64,000 bases of DNA from Meyerozyma guilliermondii (Eukaryota). The position numbers and the translations under genes are program-made. Under the pieces are notes generated by a model, which saw nothing but the letters and a program-made list of their open reading frames with translations, was not told the origin of the DNA and made no database searches. Location: NCBI GenBank assembly GCA_051546255.1, contig CP128816.1:1178001-1242000 (forward strand), written 5' to 3'. Below, piece by piece: positions 1 to 64,000 of this stretch (within the stretch, counting starts at the first letter, position 1; each line of letters starts with the position of its first letter).

Positions 1-11113: not shown

Positions 11114-11761
11114 ATGCGCGGGCACCTTATATTGATCGAGGGCCTAGATAGGTCTGGAAAGACGACGCAAACTCAGATTCTTCACAATGCGATACCGTCT
11201 TCATCGCTCATCAAGTTTCCCGACCGGTCGACAAACATCGGCACAATAATTAACCAGTACTTGACGGACCATAATTTTTCACTTTCTGACCAAGCGGCCC
11301 ATCTCCTCTTCAGTGCTAATCGATGGGAGCTAGCGGCGTCAATTGAGGACCAATTGCAAGCGGGCCACACCGTAATCATGGATCGGTACATATACTCGGG
11401 CATAGCGTACTCTCTTGCCAAGCTGGAAACGTCGTCACTGCCCGAAATGGCCAGTGTGGAGTGGTTATACGCGCCAGATCGGGGCTTGCCCAAACCAGAC
11501 GTGACGATATTTTTGACCCTTGATATAGCGGAAATGGCGGCTCGAAAAAGTTGGGGAGAAGAACGGTACGAGCAAACTAAATTTCAAGAGGTGGTGAAAC
11601 GGTGCTTTCTCAAGGTCTTGGATCCGCACGCAGACCCCTCGGTGGTCATTGTCGACGTCAACAAGTTGGGTATAGACGAAGTTGCTCTGAAAATTTGGAC
11701 TGTTGTCGAGGAGCGCCAGCTTCATCAGCAGACTGAGGTGCCGTTGGCTCGGCTCTCGTAA
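11114..11761 (+). CDS. CDC8: Thymidylate kinase
   Basis: RGHLILIEGLDRSGKTTQ P-loop, LLFSANRWE, DRYIYSG. Confidence 0.95.
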   Translation: MRGHLILIEGLDRSGKTTQTQILHNAIPSSSLIKFPDRSTNIGTIINQYLTDHNFSLSDQAAHLLFSANRWELAASIEDQLQAGHTVIMDRYIYSGIAYSLAKLETSSLPEMASVEWLYAPDRGLPKPDVTIFLTLDIAEMAARKSWGEERYEQTKFQEVVKRCFLKVLDPHADPSVVIVDVNKLGIDEVALKIWTVVEERQLHQQTEVPLARLS

Positions 11762-11762
11762 A

Positions 11763-12200
11763 TTAAGCAAGACCATCAATATATTGCAACCGATCCAAAA
11801 TCCGCTGCTTCAGGATCTCCTGGATCTCGCCGCCCAAATAGATCTCATCTAGAATAGTGTAAAGTTTGTGGAAATTGAACACCAAATCAAGTTCGCAAAC
11901 ACTGTCGAAATAAGTATCCAATATTTCCACCATAAAGTGTAGCGATTCAAGGTAACTCAACTCGCTGTCGTCGAGGTCGATTCCAGCAACAAAGTAGAGT
12001 CCAGCATACCTTCTATAAACAAGTTTGATGTTTTGGAACTCAACAAAGTTGGACTGGTGCCGCAGATCCCGTGTCGATATAAGCCTATGAACCTCGGAAA
12101 CTATTCTTTGCTTGTCTTGGTTGTGGTATCTACAGTCGAACCACTTGATAAGTCTGGACTTCCCTTGGCGATTTAACACCACTATGAACCGAATTGACAT
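11763..12200 (-). CDS. APS2: AP-2 adaptor complex sigma subunit
   Basis: HQSNFVEF, LVYRRYAGLYF, VCELDLVFNF, GGEIQEI(S)K. Confidence 0.88.
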   Translation of the reverse strand: MSIRFIVVLNRQGKSRLIKWFDCRYHNQDKQRIVSEVHRLISTRDLRHQSNFVEFQNIKLVYRRYAGLYFVAGIDLDDSELSYLESLHFMVEILDTYFDSVCELDLVFNFHKLYTILDEIYLGGEIQEILKQRILDRLQYIDGLA

Positions 12201-12298
12201 TGAAAAGAGTGCGATTCGCAGTCGATAAAGTCGCGGAGTCGCATTCATTTCGCATTCATTTCGAATTCGCAATCGTTACTATCTAGAAAGTAGACGTC

Positions 12299-14437
12299 AT
12301 GAACGACGAAGAAGACTACACCGCACAATATGAGATCCGCGAAGGGATAATCTTTCTCATTGAGCTTTCCCCAGCGATATTTCGTCCATTAGTAGAACTT
12401 GGTGGTCGGTCTCAATTTTTGGAAATACTCTCCAGCATCAACGATTTAATGTCTGAGCTTTTAATCACGGTTCCAAGCACCGGAGTTGGTATCTACTTGT
12501 ACAATTGCAGTGTTACCGGCCGCAAGTTTCCCCGAGATTCAGGAATGGAACGTATTTTTACATTGAATGATATCAACTCCACCAATATGAAAAACTTGAA
12601 CGACATGATTCAGGACCATATTGATAATGTAAAGATATTGGATGAGCGATTTCCTCCAGCTGAGGGAAGTCTAAAACTCTCTTCAGTTCTAAACACTATT
12701 TTGGACGAGTTCCATGGAAGGTCTCATTATAATGTCAAACGAATGGTATGGATAAGCAATAATGACAAGCCGTTCAATGATGATGGATCACCAGAGGGCG
12801 AGAAAATCAAACAAAATTTGTGGAAAATGATCAACAACTACGAAGAGTACAAGATAAATATTAGCCCCATATTCATGGACCCTCCTAGCGACACCGAACC
12901 AAAGCCATTTGATATCTCGATCTACCAACAAATCTTCCTCAACACAAACTACCTCAACCGCCAAAAACAATCAAGAGAAACCGAAACTTACTACGACACA
13001 TTTTTCGATGGTCTTTCTGAAGAAGCAAATCAGACTACTGTAGCTTCGCAAATACGAAGTGCCATTTTGAGACTCAAGGAAATCAAACGTATATTATTTT
13101 CATGCGACTTGATTCTTGGTGATAGTAATACTGATATTGCCGGAAGACTTGCTTGCTCAATTAAGGGCTATGCACTATATGGACATGAAAAACTAAAGAA
13201 ATTCAAGCATTTACATCATGAGGGAGAGAATTTACGAGTGGTTCAACTTGACTCCAAAACGGTGGATGATGCAACTGGACAGGAAATTCAGTATAATGAT
13301 GATAAGCCTACCTTAGCAGAAAAGCAAGATGAGGCAGGGGTTAGAAGAGGTTTTGATATCGGCGATAGTGAAGTCCTTTTCTTGAATTCGAAACAACTCG
13401 ATTTCTTAAAGAATTATACCTTTGATCATGATCCTGAAAATCATGAAGTAGTTACCAAAGATATTGGTGATATGGCTGGGGAGGAGGAGAAAGAGTCAGC
13501 ACCCACCTACTCGTCTCCACCTTACCTAAAGTTGCTAGGATTCAGGGCAACTGAAAACTTTGAACCATACTACACCTCATCTGCCCCAGCACTTGTAATG
13601 CCAGACTTTGACAATGGGTTAAAAGCTGCCTCATCCAAGGGTGGGTTCAGCAACTCCTATTTAACTCTCGCCTCGCTTTATCGTTCTTGTGTTAAGCTAG
13701 GCCAGTTTGCTGTTGTATTTGGTTGTATAAAACGCAATTCGCTGCCTTCGTTATTTGCTCTTTATCCAACAGGAATTTCAATGTCAAAAAGAAGTATTCC
13801 ACACGATAAAGATTTCCCAGAGGGCTTTCTACTTGCTCGTATGCCATGGCTCGATGACATACGGCTGTTGCCTGACTACTTATTGAACGATTCCACATTT
13901 CATCACGAAAAAGAAGAACTGTCCATCCCGCCAGAACTTGTAACAAAGTTCAAAAATGTCGTTGGGCTGTTTTATTTGAACCACTATAATCCAGGAGAGT
14001 TTGCCAATCCCTCAGTCAATTACTTCTACAAAGTCATTAAACACGAGCTTCTTCAAATTGCTTTAAGCGACGAATCTCGCTCTCCGCTCAACAACGATCA
14101 AACCTTACTGAGACTAGATGATTTACGGGAAGCTATTCAGCTGACACCCAAACTTTTGAATGTTATTAGTGAACTAAGACAACATTTACTCAACTTAGGA
14201 CCTGTATCAAGGAAAAGAACTAGTCAAGAACCCCATAATGCTGCAAACAAAGCACAGAGACCTGCTCTTACAGAAGAGTCTGTGCTCACTGCGTGGAAAA
14301 CTAACGATTGGACCAATTTCAATGTTCCTCAGCTTCGCGAATTCGCAAAGAAATATCCGGGTCAAATAAAGTCCGGTACCAAGCGTCAAGACATCATCGA
14401 TAATATTTCCGAGTTTATAGCTAGTAAAAGTAAGTGA
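12299..14437 (+). CDS. YKU70: Ku70 subunit
   Basis: EGIIFLIELS vWA start, LKLLGFR, EGFLLARMPWLDDIR, FANPS, C-terminal SAP-like motif. Confidence 0.85.
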   Translation: MNDEEDYTAQYEIREGIIFLIELSPAIFRPLVELGGRSQFLEILSSINDLMSELLITVPSTGVGIYLYNCSVTGRKFPRDSGMERIFTLNDINSTNMKNLNDMIQDHIDNVKILDERFPPAEGSLKLSSVLNTILDEFHGRSHYNVKRMVWISNNDKPFNDDGSPEGEKIKQNLWKMINNYEEYKINISPIFMDPPSDTEPKPFDISIYQQIFLNTNYLNRQKQSRETETYYDTFFDGLSEEANQTTVASQIRSAILRLKEIKRILFSCDLILGDSNTDIAGRLACSIKGYALYGHEKLKKFKHLHHEGENLRVVQLDSKTVDDATGQEIQYNDDKPTLAEKQDEAGVRRGFDIGDSEVLFLNSKQLDFLKNYTFDHDPENHEVVTKDIGDMAGEEEKESAPTYSSPPYLKLLGFRATENFEPYYTSSAPALVMPDFDNGLKAASSKGGFSNSYLTLASLYRSCVKLGQFAVVFGCIKRNSLPSLFALYPTGISMSKRSIPHDKDFPEGFLLARMPWLDDIRLLPDYLLNDSTFHHEKEELSIPPELVTKFKNVVGLFYLNHYNPGEFANPSVNYFYKVIKHELLQIALSDESRSPLNNDQTLLRLDDLREAIQLTPKLLNVISELRQHLLNLGPVSRKRTSQEPHNAANKAQRPALTEESVLTAWKTNDWTNFNVPQLREFAKKYPGQIKSGTKRQDIIDNISEFIASKSK

Positions 14438-14496
14438 TACGGCTATACTACTGTTGTACTTTATAGGCGCTAATATTGGCTTCCTCACCTAAAAAT

Positions 14497-14588
14497 GTCC
14501 CAGTGGCCGAGTGGTTAAGGCGACGCCCTGCTATCAGCAGTTTAGGCGTTGGGTTTTACCTGCGCAGGTTCGAATCCTGTCTGTGACG
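14497..14588 (+). tRNA. tRNA-Ser(GCT) with a 10-nt intron (14534-14543)
   Basis: A-box TGGCCGAGTGG, anticodon stem ACGCC/GGCGT around CT-GCT-A, long variable arm, B-box GGTTCGAATCC, T-run terminator at about 14592-14599. Confidence 0.95.
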
Positions 14589-14649
14589 TGATTTTTTTTC
14601 TCGAAAGACAAATTGAATTAAGAAAAAAAATGATATGATTTATATGTAT

Positions 14650-16803
14650 TTAATCATCAAGAGCCTCTAACTTGTACATATGAACTTCCACAAGAAAATT
14701 GTATCTTGCCTGCAATTTCTCACTGATTGGTATAATGAGGCCCCGTTCTTGTATGTTAGGACTCCCCACAATGTCGTATGCACACCACAACGGATGGTCA
14801 TTATCATGTCCAAAATTGCTTTGCTTGTACCATGATTGGCGTGGTTCTCTATAATCTTCCTCAATGATCGGTTTCAATAGATCAATGGGTCTAAAAATTT
14901 CCTCCATGAATAGAGGATTTCGATCTAACTTTTCAACAGTATTGGTGTTCTCTTCTTCCACTTCAACTCGAGTACCATCTTCCTGCTCTTTCAAAACCTT
15001 CTCTTTACTGGTGTATTTCAGTGCAATGTCTTGCCTGAACGTAATTCTGCCCAGATAATAATTTTCAAGTTGGTGGCTAGTCACATACATGAGCTGTGAT
15101 TCATCTTGTGGATCCAATTGAGCCCAAGAAGAAGAACACATTTCGTGGCTTGCTGTGACCAACTTGAAGTCACGATTTTGTAATGGTGTCTGTATTCCAG
15201 CAACCACTGCGGAGGGCTGGTTGAAATTGACTTTTGCATTCGTTCCAGCAATTTCTTGTCCAAGCCAGAAATACTCCGGATTGACTTCTTCTTTCGCAAC
15301 AGGAAAGCGACCATGGAGGAGTGGATATAGCTGAAGATTCGCTGACAAAAGAAGCCCGCTAAGTACTTTCGATTTGTTGATCACCATCACCGTGGGATCT
15401 TGAAGCAGCTGAAAGTCATGGTCGAAAATTCGGGACGATGGTGAGTCACCTGAACGTTCATGAAGGCCAAAAATCTTGCAATCCTCCTTAGAGGGCATCA
15501 AGTATCCCCTAATGAGGCTTGATAATTCACGAAAACCTGGTGGTGATTTTCTTTGTTTAGAGTCATAGTCGGATCTCGACTTGAAGAACCGAAGACCATA
15601 TTTCAAATACTCAGGATCATTGAAAGTTGATTGTATGTCCTGCTTTAATAGTATGAATGAGGAAAGAAGTAGTATGTACTCCTCAAACGAATTGAAGATT
15701 GCGGCCAAAGTTATGGCAAAGGTATGAGTTACGAATAAGGGGGACCTTCGTATGTGAGGATGCTGTTTTTCGTTGAGTATTCCTGACGTATCGACAAACC
15801 ACAAGTCTTGCTTTGGATAATCACGAGAGCTCATAAATTTGACTTCGACGTCTTCTCCGTATTCTGTTTTGTGAAACCATTCATACGAGTATGGAAAACG
15901 CCTGATTTCTGTCCTTGCTGAACTGATCAACAAATTCATCTCATCTTGATTCAAATCCTCTTTTCGATACACAATTTGAATTGGAAGGGTGTTTTTGTTG
16001 GCTCTGAGGACTCTTATGAGACCTTGAATTTCCTCTATTTGCTGTTTTCTGAATTGAGAGGGTAATATCGGAATAACTATTCCCTTACCATTACTCATTT
16101 TCTTCAATCTTTGAATTGCGGTACCACTCTCGTCAAAAACCTTTCTAGCGTCGACCACTGGAACTTTTCCCTCCTCCAAGATTTTACCGTTCCACAGCTT
16201 GAAAGTTGGTAAGGCGTTGTTGATCCATGGGTAAAGTTTCTTCTCAATCAAGTCTCCGCGGTTGCTACCTGAGGTTCTGTCGACGAAGCATCGGTTGTAA
16301 ATGCGCATATGGTTTATCAGACGTATAATCTGCTTCTCATGATTGATAAGCTGCATGCTGTCATCCAAGAACTTTTGTCGAATTATTGCATCATGCTTTG
16401 GCCCCCAGCGCTCTCTCTTACCCTCCTCTTTCATTTGATGACGCAATGCTCTTTCTTGTTCTCTCACCCATCTACTTCGTTTGTATAATGCAATATTGTA
16501 AGTGTGGCTGTGTATAGCCTCCAAGTCGAGTATATCCCCATCGGATGATAATGAAGCTAGCTTGTCGAAATAGGCGATACATGGATCTGCTTCCAGGTTT
16601 TCAAATGCCGACATATCATTATAAATAGGATTATTCACCGACCTTCTCGCTTGAATAATGTCAACATTAAAAAGCCGACGAGCCCTAGGAACGTGGTGGT
16701 GACCCCAGTGCAAGCACAAGAGTACACCTAGAGCCACCACTGCCATGACTAGTAGGCGGTTTTGCCGCCTGGTTGGTCTGAACCACGAGCGATCAAGGCG
16801 CAT
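14650..16803 (-). CDS. Mnn1-family alpha-1,3-mannosyltransferase-like protein (GT71), type II membrane
   Basis: N-terminal TM; GKGIVI, LIRVLRANKNTLPIQIVY, PKQDLWFVD, FNSFEE, C-terminal WCAYD. Confidence 0.8.
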   Translation of the reverse strand: MRLDRSWFRPTRRQNRLLVMAVVALGVLLCLHWGHHHVPRARRLFNVDIIQARRSVNNPIYNDMSAFENLEADPCIAYFDKLASLSSDGDILDLEAIHSHTYNIALYKRSRWVREQERALRHQMKEEGKRERWGPKHDAIIRQKFLDDSMQLINHEKQIIRLINHMRIYNRCFVDRTSGSNRGDLIEKKLYPWINNALPTFKLWNGKILEEGKVPVVDARKVFDESGTAIQRLKKMSNGKGIVIPILPSQFRKQQIEEIQGLIRVLRANKNTLPIQIVYRKEDLNQDEMNLLISSARTEIRRFPYSYEWFHKTEYGEDVEVKFMSSRDYPKQDLWFVDTSGILNEKQHPHIRRSPLFVTHTFAITLAAIFNSFEEYILLLSSFILLKQDIQSTFNDPEYLKYGLRFFKSRSDYDSKQRKSPPGFRELSSLIRGYLMPSKEDCKIFGLHERSGDSPSSRIFDHDFQLLQDPTVMVINKSKVLSGLLLSANLQLYPLLHGRFPVAKEEVNPEYFWLGQEIAGTNAKVNFNQPSAVVAGIQTPLQNRDFKLVTASHEMCSSSWAQLDPQDESQLMYVTSHQLENYYLGRITFRQDIALKYTSKEKVLKEQEDGTRVEVEEENTNTVEKLDRNPLFMEEIFRPIDLLKPIIEEDYREPRQSWYKQSNFGHDNDHPLWCAYDIVGSPNIQERGLIIPISEKLQARYNFLVEVHMYKLEALDD

Positions 16804-16980
16804 AATGTGGGGTCGAAAGCTCGAATCAAATTCGTCAACCTTAGGATGCAGGAAATTGCAAGCGTTAAGGACCCTGATGGCATACAAGTGTAATCATCAA
16901 GACTTGTATATCACGTCCAAAACCACCTAATAAACCAGAAACAACACGAAACTACCAAAATTTGAGTTTATTTAGACGAC

Positions 16981-17442
16981 TCAATTGAGATGCGTAGCTC
17001 CGAATACCTGGTCCAATTCATTGATCTGAGACAGACCTATTTCCAGTTTTGATTTAGAAGGTGGCGATGCTACTCTTGGTTGCATTACTTGCGATGACTC
17101 TCCTAGACCGGGTGCCACCTTTGTAGCTTGTTGGTGAACCCACAGTTCGAACTTTGCGGTCTCAGTGCCATCATTATCCTTATCCAAACGTTGATTAAGG
17201 TTGTCGACATCTTGTTTCCACATTTCTATGTCTTGTACGCCCACATTGAGTTTTGGGGGCTTCACAGTCAGGAATAACGTGGGAATCAATTTGGTGTAAT
17301 TGACATTCAACGTGACTGGTTTGGGTGTTTGAAACGCTGGATTCTTTACGAGCGGAATTTGAGCTAGATAACGATTCGCTGTGTTAGTACGAACAAACTT
17401 AAAGCCAAAAGCAAAAGACATACGTTGGTCTGGATCCTCCAT
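16981..17442 (-). CDS. Hypothetical protein (153 aa)
   Basis: ATG-initiated ORF filling the gap between RPB8 and the GT71 gene; family not recognised. Confidence 0.6.
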   Translation of the reverse strand: MEDPDQRMSFAFGFKFVRTNTANRYLAQIPLVKNPAFQTPKPVTLNVNYTKLIPTLFLTVKPPKLNVGVQDIEMWKQDVDNLNQRLDKDNDGTETAKFELWVHQQATKVAPGLGESSQVMQPRVASPPSKSKLEIGLSQINELDQVFGATHLN

Positions 17443-17636
17443 TTTAATTGGCAAAAGTTGCAACAGCAAATTGGCCTTGCGACTTGATTTATATATGGGA
17501 GTGTTACGTAAGGATGCGCTCTATTTGGCAGCCACTTCCTAACTAACCAGAGATATAGTCAGCATTGCGCTTCCGCCAGCAGCAGGTAAATTGCAGCCGT
17601 ATCATTACTTTTCTACAATTCTTCGTGTAATATACA

Positions 17637-18083
17637 TTAGTTGTCACGATAATGACGAATGAGAATATAAGCATTTTCCTGCTTCAAGTTCGATAACGAG
17701 CGGTAGTTACCCTCAAGGCACATCAATAATCCTCCAAATGATATGTATACCGACATTTTATCGCTACCGGCATTTTCCTCAAATTTGTATACGGTACCAT
17801 ACATAACATAATCGTAGTCATCAGCCAAGGATCTCTCGCCGGCTTTGGGTGGTCTCCACGAACCACTGGAGGTAACCTGTGACTGCTCGTTACCCAAGGA
17901 GGATGCGAGTGTGATTGTGAGTGAATCATGGTCCCTCACTGGGAACAACTCACTGTTGATGTCCAAGGTGATTTTTATATCCTGCGAAGTTGAGGACTGT
18001 GCTATTATACGGGAGACCTTGTTGTAACGCGCCGAGTCCACGGACTCGACATTGAACATGTCCTCAAAAAGAATGCCCGACAT
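17637..18083 (-). CDS. RPB8: RNA polymerase I/II/III shared subunit
   Basis: [37 protein letters not shown]. Confidence 0.96.
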
Positions 18084-18315
18084 GATTATGAGATGCGGTT
18101 TGCGACTGGTTGATGAGATGGAAATTTTCAATTTGGCTGTTCCTGCAGACTCCGCGCACACTCGCGACACCCGCTGCACCACTGTTCCATGTCTATTTGC
18201 ATTCGATTGATAAACAAAAATTCGCTGCTTATGTCATGCGAACCATTTTCGCAGGCATTGAAATCAACTTAAAGATAGATCAGAGTTTGAGGCTGTGAGG
18301 ATCTCAAAAAGTATC

Positions 18316-18720
18316 ATGGTTTTGTCTGAAAAACGCAACAGTGAGAGTCTGCGCTGGGGCTTTCGTGCGCTATTTATTGTCTTGGTTGTCGTTTTAACCC
18401 AATGTTTTCTCGTTTATGAATTGACTTCTACAAAAAGCTTGCACTCTTTGAGTTTTTTTTCAACTTCCACCGGCACTAATACGGTGCCAGATTTGGCTAC
18501 AGAGTTTCAGCCACAAGATGATACTTCCTCGCAATTCATTCAAGTACAACCCAGAGATAGCAAGTCGTTATTGAACAGTCCTGGAATACGAGTAGTATTG
18601 GTTATTGCTGCCATTATTGTTCTCAACATGGCGGCTATCTGCATACATCATATCTACTTGAAAATTGCTAGGTCTGGTGTCTCTTACAAGAGTATCGAAC
18701 TGAACATCGGACCTTTTTAA
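18316..18720 (+). CDS. Small hypothetical membrane protein (two hydrophobic segments)
   Basis: 134-aa ORF with two TM-like stretches around an S/T-rich loop. Confidence 0.55.
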   Translation: MVLSEKRNSESLRWGFRALFIVLVVVLTQCFLVYELTSTKSLHSLSFFSTSTGTNTVPDLATEFQPQDDTSSQFIQVQPRDSKSLLNSPGIRVVLVIAAIIVLNMAAICIHHIYLKIARSGVSYKSIELNIGPF

Positions 18721-19160
18721 CTTTAATTCTGCTCAAAAAATAAACCACATGTTGATGCTGACAATTTGCTGACACTGTTGACACTTGCTGATTTGTGGCT
18801 TGCTGATTACAAAACAGCTTCCATCTACCAAACTAGTTGAACCATTGCTAATTAATGTCATTTGCTAATTCTTCTCATTTTCTCTCACCAAACTCAATGT
18901 TCATTTTTCATACGTTTCCCATATCTTTCCAACTCAACTCTCAAATATTGTGCTTATGGACCAACTCCAACAGTTGGCTATCTTTCTTTAATCTTCCCGG
19001 TCGTCTTCACCTAATTCAGCTACTCATCCAAACACCGTTTTTTGGCCTGCAGCATCCGCATACACATCTGCCTTATCTACGCGGAAATGACCGAGTTGCC
19101 AATCCCGTACTTTTCTTTGCAAATTTTCACCAACTTGCTGCAACAACAACTAAATATACA

Positions 19161-20771
19161 ATGAAAAGTTACCCTCCACTTTCAAAGCGTTTGCTCCAAG
19201 TCTCATGCGCTATTGTATGGTGTTTACTTGCAGCTGGACCAGTATTTGGTTTTGCAGCTCTCAAACCAATCCTTATTAAAGAAGGAATTTACCATGAAAA
19301 ATGTCCACCTTCGTCTAATAAAGGTTCTGGTGAACCATGTGTGGCACAAGATCTTCTGTTGAACAAGATGTTTACACTTGCGGCTGTTTTCACTAATGTT
19401 GCTGCCCTTCCTGTTGGTTACATTTTGGATGAATATGGACCAAAAATTAGTGGTATCATTGGTTCTGGCTTAATATTTTTGGGTTCTCTTCTACTTCGTC
19501 TTGGGTCGCAAGTTGGTAGCTCCTGGTTTGATCCTTACTTGGTTGGCTACACATTTCTTGCCTTAGGAGGACCGTTCGTGTTTATCTCATGCTTCCAATT
19601 GGCCAACAGTTTCCCCAAAAACTCGGGTCTTATCTTGGCATTGTTAACCGGTGCCTTTGACTCTTCTCTGGCCCTCTTTCTTATCTACCGTTTGATATAC
19701 ACCAATATCCACAAGGTTACTCTCAACCAATTTTTCACCTACTACATGGTGGTGCCTTTGTTCATATTGGGATGTCAGCTTACAATTATGCCCTCGGATT
19801 CTTACAAGACAATGGGTACACTTGCAAAAATCGGCACTACTGGTATCGATGAAACAGGTAGACCCATTGATGAAGACCTACTTAGTGTGGAAGATAGAGA
19901 GACCGATGATGAAATTGTGCATCCTCAACCAACTGTCACTGAATCTACTGCGTTGCTTATGAGAAGAGCTTCGTTTTCTAGAAGAGAATCTACTGTTTCC
20001 AGAGCTTCGTTTGCTTCGAGAAATTCGATCAAATCAGTATACGAACAAGATGCTGAAACCAAGTTGGTTCATTCCACAGGTGGTATTTTTGGTATCATGC
20101 ATGGTTATGACATATCTGATCAGCTCAAATCACCCTGGTTCGTTTTGATGACTCTCTTTACCACCATTCAAATGTTGAGAATCAACTATTTTGTAGCTAC
20201 CATCAAGTCCCAGGAATTGTACTTGTATCACGGTGATGAGGAATTAGCAACCAAAATCAACCATTTCTTCGACTTGGCATTACCATTGGGTGGTTTGGCA
20301 TCAATTCCATTCATTGGAGTTTTATTGGACAATTTCACCACTCTTACCATCTTGTGTATCTTGACAGTGGTGTCGTTGTTCATTGGTGTTATGGGACTAT
20401 TGTCATGGATTCCTGCTACTTACGCCGGTATCCTCATGCTTGTCGTTTACAGGCCATTTTACTACACTTCTGTATCAGACTTTTGCGCTAAAGTGTTTGG
20501 CTTCGAGACGTTTGGAACCGTTTACGGTGCCATTATTTGCTTTTCTGGAATCTGTAATCTCTTGCAGCTGGCGATGGACCATGCTACCCATGAGACGTTT
20601 GGCATGAATCCCACGCCCATCAATGCCATTCTCACTGGGTTGACGGCAGTATTTGGATTGATCTTGATACAGTATGTGCGCTCCAGTGAATTGGCATTAA
20701 GGAGAAATAACTTGGAGCTCGAGGCGCAAAAGGCATCTACCAGAAGTATTCCCACGCAGATTCAAAACTGA
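19161..20771 (+). CDS. FMP42: MFS transporter, Fmp42-like
   Basis: QVSCAIVWCLLAAGPVFGFAALKPIL, QMLRINYF, FGTVYG; start placed at ATG 19161. Confidence 0.85.
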   Translation: MKSYPPLSKRLLQVSCAIVWCLLAAGPVFGFAALKPILIKEGIYHEKCPPSSNKGSGEPCVAQDLLLNKMFTLAAVFTNVAALPVGYILDEYGPKISGIIGSGLIFLGSLLLRLGSQVGSSWFDPYLVGYTFLALGGPFVFISCFQLANSFPKNSGLILALLTGAFDSSLALFLIYRLIYTNIHKVTLNQFFTYYMVVPLFILGCQLTIMPSDSYKTMGTLAKIGTTGIDETGRPIDEDLLSVEDRETDDEIVHPQPTVTESTALLMRRASFSRRESTVSRASFASRNSIKSVYEQDAETKLVHSTGGIFGIMHGYDISDQLKSPWFVLMTLFTTIQMLRINYFVATIKSQELYLYHGDEELATKINHFFDLALPLGGLASIPFIGVLLDNFTTLTILCILTVVSLFIGVMGLLSWIPATYAGILMLVVYRPFYYTSVSDFCAKVFGFETFGTVYGAIICFSGICNLLQLAMDHATHETFGMNPTPINAILTGLTAVFGLILIQYVRSSELALRRNNLELEAQKASTRSIPTQIQN

Positions 20772-20845
20772 GAAACATTACGAGTAAAAAGTGGAAAATT
20801 GGCATGGTTATATACCGCTATTAATATACATTTCGCGCTCATTAA

Positions 20846-21013
20846 TTAGGCTTCTTTTCTTCGTTTCGAACTTGCAGGAGCCGTCTCAAGCCCAGTAAGA
20901 ACTGGAATGCACTTTACCTCCACGGACTCCGGAAGTTTGATTGGCTTCTCTCGCTTAAAAGGCTGATCTCTAACGAGATCACGTTGTGGAAAATCTCCTA
21001 GTAAAGACTCCAT
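20846..21013 (-). CDS. 55-aa small ORF with a DDA1-like N-terminus (unlisted)
   Basis: Manual translation MESLLGDFPQRDLVRDQPFKREKPIKLPESVEVKCIPVLTGLETAPASSKRRKEA*; A at -3 of the ATG. Confidence 0.5.
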   Translation of the reverse strand: MESLLGDFPQRDLVRDQPFKREKPIKLPESVEVKCIPVLTGLETAPASSKRRKEA

Positions 21014-21025
21014 ACTTTCAAATAA

Positions 21026-21295
21026 TTACTTTGACTTCTTCTTTTCCTGCTTTTCGTTTTTCTCAATCTCCCTTCTGGATCCTTTGACAAGCTCAAGATG
21101 ACCCACTCGAGCAGCAATTAACTTCTCAGTCGATGCAGCTAATTGTCCTTGCTGAACTTTAGAAAGCTTAGCGGCGTGTTTTGCAGTAGCTTTCTTTGGC
21201 TTGATAATCTTAGGAGCCGCTGGTTTCGGATTTTGCCGTTTTTTGGTGACCCTAGCGCTTCCCTTGGCCCTGAGCTTGGTTACACCTTGAGCCAT
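21026..21295 (-). CDS. UPF0390/DUF2462 small basic protein (YLR363W-A/C19orf53-like)
   Basis: MAQG start, Lys-rich, TEKLIAARVGHLELVKG motif. Confidence 0.8.
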   Translation of the reverse strand: MAQGVTKLRAKGSARVTKKRQNPKPAAPKIIKPKKATAKHAAKLSKVQQGQLAASTEKLIAARVGHLELVKGSRREIEKNEKQEKKKSK

Positions 21296-21315
21296 TATCG
21301 CTACTAAAGTTAAAT

Positions 21316-21440
21316 TCGCGATGAGATGGCATGTCCCCCATCCCAACACCCACACTTATCTTGAGGCCGTGGGCCGCGCCCCCGTGCACCCGTAGTCAGA
21401 GTCATCAGCGACTCCGAATAATTTATTCATCTCATCGCGA
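21316..21440. promoter_or_regulatory. Divergent promoter with two inverted PAC elements and a Bas1/Gcn4 site
   Basis: GCGATGAG 21318-21325, CTCATCGC 21431-21438, GAGTCA 21399-21404 upstream of ADE6. Confidence 0.65.
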
Positions 21441-21519
21441 CTCCCTTGGGGAACCATCACAAACTAACAGGTGCACCTTGACTTTCAAGGGCTGAGACCA
21501 ATCGAAAACTACTAGTGAC

Positions 21520-24500
21520 ATGAGTCTGCATCTAGTTTTGGCCGGACCCTCGGCTCTCTCTTCTTTCAGAGTGTCGAACTTGGTTCTGGAGATCGATAAG
21601 AAACTTGGCGAATCAGTCATTGAAGATGTAACTTCTTGTTACACCCACTATGTCTCAATCAAGAAGGAGTTGTCGCAGCAACAGCAAAAGCTTGTGGATG
21701 TTTTGTTGCAGTATGACTCTCCTGTAGGTACCGACGACTTGACGAAATCCTTAGTTGCACTTACCACCGATAAGACGTCATCAATTCCTTCAAACTGTTA
21801 CTTGGTTCGGATTCTTCCTCGTCCAGGAACCATCTCTCCATGGTCGTCCAAGGCTACGGATATCGCCCATATTTGTGGGTTGAAAGACCATGTTGAAAGA
21901 ATTGAAAGAGGTTTGAGTTTGCTCATCAAAGTAAAGCCTGGCTATGATTTCGAATCCAAGTTGGACTCTGAGGGCTCAATCTTGACATGTGTGTTTGATA
22001 GAATGACCCAGAAACTTTACTTGGGCACCAACTCGCCAAAACATGACGATTTGTTTGCTCACCACTACCCCAAACCTCTCGTGGATGTGGATATCATGAG
22101 CGACTCCAACAACTTGTTGAAGGCTAACAAGGAGATGGGATTGGCTTTGGACAAGGGAGAAATCGACTACTTGATTGACGCTTTTGTCAACATCATTGGA
22201 AGAAACCCAACTGACGTGGAGTTGTTCATGTTTGCCCAAGTCAACTCAGAACATTGTCGTCACAAGATTTTCAATGCCGACTGGACTATCGATGGACAAA
22301 AGAAGGACTTGTCCTTGTTCAAGATGATCAGAAACACCCACTCTGTTACTCCCCAACATACAATTTCTGCGTATTCCGATAACGCTGCCGTTTTTGAGGG
22401 CCCTGAAGGTTACCATTTCACACCAGACTTCCTCACAAAAGAATGGAAATCGATCAAAGAACAAGTACACACCTTGGTTAAGGTTGAGACTCACAACCAC
22501 CCCACGGCGGTATCTCCATTTGCCGGTGCTGCTACTGGTTCTGGTGGTGAAATCAGAGACGAAGGTGCGGTTGGACGTGGGTCCAAATCTAAAGCTGGAT
22601 TGTCTGGATTTTCCGTTTCTGATTTGAACATTCCTGGCTTTCAACAGCCATGGGAATTGCAACTCGGAAAACCTCACCACATTGCTGCCAGTTTGGACAT
22701 TATGATCGAAGCACCTATCGGTTCGGCAGCTTTCAACAACGAGTTTGGACGTCCTGCTATCAACGGTTATTTCAGAACGTTGACCACGCAAGTTAAAAAC
22801 CACGAAGGTAAAAGCGAGTACAGAGGCTTCCACAAACCAATTATGTTGGCTGGTGGTATGGGCTCAATTCGTCCTGATTTGGCATTGAAAAATAAAAAGA
22901 TAACTCCTGGTGCCAAATTGATTGTTTTGGGAGGTCCATCTATGCTTATTGGTCTTGGTGGAGGAGCCGCTTCTTCTGTCTCTTCTGGTGAAGGATCTGC
23001 TGATTTGGATTTCGCATCGGTTCAAAGAGGTAACCCAGAGATCCAGCGTAGAGCTCAACAAGTTATCGACTCATGTACCTCTTTGGGTGCTGAATCGAAT
23101 CCTATTCAGTCGATCCATGATGTTGGCGCCGGTGGTCTTTCGAATGCTTTGCCAGAACTTGTGCACGATAATGATCTCGGAGCTATTTTCGAGTTGAGAT
23201 CAATCTTATCTCTTGAGCCTGGTATGTCACCAATGGAGATTTGGTGTAACGAATCTCAGGAAAGATATGTGATGGGTGTTGCACCAGAAGACTTGGAAAC
23301 GTTTGAGCAAATTTGTAAGAGAGAACGTGCGCCATATGCTGTTGTTGGTGACGCTACGGTGGAAAAAAGATTGGTTCTCAAGGATTCCTTACTCAACTCC
23401 ACCCCTATCGACTTATCCATGTCTGTTTTGTTTGGTAAACCTCCTAAAATGTCGAGGACCTGTGTTACTCAGAATTTAAATTTGGATGCTTTCACCACTT
23501 CGGGAATTGAAGTTGACGAAGCTGTAAAGAGAATTTTGCACCTTCCATCAGTTGCTTCCAAAAACTTCTTGATCACCATTGGTGACAGATTCATCACTGG
23601 TTTGGTTGATAGAGAACAAATGGTGGGTCCATGGCAAGTGCCAGTGGCAGATGTTGGTGTCACTGCTACTTCCTTGGGAGAGACCAACTTGTCTACTGGA
23701 GATGCAATGGCTATGGGTGAAAAGCCAACATTGGCGTTGATTTCTGCTGCTGCTTCTGCCAAAATGTGCGTTGCTGAAGCCTTACTCAACGTTTTTGCAG
23801 CCGATATTCCTGCTTTGGAGCGGGTGAAATTGTCTGCCAACTGGATGTCTGCTGCTTCTCACGATGGTGAAGGTGCAAAGTTATACGAAGCTGTTCAAGC
23901 TATTGGCTTGGACTTGTGTCCTGATCTTGGAATTTCTATCCCAGTCGGAAAGGACTCCATGTCCATGAAGATGAAGTGGGATGATAAAGAAGTTACCGCA
24001 CCATTGGCATTGACAATCACTGCCTTTGCTCCTTCTCAGAATACCTCAAACACATGGACCCCAGTGTTACAGCACGAAGACGATACCGTATTGGTGTTAG
24101 TGGACTTGTCCGCGGGACATGAAAAGGCTTTAGGAGGTTCGGCGTTGGCTCAAGTGTACAAACAAGTTGGAAACACTTGTCCAACTGTGCACTCTAATAG
24201 TGAATTGAAGAGCTTTTTGACTTCTTTAATTGCTTTGCATGCGTCTGAAAAGGTGTTGGCATACCATGATGTTTCTGAAGGTGGATTACTCACGACCGTT
24301 TTGGAAATGTGTTTTGCAGGTCGTTGTGGTGTTTCTCTCGACATAACCAGTCAAGCAGACGCCTTGACGGCATTGTTTAACGAGGAACTTGGAGCAGTTT
24401 TCCAAATACGCTCTAACGACTATGATGATTTTGTGTCTATCTTTGAGAAGTCCGGCTTGTCAAAGAGCTTTATCTCCAAAATTGGTGTCCCATCATTTTC

Positions 24501-25530
24501 CAGTCAGGAAGTAAAGGTTGTCGTCAATGAGTCCAAGGTGTACGAGAGCACTAGAGGTGAACTTCAAAGTATGTGGGCAGAAACTTCTTATCAAATCCAA
24601 AAGTTGAGAGACAACCCTGCAACTACAGAACAAGAATTCCAAGCCATCGGTGATGATAAAGACCCTGGATTGAGTTACCAATTGACTTATAGTCCTGGAG
24701 ACGATCTTGCCATTTCCACCTTAACTTCTAAGCACAAGGTTGCCATTTTGAGAGACCAAGGTGTTAACTCACAACAGGAAATGGCATGGTGTTTCCAACA
24801 AGCTGGATTCACTGTGGTGGATGTTCACATGTCGGATATTTTGACTGGCAAGGTCACGTTGAAAGACTTTGTAGGTCTTGCCGCTTGTGGTGGATTCTCA
24901 TACGGTGATGTCTTGGGAGCTGGTGCTGGATGGGCCAAATCTGTTCTTTTCAACGACAGAGCTCGTAAGGAATTCGAACACTTTTTCAAAGAAAGAAACG
25001 ATACCTTTGCCTTTGGTGCATGTAATGGATGTCAATTCTTTAGCAGAGTTGCCGAATTGATACCAGGAACTGAAGAATGGCCAACGTTCGAGCGCAATTT
25101 GTCCGAGCAATATGAGGCAAGATTTGTCATGGTTGAAGTTACTGATGACTCCAGCGACTCTATCTTTTTGAAGGGCATGAAGGGCTCCAAGATGCCTATT
25201 GCCGTGGCTCATGGTGAAGGGCGTGCTACTTTTAAGACTCAAGAGACGAAACAACAATTCACTAAAGATGGTCTTACTGCCGTCAGATATGTTGATAACT
25301 ATGGTCATGCCACCGAGACGTATCCATTCAACCCTAATGGATCACCAGATGGTATTGCCGGAATCAGTTCGAAAAATGGTAGGGTTTTGGCCATGATGCC
25401 TCACCCAGAAAGAGTTTGTAGATTAGAGTCAAACTCTTGGTACCCTACCGAAAAGCGTGAAGAATGGAACAACTATGGACCATGGATCAGGCTATTCAGA
25501 AACGCCAGAAAATGGGTGGAATCCCAATAG
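21520..25530 (+). CDS. ADE6: Phosphoribosylformylglycinamidine synthase
   Basis: NSEHCRHKIF, KVETHNHPTA, GACNGCQ, MMPHPER. Confidence 0.98.
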   Translation: MSLHLVLAGPSALSSFRVSNLVLEIDKKLGESVIEDVTSCYTHYVSIKKELSQQQQKLVDVLLQYDSPVGTDDLTKSLVALTTDKTSSIPSNCYLVRILPRPGTISPWSSKATDIAHICGLKDHVERIERGLSLLIKVKPGYDFESKLDSEGSILTCVFDRMTQKLYLGTNSPKHDDLFAHHYPKPLVDVDIMSDSNNLLKANKEMGLALDKGEIDYLIDAFVNIIGRNPTDVELFMFAQVNSEHCRHKIFNADWTIDGQKKDLSLFKMIRNTHSVTPQHTISAYSDNAAVFEGPEGYHFTPDFLTKEWKSIKEQVHTLVKVETHNHPTAVSPFAGAATGSGGEIRDEGAVGRGSKSKAGLSGFSVSDLNIPGFQQPWELQLGKPHHIAASLDIMIEAPIGSAAFNNEFGRPAINGYFRTLTTQVKNHEGKSEYRGFHKPIMLAGGMGSIRPDLALKNKKITPGAKLIVLGGPSMLIGLGGGAASSVSSGEGSADLDFASVQRGNPEIQRRAQQVIDSCTSLGAESNPIQSIHDVGAGGLSNALPELVHDNDLGAIFELRSILSLEPGMSPMEIWCNESQERYVMGVAPEDLETFEQICKRERAPYAVVGDATVEKRLVLKDSLLNSTPIDLSMSVLFGKPPKMSRTCVTQNLNLDAFTTSGIEVDEAVKRILHLPSVASKNFLITIGDRFITGLVDREQMVGPWQVPVADVGVTATSLGETNLSTGDAMAMGEKPTLALISAAASAKMCVAEALLNVFAADIPALERVKLSANWMSAASHDGEGAKLYEAVQAIGLDLCPDLGISIPVGKDSMSMKMKWDDKEVTAPLALTITAFAPSQNTSNTWTPVLQHEDDTVLVLVDLSAGHEKALGGSALAQVYKQVGNTCPTVHSNSELKSFLTSLIALHASEKVLAYHDVSEGGLLTTVLEMCFAGRCGVSLDITSQADALTALFNEELGAVFQIRSNDYDDFVSIFEKSGLSKSFISKIGVPSFSSQEVKVVVNESKVYESTRGELQSMWAETSYQIQKLRDNPATTEQEFQAIGDDKDPGLSYQLTYSPGDDLAISTLTSKHKVAILRDQGVNSQQEMAWCFQQAGFTVVDVHMSDILTGKVTLKDFVGLAACGGFSYGDVLGAGAGWAKSVLFNDRARKEFEHFFKERNDTFAFGACNGCQFFSRVAELIPGTEEWPTFERNLSEQYEARFVMVEVTDDSSDSIFLKGMKGSKMPIAVAHGEGRATFKTQETKQQFTKDGLTAVRYVDNYGHATETYPFNPNGSPDGIAGISSKNGRVLAMMPHPERVCRLESNSWYPTEKREEWNNYGPWIRLFRNARKWVESQ

Positions 25531-25680
25531 ATGCATTAATAGTAATAAATTACAATTGTATACTGGTTGCAAAAAGCAGAACCTTCAGACCTGCACCTAA
25601 TCGCGGGAATTCTCGCGCGCACGACTGAAAATTTATTGAAAATTTTTGAAAAACTTCTACATCCTCTCATAAACTAAAAA

Positions 25681-26397
25681 ATGGTTAACGCAATTTTGTC
25701 CAAGAAAAGAAAGTTGGTAGCTGATGGTGTCTTCTACGCCGAGTTGAACGAATTCTTCACCAGAGAATTGGCTGAACAAGGTTACGCCGGTGTTGAGGTC
25801 AGAAAGACCCCATCCAAGTTGGAGGTTATTGTCAAGGCTTCCAACACCCAAGGTGTTTTGGGAGAACAAGGACGTAGAATCCACGAGTTGACCTCCTTGA
25901 TTGTCAAGAGATTCAAGTTGTCTCCTGAAGGAATTGTCATCTACGCCGAGAGAATCGAGGAGAGAGGTTTGTCCGCTGCTGTCCAAGCCGAAGCCTTGAA
26001 ATCCAAGTTGTTGAACGGTTTGCCAATGAGAAGAGCCGCCTACGGTGTGTTGAGATTTGCCATGGCTGCTGGTGCTAAGGGTGTGGAGGTTGTCATCTCC
26101 GGTAAATTGAGAGCTGCTAGAGCCAAGTCTCAAAAGTACTCTGACGGTTTCATGATCCACTCTGGTCAACCAACCAACGACTTTATTGACATTGCCATCA
26201 GACACGTGTTGATGAGACAAGGTGTTTTGGGTATCAGAGTCAAGATTATGAAGGACCCAGCTACCGCCAGAGTTGGCCCTAAGGCTTTGCCCGATGCTGT
26301 CTTGATCTCCGAGGCCAAGGATGAGGACGAGGTTGTCCCAGCCCCTACTGTCAAGTCTTACAAGGCTGTTCCAGAGAAGGTTGAGGAGACTGCTTAA
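25681..26397 (+). CDS. RPS3: 40S ribosomal protein S3 (uS3)
   Basis: [24 protein letters not shown]; strong codon bias. Confidence 0.99.
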
Positions 26398-26643
26398 GTA
26401 TAATGTTGGTAGTATAATAATATCACTGTCACAAGTCACGTGCAGTTCCAGGGTTTTTTGTGCGCGCTTTTTTGGAAAGCTGTGAGCCTGCATGAACAAA
26501 TTGTCCTTCGGGCCGAGCTCGTTATCGCTCGGTTGGCCGGATTAGTGAGATTGCATCATGCAGCGGCGATTCGGAGTTACCCCGGATGTACATCTCCACT
26601 GCCATATAAAAACACAGGACAAAAACTTTGGACGCCAGTAATT

Positions 26644-26805
26644 ATGCCATCTACTCCTTTGCCACAAGCTACATTTTTGTCTTTATCTTCTGAGGTTTGC
26701 GACCCATTTGTGATTCCAAACATGTCTCCCACAACTCCACAATCATCTCCTGTACTTGCTAGCGAGAATAAACCACGTCAGTTATCTGAAATTCAATTAC
26801 GTTAA
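26644..26805 (+). CDS. SPO24: 53-aa Spo24-like small protein
   Basis: ATFLSLSSEVCDPFVIPNMSP resembles the Spo24 N-terminus (AFLELTSDVSQPFVIPSLSP, recalled); TATAAAA about 40 bp upstream; Cbf1 site GTCACGTG at 26435. Confidence 0.65.
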   Translation: MPSTPLPQATFLSLSSEVCDPFVIPNMSPTTPQSSPVLASENKPRQLSEIQLR

Positions 26806-26867
26806 GCAATAAGGAACATCAATTGCAGTAAGCAATAAAGGAACATTTAAATGCAGTAAGCAACAAA
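26803..26867 (+). repeat. Degenerate ~27-bp tandem repeat (about 2.4 copies)
   Basis: TAAGCAATAAGGAACATCAATTGCAG / TAAGCAATAAAGGAACATTTAAATGCAG / TAAGCAACAAA. Confidence 0.7.
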
Positions 26868-27052
26868 TGATACCCAAGCGACGAATGCTTTACGAGATTG
26901 ATTGCAGATATTTGTGCAAGTTTGGCTTACTTGAATTGCAGCCCACGTTGCAGAGATTATCAATCGGCTTAACGACAATAACGGCATAAATTTGTAAACA
27001 CAGCAGGAATGTGAATATGTACATTTTTATATACAATGAATGATTATGAGAC

Positions 27053-27376
27053 TCAGAAGATTGGGTAGAACTCGTTGTACTTACGAGCATAGTATGTGGA
27101 GGAGACACCACCGAGCACAAGCAATACCAAAGGAACCGGCTTTTTAAATCTGGAAGGAATGGCTCTACCAATTCCAGCAGCGAGTAAAGTGGTGGAGGCA
27201 CCAAGAGCCAATTCCAATCCGTAGTCGGCATTCTGTTTCAACAAGTAACCGGCAACTCCATAAATGATGGAAAAAGTAGTGCCTGCGACCAAAGAAGGCA
27301 TGGATCCCTTACGAGCATAGCCCATGACACCACCGACTGCGCATAATCCTGAGAGGGTAAAAGCTGGATGTTCCAT
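27053..27376 (-). CDS. TMEM14-family small membrane protein (Tmh11/YJR085C-like)
   Basis: MEHPAFTLSGLCAVGGVMGYARKGSMPSLVAG. Confidence 0.88.
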   Translation of the reverse strand: MEHPAFTLSGLCAVGGVMGYARKGSMPSLVAGTTFSIIYGVAGYLLKQNADYGLELALGASTTLLAAGIGRAIPSRFKKPVPLVLLVLGGVSSTYYARKYNEFYPIF

Positions 27377-28132
27377 TTGAGTGATAATTGCTTAGAAATA
27401 GCACCCTCGTTAAATTGGGGGTTGTCGTGGTGTACGGGTGTCGTCATGTGCAAGGACGAGTGAAGGACTGAAGAAATGATAAGGTAGGATCGAGTCAAGG
27501 TTATATCGAGTATAAAGCTACTAATATTCAATAGGCTTTGTCATCAGGCTGCAATTGCATGCAAAATTCAAAATTGCAAAATTGCAAATTCTTACGATGT
27601 TGACTACCCCCAAAACCTACATTATTTATTTCTACGCATTACTGCATTTCCATCTGCTTTCCCACACCCTCCTATCCCTCCTATCTTACACTACCTTCCA
27701 CTTTCTTCCACGATCTACACTATCTTACTTTACACTCCTTGCTTCGAACGCGTGGCCGACCACACCCATTACACCAAACGTCCGCTATGCCGTATACCCT
27801 CCGAAATCACCCCAGTTGGCGTCTAGTTTACAATACTCTTCCGTAAACGTAACTGTATCTCGTCGTATCCTCTCGCTGTCAATCTACCTCCAAATTTTTT
27901 TATTTAAGGTGGTATTCCCTCCGCAACATATTTTTCGCTCTTGGTAAGCACCGGGGTGCAAAGGTTTTCATTGGATCGCTTGATGGCTGAGGGCAACCTA
28001 GAATCTAGTTTTCGCACAAAGCCACATATTCACTTGTCGTAACTCAATTTCCTGGAAGTTTACTTCGATATCATCGTGGAATTTTCTCCTTAGTCGTACT
28101 GGCTGGCGTCACTCTTGAAACTTTCCACCGTG

Positions 28133-31100
28133 ATGAATATCTCGTCAATTCTATCGGACGACAAACCCGACACCGTGTCGACGAACACCCCTGGTTCTCC
28201 TAATGGTCAACCTGCAACTAATGGATACCAACAGGCCCGAAATATGAACGGAATGGTCCATGGTGATGGTTCTATTGGTGTTCCCAATGGTCAAAATGAT
28301 CAACATTTACCTCTAGTTGGTGAACAAATTGAACTGCCTCATAATCCCATCGCCGACGACAAAGCATACCTCGGAACCATACAAGACCGGCTCTCTCGTC
28401 TCAGCAACATCGATTCCAGCATTATCCATCGCAGCCATGGTGCCGTGCTCTCTCAAGATCACCGCCTTGCCACAGCTTTACGGGACGCCCGACCCCAGTC
28501 GTTGGCGGAAAATTATCTAGACCGGGTGGTGGCCGAAGATGGCGTTGTGGCTGGCGCTGGAAATCATCCTACCGTGCTTGAAGGTGCACCCAGTAACCAC
28601 CATGAGTCTTGGGGTCCCACCAGAGAACCTTCTCATGAATACATTTCTCCAGAACAGGTGGATGCTCGTTTCGACGGCGCCTTCCACCTGAGGAAACCGG
28701 GAATTTCCATTGATAAATTGAAGCCAAAGACAAAGAGAAAAGGTGAAAATGATGAGAGTACAGCATCAAAGAGAAGACGGGCCAAAGACTCTTCGTTTTC
28801 GTATGCAGCTACAGATTTCGATGAAGATACCGGAATCGAAGATCAAGATGACGAAGACTCAACCCATCCTGACTCGCTTGGTCAACCCTCATCGGCAGCA
28901 CCCGAATCTGCTACCGATAAAAAGCTCGCGGTCAAAGAGCAAAAGAGCATTGCCAAACAATATGACAATACCTATGTGGCCATCTGGAAAGATCTTGCTC
29001 GTAAGGATGGTCCTAAGGCCAGCAGGCTCTTGCTGCTGCTGCTGCAAACCAAAGCTATAAACTTGAAGAAAACCGCCATTTTGGCTGCTCGCGAGGCCAA
29101 GAGATGGCAGCTCAAAAATAACAAAAATCAAAAGGATCTTACTACAAAGGCCAGAAGAGCTATGAGGGAGATGTTCAATTTCTGGAAGAGGAACGAGCGC
29201 ATGGAAAGAGAACTCAAAAAGAAATACGAGAAGGAACTCATCGATAAAGCAAAGCGTGAAGAAGAAGAAAGAGAAGCTAAGCGTCAACTGCGGAAACTCA
29301 ATTTTCTTATCACCCAAACTGAGTTATACTCTCATTTCATTGGTAAGAAGATCAAGACAGACGAAATCGAAGGCGCCGATCGAGATCCTACGCTTTCGAG
29401 TCCACCTGCCTCCACTGGTAATTATGATCTTGATACTGGAAATAATGTTAAAACTGACTTCCATGCCATTGATTTCGACAATGAAGATGAGGATGCATTG
29501 AGAAGAACCGCAGCTGCAAATGCCCAAAGCGCACTCGAAGCTACCAGATCGAAAGCTAAGGCGTTTGATGATCCAGATACCAACCATGATGAGATGAACT
29601 TTCAAAATCCTACCCTTATGGGCGATATAAACATCGAACAACCAAAACTTCTCAAATGTCAATTGAAGGAGTATCAATTGAAAGGACTAAATTGGCTCGC
29701 TAATCTTTATGACCAGGGTATCAATGGTATTCTTGCCGACGAAATGGGGTTGGGAAAAACAGTGCAGAGTATATCTGTGCTTGCATATTTGGCCGAGCAC
29801 CACAATATTTGGGGTCCCTTCTTTGTGGTAACTCCATCGTCTACTCTTCACAATTGGCAACAGGAGATTGCTAGGTTTGTACCTGAGTTCAAAGTATTGC
29901 CTTACTGGGGTAATGCAAAAGATAGAAAGATCTTGAGAAAATTCTGGGACAGAAAGCTGTTGAGATATGGAAAGGATGCTCCATTCCATGTGTTGGTGAC
30001 ATCTTACCAATTGGTTGTTGCCGATGCTGCCTACTTCCAAAAGATGAAATGGCAATACATGATCCTTGATGAAGCCCAAGCAATTAAATCTTCACAGTCA
30101 TCAAGGTGGAAAACGTTACTTTCGTTCTCATGTCGTAACCGTCTTCTCTTGACGGGTACTCCAATCCAGAACTCTATGCAAGAATTATGGGCGTTATTGC
30201 ACTTTATCATGCCTTCTCTTTTCGATTCGCATGATGAGTTTTCGGAATGGTTCTCCAAGGACATAGAAAGCCATGCACAATCGAACACACAACTCAACGA
30301 GCAGCAGTTACGCCGTCTTCATGTTATCTTGAAACCGTTTATGTTGCGTCGTATCAAGAAGAATGTGCAAAGTGAACTTGGTGACAAGGTCGAAATTGAC
30401 ATCTTCTGTGACTTGACCAACAGACAGAAGAAGTATTATCAAATGCTCAAATCTCAAATTTCCATTAGGGATATTCTCGAATCCGCTAGCTCCTCCAACG
30501 ACGACTCGCAATCTTTGATGAACTTGGTTATGCAATTTAGAAAAGTGTGTAACCATCCAGATCTTTTTGAGCGAGCGGACGTGAAGTCGCCATTCTTGTT
30601 TGGTCGGTTTGCTGAGACGGGGTCTTTCTTGCGGGAATCAGACCTTGAGCTTCAGTATTCCACAGAGAGCGATCTTCAGTTTTCGATCCCTAAAATTGTG
30701 GCAGAGGAACTTTTAGTTCCTGGAGAGAATAATTTTGTGGGCTCAAAGAAAAAATTGTTAAGCATGTTCAACATATACGACCCTGCCAACAGTAGCGAAG
30801 AAAATTACAATTGGCTTCGTTTTGTCAACACCTCACCATCTGACTTGAACAAGATGGCGAAGAAGGGAATAATAGAGCGGGCAGCTGATTTCAAAGAGTA
30901 CACTGACATAAATTATGAAAAAGAGAACCGTTTGGAATACGTCTACGGAAAGGATTTCGAACCTCGACAACTGAAGCTTTTGATATCGAACCGGTATAAC
31001 AATCATGCACTTATTGATAACTCTCAGAACCTCAAGGAATTATACTCCATCAAGTCCAAAGTCTACGAGGATATTTATGCCAACGTTATGCATCGTGCTG

Positions 31101-32020
31101 CTTCTCCAATTGCAATTAGTAGTCCAGTGTCCATCACTTGCAACAGCAATTCCTACTTGAACCAGCTCCAGACTAACTTATTTGACTCGAACATGAAGTC
31201 AAAAATCATGCCTTTGTCGTTGAATCAAGAGCTTACATTGCGCAAAGATGAAGTCCCCGTTCCACAGTACCCCAAGTCCAATCTCCTTCCACCCACCTTG
31301 AACAAATTCTTTGACTATTCTAGCATTCAAATGCCCTCAATGGACCGATTCATCACAGAGTCTGGAAAATTAGCTCGTCTCGATCAACTCTTGGTGGATT
31401 TGAAAGGTGACGATCATAGAGTATTGATCTATTTTCAAATGACGAAAATGATGGATTTGATGGAAGAGTACTTGACGTACCGTCAACACAGGTACATCAG
31501 ATTGGACGGATCCTCCAAGCTCGAAGACCGTCGTGATCTCGTCCATGACTGGCAAACAAAACCTGAGATTTTTGTGTTTCTTCTTTCCACTCGTGCTGGT
31601 GGTTTGGGTATCAATTTGACTGCCGCCGACACGGTTATTTTCTACGATTCTGACTGGAATCCAACCATTGACTCCCAAGCCATGGATCGTGCTCATAGAC
31701 TAGGACAAACCAAACAGGTAACTGTGTATCGTTTGCTTGCACGAGGAACGATCGAAGAGCGGATGAGAAACCGTGCAAAACAAAAAGAGCAAGTGCAACA
31801 GGTTGTCATGGAAGGTAAAGCTTCCAAAAAGGAAGATTCTGCTAAGGATAAGAAGAAGGATGTTGCATTCTTGTTATTGGGTGAAGGTGACGAACTACCA
31901 TCTACTGGGAACACCACCGATGCAGAGACAGATAGACCTAAGAGTTCCATCAAGAACCTTGAAGATTTGTATCATGAAGGCGAAGGTGAGTTTTCCGGCG
32001 CGGGAACACCGGCATTGTGA
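28133..32020 (+). CDS. INO80: INO80 chromatin-remodelling ATPase
   Basis: DBINO region (KLNFLITQTELYSHF), [16 protein letters not shown], split helicase insertion, QAMDRAHRLGQ; exact start uncertain. Confidence 0.96.
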   Translation: MNISSILSDDKPDTVSTNTPGSPNGQPATNGYQQARNMNGMVHGDGSIGVPNGQNDQHLPLVGEQIELPHNPIADDKAYLGTIQDRLSRLSNIDSSIIHRSHGAVLSQDHRLATALRDARPQSLAENYLDRVVAEDGVVAGAGNHPTVLEGAPSNHHESWGPTREPSHEYISPEQVDARFDGAFHLRKPGISIDKLKPKTKRKGENDESTASKRRRAKDSSFSYAATDFDEDTGIEDQDDEDSTHPDSLGQPSSAAPESATDKKLAVKEQKSIAKQYDNTYVAIWKDLARKDGPKASRLLLLLLQTKAINLKKTAILAAREAKRWQLKNNKNQKDLTTKARRAMREMFNFWKRNERMERELKKKYEKELIDKAKREEEEREAKRQLRKLNFLITQTELYSHFIGKKIKTDEIEGADRDPTLSSPPASTGNYDLDTGNNVKTDFHAIDFDNEDEDALRRTAAANAQSALEATRSKAKAFDDPDTNHDEMNFQNPTLMGDINIEQPKLLKCQLKEYQLKGLNWLANLYDQGINGILADEMGLGKTVQSISVLAYLAEHHNIWGPFFVVTPSSTLHNWQQEIARFVPEFKVLPYWGNAKDRKILRKFWDRKLLRYGKDAPFHVLVTSYQLVVADAAYFQKMKWQYMILDEAQAIKSSQSSRWKTLLSFSCRNRLLLTGTPIQNSMQELWALLHFIMPSLFDSHDEFSEWFSKDIESHAQSNTQLNEQQLRRLHVILKPFMLRRIKKNVQSELGDKVEIDIFCDLTNRQKKYYQMLKSQISIRDILESASSSNDDSQSLMNLVMQFRKVCNHPDLFERADVKSPFLFGRFAETGSFLRESDLELQYSTESDLQFSIPKIVAEELLVPGENNFVGSKKKLLSMFNIYDPANSSEENYNWLRFVNTSPSDLNKMAKKGIIERAADFKEYTDINYEKENRLEYVYGKDFEPRQLKLLISNRYNNHALIDNSQNLKELYSIKSKVYEDIYANVMHRAASPIAISSPVSITCNSNSYLNQLQTNLFDSNMKSKIMPLSLNQELTLRKDEVPVPQYPKSNLLPPTLNKFFDYSSIQMPSMDRFITESGKLARLDQLLVDLKGDDHRVLIYFQMTKMMDLMEEYLTYRQHRYIRLDGSSKLEDRRDLVHDWQTKPEIFVFLLSTRAGGLGINLTAADTVIFYDSDWNPTIDSQAMDRAHRLGQTKQVTVYRLLARGTIEERMRNRAKQKEQVQQVVMEGKASKKEDSAKDKKKDVAFLLLGEGDELPSTGNTTDAETDRPKSSIKNLEDLYHEGEGEFSGAGTPAL

Positions 32021-32245
32021 GAATATAGTTTCATCTACAGAATACACAATTGTGATTTCTCAGCCTTGTTTCCTATCACTTGTATTTGTAAGAATTAAGG
32101 TTGCGATCGCAAGAAAAAGCTCTTACGGCCGAAATGAAACGATCATGCTTGCAGACGCCAGTGATGATTTGAAATCAAATTAAGATATAAAAAGCATCCA
32201 GTGGTGTCAATTGGGCATCAAGAGATTGAAACAACCACAAAACAA

Positions 32246-33001
32246 ATGACTAAAACTTATTTTCTTACTGGCGCTAATCGTGGTATCGGACTTTCTATGG
32301 CCAAGCAATTGGCTGAAGATCCCAATGTGGAGCTCATTTTAACCGCCAGAAACCCTACTGGTGCCGCAGAATTGCAAGACTTGGCCAAAACCAACACTCG
32401 TGTTAAGCTCGTTCAATTGGACGTGAGTGATGAGAACAGTATCAAGAAAGCTGTCGCAGAAGCTGCAAAATTGACCGATTCGATTGATGTCTTCATCAAC
32501 AATGGAGCCATTGGTCAAGCTTTTACTCCTGTCTTGAAGACACCAAAGGGGCAATGGGTTAACCATTACAACACCAATGTTGTGGGACCAATTCTTTTGC
32601 TCCAGCACATCATCCCGCTCATCGAGAAGGGAAGTGATAAAAGAATTATTTTCATTTCTTCTTTGGTTGCCTCGTTAGGAACGACTCTTCCAATCAACTT
32701 CTCTGCTTATGGTCAATCGAAGGCTGCTCTCAATTACACCATCAAGGACTTGGCTAAGGAAATTGGAAAGGACGGTTTCACTGTTGTCGCTGTCCACCCT
32801 GGTGTGGTTGGAACCGATATGGGCCACGATGCTGGTAGACTTCTTGCTGAGGAGGACCCATCTTCTAGTGAATTCTTCAAGCTGGCTGAAATTATTACTC
32901 CTGACAAGAGTGCTGAAAGTTTGATTGACTTGTTCAAGGGTTTAACCACTGAGTCCAATGGAAAGTTTCTCAGTTATGACAAGTCTGAACTTCCATGGTA
33001 G
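32246..33001 (+). CDS. Short-chain dehydrogenase/reductase (C-factor-like)
   Basis: TGANRGIG, NNG, YGQSK, VHPGVVGTDMG; TATAAAA at about 32187. Confidence 0.92.
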   Translation: MTKTYFLTGANRGIGLSMAKQLAEDPNVELILTARNPTGAAELQDLAKTNTRVKLVQLDVSDENSIKKAVAEAAKLTDSIDVFINNGAIGQAFTPVLKTPKGQWVNHYNTNVVGPILLLQHIIPLIEKGSDKRIIFISSLVASLGTTLPINFSAYGQSKAALNYTIKDLAKEIGKDGFTVVAVHPGVVGTDMGHDAGRLLAEEDPSSSEFFKLAEIITPDKSAESLIDLFKGLTTESNGKFLSYDKSELPW

Positions 33002-33168
33002 ATTTAACTGGCCAATATTTTAATGTAGGGCTGTATTGTCTTTGTCCCACAAGTAAGTGCCAATTTGATTTTCCAACCATCAAATATAAGTCTGAACATT
33101 TGATAGAATCTAGCTTTTCAAATCAATCAACGATTTGTATTAAACAGCAAATAAATAAATCACAAGAG

Positions 33169-35466
33169 TCAAACCAGCTGATCTTCGGTCGATATCTTTT
33201 GAGTGATTGTGTTTTCAAGTTCTCCCAAAAAAGATGGGGAAAATGACTGAGCGGTGACTTCCGCAGCATCAAGCTTGTCTGAGTCATTCGATTGACTAGT
33301 CTCCTTAAGTGTCTTGTTTTCGTTCTCGAGATTGTAGATTCGGGCAAAACTCTCTTCGAGTTTGTTTCGTAGATCTTCCTTCGATAAGCCAGTTGATTTC
33401 TTATTGTCATCATCGTCGGCAAAGCTGGTGATTTGAGTCGAAGAAACCAAATCAGACAAGCTGCTAACATTTGATGCTAACGAATTGAGAGAGAACCGAT
33501 TTATTGACAGCCTGGAGTTCCTAACTCGCAGGTTTGATAATGACTCCAATGCAGCTTGGTTGTAGCCTTCATAGTAATTGTTTGAAGGTAAGATATTGAT
33601 ATAATTGTCGTCGTATGCAGCTCTATTGTTTCTGTTTACAGAAAAACTTGAAGCCTTATTGGGCTCTTCGAAAACGGTGAGTAATCCCAACTGTAACCCT
33701 GTTGATAATCTTTTGTACTTTTTATCAAGCTTATCGCCCACCTTACTCTTGAGAGAAGATGACTGCGAATCGATTGTTGGTGATTGATTAGGCTTTCCCG
33801 TGGCTTGGCTTGGAAGAGAAAATCGCTTCTTCAAAGAGCTGCTGGTTGTGTGGAATGTCTTGGGGCTAAACTCTTCACAATTTCGAGAGCTTCGCCTGGA
33901 AGTTGAAGTTGAAGACGAGGGTGTCTTTTCAATATCACCATAGCCTGTTTTCATGTATAGATCATGATTTAAGTCGCTAAGAGTCAATTGGTATAGCTGC
34001 ATACTTTGCTGAAGTTCTTCTCCAAGTTGCTGAAAGATCATTATTTTTTCATTTAGCTCATCGATGTTATCTATCGTAGACACAGATTGGTTGTACTTTT
34101 TAAAGAATCCGAAATTTGTTGTCAAATTGGTGAGTTTTTGTATCAAACTGTCCATATTAGTTTCAGGTATGCCAGTTTGATGATTATCAACTTGAAGTAC
34201 GTCACTGTTCTCTAGTTCTCTAGTTTTTGTTGCACTTGGGTTTAACCGTTCGTATCTGTCAACAAGGTTGTTGAAGTTTGACACAGTTTGGTTGTGTTCG
34301 TGGAAAATGTCTTCTAAGATAATGAACTTTTCAAGAACCGAAATCGGGGTTGAGCAAAGCTCCCGAGTCTCGGCTTGTGGTAGATTGAACAGGTCCCATG
34401 CTTTGCTCAAGAAAAAATTATAGCTCTGGCGTTCACTGATGGTGAGTAATTGGCAAAGAAACATCTTTCTCAACTTGTGAAATTTGTCAAGTTTTGAACG
34501 TAGCGTATCAATGGTAAGTTCAGTTTCATCTAAGCTTTTACCGAGGATGTCGATGTTTATGTTATTGATGTGGCAATACTGCTCAAAAGTAGGTCCATTC
34601 AAAAACGGTAGTAGGCGTACAATTGATGATTTCAAATTGAAAATTAGAAAGGAAAGGGTCTCATCTAGGGTTTTCATTAGACTTGTGGGATCATTGGAGC
34701 CACTTGAAGACAAACTCGTTCCGGTGAAAATGGCCATCTCTTTTGCTCGTATCATGTGGGATATTAGTTTTTTGTTGATCTTGTAGTTGAGCTTCAAGAA
34801 TTCTTCGGTATAGTTGAGTATTTTGTTTGCTTTTATTCGTAATCCAATACGTTTAAATTGAATCATACGAGTGCTGACAACAAGAAGTATTCGGAATAAT
34901 TTATGCTTGCTATGCGACAGCAAATGGGAATCTTCCTTCAAGCTTTGTTTGATCAAGAAGATGATTAGGTGGATCACTTGAAGGACCATCTGGGTATTAT
35001 AATACTTTTCAGGGAACCGAATCAGGTAATACTTTTTGACAACAAAGAGCTCAGTTCCATCAAAGTTAAGCAGTCTGGTAAGCCTTGTTGCGGTTGGTTC
35101 TTTCGTATTTGCCATTAAAGTGTTCAAAGCTTGTTCATTTTTAGATAGGATCAACGAATCATCCATTAAGTTCGACAAGATCAATTGGTATTTGAACCGC
35201 TCCCAAAATTCTCCTGTCAAATTATGAGTGGACAAATACTTTTTGATAAATCGTGAAAACAATTCTGTTGATGGTGAGACATCTACTTGGTTGTAGCGGT
35301 GGAAATAGTACTTGAAATCATGTTTTTGATGAGGGGGGAAGTAGCCAGAAACGCCTCCTGGTCCATGTATATAAGGGGAGTTATATTTTGTAGCCGACGA
35401 TGTGGTTGACAACGCATCATCTATTCCCCACGACCCAATATCTGGGTATTTTAGATGGTGGGCCAT
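33169..35466 (-). CDS. Vezatin/Inp2-like myosin receptor (peroxisome inheritance)
   Basis: FWERFKYQLILSNL motif resembles the vezatin/Inp2 N-region; hydrophobic segment plus coiled coils. Confidence 0.5.
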   Translation of the reverse strand: MAHHLKYPDIGSWGIDDALSTTSSATKYNSPYIHGPGGVSGYFPPHQKHDFKYYFHRYNQVDVSPSTELFSRFIKKYLSTHNLTGEFWERFKYQLILSNLMDDSLILSKNEQALNTLMANTKEPTATRLTRLLNFDGTELFVVKKYYLIRFPEKYYNTQMVLQVIHLIIFLIKQSLKEDSHLLSHSKHKLFRILLVVSTRMIQFKRIGLRIKANKILNYTEEFLKLNYKINKKLISHMIRAKEMAIFTGTSLSSSGSNDPTSLMKTLDETLSFLIFNLKSSIVRLLPFLNGPTFEQYCHINNINIDILGKSLDETELTIDTLRSKLDKFHKLRKMFLCQLLTISERQSYNFFLSKAWDLFNLPQAETRELCSTPISVLEKFIILEDIFHEHNQTVSNFNNLVDRYERLNPSATKTRELENSDVLQVDNHQTGIPETNMDSLIQKLTNLTTNFGFFKKYNQSVSTIDNIDELNEKIMIFQQLGEELQQSMQLYQLTLSDLNHDLYMKTGYGDIEKTPSSSTSTSRRSSRNCEEFSPKTFHTTSSSLKKRFSLPSQATGKPNQSPTIDSQSSSLKSKVGDKLDKKYKRLSTGLQLGLLTVFEEPNKASSFSVNRNNRAAYDDNYINILPSNNYYEGYNQAALESLSNLRVRNSRLSINRFSLNSLASNVSSLSDLVSSTQITSFADDDDNKKSTGLSKEDLRNKLEESFARIYNLENENKTLKETSQSNDSDKLDAAEVTAQSFSPSFLGELENTITQKISTEDQLV

Positions 35467-35587
35467 GGCATCGATTTCCCCTCAAATTGAGTATTAACCT
35501 TAAGAGGTCGCATATGTTTTTTATTTGTTTTGATCGAGCGAGCTATATACAGTACCAGATAACGGTTCCCAAAACCTGGGGTAAACT

Positions 35588-36136
35588 TCAAGAAGGAAGA
35601 CTAGGACCAGAACCCATGTTATGTAGCCAGTCGTCCATGAAAACCAACGGGGGTTCAGACTGGTGTAGTTGTTGTGGATTCCTTAAAATTTGTTGTCGTA
35701 CAGCTTCACGTTCTTGAATAAATCTTGAACGATCGATTTCAAATTGCTGATAAAGATTGGCATGCAGAAGCTGCTGAGTCTGGAGAGGATGTTGGTATTG
35801 GTGTGGCTTTTTCCGTTCTCTCTGTACATTTGCGGCTTCCGGATGGACCAGTAATTGACTTATACTCACCAAATGATCATAGACTGGATGTGTCGGTGCC
35901 GATTGTGGCATTAGAGTCCAAAGAAGAAGCCACCAATCCCACAATAAATTTTCACTTGTGTGTGATGGAGGGAGGTTTGAGGTAAACTCATGGAATTCGG
36001 GATCTCGTGGAACGGGAGATTCGTTGAATAGTTGCATGGCAGAACCCCGAAGATTGTTCTCTACCATATAAGTGTACAAGTGAGCCAAAAAGAGCTGATG
36101 GCTATCCTGGGAATAAAGGTCGTTTACTCCTGTCAT
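35588..36136 (-). CDS. Small LisH/LUFS-domain protein (Flo8/Mss11-like N-domain)
   Basis: LFLAHLYTYMVENNLRGSAMQLFNE (LisH) followed by LLWDWWLLLWTL; Q-rich tail. Confidence 0.65.
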   Translation of the reverse strand: MTGVNDLYSQDSHQLFLAHLYTYMVENNLRGSAMQLFNESPVPRDPEFHEFTSNLPPSHTSENLLWDWWLLLWTLMPQSAPTHPVYDHLVSISQLLVHPEAANVQRERKKPHQYQHPLQTQQLLHANLYQQFEIDRSRFIQEREAVRQQILRNPQQLHQSEPPLVFMDDWLHNMGSGPSLPS

Positions 36137-36686
36137 CTGTGGCAAATCAGGTTAACAGAGACAAATTTTTAAGGAAAAAGTTTGAGACTTTAATGAAATT
36201 TCAGTGAGTGATAAACTGAGGCAATACTTCAATAACTGTTGATGGACCTTATTAATCAATATCTGGAGAAGCACGATGTCCAGTGACAGAGTGGTGTTGG
36301 TGGGGCTTGTGGAACTTTTACCAAACTTTCGATGAGTTTATTTTTTAGGCGTTAAAAATATTCGTCAAGCCGCAGTCACGCTGTGAAAGGATTTCAATCG
36401 AATTTACTTTTGAGTATCAAATGTAGCTTATATATGCAATCTCTGGATTATTGCTCTGATACCAGTGTCCGTTTCTCAGTCTAGTTGAGATGGACTTATT
36501 TAATTTTTGGGGTTTGCGCTACCCAGAGATGCCCGGGCTCAGGGGCCGGGATTCATGAGGGAATTCCGAAACCGAAATCTGGGGTCGGCACGTGCTCTAT
36601 AAACTTTGAAACGACCTAAATGGCCAACTAAAATGTTGGTGAAAGTGTTTTAGGCATATGTATCATCTGCTAGATTGTCTAATCCG

Positions 36687-38762
36687 TTATCTAAATTTGC
36701 CGAAAGGAAGGTCGGGCACCGTATTGCCAACGTGGTTCGCTTCCTGCAAAAACTGCGGAGGGTATCGTTCATCATCAAACACAGGCACAAAACGGCAACA
36801 ATTTCGCTCGTAGTGTATTCCTTGGATCATAAGCTTGTCTATATTTCGAAACACCCGAGCCAAAAAACCGACAATTGGTCGCAATTGATGTATAAGATAA
36901 ACAATAACGAGATTATCGATATTATTAGGATCTTCGGCTCGAGGGTCATTGTCAATGTTACACTCACATTGAGTATCGGTATGAAAGTGGTGATGTAAAG
37001 CATGGGGTTGTCCACGATGCATGGGGTATCTATTGTAGTTGTAAGTGCGTTGCTTGATGGGAATACACACTTCCCTATCGGTTTGCAACTTGCTAAGAAT
37101 ATACCCCAAGATAACATAGTAAGCACTAAAATCATCGTGGTTTGGTAAAGGGAAAAACAAGTCCCTAAGCCTTTCTAGCACATGATTGCATCCCCAGCAA
37201 GTACATGTATGCAACAAGGACTCATAGAATTCTGGCTTGTAATAAATGAAAGAAGTCACAAAGTCAGGAAGTTGAAGCACTCGTAATGGATTGTTCTTCT
37301 GCTGGCCAGTATAGATACTCAATATGAATGATTCGAGCAATTGCTCATTCATCTTGTTGAGAGTGGTACTGGATAAGTCGAGAGCTCCGTCAAAAATCTT
37401 GAATCCGGGCGATGTCAAGTCGAGCGAGAGTCGTGATACCAGACTCAAGGTTCGAATAAACCGACCTACAGGGCGGATGATGCCCTCCAACAACTGCTGA
37501 GGACGTAACCATTCATAGTTGGGAAATAACTCCACCTCGAGACTGGTCAAATTGGGAAGTCCTTGGTGGTCTATCAGGTATGATGCAAAATCGTTGAAAA
37601 ATCGAGGAAAGCAATCACAGCTCCGGTTTCGGTGTTCAACACAATCAACCTTGAGAAATAAATGAGACAACCGAGTGAGATCGATCTTGCTATCAATAAC
37701 ATCGAATCGAAGTGTCTTTTCCATCGCCTGGATGTAGTCATTATCATCAATTTCTGTGATAGGGGTCCTCTGACCTGGAAGAATTAAAGGTATTATATCG
37801 GTAGCCACTCGCTTGTTGTGGCAGTGGTATAAGCTGAAGCCCTTGAGCTGAAGTTTTAATCGTGAATCATTATTATTGGGAAGCTTTAATAAGCGGATCA
37901 CCTCAAGTCCAAGGTGACGATTTGTACGACACGTCAAGGTGAAGAGGGAATTAATGCAACTGAACTCGGGGGAATCTAGATCGATTGTTTTAACACGTTC
38001 GAGCTCGTATTCATCGAGCATCATGAAAAGGTTGGTGATGCCTGGAGGCACTTTCGGAGTATGCAAATTTGTGAGATTTGTGATAAAGAGTTTGAAGATT
38101 TGATTGCGGATATTGGGATGGTGAAGAAACTCGGTCAATTGACGCATTCCATTGGAAAAGTCAATAAATGTAATGTGCAAGAAATTGAGCTTGGTTGACT
38201 GGTTTGCGAAATGCGTCATCAATTGAACCTGAAGTGTATGAAGATCCAAATCAAATCCTGCCAACACATCGGACGAGCACTTGTCAAACACAAAAAACTT
38301 GATTCTTTGTACCATTTGAGGATTCCGCATCATTTCAAGGTAAAACTTGATGAATGATGATGGTTTTAAAATGAGGGCAGAATCCATGTACTTGATACCA
38401 TTGTCACGTATAAACAATTCCGTACTCTGACGGTATTTCACCGGAACCTGAGGGTTTAAAACCACCGTTACCCTTCGGTAAAGTCGGTCTATGGCTAGAG
38501 GGTATAACAGTGAACATGATAGAGCCAAATTGACCAATTCGAATTGTGAAACATGTTGTAGAATATCCATAATGATCTGAGGAGAAAGTCTTCTTACTAA
38601 TGAGTTTTGTGGTTGAACCTCGTACCCATTGACACTAGTTCGGTTGCGAACACATGGAACTACTTCATCCTTCTTGTGATGGAAATTGCGGGGCACCGGT
38701 AATTTAGGCGAGCCTAGACGGTGATCGCGATTCATAAGACGAGGAACAGACAGCTGTGACAT
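36687..38762 (-). CDS. F-box protein
   Basis: LSPQIIMDILQHVSQFELVNLALSCSLLYPLAIDRLYRRV F-box pattern near the N-terminus; start uncertain. Confidence 0.7.
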   Translation of the reverse strand: MSQLSVPRLMNRDHRLGSPKLPVPRNFHHKKDEVVPCVRNRTSVNGYEVQPQNSLVRRLSPQIIMDILQHVSQFELVNLALSCSLLYPLAIDRLYRRVTVVLNPQVPVKYRQSTELFIRDNGIKYMDSALILKPSSFIKFYLEMMRNPQMVQRIKFFVFDKCSSDVLAGFDLDLHTLQVQLMTHFANQSTKLNFLHITFIDFSNGMRQLTEFLHHPNIRNQIFKLFITNLTNLHTPKVPPGITNLFMMLDEYELERVKTIDLDSPEFSCINSLFTLTCRTNRHLGLEVIRLLKLPNNNDSRLKLQLKGFSLYHCHNKRVATDIIPLILPGQRTPITEIDDNDYIQAMEKTLRFDVIDSKIDLTRLSHLFLKVDCVEHRNRSCDCFPRFFNDFASYLIDHQGLPNLTSLEVELFPNYEWLRPQQLLEGIIRPVGRFIRTLSLVSRLSLDLTSPGFKIFDGALDLSSTTLNKMNEQLLESFILSIYTGQQKNNPLRVLQLPDFVTSFIYYKPEFYESLLHTCTCWGCNHVLERLRDLFFPLPNHDDFSAYYVILGYILSKLQTDREVCIPIKQRTYNYNRYPMHRGQPHALHHHFHTDTQCECNIDNDPRAEDPNNIDNLVIVYLIHQLRPIVGFLARVFRNIDKLMIQGIHYERNCCRFVPVFDDERYPPQFLQEANHVGNTVPDLPFGKFR

Positions 38763-39175
38763 GTCAGAATGCACAATGGGTTGAAACCCGTAGTAGTTGT
38801 TTGATAATAGTGCAGGATCACTTGGGGTTTACTACCAGGACTAATTAATAAGCTTATATGGAACCACGATTACCTCAGCGCACCGGTAAGTTGGTCCCGG
38901 CTTGCCTGCAGTCTCGGACCGGATCCTGCGTCGGATATAACACCTGCGTCCGCGACAGCCGCGAACGGTCCAATTATTGTGTGCAGACCAGATTACCCAA
39001 GCCGTTTGGTGTCTGCACGCCGCGTGTTGTCGGCGCCAGCGTTATCGGTTATCGAGCCAATCACAATTCGAAATTCATCGCGATTATGCAGGCGGTAATA
39101 TGCAGGTTGGGTCGCCTACCTAACTTTGACAGGGCAAAGCCAGTGTTTTGACGTATTAAACACGATTTGTTGGTG

Positions 39176-40882
39176 ATGGATAAACACACCGCACAACGTC
39201 CGTCGCAGCTGTCGCGACGCACAGATGGTATAGGATTATCCAAATTTCTGTTCAATTTGGATGCTGATTCTAGCCCGATTTCCATGAGCGATATTATGAA
39301 AGATGACACAACCTCGGCCGAAGGATTGTGGAAAATGTACCACCGAGCCAAGGAGTCGCTCCCGTACAAGCTGCGCATAGAGAATCTCGCGTGGCGAATG
39401 ATGCATGCTCGAGGATCAGAATCTCCAGAACAAAGTATACTGAGTCTGTCACCCGCGGCCGATTATGATTCCAATCCTCAAATGGGACCATCTGAACTGA
39501 CTTCGGCTTCGGCGGTTGATGATTTTGATTACGTGGCGCACATTCGTAAGATGGGCCAGGAAGAAGAAGAGATGTCTCGAAAGCGGCCGGCTCCGTTTTC
39601 ACCACAGATCGTGGCCCACACGCCTCAGAGTAATCATAGCATCCACCCAGCCCAGGCACACCAGCCCACCATCCATTCCAACTTGTCGGCGGCGCTCCGA
39701 GACCAACCAGTGACCCACCAAGATGACCTTGGCGCTTCTGCGTTTAGCTTTTCTCTCGATCCACTCGCATTCGAAGGTCCTGGAGTCCAGGATTCCGACT
39801 TCGACTCGGTCCACCCACATTCGCTTCCCGCTACGGCACCACCATCGCACTTTATGTCGTCGTCGTTCACCATGGGCCCATCTTCAATGCTTAATAATTG
39901 GGACAATCCTTCTCAGCAGCATCCTCACTTGGTGCGCCAGGATAATTCACTAATGAGTCTTCCAGACCACTTTGACCGATCTCATTCCAACACCCCGGTT
40001 TCAATGCCTCAATCGTACGCTTCGTCGCTCGCATCGGATATCACCGCACAAACTTCCCTTCCGTACCAGATCCAGCATGCTAATTCTTTCACATCACCAA
40101 CATCGGCTCGAAAAGGTTTTGACACCGTAGGTCCTGTGTCTTCGTCACTTGCAGGATACTTCGACAGCTGGTCCGGTTCTGTGTCTGGTTCTGTACCAGG
40201 TTCCATATCGGGTTCCATATCTGGTTCCATGCAACCGATTAATACCTCCCAAACCACTCGTAGCAATAACGTTACCCCAACCGACCAAACCTCGAGTCTT
40301 CCTTCCATGAGTCCCTACGATACCAATGCCAAAAGCAAGAAAAAACCACCCAAGAAAAAGCAAGCCGTTTCCACTAATCCTTCATCCCCGGCTGTGTCAG
40401 GTAAACCGGGTCTGGATTCGGTATCTTGCACCAATTGTCATACTCGAACAACTCCACTTTGGCGGCGTAATCCTCAAGGACAACCCTTGTGCAATGCGTG
40501 TGGTCTCTTTCTCAAATTACATGGCGTTGTACGTCCTTTAAGTCTTAAAACTGATGTTATCAAAAAACGTCAACGAGGACTGGGATCTACCACCAAAAAA
40601 CCCACATCTACACCATCGAAAGATGGCGATGATTTAAACCCAACCTCACATGTGAAGGATGAACGCAGGAAGTCTAATGCCAGAAGCATGCTGAAACCCA
40701 TTAGTACTGAAAAATCGGTTCCTTCACCATTTCCTCTCAACTCACACGAACTCGATCCCATAGAAGAAGTTGAGAAAGACAAATCATTCCAGCCTCATCT
40801 TGTACACGATGACTTGATGAATGGCCAAGACGATCGGAACGGTAACAATGGCAATTGGGACTGGCTCCGATTGACGTTGTGA
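39176..40882 (+). CDS. GAT1: GATA nitrogen regulator (Gat1/AreA type)
   Basis: LWKMY...[10 protein letters not shown] domain, [28 protein letters not shown] finger, terminal WDWLRLTL. Confidence 0.92.
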
Positions 40883-40939
40883 TAGAGTAGTGTACAAAAC
40901 AGTTTATATATACGCCCTAAATAATATTAGAAATCTTGA

Positions 40940-41311
40940 ATGGCAAAAGTAATTATTCAATTTTGTTCCAAGTGCAAATGGCACAACCGTGCCGTATGGT
41001 ACCTCCAGGAAATTATGCAAACATTTGGTGAAGGTGAACGATTCATTTCAGAAATTTCAATTCAGCCTAAAATTGATGAACCTGGACTTTTTCAGGTACT
41101 CGTTCAAGCTGATGAGGGAGAACCAAAAATCATATACAAGAGAAAGTTCAAGAAGGATAATGGTCCTCAGGATGCTCCATACTACTATGATGGGTTTCCT
41201 GATAGTAAATTACTCAAAACGCTAATTCGAGATGAACTTTTTCCAAGTGAAAAATTGGGCCATGTAGATGGGCATGCAACATTGACTTGTGAAAAATGTG
41301 AAAAGGAATAG
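40940..41311 (+). CDS. Rdx (SelT/SelW/SelH) family protein
   Basis: IQFCSKCKW CxxC, RAVWYLQE, GFPDSKLLKTLIRD, LGHVD. Confidence 0.88.
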   Translation: MAKVIIQFCSKCKWHNRAVWYLQEIMQTFGEGERFISEISIQPKIDEPGLFQVLVQADEGEPKIIYKRKFKKDNGPQDAPYYYDGFPDSKLLKTLIRDELFPSEKLGHVDGHATLTCEKCEKE

Positions 41312-41331
41312 AGAAGGAAACAGAATTCTGA

Positions 41332-41418
41332 GAAAACTGAACGAAAACTGAACGAAAACTGAAGAAAATGAGCTAAACTGAAAAACTGAATGAACTGAAC
41401 GAACCAAATGAAACTGAG
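41332..41418. repeat. Intergenic 11-bp minisatellite (GAAAACTGAAC)n, degenerate
   Basis: About three near-perfect units followed by decayed AACTGA copies. Confidence 0.8.
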
Positions 41419-41468
41419 AATGATTTTGTAACCGAATACTCAAGACTATAGTACACTGCTATTTTCTG

Positions 41469-41969
41469 TTAATCTACATTGGGTATATCGTCCCACCCGT
41501 TTGGTGCCACCACATATGGTAACGAAGATCCAAGGGTTCCGAAATGCACAGCATGGTTGGGTAACCCAAGCATGGCTTGATATTGTTTCATGACAAATGT
41601 TGGTGATACGTTCTTCATACCAGTAGACGAGTTTGAGGCGCCAGCACCCTCATCATTCTCGGATTTCGGCCCTGGGTGTCGGCCACCTTCATAAGTGGTT
41701 TCGTATCGGCGTATCAGGGACCTACTATTTATCTCTTTTGTCACCTGTTTCCATTTATATTTCTCTCCATTGACAAGAAATTCCCTTAACAACCGAATAT
41801 CGTCGTCGGAAAACTTGCTATTATAACTAAGATTAGGGGCTTCAGTGGGAATTGTCAGTGGAAATCCCAGTATGGTTGGAGTATCAGTAGGATCTTCAGA
41901 GTTATTAGTTTTATTCCAATTTTTGTACATATCCAGCGTTGTTGTCACTTTAGTCTCGACATACAACAT
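41469..41969 (-). CDS. Hypothetical protein with a Myb/SANT-like segment
   Basis: FSDDDIRLLREF...KYKWKQVTKEI pattern; 166-aa ATG ORF. Confidence 0.55.
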   Translation of the reverse strand: MLYVETKVTTTLDMYKNWNKTNNSEDPTDTPTILGFPLTIPTEAPNLSYNSKFSDDDIRLLREFLVNGEKYKWKQVTKEINSRSLIRRYETTYEGGRHPGPKSENDEGAGASNSSTGMKNVSPTFVMKQYQAMLGLPNHAVHFGTLGSSLPYVVAPNGWDDIPNVD

Positions 41970-42694
41970 TCCCAGTTCTTTGTTATGTATTCGCTGTTCC
42001 GGTTTATTGTCACAAATATGATTTTTGCTGATTCCAGATGACCCGCCTCAAGCCGCTGTGCGGGACAAACGCACGAAATGCCTGCAGGATGCGTCGTACT
42101 TTGACAATTCACCATCGACCCGAAACCCTAAAAATTTTAAGGTTTAAAGTCATGTTTTCCCCGGTACCTCATCACCTCGAGTTTAACGGGTTCAATATAT
42201 TACTTATAGTTTTTTAAATGGCTCTTTTGTTAACAAAACTATATTACTGGCCGCTCGTATTTTTTAAGCGCTCTCCAAGATTCATGCAGGGTCTCGTATA
42301 TGCAGTTGCGAGGTTAAAATTACTTATTGTTATTATATATGTCTTCACACGGCTGGTTTAGCCGAATTATTTAACAATATAAAGACAACGTATTTTATAG
42401 TGCTCACGTACAGCGAAAACCATATGTACAGCGGCTAAAATTAAAGCAACTGAAACAGAAAAACATTATTTTTTTGCATTTGTTGTCTCTGTTACCCCTT
42501 TGTGTTGACCCTGGCTCCATTGCAATTGGAAAGCAATTGAAATGAATTGGAAATGTTTTGAGCGATGTGGAATCAACCGTGGTTGAAATTTGTCGTTATT
42601 ATTTAAAATAATCACAGCCACCAATGTTTTCCTGCACCACCAACCACCGCAATTTTATCCTGCACCCCACAAAGTTAACTTGCTAACCTTAACC

Positions 42695-43147
42695 ATGTCA
42701 CAATTTTACGCAAAAAGAACGTTTTTCAGCTGGTTTGCCGGCCGCAAGGCCATCTATCCACCCTCACCATCACAAATATCAACTTCAAACCGTCTTTTTC
42801 CAACTTATATTACCAGAACGGGCGAACTCCATGACCACCTTCTTGCCAAAGAACCACTTTTGGTCAATTTCACCATCATGGCAGACCCACAATGTAACAA
42901 ACTCACCCAATCGCTCTTCGACGTACTCAGTAGTAGCAAACTTTATCCCAATGACTTTGCCGTCAACTTGATCAACGTATCGGCTGACGACCTCGAGGCT
43001 CGTGACATGATGCTTACCTATGGTATCAGCCACCTTCCGCTGGTTGTATGTTTGAAAAAGCAGTTATTACATAGCAAGTACGTTCCAAGTGATCTCAATC
43101 GACCACTAAACCAAGAGGTTATTGATTGGTTAAGTACACTCAAATAG
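42695..43147 (+). CDS. Thioredoxin-fold protein, probably mitochondrial
   Basis: Presequence-like start; PLLVNFT..ADPQC, YGISHLP pattern; no CxxC. Confidence 0.6.
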   Translation: MSQFYAKRTFFSWFAGRKAIYPPSPSQISTSNRLFPTYITRTGELHDHLLAKEPLLVNFTIMADPQCNKLTQSLFDVLSSSKLYPNDFAVNLINVSADDLEARDMMLTYGISHLPLVVCLKKQLLHSKYVPSDLNRPLNQEVIDWLSTLK

Positions 43148-43193
43148 GTATATACAGGTAATGTCTAATGGCACCAAGTCAAATAATTTGGTT

Positions 43194-43759
43194 CTAATTG
43201 TCCCAGCCATCCTTCCACCGTTGCTTCCACAAATTGCAGTCAAATTCAGGCTTTCCTAGCTTCTTGTTCACATCATTGTGTGCACGACAAAGCCATTTTC
43301 CGAACGAGTCCAGGTCGGTGACTTCTGGTTTGTTCTTCTCGACATATTTGTTAAAGTCCTCGGCACAAAACCAGCATGGGTAGAATTTTCCAAACAACGT
43401 GACAAACTGTTTCATGTCGTTTTGAGTGGTATCATCAGGTTTGTCTGGATAAGAAGCGGCAATTGAATGAAGTAAAGTCCATGAAGATCTTCCAAGTTGT
43501 TCTACATCTGGAGGATCCACTCGTTGCAGCTTAGTTTCTGGTTCTGGTTCTGGTTGTGGTTGTGGTTGTGATTTTGCCGGCTTTCCCATCACAGATTGGA
43601 AGTCTAAAAGTGTATTACAGGTGCGACATCTAGGTTAGTGGCAATAGCTATATCTATTTTTTCAATTACTTACGGCTTGCCATCTTTATCATAGACGATA
43701 CGCCGCCCAGAAGCACCGAAAACTGGTTTGTCGCTGGTGGTCTCAGCTTCGTTTGTCAT
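43194..43759 (-). CDS. ERV1: FAD-linked sulfhydryl oxidase; exons 43674-43759 and 43194-43629, 44-nt intron
   Basis: GTAAGT...CACTAAC-CTAG intron 43630-43673; splicing restores YDKDGKPCRTCNTL; CWFC and LGRSSWTLLH motifs. Confidence 0.95.
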
Positions 43760-43829
43760 GGGCTGACAAATTAAGTTCGCATTGCAAAAACGTCAAACCA
43801 ATGGTATATGCGCGGTGCACCGGATGCAT

Positions 43830-44462
43830 CTACGAGAAGAACTGAGTTCTTTGACGAATCACTTCATCACACAATTCGCCAATTTCTGCCGTCACAATGC
43901 CGTCACGAGACTTGTAGAACTCGCTGAGGTCGTATTTGGCACCATACTCTTGCTCGTAGTCCCATGCTTGTTGGATCATTTCATACTTATCGATATCCTT
44001 CACATACCGGGCTTCTATGCATCGAATCTCTTCATAATCCATCCAAAGCTCGACCATTTCCTTGGCAAACTGCTCATTATACGGCGTGATAATGGAGGCC
44101 AAATATTGGATGGTGGCGAGTTCACGACGATGTTTTTCCTGTTTGGGCACCCCACCAAATGGAGTAATATCTCCCACCAATGATTCGGCAATGTCATGAA
44201 TAAGGGCTATTTTGACACATTTGTCCAAATTGATGTCCCTATTAGGCACCATCATGGCAATAATTGACATACGATACATGTGATCACTGATGGTTTCCGC
44301 TTTGGGTTCGGGAATATTACGATCTACCCAACCAGTACGTTTTTGGGTTTTTAAAAGTCGAATTATTTGCACAAATGCCAATGCATAGTTAACTGGAGCA
44401 TTTTTGGGCACCAAAAGTGCCTTTATATGCTGTGGCACAACATCTTCTGGTTGCCAGGACAT
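43830..44462 (-). CDS. HD-domain 5'-deoxynucleotidase (Ygk1/YBR242W/HDDC2 family)
   Basis: LKTQKRTGW, ISDHMYRM, HDIAESLVGDITP, VKDIDKYEM. Confidence 0.92.
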   Translation of the reverse strand: MSWQPEDVVPQHIKALLVPKNAPVNYALAFVQIIRLLKTQKRTGWVDRNIPEPKAETISDHMYRMSIIAMMVPNRDINLDKCVKIALIHDIAESLVGDITPFGGVPKQEKHRRELATIQYLASIITPYNEQFAKEMVELWMDYEEIRCIEARYVKDIDKYEMIQQAWDYEQEYGAKYDLSEFYKSRDGIVTAEIGELCDEVIRQRTQFFS

Positions 44463-44653
44463 GTAAACAAGAAGAGATTAAGTAATGCGATGTGAAAAAT
44501 TGGTAAGCTCGACACGAAGGAAACAAAAATCAAACTGAAACCATATATATATTTTGGTTCTACCAACCATTTTGTCGGTTTTCACTCGTCTTCCACTTCT
44601 TCCATTCTCTTTCTACATTCTACATCCATTTTTTCACTCGTTTATTATTACAC

Positions 44654-45103
44654 CTAGGCAACCAACTCAACGACTCCGCCAACGGCTCTGATCTTTTCTT
44701 CGGCCAATTTGGACACAAATCTAGCCTTAACAATGACTGGAACTTGTGGCAATCTACCCTTACCCAAGACCTTTCCGTAACCGTGGGCCAAGGTGTCAAT
44801 GACTGGGGCAGCAGATGAAGAAGCAGACTTCAAGTATTCGTCCTTCTTCTCAGCATCAACCAAACTCCACAATTTGTCCAAGTTAATCTCGGGTCTCCAG
44901 AAGTGGACTTTTTGTCTGTGAAAATATCTCATTCCGACCTTACCAAAGTAACCAGGGTGGTACTTGTCCAAGTTGGTTCTGTGGTGGTGTTGACCACCGG
45001 CCATACCACGACCACCGGGATGCTTTCTGTGCTTTCCGATTCTACCGTAACCGGCAGAAACGTGTCCTCTGTGCTTTCTGGTCTTGGTCAATCTAGTTGG
45101 CAT
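44654..45103 (-). CDS. RPL28: 60S ribosomal protein L28 (uL15), intronless
   Basis: [34 protein letters not shown]. Confidence 0.99.
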
Positions 45104-45171
45104 TGTTAAAGACTTAAGACTTTAAAGTGAATATAAAAATCTTTTCAGAGTGCGAGCGAGCAAGACGCGCA

Positions 45172-45194
45172 CACGTGCAAGGGCTGTACCCTGG
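45172..45194. promoter_or_regulatory. Cbf1 E-box plus Tbf1-like imperfect palindrome in the RPL28 promoter
   Basis: CACGTG 45172-45177 directly followed by CAAGGG-CTGTA-CCCTGG. Confidence 0.5.
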
Positions 45195-45371
45195 GACCGG
45201 TGCCACATGCAGGCCGCGTGGTTCCTGACCACCGAGCACCAAGCAGCGAGAATAGCGAGCCGCACGGAACCGTTGCAACCAGTCATCACCAGATGTTCTA
45301 CAAGATATTCGAAAAGATTCGAAAAGGTTTAAAGATTCACTGAAGGTTTTGTTCATTTCGTTGTTCTCTTC

Positions 45372-46814
45372 CTACATTTGTCTGCCTTTCCACACCTCGT
45401 CGTAACTACTGGTTCCTTTAGTTTCAGGCACATATTTCTTCACAAACAAAAATGCCACCACACACATGAACGTAAAGATAAAGTATACTCCTCCACCGAT
45501 CCACGAACTTTTCAACAATGGGAACAAAAATCCAACCACAAAAGTAGCAAGCCAATTCATCGTCATACCCCAGCTCTGCGCCAGCGCCTTTGCTGTAGGT
45601 TGTGTCACTTCACTAACAATGAGAAATGGAATTGGTCCTAATCCAAGGGCAAAGAACGTAATGTACGCAAAAGTTCCCACGATAGACAAGACAGAATTGG
45701 TTCCAATAATACCAAAACCCATCAATACCGTCAGTACAGCCATGGCACTTACCGACGTTAACAACAACGGTTTGCGGCCCAAACGATCCACCAAAGGAGC
45801 AGCAATAAACGTCACCACCACATTGACCACTGAAATGAGACAATTGATCATAATGGCATAATTGGGAAAGATAGATACAAGTACGGACACTCCATAGAAA
45901 ATGATGGAGTTTATACCACAAAATTGCTGAAGAACCAAGATCCCCGTACCAACAACTTTGGAATTGTTGTACTCTCTGCTGGTAAGGTAGTTTTTCAATG
46001 GAACTTGAGTCAGTGACTGTACTGAATTTTCCAGTTCTGTCAATGGTACTGCCTCGTCTTCGTCACCATTTGCACCGGGCAATCTCCAGCTCTTCACCTC
46101 ATTTCGAGCCAGTGTATAGTCGCCGCCACGAAGTTTGTGGATGATTGTGAACGCTTCGTTGGTATGACCATTATTTGCAAGCCACATGGGCGATTCGTCA
46201 ATGATCAAAAGAACAGCCACAAAATCCACTAAACCGACAACAGAGCCCATAAGTAACAACTTTCGCCATTGGTTATTGTCACACCATGCCAACGCCAACA
46301 CCTGGGTGAACAAAATGCCCAAATTGACCGATGCCTGGTTCATTGCTCCCATTGCACCTTTGTAGTTTGTTGGAGCAATTTCGTTGATAAAGATTGATGT
46401 GATGACCAATGCCGCGCCAGCACCAAGCCCAGCAATAAACCGACCCAAAACAATGGTCCAGTAGCCATTGGCGGTTCCATTCATAGTTGAGCCAATGAGA
46501 TAGAGAAGACAATGAACCAAGGATGCTCGCTTTCGACCATATTTATCGGAAACCGATCCAATATAAAGTGAACCTACCAAACCCCCAATGCCAAATATCG
46601 ATGTGACCATACCAACTTGCAGAGTTGTTAATGGAATACATCTGGAAAACCCCCTACTTCCAAACCAAGATTCTTCATATGGAATTCGACCAGGTTTTGA
46701 AACTTCGCACGAAAGAATTGACTCAGGCAGGTTCAATTCGGCCATATGGTACCCAAACTGGAACGATCCGAGACATATCACCGATATGGTGGCTACAAGC
46801 TTCGAAGTGATCAT
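45372..46814 (-). CDS. Sugar-porter MFS protein (Vps73/YBR241C family)
   Basis: LGSFQFGYHMAELN, DKYGRK, QQFCGINSIIFY, DRLGRK, PETKG. Confidence 0.88.
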   Translation of the reverse strand: MITSKLVATISVICLGSFQFGYHMAELNLPESILSCEVSKPGRIPYEESWFGSRGFSRCIPLTTLQVGMVTSIFGIGGLVGSLYIGSVSDKYGRKRASLVHCLLYLIGSTMNGTANGYWTIVLGRFIAGLGAGAALVITSIFINEIAPTNYKGAMGAMNQASVNLGILFTQVLALAWCDNNQWRKLLLMGSVVGLVDFVAVLLIIDESPMWLANNGHTNEAFTIIHKLRGGDYTLARNEVKSWRLPGANGDEDEAVPLTELENSVQSLTQVPLKNYLTSREYNNSKVVGTGILVLQQFCGINSIIFYGVSVLVSIFPNYAIMINCLISVVNVVVTFIAAPLVDRLGRKPLLLTSVSAMAVLTVLMGFGIIGTNSVLSIVGTFAYITFFALGLGPIPFLIVSEVTQPTAKALAQSWGMTMNWLATFVVGFLFPLLKSSWIGGGVYFIFTFMCVVAFLFVKKYVPETKGTSSYDEVWKGRQM

Positions 46815-46897
46815 TAGGTTGGTGATATTCTATACGCGGGGTCGCACCTATGCAGTGGGTGCAGGACATGAAGGTCTATATGGTAATTTGGGGCTGG

Positions 46898-48304
46898 TTA
46901 TATTGGCAAAAAATTGCCAATTATCATCATTGGAATGCCGAAAACGTCTCTTTTGAGGGTCCAGATGCAGCTGGTTCGAATCTTGACGTCGGGCTTGGAT
47001 GTCAAAAGCGTACACTCAGTCATGGTGGCTCCGAGAAAATCTCCAAATGCAATTTTCAGAAAGAGTTCAAAATACTCCACCACTGACTTGTCGTCCAAAA
47101 GCTCAACAATTAGTCGTTTTTTCTGGGTGATAAGTTCGGCTTTGGGCCATCCTGTCAAAACACAAAATTCGTCACCAACATAAGCTATTTCGCCGGTCCG
47201 TCTCCACACTATGGTAGGAGTTCCGCTGAGCTTGATAAAATTGTCATATGTGAGCAATGTTCTCTGGAAACACTGTTCCATAAAGATCAAGTCATCCTCT
47301 TTGAGCGCATTGGTACATGCTATGAACGACGGTCTGTACGCAGCCATCGATTCGGCCATCTTGACCAACATCTGCTTGGGGAATCGCGACCGCAAATACG
47401 CTATCAACGCATGGTATCCTGGCGTGTACGAGTATGGTTTGCGCACCTTGGCGTATATATCCTCTGGTTCAGCATAAACCAGAGCATAGTCTCCTCCGGG
47501 CAACGAAACGTGCGGGTTTCCATCTGGCATGAAGCCCATGGCATAAGACACTGTCAGCCGAGTATTTCGCTCGTGAATCACAGAAGGATGGGTATTTTTG
47601 AGTGTTTCGATCGCCATAACCACGTCGGGGTATAGCAGGATTCCAGTGGTTGTTGGTCCTAATACATATTGATTAAGAGCATTGTCACAAGCAATGTCTG
47701 TAGGAGCAGTATATGTTGTGGAGGTGCGACCGCCTGTTCCAGGGGATAAAGCAGGCGAGAGGGTGATGCTGTTGGGGGTACCTTCGTTGGAAGTGGATGG
47801 GTTGGGGAAAGGATGGACGTTTTCCAGAAGAATGTTCGACAAGGTAGAGTATTCCATATCGGCCGCCGATGAAAGAAAATTTGATTTCCGTTGTATTTGT
47901 TGCCCTGGGAGTGGGAGAAGTGTATTCATGGGATATTCTGGTTTGATTTCTGGTGACTGGTACCTTTGCTTTTGCATGGAATCTGGAGGGACATCCAAGA
48001 GATACTTTTTACGTTTTCTAGGAGCATCTTGGCATGTTGCCTGGAGTCCTTTCTGGACACATCGGGCACAAGGACGGTTTTCGTCGCAGAGTAAATGGGC
48101 TCGGTGACAATGTGTGCAAGCTCTAATGGTTTTTTTTCGTTTCTGTTTGTTAGTAAACATTAAAAAGAGCGGATTTTTTAAGAGGAAAATTATACGAAAA
48201 ACGATGAGGGAGTTCAACGCTCCATAAGCACTAACTTTGTTGAGTTTGAAGCGAAAAACCGGGGTACTTACTGGTCTCTGTCCCGCCTCGGCGGGAGCGC
48301 TCAT
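46898..48304 (-). CDS. ERT1: Zn2Cys6/PAS transcription factor; exon 1 48272-48304, intron 48143-48271, exon 2 46898-48142
   Basis: RACTHCHRAHL.CDENRPCARC cluster; PTIVWRRTGEI and RDVFGIPMMIIGNFLP PAS tail; GTAAGT...TACTAAC-AAACAG intron signals. Confidence 0.85.
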   Translation of the reverse strand: MSAPAEAGQRPVSTPVFRFKLNKVSAYGALNSLIVFRIIFLLKNPLFLMFTNKQKRKKTIRACTHCHRAHLLCDENRPCARCVQKGLQATCQDAPRKRKKYLLDVPPDSMQKQRYQSPEIKPEYPMNTLLPLPGQQIQRKSNFLSSAADMEYSTLSNILLENVHPFPNPSTSNEGTPNSITLSPALSPGTGGRTSTTYTAPTDIACDNALNQYVLGPTTTGILLYPDVVMAIETLKNTHPSVIHERNTRLTVSYAMGFMPDGNPHVSLPGGDYALVYAEPEDIYAKVRKPYSYTPGYHALIAYLRSRFPKQMLVKMAESMAAYRPSFIACTNALKEDDLIFMEQCFQRTLLTYDNFIKLSGTPTIVWRRTGEIAYVGDEFCVLTGWPKAELITQKKRLIVELLDDKSVVEYFELFLKIAFGDFLGATMTECTLLTSKPDVKIRTSCIWTLKRDVFGIPMMIIGNFLPI

Positions 48305-48718
48305 GGTGATCGATTTGATTTTTCGCGCGATAAGCTAAAGCGAGAGAGTGAGAGAGAAGTGGAGTAATGAGAGAGTGTAATTTGTGAAAAAATGAAGATT
48401 AAGGGTGATATGAGACAAATTGGTATTCTCAATCGATAATTTGGAAGAGTTTTCAATTCTTCTTTGGAAATTCATTTTGGTGTATGAAAATGATTTATAG
48501 TTTGAAAATACAGAAATTTGCAAAATATGCAACTTTTATTAATGTCAGTTTTTTCAATTCTAGGCAAATGATTTTCTTTTACTCCAATTGACTCCTTCAA
48601 TTGACTTTTTCCAGTAGACTAAAGACTTCAATGTATTCTCTCTCTTTAACCATCCACCTCTTTTCTCTCTTCCTGCACAGACCCTACATATTTTCTCGCA
48701 TCGTCGTTTGGCTTCACC

Positions 48719-49831
48719 ATGACTGATTTACAATCCTACAAACCCGTTTCACTCTCCGACATCGATTCGGCGCCTGAAACTCAGTTTCCTGAGCTCAACG
48801 ATGAACAAAAAGCATTAGCTGCTCAGTATGAGACCATTTCTGGTCGTCTTGACGAGAAGGAATCATTGACCTTGTTGAACGATGGATTACGAACCTCCAC
48901 TTTTTTGACTGGAAATCAGCCCAGCAAGGCGGATTTGGTTGTTTTCAAGGCTGTTCTCCCTGTAGCAGCGCAATGGAAAGATACTGACAAAATTGCCGCT
49001 TACAGACACATCATTAGATGGGCCGATTTGGTGCAAAACACCTTGGTTTCGGTTCCAGATGCCAACAAATTGGTAGTAGACCACAATGTGGAGCTCCCCA
49101 GAGAAGTCAAGGAGAAGAAGAAAGACAAGAAGGACGACAAAAAAGAGGACAAAAAAGATGACAAGAAGGAGGAAACCAAGGCTAAAGAAGAGAAAAAAGC
49201 CGGTGGGGAACTCACTGAAGAAGAAAAGAAAGCTCGTGCTGAAGCTGCCAAAGCTAAGAAAGCCGCCAAGGCCAAGGCCAAAGCTGAGCTCAATGCTAAA
49301 CAAGCTGCCACTCAAGCTCCTCCCAACCCAGCAATGGTGGATTTCAGAGTTGGTTTCATTCAAAAAGCCGTCAAGCATCCTGATGCCGATTCATTATACA
49401 TGTCTACCATTGAAATGGGAGACGAAGATGGTCCTCGTACTATCTGTTCTGGTTTGGTGAAGCATGTGGCTCTTGAAGACATGCAAGAAAGATACGTGGT
49501 GGTTATTGCCAACTTGAAACCGGTGACCATGAGAGGTGTCAAGTCTTGCGGAATGGTGCTTTGTGCCTCTAAAGATGGTAAAGTTGAATTTGTTAATCCT
49601 CCACCAGGATCGAAGGCGGGTGACAAGTTGTTTTTTGAGGACTTTAACGGCACTCCCGAAAAGCAATTGAATCCCAAAAAGAAGATTTGGGAAGCGGTTC
49701 AGCCCAAATTCACCACTACAGAGTCGTTTGAGATCACCTACACAGAAGAGGGTAAGGAGCCCAAAAAGTTGGTCAATGAAAAGGGTGAGCCATGTAAAAA
49801 CCTGACTTTGGTTGCCGCCAATGTCAGCTAA
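48719..49831 (+). CDS. ARC1: tRNA aminoacylation cofactor
   Basis: GST-like N-domain, K/E linker, DFRVGFIQKAVKHPDADSLY OB fold. Confidence 0.95.
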   Translation: MTDLQSYKPVSLSDIDSAPETQFPELNDEQKALAAQYETISGRLDEKESLTLLNDGLRTSTFLTGNQPSKADLVVFKAVLPVAAQWKDTDKIAAYRHIIRWADLVQNTLVSVPDANKLVVDHNVELPREVKEKKKDKKDDKKEDKKDDKKEETKAKEEKKAGGELTEEEKKARAEAAKAKKAAKAKAKAELNAKQAATQAPPNPAMVDFRVGFIQKAVKHPDADSLYMSTIEMGDEDGPRTICSGLVKHVALEDMQERYVVVIANLKPVTMRGVKSCGMVLCASKDGKVEFVNPPPGSKAGDKLFFEDFNGTPEKQLNPKKKIWEAVQPKFTTTESFEITYTEEGKEPKKLVNEKGEPCKNLTLVAANVS

Positions 49832-49959
49832 TTTATAGACCCTAGTAATACAATGTAGGTTATTGGCTCTCGCGGAGTCGCTGATTAGCATGTCGCATCG
49901 CATCGCAATTCTACACTAATTCTACACTAATACTAGCAAGTCGCATAGTTTCTATTTTC

Positions 49960-51078
49960 ATGAAGCTTGTTAAGCAATCGTTCGAGAAGGATTCGAGTGG
50001 CTTCATCACCATAGTCCCCCAGGATAAAGAAGATCTTTGGCAGATATACAATCTCATCCAAAAAAATGACGAGGTGAAACTTTCTACTCACAGAAATGTG
50101 AAAAAAGGGTCTGGCAATAAAGTGGAAAGAAAAGTAATGACGCTTCGACTTCTGGTAGAAGACATAGAGTACACTCCCTCAGATGAGGTGATGAGAATTA
50201 GGGGCAAGTCTATGGAGCCAAACGAATATGTTCCATTGCTGAGTTACCATACGGCTGAGGTTCAATTGAACAAATCTTTCACATTGTATAAACCAGAATG
50301 GGACGAGATCAGTTATGGAATCGTGGTAAAATCTTGCTCCATCGACGAAAAAGCCGAGGTTGGAGCGGTGGTTCTCGAAGAAGGAGTTGCACATCTTTGT
50401 CTTGTAGCCGATAACATGACAGTGCTTCGAAACAAAATAGAGAAACTGATTCCTCGAAAACGAAGAGGAGAAGATGGAGGAGGAAACCACGACAAGGCAT
50501 TGGACAAGTTTTTTGACATGGTTGTTAAAACAATCTTGAGGAATTTTGACCTTGATAGACTCAAGGCGGTGATCTTTGCTTCGCCTGGATTCACTGCTCA
50601 GCTCTTGTTTGACAAGCTTATGGCCACAGCGGTCCGTGAAGAGAACAAGACGGTGATCCAGAACAAGTCCAAGTTTATAATTGCACATTCCCTGACGGGA
50701 TATCTTCAAGGATTAGAGGAGGTTTTGCGAGATGGTAAAGTGCAGAGCAAATTGCTGGACACCAAGTTTGCACGAGAAGCAATGGTTTTCGAAGAGTTTC
50801 AGCGAGTACTCAACGAGGATGATGGTAGAGCATGGTATGGGCCCGAGGAGTGTGCCAAGGCGGTGGAAATGGGCGCTGTGCGTTATTTATTACTCACCGA
50901 TACATTGTTTCGAAGTGATGATATTAATACTCGAAAACATTACATCAAAATGTCCGAAGATGTCAGAGCCACCGGTGGTGAACCATTGATATTTAGCAGC
51001 TTGCACGAGCTGGGAAAGCAACTCGACATGTTGACAGGAGAGGCTGTTCTCTTGAACTATCCAGTGGACTTGGAGTAG
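49960..51078 (+). CDS. DOM34: Pelota/Dom34 ribosome rescue factor
   Basis: EDLWQIYNLI, ASPGF, RAWYG, LFRSDD, HE(S)GKQL. Confidence 0.95.
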   Translation: MKLVKQSFEKDSSGFITIVPQDKEDLWQIYNLIQKNDEVKLSTHRNVKKGSGNKVERKVMTLRLLVEDIEYTPSDEVMRIRGKSMEPNEYVPLLSYHTAEVQLNKSFTLYKPEWDEISYGIVVKSCSIDEKAEVGAVVLEEGVAHLCLVADNMTVLRNKIEKLIPRKRRGEDGGGNHDKALDKFFDMVVKTILRNFDLDRLKAVIFASPGFTAQLLFDKLMATAVREENKTVIQNKSKFIIAHSLTGYLQGLEEVLRDGKVQSKLLDTKFAREAMVFEEFQRVLNEDDGRAWYGPEECAKAVEMGAVRYLLLTDTLFRSDDINTRKHYIKMSEDVRATGGEPLIFSSLHELGKQLDMLTGEAVLLNYPVDLE

Positions 51079-51148
51079 TAGCATACGAACATTCTTATAA
51101 TTTGAATATTCATTCCCTTTCTTCTTTCTTCTTTCTTCCCTCCTTCTC

Positions 51149-51688
51149 TCATAACCTATTTACAATTTGCGGGTTAATTACACCCAATTTGTCCATATAC
51201 CAGATATGTCCTCCACGGCGCCAGATGATCAAATCCTGAGTCACACCCAAACTTAGTCCCAAAAAAGCTCCCTTCTTTAAATAATTGGCACTCTGGACCC
51301 TGGAAAGCTGGTTATACCAAGCATAAGTTCCGGCAGTGATAGCAGCAGCTGCAGTAGTACTGGCAAAGTCGATGGTTCCTCGTACATAATCTATGATAGC
51401 CTCAGTGCCAAAAAGTCCCGTCACAGCTCCAGAATACTTGGCTCCTTGTACTAGAGCAAGCTTACACCCTCCTACAATCATAACGTAGTTTTTTTTCTTG
51501 TGGTAAAAATACCATCCTCCAACGGTTCGAGGAAGACGATGACTATTTTCGATCAAGTAGCGTAACGAGCCGATCTTTATACCTTCATAGAACCCCGAGA
51601 AGGCCCCTATCAATCCACCCACACTTGCAACGGCCCCTAGACGCTGGTAAGGAAAAAGATGGAATCGTTCATTTATGGCAGGATCCAT
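51149..51688 (-). CDS. Conserved fungal Tim17/Tim22-like membrane protein
   Basis: Gly-rich TM segments; ENSHRLPRTVGGWYFYHKKKNY motif. Confidence 0.6.
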   Translation of the reverse strand: MDPAINERFHLFPYQRLGAVASVGGLIGAFSGFYEGIKIGSLRYLIENSHRLPRTVGGWYFYHKKKNYVMIVGGCKLALVQGAKYSGAVTGLFGTEAIIDYVRGTIDFASTTAAAAITAGTYAWYNQLSRVQSANYLKKGAFLGLSLGVTQDLIIWRRGGHIWYMDKLGVINPQIVNRL

Positions 51689-51745
51689 TGATGAAGAAAC
51701 AATCGAAAGCGCGAAACATTTGCCAATGAACCTAGGCCTATATAT

Positions 51746-52303
51746 TTACTGATCTAAAATACTCTTAACAAACTCCACATAGTCGACATTACCATCGGAG
51801 GTCACATTGACTCCTTTCAACAATTCGTCCACCTCTGAATCAGACAACTTTTCTCCAATCGATGTCAATATGTAACGCAATTCTCCTACACCAATGTATC
51901 CGGTTTTTTCCTTGTCAAACACCTGGAATCCCTTGATATACTCTTCAGGCAACCCCAATGGCTTGAAACCGTCGGGTCTGTTTATGATCTTCTCGTAAGT
52001 CTTGTAGTCAAAGTCATCACCAGGAAGTTCTCTTTGTAACTCAGCAACTTCAGCAAGGGTTGGGTTTTGGCCAACAGCACGCAACAAGTCACCCAAGTGC
52101 TCGGCGGGGATCTTTCCTGTACCTTTTTTGTCAAAAAGGGCAAAAGCGTCTTTATAAGTTTTGGTATTCTGAGACTAGGTTAGTCAAAATTCGGGAATAG
52201 GACTGGAAATTAAAGTTGGTGATTCCTAGCACAGATATGTACTCCTGGGCTTATTTTGGACCCACAACATGTTATGGGTGTAGTTTTCACTGATACATAC
52301 CAT
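51746..52303 (-). CDS. MLC1: Myosin light chain; exon 1 is the ATG only (52301-52303), intron 52175-52300
   Basis: ATG|GTATGT...GACTAAC-CTAG; spliced MSQNTKTYKDAFALFDKKGTG...LRAVGQNPT; EF-hands. Confidence 0.93.
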
Positions 52304-52808
52304 CTTTATTGAACGTGTTTTGATCTCAAAAATGATAAACACCGGGTTACCCTGCGCGCGCCACAGAATAGACGATCTAAGAGTAGAGCGAAGAGAAGAG
52401 ATGAACAAGAAAAAAAGTGTATTTATGTGTTGAAACAAGGGTTGAATAGACACATTAAATATATCAGAGTAATCTAAATCAACATTAAAAGGTTGTTCTT
52501 GCAAGATTTTCTTGCTACTTGAAAAATGATTAAACGGATTGTACAAATATGAATACTCTACTAAACTTTTCATACTCTTTCTTTTCGCTTCTGTAAATGT
52601 TGCTTGTACCTGTCATCTGCGCTCCACCATAATTTTTTTGTTCCCCTTCATCACTCTCTACTGGATCATCACCTCTGCCATCCAATGCACCAAATATACT
52701 TATCGCGTTGCAAGCACAACTATACAATTTATTTCCTAATACACTTCAGCCTTATATTAACCCCAATCTCAGCCATTTTCACCATTTGGCTTATGCATTT
52801 CCACCACC

Positions 52809-55800
52809 ATGCACAAGCGTCAGAAAACTGAAAAGTTTCGACCGGGCTTCATTGTTTCTGTGAGAGTTACCAACTTTACAACCTACTCAAATGCAGAATT
52901 TCAGCTTTCTCCCACATTAAACATGATCATTGGGCCCAATGGTACGGGAAAATCAACCCTAGTGGCCGCAATCTGCCTTGGACTAGGCGGAAAAATCGAA
53001 TTAATCCGCAGAAAGACATTGAAGTCGATGATAAAAACAGGATGCTCAGAAAGTACCATTGAAATTACCCTTAAGAATGCAGAAGATGCAAATCCCGAAT
53101 ATTTGGTTATAGAGAGAACATTTACTGCGACTGAGCTGAATTGGCTTGTAAATAATCGTGTCTCGGACGAACGTACGGTTCGTAATGTGTGTCGAAAACT
53201 CAATATTCAACTCGATAATTTGTGTCACTTTCTTCCTCAGGAACGGGTGGCGGAATTTGCTACTCTTACTCCTGAAAAACTACTTTTACAAACCGAGCGT
53301 ACATTGGGAACGGGCCACCTTATCAGCCTTCACGAAGACCTCATACGTCTAGACTCCGAGCGAGAAACTGTGAAATCCGAACTTGAAAATAACAGTTCAA
53401 AGCTCGAACGGTTGAATGTAGAACGACAAGATCTAGAGGCAGAGGCGCAAAAATTCGAGGATTATCAAAAGAAATCCAGAGAGATAGAACTCCACAAGAT
53501 GCTACTTCCGTACGCCCAATTACAGGACCTAAAAGAGAGACAAAAAGAACTTAAAAGGCAGCGAGATGAAGCAAAGAAAAAGTTACAAAACTTCAACCTT
53601 ACGACCCAACCTTTAGAAAAGCAAATACGACAAACTGATGAACAAAGAAGAGATATACACGAACAACTCGACAAGCTCAAGCACCGCCATTCACTGTTAA
53701 CCACCCAATACAAGCAACAAACTGCACAGGTTCGAGAAGCAACAGACAAGATCACTGAACTAAAAGCGTCTGTGGAATCTCTAGCGAACAAGTCTGAACG
53801 TCGAAAACAAGAGGCCGAGAAACTAAAACAAGAACGACAAGAATTGGAAGTCAAGCTTCGATCTGTACCTGAAGTAGACGAGGAGGCTTTAAAGGACGCA
53901 AAGAAGAACCGCGATGACGCTTTCAGAGAATTAAACGAACAAAAGAGCAAAACCCAGCAGCTTGAAGATACAATGGAGCCCAAAGTATCTCGAATTCGTA
54001 ATCTTCAGGCTGACTTGAAACGTTACGAGGCCAAACTCACTTCCACTGACAAGTTGCTGGTGCTTGAAGCCAGAGGAAGACCGTATAATGAGTTGAGAGA
54101 GAATGCCCTTAAGGGTCATCTCTTACTTCGAGAAAATCCTCAGTTTCAGCTGCGATACTTTGAAGCTCCCATAGTATCTTGTGAGGTTACAGAAAAAGCT
54201 TATGCTCCTTTTATTGAAAAGGTGATTGACAATAATACTCTTCTCGCCATTACTGTTCCTGATCAAGAGAGTTACGATGAGGTTTCGAGACTTGTTTTCT
54301 CCAAATACAACGTCCCCATGAGACTCGCATTAGATGAGCCTGGTCGTTTACCAGTGCCACGTGAAAGGCTACACGAATACGGCTTCGATGGGTACCTTTC
54401 TGATTACATTAATGGACCACCAGTAGTGTTGAATATGCTCAAAGTTATCTCCAAGCTACACATGATTCCAGTAAGAAAGAATCCCATGTCTGACGAACAG
54501 TTTCAAAAACTTATTACTCCAAATGCTACTGGTCAGATTCCTTTCATGAAGTTTGTGGTTGCAGACGATTTTGTGAGTGTCTCACGATCAAGATACGGGT
54601 CCCGACAATTTTTCTACTCTACTGAAAAGGTGAGAAATGCCTCATTTTTCGTTACTGGCGGATTGTCTAGAGAGGCTCGCCTAGATATCAAAGAGAAAAT
54701 TGCGTCAGTTTCTCAGGAGTATCAACAGTGTCGAGACGAAGTCAAGCAACTCCGTCAAACAGCAGACAAGAATAGACTAATTTACGAATCAGTGAGCAAA
54801 AAATTGAGCGCTGCCCGTGTTAAGGTGGAAGAGCTCCAGTCAGTCAGATCCAACAGGGCCAAATTGGTAGCCTATATATCTGCGAAAGCTGATAGAATCA
54901 AGAAGATGGAACATGATGCACAAAAGGATTATACCGAAAAAGTTCGACAAACCGAACAAAGGATCAACGATATGTTTCACACAAGAGCCACAAAACTGGC
55001 AGAAGCTGCTCAGACGCTATCTCAGTTAACCATGCTTTCTATCGACATGGACTGCAAGAACTTTAAAATTCTTCAGGAAAAGAACCGTATAACAACTCTT
55101 AAAAAGTTGATTCACAGTCTTGACGATTACAAAAAGACTCTTGTTGAAGAATACGAAGAATTGAAGCGTAAGTATGACGAAATCAAGAAGAGTGATGCTG
55201 CACGGAAAGTTCGACAGCAAAGTGAAAACTACACGGAAAACGACAGAACAGTACTTTCATCGCTCGCTGAATCTTATCTTCTGGAAAACAATTTGAGTGA
55301 GGCCTTTATTCAAGACAGGATTCATTTCTTAGAAGACGAGCGGTCGGTGATGGCTACAGCCGACCAGAGTGCCATAGCTACTTTGGGACAAAGATTGCAG
55401 GAGATCAAGCAACTCGAACAAAGAATACCTCACCTTGAAGAAGAAAAGCACAAATTGGACAAGCAAATTGACGACAAGCGAGCCAAATGGGAACCTGAGC
55501 TATCAAGCATTGTTCTAAAGATTTCTTCAGCATTTCAAAGCAAATTCACAGCAGTAGCTAGTGATGGGCAGGTGGAATTGGTGAAAGCTGAGAGGTTTAA
55601 AGATTACAAGTTGCAAATATTGGTCAAGTTTCGAGAAAATACCGACCTAAAAGTGTTGGACAATCATTCTCAATCTGGTGGGGAGAGGGTGGTGTCCACG
55701 ATTTTTTTCATAATGTCACTCCAGGGATTGACGGAAGCACCCTTTCGAGTTGTTGATGAGATAAACCAGGGAATGGATCCTAAAAATGAAAAGATGGCAC

Positions 55801-55985
55801 ACAAGTATTTGGTTCAAACTGCCTGCGAAAATGATGCTTCTCAATACTTTTTGGTTACACCAAAGCTACTCACAGGTTTATATTACCACCCTGAAATGGC
55901 AGTTCATTGCATTTACACTGGGCCCTTTATAGAGAGCTCTGATAAATCTTTTCTTGACTTTAGGCAGCACACTGAAGTCAAATAA
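52809..55985 (+). CDS. SMC5: SMC5
   Basis: IIGPNGTGKST, FLPQERVAEFA, coiled coils, QSGGER, PFRVVDEINQGMD. Confidence 0.96.
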   Translation: MHKRQKTEKFRPGFIVSVRVTNFTTYSNAEFQLSPTLNMIIGPNGTGKSTLVAAICLGLGGKIELIRRKTLKSMIKTGCSESTIEITLKNAEDANPEYLVIERTFTATELNWLVNNRVSDERTVRNVCRKLNIQLDNLCHFLPQERVAEFATLTPEKLLLQTERTLGTGHLISLHEDLIRLDSERETVKSELENNSSKLERLNVERQDLEAEAQKFEDYQKKSREIELHKMLLPYAQLQDLKERQKELKRQRDEAKKKLQNFNLTTQPLEKQIRQTDEQRRDIHEQLDKLKHRHSLLTTQYKQQTAQVREATDKITELKASVESLANKSERRKQEAEKLKQERQELEVKLRSVPEVDEEALKDAKKNRDDAFRELNEQKSKTQQLEDTMEPKVSRIRNLQADLKRYEAKLTSTDKLLVLEARGRPYNELRENALKGHLLLRENPQFQLRYFEAPIVSCEVTEKAYAPFIEKVIDNNTLLAITVPDQESYDEVSRLVFSKYNVPMRLALDEPGRLPVPRERLHEYGFDGYLSDYINGPPVVLNMLKVISKLHMIPVRKNPMSDEQFQKLITPNATGQIPFMKFVVADDFVSVSRSRYGSRQFFYSTEKVRNASFFVTGGLSREARLDIKEKIASVSQEYQQCRDEVKQLRQTADKNRLIYESVSKKLSAARVKVEELQSVRSNRAKLVAYISAKADRIKKMEHDAQKDYTEKVRQTEQRINDMFHTRATKLAEAAQTLSQLTMLSIDMDCKNFKILQEKNRITTLKKLIHSLDDYKKTLVEEYEELKRKYDEIKKSDAARKVRQQSENYTENDRTVLSSLAESYLLENNLSEAFIQDRIHFLEDERSVMATADQSAIATLGQRLQEIKQLEQRIPHLEEEKHKLDKQIDDKRAKWEPELSSIVLKISSAFQSKFTAVASDGQVELVKAERFKDYKLQILVKFRENTDLKVLDNHSQSGGERVVSTIFFIMSLQGLTEAPFRVVDEINQGMDPKNEKMAHKYLVQTACENDASQYFLVTPKLLTGLYYHPEMAVHCIYTGPFIESSDKSFLDFRQHTEVK

Positions 55986-55998
55986 TATATACAAGAAT

Positions 55999-57507
55999 CT
56001 AAGCATTGACATACTTTTTCAATCTTTTGACAGCAGTATCGTCGCCTAGCACTTCGACTAGCACTGGAATTGTGAGACCAGGAGCACCCCCAGCCAAAGC
56101 ATTGCGCAACGACTGAAAAACGTCCTTCTTTTTCACATTGAATTCCTCACAAATTTTTGTGGTTGATTCTGCAAAAGGTGATGCCCAGAGTTCCAAGAAC
56201 CTTTGTACAATTTTCTTGAAGGTAGGTGTTCCTTTTGTAAAATCAATATCATCGTCTGTAAACAAGTATGCGTGGTTTGTTGTGATTTCGTTGAGGGATT
56301 GTAAACTGGGACCCAAAGCCACAAGTATTTTCTTGAGGTATGTGATGTCGAATTTATGGCCCGTGGCTGCGTCAAAGACTGGAAAATATTCAGCAGCCAC
56401 CAGATCACAATCGGTCGATATTCTCTGCTGCAAATGCTGTTTGTTGAAAAAAATTAATTTAGACTCATTGACCTTGACATTTCCTTTCGTCAAATGGTTA
56501 AGAGAGAACTTTTCAACCAATTGAGAAAGATTCATGGTTTCGTCTACTGAAACGCCGGGAGTATCTCTTGGTGGAGACCAACCAAGAAGAGCAACAAAAT
56601 TAATCAAAGCTTCTGGTAGAATTCCTCTTTCCTTATAGCTGAAAATACCAATATCCCCAGATCTTTTAGATAATTTTTTATCGGCCATTGAAGTCAAAAG
56701 CGGTATGTGGGTGAATTGTGGAGGTTCCCAACCGAAGGCACGATATAATGCAATATGCTTTGGAGTCGAAGGAAGCCACTCCTCGCCTCTAATGACATGG
56801 GTTATGCGCATAAGATGGTCGTCAACGACATTGGCAAAATGGTAAGTTGGAAGACCATCAGATTTGAGTATCACAAAATCATCGTAACGTCTATCGTCAC
56901 TATTGTACTGTTGTTGCAAATTCAAATGCCCATGAAGTAGATCATCAAATGGCTCGTATACGGAAGGCGATTTGAACCGAATTATATCACCGGTTTCCAG
57001 TGGATTGTGCAAACACTTACGGTCATAAGTCACTGTAGTTGGCGGTTTCAAAGCGGCCGCCGAGTCTCTCAAAAACAAAAGACGTTCTTGCGAGCACGAA
57101 CAGCGATAGGCATGGCCCAATTGAATCAATTCTTCGGCATATCGTTGATAAATAGAGGTTCTGTCGGACTGCCTATAAGGTCCATACGGCCCACCTTGCT
57201 GAGGCCCTTCATCCACTTCAATTCCACACCACTTTAAACTGCGATATATGTTTTCCTCCGCTCCCTCAACCAACCGCTTTTGATCTGTATCCTCCAACCG
57301 AAGCAAAAACTGGCCACCAGTATTTTTCGCTAACAAATAATTGTATAACGCTGTACGAAGACTTCCTAAATGTAGAAAGCCAGTAGGAGAAGGTGCAAAT
57401 CTCGTCCTTGCAGCTACCGCAGGATGTACAGTTCCAGGGTTTGAACTTGGCACCGATCTTCGTAACTTGGTGCGGAGTGCCAGTTTACTGTACCATCGTA
57501 AGAGCAT
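55999..57507 (-). CDS. MSE1: Mitochondrial glutamyl-tRNA synthetase
   Basis: Presequence, RTRFAPSPTGFLHLG, KLSKR. Confidence 0.95.
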   Translation of the reverse strand: MLLRWYSKLALRTKLRRSVPSSNPGTVHPAVAARTRFAPSPTGFLHLGSLRTALYNYLLAKNTGGQFLLRLEDTDQKRLVEGAEENIYRSLKWCGIEVDEGPQQGGPYGPYRQSDRTSIYQRYAEELIQLGHAYRCSCSQERLLFLRDSAAALKPPTTVTYDRKCLHNPLETGDIIRFKSPSVYEPFDDLLHGHLNLQQQYNSDDRRYDDFVILKSDGLPTYHFANVVDDHLMRITHVIRGEEWLPSTPKHIALYRAFGWEPPQFTHIPLLTSMADKKLSKRSGDIGIFSYKERGILPEALINFVALLGWSPPRDTPGVSVDETMNLSQLVEKFSLNHLTKGNVKVNESKLIFFNKQHLQQRISTDCDLVAAEYFPVFDAATGHKFDITYLKKILVALGPSLQSLNEITTNHAYLFTDDDIDFTKGTPTFKKIVQRFLELWASPFAESTTKICEEFNVKKKDVFQSLRNALAGGAPGLTIPVLVEVLGDDTAVKRLKKYVNA

Positions 57508-57938
57508 GTAGCTTGATTCGAGATGGTATACAGGAAACTGGTGAGATACGAGATGACGACTGTGTACAGGAGCGAAGCTAGACTGCCACAGTAGCCATTT
57601 ATGAAGCAAAAGATCAAGTCACACAATCAAAAGATCAAAAACGAAGTAAATTTATAAGTGATCGTGCTGAACGTAAATTGAAACAATGTTTCTACTTGCT
57701 CAAAGTTTCATTTTCATTTATCAAGTGTCTTTTAATACTTAGTTTCGCATTGAGAACCAAAGAATTTCATTACAAGGAAGGAATTCCGTTAAAGTCTTCT
57801 CCCGTCTTCTCCCGGCACCCCCTGCCCCACCGTATTACGCCCTTGCAGCCTACCCAGTATTTGCCACCCTTCTGCTTACATAAGCAGGAGATATTAAAAG
57901 GTGTGATTCCCCCTCGCGGTGATCATTAACTTGCTGCA

Positions 57939-59036
57939 ATGTGCAGATCCAAGAAAAACGATTCCAACTACAACGAAGACCTTGAAAAGGTTGTTTCCAA
58001 TGTCAATGACCTCAAGACCAACTTGGGTTCTTTGGCGTCTTCTTTTTTTGCTGAAGATGGTCCTTTCACTGAATGGCAAGATCGGGCAAAATCGTTATCA
58101 TCAGGTGTGATGGATGAAGCGTGGAAACTGGTCAATGAAGTCAAGGGCGAAGTACAGAGTCTCTTGGATGATGACGCGTTTTTCCCTAAGCCTTATCAGA
58201 CAAGACTGGGAAAACAAGAAACAATTGATAGGGTGTCTAATAATGACTCTAGATGGGGTACATGGGGCGGCTGGCAATCGAGATGGCGCGGTCAAACCCC
58301 ATTCGGGTTCTACTCGTATCAAGCTCCATCGTCCAGGTCCTACCACGAGTGTTTACAGAAGAATGGAGAAACGGTATGGGACTCCGAAGGGTATTGGAGG
58401 TGCTTGTTCCCCAATGCCGAAGTGCCTAATCTGATTCTTGCGAAGAAGGATTCTAATCAAATTTTGACCAAGGAAGACTTTAATAATGCTGCTGCACATG
58501 CCAACGTTCAGGATGGCGTGTATGATTTGGGTGCAAAAGGCACATACTTTAAGCAGTTTACAGACTACCTCAATTGGAAGGAAGCGATGTATGAGAATGT
58601 GAGACGAGAGAAAGAGAACCGGTGGAACAAGTTGAAGGACCTGAACCAGCTGTGGCACGAGCTGTGGCACGAGAAGCATCACAAACGCGATTTCTCTCAT
58701 AAGCTGTTGCACGAACGGTGGCACGAGAAACATGATCTGCCTCAAGAGTCTCCAGAACAGGTGGAAAAATCTGAGCCACAAGATTTGGGAATCGTGTCGT
58801 ACTCGGTTCTGAATGTTTTCAATTCCAGCAATGAAGGAAACTTCTTGTCGGAGACCCGTACTGAGCGTTTTAAGGACGGTTCCACTCGCACCACAACCAC
58901 CACTAAGCGTAAGCCCGTGGATTCGCTGGACTGGATTACGGTAGAGGATAAGACCGATTTTAATGGAAACGATATGAACAGTCTCGCGGCTCAGAACGAC
59001 AATCAAAGCAGAAACGGCTGGTTCTGGCGCAAGTGA
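57939..59036 (+). CDS. MPM1: Mpm1-like mitochondrial membrane protein
   Basis: PSSRSYHECLQKNGETVWDSEGYWRCLFP and YFKQFTDYLNW motifs; terminal GWFW. Confidence 0.65.
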   Translation: MCRSKKNDSNYNEDLEKVVSNVNDLKTNLGSLASSFFAEDGPFTEWQDRAKSLSSGVMDEAWKLVNEVKGEVQSLLDDDAFFPKPYQTRLGKQETIDRVSNNDSRWGTWGGWQSRWRGQTPFGFYSYQAPSSRSYHECLQKNGETVWDSEGYWRCLFPNAEVPNLILAKKDSNQILTKEDFNNAAAHANVQDGVYDLGAKGTYFKQFTDYLNWKEAMYENVRREKENRWNKLKDLNQLWHELWHEKHHKRDFSHKLLHERWHEKHDLPQESPEQVEKSEPQDLGIVSYSVLNVFNSSNEGNFLSETRTERFKDGSTRTTTTTKRKPVDSLDWITVEDKTDFNGNDMNSLAAQNDNQSRNGWFWRK

Positions 59037-59150
59037 CTAAATAATAAAGTGATTGTACATAGATGAATGAATTATGAGAATCTGAATATCTGGTGCAGTG
59101 GGCCTCGAGAGTGCTTATTTCCAAGTCGGCTCGAAGTTGACATCGGTATC

Positions 59151-59573
59151 ATGAACCCCTTAAACAAGATCATCTTTCTTTCGGCATTCCTTGCGTCGGG
59201 ATTCTTGTTGATCTTGCTTTCCTGTGCATTATATAACAATTGGAAACCATTATGGGTCATTGTCATCTTTTTAGTGGCGCCTCTTCCCAATATCATAGCA
59301 TCATCAATTGAGAATAATCGAGACGACTTTTTGACATTTAGTAACGATCATGGCAATAATCCTACTCCTGTTGAAGAGGCTGCCAAGTATATCACCGGAT
59401 TTTTGATAATTAGTGGTATAGCATTACCGCTCACATTATATCATACCCATATAATCGAAGTGGGATCTACAATCATGAGTATAATCGGAGGACTAATAGT
59501 TTATGGAGATATCATTTTGTTCATCTGGTTTTTCAGTGATGAAGAGGAGGAAAATGACGACTTTAATTTCTAG
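59151..59573 (+). CDS. VPS55: Vacuolar protein sorting 55 (OB-RGRP family)
   Basis: LASGFLLILLSCALYNNW, APLPN, SGIALP; four TMs. Confidence 0.92.
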   Translation: MNPLNKIIFLSAFLASGFLLILLSCALYNNWKPLWVIVIFLVAPLPNIIASSIENNRDDFLTFSNDHGNNPTPVEEAAKYITGFLIISGIALPLTLYHTHIIEVGSTIMSIIGGLIVYGDIILFIWFFSDEEEENDDFNF

Positions 59574-59578
59574 ATTAT

Positions 59579-60349
59579 CTAATTAAGTACCACCAAAAGA
59601 AGTATCAAGATTACCGTCAACACCACTATGGTGACTAGGCTTCCATTTTCTCTACATGCTTGTCGAAACTTACGAAGCCGGTCAGTGGCTCGGCGGAGTC
59701 GAATTTGGGAAGCATCAACTCCCAGTTCCAAATCGTTGAGAAGAATTAAATGGTCGTCCACCTCGTCATTAATAGACACTCCCATGGCATGCTGGCGACG
59801 CACAGAGTCATGGATAGTATCGAGCTGCAGGTCCTGGTCGAGAATTTGCTGTTGATGCTGAGCGAAAAGTTGCTGGTTTGTATCGGGATCAAACGATCCT
59901 AAACTTGCCTCTTCATCGTCCCGATATGGTTTAAAGGCTTTGGTTCCCATAAGCTCGCTACGCATGGTATCAGGATCATCCTGGAACCGCACTGTCTTTG
60001 GTGTTGATGCTAATACTGCGGTAACCTCTGGAATTGGGTCAAAGTGTAAGGCATATTCAGAAACGTCGATATATGTATCGGATTGTAGGCGGTCGAAACA
60101 GCGCTGATATCGATCGAGTCGGGCCTGGAATTCCGTTATGGCTGCCTGGTTTGTTCCATTCACCAAGATGTCATGTAACAGGGACAACTGTTTTGCCAGG
60201 CGGGAAACATGGCTAATAATATCTAGATTATCGTTGGCAGATGGCTCCAAGCGAAGCACCAGAACAAGACGCAGCCGCTCATCGAGTTCCAGCTCCAACG
60301 CCCCTAACTGGGTGTCCACTTTTCTAAGTGCCTGGTTAAGCTCATTCAT
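59579..60349 (-). CDS. SYN8: Endosomal Qc-SNARE
   Basis: SNARE motif (DQD.QLDTIHDSVRRQH.MG.SINDEVDDH) and C-terminal TM anchor. Confidence 0.8.
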   Translation of the reverse strand: MNELNQALRKVDTQLGALELELDERLRLVLVLRLEPSANDNLDIISHVSRLAKQLSLLHDILVNGTNQAAITEFQARLDRYQRCFDRLQSDTYIDVSEYALHFDPIPEVTAVLASTPKTVRFQDDPDTMRSELMGTKAFKPYRDDEEASLGSFDPDTNQQLFAQHQQQILDQDLQLDTIHDSVRRQHAMGVSINDEVDDHLILLNDLELGVDASQIRLRRATDRLRKFRQACRENGSLVTIVVLTVILILLLVVLN

Positions 60350-60434
60350 GATCTAAGAACGCAACCAGCAGACGATAAAGGGTGGCACCCAAACACCATT
60401 TATGTGCTGCCTGTGGCGTAATCATCGGCCCAAA

Positions 60435-60848
60435 TTAGCGCCGATGCTGAGGGTAGACCGGAACCACATATGTATTGCTGGGCACACTGGCGTCTATGGT
60501 GGCAATAAATTGGCGTAATTGGCGTTCAATCTCTTCTGTTTCCGCCACAATCATATCTTCTATGCAGTCCAACATATTAGTGACATTATGAATGCTGGAA
60601 TTACCGGTGGCGATTTGGGACTGAAAATGAGTATGATGATTTCTATTGGTTTTCCGCTCCGGGGTTGTAGGAATTGATGAAGCTACGGTTTCTGTAGTCA
60701 TTGCTGACGCGAGACTATTTCGCGACGACCGGCGTGACGTAGACGATGACGATGATGGCGATTGAAAAGAGTATGCTTCCCACGAGTCGGCAATATCTTC
60801 TGGGATAAGGTTGTCTAGCTGGACGAGTAGGTTTTGGCGTCGTGACAT
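60435..60848 (-). CDS. Hypothetical Ser-rich protein (137 aa)
   Basis: ATG ORF with good context; family not recognised. Confidence 0.5.
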   Translation of the reverse strand: MSRRQNLLVQLDNLIPEDIADSWEAYSFQSPSSSSSTSRRSSRNSLASAMTTETVASSIPTTPERKTNRNHHTHFQSQIATGNSSIHNVTNMLDCIEDMIVAETEEIERQLRQFIATIDASVPSNTYVVPVYPQHRR

Positions 60849-61741
60849 TGGGTATTTTCAGAAGTTAATGGTAATATGTGGAATGTAGCCTGGGAATATG
60901 TGCTGGAAGTAATAACAAAGTGATAAAGTAGTTATTGAGTAGTTATTAAGTAGTAACTTGTTGATTTGTCTGAGTTTTGTAAGAGTGGACTGATTGCACT
61001 ATTAATACTTTTTGCGCGTAAACCATTTGCAGTCGCGGTCCGCGTCGCGGCTGCAGGGTGTCGCCTGTTTTAAGGTACTTGACCCATTTGGACAAAAGGT
61101 TTTTGACGGTACAATCGCGAAGACGCATAAGGGAGCGTCAAAATTTGCGTAACAAGGGATGGATTCTGATGCAATTGCGGTTGTCAATAGTGGAGACAAT
61201 AGCGATGCAGCATTCGGATGCATGGCGGCGCATGACATTGCATCCGATACTTATTGTTCGTGGGTGCTGCGTGCACCCATACACCCTGAAGTTGCAGCCA
61301 ATGGTGCCAAAGGTGTCATCGAAGAAGAAGAGTGAAGAAGGAGATGATGAAATTTTAAATCAGTCTTCTTTCAGATCTCTTTGTTTTCTGGGTACGAATT
61401 ACTTTTCTTTTTTTATTTGAATTTATCATTTCAAGCTTCCATTTGATTGCTCTTTCCACCATTATTGTCTCAACCATCTTGTCGTCTTCTACTTACCGTC
61501 TACTGCTTACCATCTTCTGCTTATCGTCTTCTCATCTTTTCATTTATCATCTGTTCGCAATGCTGTTTCTGCCGGTCTCTGCAGCAATGTCGCCGCGGCG
61601 CCCCGCGGCGTATGTCGCGCGCAACCGCCATTCAACTACTATAAGAAGAGGTCGCCACGTTTACTTCTCTATTATAGACAGCATTTAAAAGTTTAAAGTT
61701 CACAAAAGATTAATAATTAAAGCTCACAAAAAGTACTGACC

Positions 61742-62419
61742 ATGACCTCTGCTAAACCATCAACTATAGTATGTGTTTTTTGCGGATCTTCGTTTGGTAA
61801 TAAACCTGGTTATGCCAATGATGCCACCGAATTGGGACAAAAGTTGGCCCATAAAGGCTGGGGAGTCGTCTACGGAGGCGGAACTACCGGTGTCATGGGT
61901 GCAGTGGCCCGTGGATGCGCCACTAATGGAGGATATGTTCATGGAATAATTCCCGAGGCATTGATTTCGAGAGAAAGAACCGAAGAAAGTGCCGAGGATC
62001 TCAATCAAAAACTCAAGGAGTCAATTGACAATCACGATGGCAGTACACCTTTACCTGACTCGAAGGAATACGGAAAAACCACGTTGGTGAAAGACATGCA
62101 TACTCGGAAACGGATGATGGGAGAAGAAGCCAATGCATTTGTAGCACTTCCTGGTGGATATGGCACTTTAGAAGAGCTTATGGAGGTGGTTACATGGTCA
62201 CAGCTTAATATTCATAACAAGCCTATTGTATTGTACAATTTGGATGGATTTTATGACAACTTTCTCAAATTCATTAATGACGCAATCGAATCTGGATTCG
62301 TTTCGAAAAAGAACGGAGAGATCATCAAGGTGGCATCCACCGTAGACGAATTGATAAAAGCGATAGAGGAGTACGAGGCGCCCGAGGGAAAATTTAATTT
62401 AAAGTGGGATACCACCTAA
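61742..62419 (+). CDS. LOG1: LOG-family phosphoribohydrolase
   Basis: [30 protein letters not shown]. Confidence 0.93.
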
Positions 62420-62510
62420 ATATCTATATAACGGATCTCACAAAAGTGTAAAGAATGTAGCCACTATAGTGCGTTCATCTAATGCATCAGAAAAGTATGG
62501 GTTGATGCTG

Positions 62511-63290
62511 TTAATGAGGGTTGATATCGTCCGACTCATCGTGCACGTGGAACAAGTCTTCAAACTCATCATCTGGAATTTCAAGCTCGTTCAAGTAGCC
62601 GGTGCTCACATCGTACATCATTCCCCACACCTCGATTTCGCCATTTTTAAGAGCCATCGAGGCAGATGGGTGACGCTTGAGCGCCATCACAGACAGCACC
62701 ACATTAAGTTCTGCCAACTTACGAGCCTTCATTTTAGGATCATCATTGTACTCATTGAGGAGTTTCAAATTGGCAGCTCTAATGTGACGGATAGGATTGA
62801 GCCATAAATCAAGTACCCCACCAATCTTCTTGGACGAGAGCGATGCCCATACGCCTCCACAATCGGTGTGACCACAAACAATGATTTTTTTAACTTTGAG
62901 AACATCGATTGCAAATTGAATGATACCTTGTGAAGAAATATCACTAGCAGTGATAATGTTGGCAATGTTTCTATGGGTGAAAATCTCACCTGGAAGAGTA
63001 GCCAAACAGCTTTCTCCAGCACGAGAATCAGAGCATCCGATCCATAAAGTATGAGGAGATTGTCCTCTTCCATTAAGTTCAAATACCTCAGATGAATGGT
63101 TATGTTTGATGGAATCAACAAAGTAACGATTGTTATCCAAAAAATCCTTCTTGGTGGACTCCTTCAGCAACAGAAATGGAGTATGGGAGTGAGAACTAGC
63201 ACGAGCTGAAGTCTTGAGATAATCGGCCAGCGCCAAGTCCGTCTCGTTGTCATGTTCTAATTGATATCTGAGAATATTTTCCCTACCCAT
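62511..63290 (-). CDS. NCE103: Beta-carbonic anhydrase
   Basis: MGRENIL start as recalled for Candida Nce103; WIGCSDSR, CGHTDCGG zinc ligands. Confidence 0.96.
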   Translation of the reverse strand: MGRENILRYQLEHDNETDLALADYLKTSARASSHSHTPFLLLKESTKKDFLDNNRYFVDSIKHNHSSEVFELNGRGQSPHTLWIGCSDSRAGESCLATLPGEIFTHRNIANIITASDISSQGIIQFAIDVLKVKKIIVCGHTDCGGVWASLSSKKIGGVLDLWLNPIRHIRAANLKLLNEYNDDPKMKARKLAELNVVLSVMALKRHPSASMALKNGEIEVWGMMYDVSTGYLNELEIPDDEFEDLFHVHDESDDINPH

Positions 63291-63418
63291 GATGCGACTC
63301 AAGGTACCAAGTTGTCTATAGCTACGAAATAAAACCAGTGTGTGGTGAGAAAATTGTGGCGGCATCCATCCATTTATATCAATTTTTTTGTCATCTCAAC
63401 ATTCGGAACCCAACCGTA

Positions 63419-63425
63419 GTGACGT
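63419..63425. promoter_or_regulatory. ATF/CREB-like site (Cst6/Rca1 candidate) upstream of NCE103
   Basis: GTGACGT; TATAAA on the minus strand at 63373-63378. Confidence 0.5.
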
Positions 63426-63593
63426 AGCCCATCTTGCATGGCCGTTAGCTAAGCGCTTACCCGCCAAAGATGAGACGATAACGATTCGGTTACGCCGGTG
63501 CAGGCTCCGCCGGCGCTCGCCACAACTCGCCGCACTCGCCGCGGTTGCGATGATTTCGCATTGCTAAATTCCCATCGCGATTCCAACGCGTCG

Positions 63594-64000
63594 ATGACTA
63601 CGGAAGATCTACGCCTGTTGGTGGAACCACAGGTTATATCCGAGGAGCAGCGTCAGTTCAACAAACTTTCCAAAGATAGAAAGTTGGATAGACTTAATAC
63701 GCTTATTCTGAAGTCTCAAATTTATGCCAATATCATTGCTGATAATATCATTAATAACACCTCCAAAAAGAAACGCGCCAGAAATGAAAGTCCTCAACCT
63801 GTCAAAGCTCAGAAAACCGCCAGCGGGAAACGAGATATCATGTCAATGCTCACAAATCCCAAACCAGAAACAACCTATCAACCATCGTTGATTACTGGTG
63901 GAACCATGAAAGATTATCAACTCGATGGATTGGAATGGCTTCTGACATTATACGAGAACGGCCTCAATGGAATCTTGGCAGACGAAATGGGGCTTGGAAA
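63594..64000 (+). CDS. IRC5: Snf2-family ATPase, Irc5/Lsh-like, runs off the right edge
   Basis: Not in the track. Manual translation: [18 protein letters not shown]...[39 protein letters not shown]. Confidence 0.8.

What the first reader, a model, noticed from the sequence alone, without database searches (positions are those of the whole stretch)
20846..21295. Candidate dicistronic/readthrough unit: UPF0390 gene plus an unlisted 55-aa ORF 12 nt downstream, in frame
Seen: on the minus strand the UPF0390 stop TAA (21028-21026) is followed by TTA TTT GAA AGT and then ATG (21013), which opens a 55-codon ORF ending at 20846. The 12-nt spacer leaves no room for a terminator plus promoter, and it is in frame. 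Inference: both ORFs share one mRNA, translated by reinitiation, leaky scanning or readthrough, from the PAC-containing promoter. The alternative is an internal promoter. TAA-T is not a known leaky stop context, so readthrough is the less likely route.
Basis: partly seen in the sequence, partly recalled or inferred. Interest (0 to 1): 0.75.

Follow-up and report, generated by a model that had tools for sequence, protein, structure and literature searches.

The report
Hidden microprotein gene abutting yeast DUF2462
In Candida-type yeasts a small, mostly unannotated gene begins right where the gene before it ends, so the two proteins are probably made from one messenger RNA, which is unusual for yeast but still has to be shown by RNA data.

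Summary
Observation confirmed: DUF2462/UPF0390 ORF1 (21295-21026, minus), TAA, 12 nt, then a 55-aa ORF2 (21013-20846). The host is a Meyerozyma-type CUG-clade yeast. ORF2 is a real gene: it belongs to a 55-96-aa family with no Pfam, PDB or Atlas match, two short conserved motifs and a basic tail. It follows DUF2462 in the same ADE6-DUF2462-ORF2-MFS block in 5 of 6 syntenic species-level loci (window, C. parapsilosis, C. albicans, Sungouiella intermedia, one unnamed yeast; lost in one). Stop-to-start offsets are -4 (ATGA), -4, +2, +12 and +57, the last with two in-frame stops. The frame is not conserved, so readthrough is refuted and the in-frame spacer is incidental. ORF2 starts at its own AUG (purine at -3 in 5 of 5). 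A shared mRNA is likely (about 0.65) but unproven: no RNA data were available. Favoured route: termination-reinitiation (0.4), against leaky scanning (0.25) and a start site inside ORF1 (0.25). Meyerozyma ORF2 is a divergent member; its link to distant members rests on synteny plus weak profile scores. Ten literature searches found no description of this pair.

The parts
21026..21295 (-). ORF1, DUF2462/UPF0390 basic protein, 89 aa; AUG context A at -3, G at +4; no internal ATG in any frame
21014..21025 (-). 12-nt stop-to-start spacer without ATG; length and frame not conserved
20846..21013 (-). ORF2, conserved 55-aa microprotein (N-terminal L-L-G-D-F-P motif, C-I-P-x-L-T-G-L motif, basic C-terminal tail); AUG context A at -3, G at +4; predicted extended, no globular fold
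21318..21325 (+). proximal PAC element, 22 nt before the ORF1 AUG (an ordinary distance in this genome)
21431..21438 (-). distal PAC element in the divergent ORF1/ADE6 intergenic region
20809..20814 (-). TATATA, the first TAYRTA (3'-end efficiency-like element; consensus recalled) downstream of ORF1; it lies 32 nt after the ORF2 stop
18855..20771 (+). convergent MFS transporter gene (conserved neighbour); its stop is 74 nt from the ORF2 stop
21520..25530 (+). divergent neighbour, ADE6-type FGAM synthase (named from recognition of the sequence, not scanned); conserved neighbour

Best explanation
One PAC-regulated mRNA from the ORF1/ADE6 intergenic promoter runs through ORF1 and ORF2 and ends after ORF2. 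ORF1 is translated normally. A fraction of ribosomes that terminate at the ORF1 stop stay on the mRNA and reinitiate at the adjacent ORF2 AUG (overlapping ATGA in some species, 2-57 nt downstream in others), giving a separate, less abundant, small disordered protein with two linear motifs and a basic tail, probably nuclear and co-regulated with ribosome-biogenesis genes. Shown: ORF2 is a conserved gene with its own start, tight adjacency, frame not conserved. Inferred: the shared mRNA, the reinitiation route, nuclear location and any role in ribosome biogenesis (about 0.35 for that role).
For: Offsets within 12 nt in 4 of 5 species-level loci that keep ORF2, two as ATGA overlaps, against same-strand gaps of 30-550 nt in the window. 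The conserved N-terminal motif sits at a near-fixed distance behind the ORF2 Met. Purine at -3 of the ORF2 AUG in 5 of 5, and ORF1 AUG with A at -3 and G at +4 in 5 of 5, which disfavours context-driven leakage. No TAYRTA between ORF1 stop and ORF2 end in 5 of 5; first one 15-32 nt after ORF2 in 3 of 5 (weak, see against). AUGA overlap and close stop-start spacing are the described signature of coupled termination-reinitiation, including in fungal viruses (PMC5972666, passages and sections 15-16). Yeast can reinitiate after a full ORF (PMC11952965, abstract and introduction).
Against: No RNA, ribosome-profiling or peptide evidence. The C. albicans spacer is 57 nt, beyond the 14 nt usual for coupled reinitiation. 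No conserved RNA structure upstream of the junction (consensus -2.5 kcal/mol, unfavourable covariation term), no Rfam match. ATGA arises easily from a Lys (AAA) codon before TGA and persists in the lineage that lost ORF2 (L005-L007). Out-of-frame ATGs in ORF1 are 0 against 2.6 expected (P 0.02), which suits scanning models better. TAYRTA absence is what coding sequence gives anyway (16 of 263 coding windows have one; only 14 of 39 downstream regions do). Reinitiation after an 89-codon ORF is considered rare.
Confidence: 0.4

Rival explanations
1. Same shared mRNA, but ORF2 is reached by leaky scanning: some 40S subunits miss the ORF1 AUG (short leader) and scan an AUG-poor ORF1 to the ORF2 AUG.
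For: No ATG at all between the two starts in the window and L010; out-of-frame ATG 0 against 2.6 expected over 5 loci (P 0.02); tolerates the 57-nt AUG-free spacer of C. albicans; PAC only 22 nt before the AUG suggests a short leader; the route favoured for algal bicistrons (PMC7896298 passages).
Against: ORF1 AUG context is strong in 5 of 5; 3 of 5 loci and 18 of 54 DUF2462 homologues have an in-frame internal Met (weak context in the 3 loci); the ATG deficit rests on a few codons and on relatives, and codon bias could explain it; a PAC 12-60 nt from the ATG is common in this genome; does not explain why stop and start stay so close.
Confidence: 0.25
2. ORF2 has its own monocistronic mRNA that starts inside ORF1 (a downstream start site of the same promoter or an internal promoter); the tight spacing only reflects genome compaction.
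For: Compact genome with same-strand gaps down to 30 nt; A-rich ORF1 3' end and A-rich 57-nt C. albicans spacer resemble a yeast leader; good ORF2 AUG context in 5 of 5; stand-alone ORF2 gene models exist in four named species.
Against: No spacer expansion beyond 57 nt in any of 5 loci; no PAC-type element inside ORF1 in the window. ORF1 transcripts would still have to overlap ORF2.
Confidence: 0.25
3. Splicing joins ORF1 to the 3' half of ORF2, giving one longer protein.
For: Database gene models from four species fuse DUF2462 to the ORF2 C-terminal half (P0025, P0036/P0037/P0157, P0040, P0054).
Against: These models skip the conserved ORF2 N-terminal motif; C. auris has two different junctions and also separate, consecutively numbered ORF1 and ORF2 proteins; no shared splice signal is visible at the aligned junctions (read by eye); only 5 of 72 DUF2462 hits carry such a tail.
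Confidence: 0.05
4. ORF2 is a non-functional 3'-UTR frame.
For: 4 of 79 genes show a similar frame by chance; direct BLAST of window ORF2 against the L008 ORF2 is not significant (E 0.049); lost in one lineage.
Against: Same-length homologues at 84-87% and a 56-aa one at 48%; a profile built only from four syntenic ORF2s ranks window ORF2 first of 1885 six-frame segments (E 0.011, next E 1) and scores 13 of 14 independently found proteins at E below 0.001.
Confidence: 0.04
5. Stop-codon readthrough makes a 149-aa ORF1-ORF2 fusion.
For: In frame in the window.
Against: Out of frame in 3 of 5 loci; the other in-frame case has two stops in the spacer; stop codon varies between TAA and TGA.
Confidence: 0.01

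Closest known systems
Coupled termination-reinitiation at stop-start sites (victorivirus AUGA, hypovirus UAAUG, calicivirus TURBS; cellular CASQ2, GAD)
   Same: A second ORF starts at or within a few nt of the stop of a full-length first ORF; ATGA overlap in 2 of 5 loci (PMC5972666).
   Different: Chromosomal yeast genes; junction geometry varies from -4 to +57; no conserved upstream structure found; coupling not demonstrated.
Green-algal bicistronic mRNAs (PMC7896298)
   Same: Small, closely spaced co-linear ORFs, random relative frame, conserved pairs.
   Different: Spacers here are far shorter than the algal medians of 212-260 nt; the upstream AUG context is strong; no long-read or proteomic proof here.
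Saccharomyces downstream ORFs (bioRxiv 10.64898/2026.03.05.709866)
   Same: ORF in the 3' region of a yeast mRNA encoding a charged microprotein.
   Different: Those dORFs are short (median 14-18 aa), weakly translated and rarely conserved; this one is 55-96 aa and conserved from Meyerozyma to Candida, Debaryomyces, Metschnikowia and Candidozyma.
DUF2462/UPF0390 (PF09495); human C19orf53/L10K/Hero11 and S. cerevisiae YLR363W-A (membership of these two in the family is recalled)
   Same: ORF1 passes the Pfam cut-off. L10K is reported as a late pre-60S assembly factor (bioRxiv 10.1101/2023.03.14.532478, one passage), which fits a PAC promoter.
   Different: PDB searches with ORF1 and with a yeast profile did not retrieve L10K, so orthology was not shown here; two non-syntenic yeast loci have no ORF2 (L012, L013).

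Membership tests
Eukaryotic dicistronic mRNA | Two co-linear ORFs much closer than ordinary tandem genes | tested here: met
   12 nt against 30-550 nt in 16 window pairs; -4 to +57 in relatives
Eukaryotic dicistronic mRNA | Both ORFs are genuine, conserved genes with own starts | tested here: met
Eukaryotic dicistronic mRNA | One transcript spans both ORFs, no separate start site | not testable with these tools
   no RNA data were available for this window; only indirect 3'-element positions
Eukaryotic dicistronic mRNA | Two separate proteins detected | not testable with these tools
   needs proteomics or ribosome profiling
Coupled termination-reinitiation | Stop and start overlap or lie within about 14 nt | tested here: inconclusive
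   met in 4 of 5 loci, not in C. albicans (+57)
Coupled termination-reinitiation | Upstream cis element (TURBS motif, pseudoknot or hairpin) | tested here: not met
   no supported consensus structure in 5 sequences; no UGGGA seen by eye upstream of the junctions in alignment A6; pseudoknots not modelled; cellular cases can lack such elements
Coupled termination-reinitiation | ORF2 output depends on termination at the ORF1 stop | not testable with these tools
   needs reporter mutants
Leaky-scanning bicistron | Weak upstream AUG context | tested here: not met
   A at -3 and G at +4 in 5 of 5; leader length unknown
Leaky-scanning bicistron | No intervening AUG | tested here: inconclusive
   none in 2 of 5; one in-frame weak-context AUG in 3 of 5; out-of-frame 0 against 2.6 expected
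Stop-codon readthrough | Conserved in-frame, stop-free extension | tested here: not met
DUF2462/UPF0390 (ORF1) | PF09495 score above curated cut-off | tested here: met
   65.1 bits against 23
L10K pre-60S assembly factor (ORF1) | Detectable homology to human L10K | tested here: inconclusive
   not retrieved from PDB sequences; link is recalled

The most novel reading that the evidence does not exclude
A natural chromosomal bicistron of CUG-clade yeasts, including C. albicans, C. parapsilosis and C. auris, in which a previously undescribed microprotein is made by virus-like stop-start reinitiation behind a ribosome-assembly factor, so that its dose reports ribosome-recycling efficiency; the microprotein may have arisen from the ORF1 3' UTR and acts in the same nucleolar pathway.
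Probability: 0.25. Interest if true: 0.85.

Novelty: new variant of a known kind. Interest (0 to 1): 0.62.

Why it matters
Budding yeasts are generally held not to express bicistronic protein-coding mRNAs efficiently (PMC11952965 introduction), and their downstream ORFs are rarely conserved. A pair kept across the CUG clade with natural junction variants (-4, +2, +12, +57) would be a ready-made test set for reinitiation versus leaky scanning in yeast, and a possible short native linker for co-expression. Independently of mechanism, it adds a microprotein family with no library match that current gene models either miss or wrongly fuse to DUF2462 in several species, including human pathogens.

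Tried and rejected
Readthrough: rejected on frame. Known family for ORF2: no Pfam hit for the window protein, best E 0.013 and 0.023 to unrelated families for 8 and 17 members; PDB best E 0.74; ESM Atlas no usable hit for two members, which shows neither absence nor novelty; AlphaFold2 gave an extended chain, pTM 0.18, so no fold search was run. P0089 is a repeat-driven false hit and was dropped. ORF1-ORF2 complex prediction gave no answer (score 0.00), which is no evidence either way. Idea that the PAC lies unusually close to the ORF1 AUG: rejected, 11 of 20 scored PAC loci (of the first 30 of 323 matches) lie within 54 nt of an ATG. Conserved RNA structure: none. Paralogue of ORF2 in the own genome: single match. 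More loci: first metagenome scan, viral and prokaryote collections gave none. A profile of 18 non-Meyerozyma members still ranked window ORF2 first but only at E 1.0. Earlier scan findings: none returned. dN/dS could not be computed: no DNA of close Meyerozyma relatives was obtainable; three C. albicans copies differ only by one substitution and a 6-nt repeat indel.

Full report
1. Observation. On the minus strand ORF1 runs 21295-21026 (89 aa), followed by TTA TTT GAA AGT and an ATG at 21013 that opens 55 codons ending at 20846, in the same frame. ORF1 is DUF2462/PF09495 (65.1 bits, cut-off 23); ORF2 has no Pfam match. A named member of the ORF1 cluster is from Meyerozyma sp. and the genome has 10.66 Mb in 8 contigs, so I used the CUG=Ser code. 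The two GCGATGAG matches of the window both lie in the 224 nt between ORF1 and the divergent ADE6-type gene, and the motif is enriched genome-wide, 323 against 55 for the reversed control. In this genome 4 of 79 genes have an ATG at -4..+15 of their stop that opens 40 aa or more, so a single-genome observation was not enough.

2. ORF2 is a conserved gene. The single-sequence search found 3 proteins among 3 candidates: the window protein and 55-aa relatives at 87% and 84%. A profile of these against 1.84 billion representatives gave 3 hits: itself, a 56-aa protein P0090 (E 2.8e-9) and a repeat-driven false hit, P0089, which I dropped. Five of the 72 DUF2462 hits carried C-terminal extensions resembling the second half of ORF2. 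A profile of four ORF2s and four of these tails gave 18 proteins at E 10 or less among 575 candidates, 14 of them new, 59-95 aa. The family has an N-terminal motif (hydrophobic pair, then G/N/D-F/I-P), a C-terminal L/I-P-E-L-T-A-L-D-P-D motif and a basic tail, with a linker of variable length. Named members are hypothetical proteins of Candidozyma auris, Debaryomyces tyrocola, Metschnikowia pulcherrima and Sungouiella intermedia.

3. The arrangement is conserved, the frame is not. A DUF2462 profile scan of metagenome contigs gave 12 loci, which fall into 7 species-level groups. Five groups keep the ADE6-DUF2462-MFS block; four of them have an ORF2: L002 (ORF1 identical to C. parapsilosis CPAR2_204060), offset -4, ATGA, 67 aa; L008/L009 (unnamed), -4, ATGA, 96 aa; L010 (ORF2 identical to a S. 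intermedia protein), +2, 83 aa; L003/L004/L011 (ORF1 of L003 identical to C. albicans CR_04750W), +57 with two in-frame stops in the spacer, 89-91 aa. With the window (+12) that is 5 of 6 syntenic groups. L005-L007 keep an ATGA but it opens 4 codons and no profile trace remains; the two non-syntenic loci L012 and L013 have none either. In one C. auris assembly ORF1 and ORF2 carry consecutive accessions, and several unnamed ORF1/ORF2 proteins share the same longest-contig length (63993, 46215, 9120, 12504), an indirect sign of linkage. As a non-circular check, a profile of only the four syntenic ORF2s ranks window ORF2 first of 1885 six-frame segments (E 0.011, next E 1) and scores 13 of the 14 new search hits below E 0.001. 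Against: Meyerozyma ORF2 is divergent (8-13 bits); a larger non-Meyerozyma profile gives it only E 1.0, though still first, and pairwise BLAST to the L008 protein is not significant. Homology to the distant members therefore rests on position plus motif order plus weak scores.

4. Mechanism. Readthrough is refuted as a conserved route, since 3 of 5 loci are out of frame and a fourth has intervening stops. Splicing is unlikely: the fused database models skip the conserved ORF2 N-terminal motif, C. auris models use two different junctions and coexist with separate models. ORF2 has its own start, with a purine at -3 in 5 of 5 loci. Three routes remain. Termination-reinitiation fits the offsets within 12 nt in 4 of 5 loci and the strong ORF1 AUG context in 5 of 5, and matches the AUGA and close stop-start signature described in PMC5972666 (passages, sections 15 and 16); it fits the 57-nt spacer less well, no upstream structure is conserved, and ATGA arises easily from AAA-TGA. 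Leaky scanning fits the lack of out-of-frame ATGs in ORF1 (0 against 2.6 expected, P 0.02, few codons, related sequences) but 3 of 5 loci have an in-frame internal AUG in weak context; my idea that the PAC is unusually close to the AUG failed its control. A start site inside ORF1 cannot be excluded. No TAYRTA element lies between the ORF1 stop and the ORF2 end in 5 of 5 loci, and the first lies 15-32 nt after ORF2 in 3 of 5, but this is weak because only 14 of 39 ordinary downstream regions and 16 of 263 coding windows have one. No RNA data were available, so the shared mRNA (about 0.65 in all) is inferred. I put reinitiation at 0.4, leaky scanning 0.25, nested start site 0.25, splice 0.05, non-functional 0.04, readthrough 0.01.

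5. The product. No match in Pfam, PDB sequences or the ESM Atlas; AlphaFold2 with 22 sequences predicts an extended chain (pTM 0.18). I infer a disordered linear-motif protein whose basic tail may be a nuclear localisation signal. A role in ribosome biogenesis is a guess from the PAC promoter and from the recalled link of DUF2462 to human L10K, reported as a pre-60S factor (bioRxiv 10.1101/2023.03.14.532478, one passage; synonymy with C19orf53/Hero11 in 10.1101/2022.11.15.516569, one passage); that link was not reproduced by sequence search here.

6. Literature. Ten searches returned no paper describing this pair or ORF2; the locus-tag search returned 0 papers. The library lacks most subscription papers, and one yeast gene-order paper that I recall mentioning dicistronic genes was not held. 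In the CGOB paper (PMC3649674; term search of the text and of supplementary table S1) 'cistronic' does not occur, no 168-bp M. guilliermondii gene is listed, and the 7 rows for neighbouring orf19.631x orthologues concern other genes; this is a test by size and label only. Read: PMC11952965 abstract and introduction; PMC7896298 passages; bioRxiv 10.64898/2026.03.05.709866 passages (its supplements are closed and could list related ORFs); PMC5014426 and PMC10298883 passages, not relevant. Other titles were seen as search listings only.

7. Verdict. A real, conserved, largely unannotated microprotein gene held against the stop codon of DUF2462 across CUG-clade yeasts. Probable natural bicistron; mechanism open between reinitiation, leaky scanning and a nested start site. 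New variant of a known kind; interest 0.62.

Noticed in passing
L005:1239-1708 (also L006, L007): Syntenic locus that keeps the ATGA junction but has lost ORF2 (4 codons); a TACATA appears 143 nt after the ORF1 stop. A natural loss lineage, useful as a control.
   Followed up: partly
P0025, P0036, P0037, P0040, P0054, P0157: Public gene models that fuse DUF2462 to the ORF2 C-terminal half; probably annotation artefacts in Spathaspora, Scheffersomyces and Candidozyma.
   Followed up: partly
L014-L043 (G000 contig C1): PAC elements lie very close to start codons in this genome (11 of 20 scored loci within 54 nt), suggesting very short leaders or PAC at the start site for this regulon.
   Followed up: partly
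window 21318-21438: The two PAC elements form an inverted 11-bp pair (GCGATGAGATG) in a promoter shared with the ADE6-type gene.
   Followed up: no
window 18855-20771: The MFS frame is open 102 codons upstream of the Met at 19161 that resembles the start of its homologues; the true start is probably 19161.
   Followed up: no
window 45372-46814 (-) and downstream: A transporter gene is followed 15 nt after its stop by an 80-codon ATG frame running towards the next gene; probably chance.
   Followed up: no
P0129 (CQB87448.1): A DUF2462 protein labelled Chlamydia trachomatis sits in the C. albicans cluster; likely contamination or mislabelling.
   Followed up: no
window 18316-18720 (+): 134-aa protein with two hydrophobic stretches between RPB8 and the MFS gene; only a weak Pfam TRIQK hit (E 0.004).
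   Followed up: no
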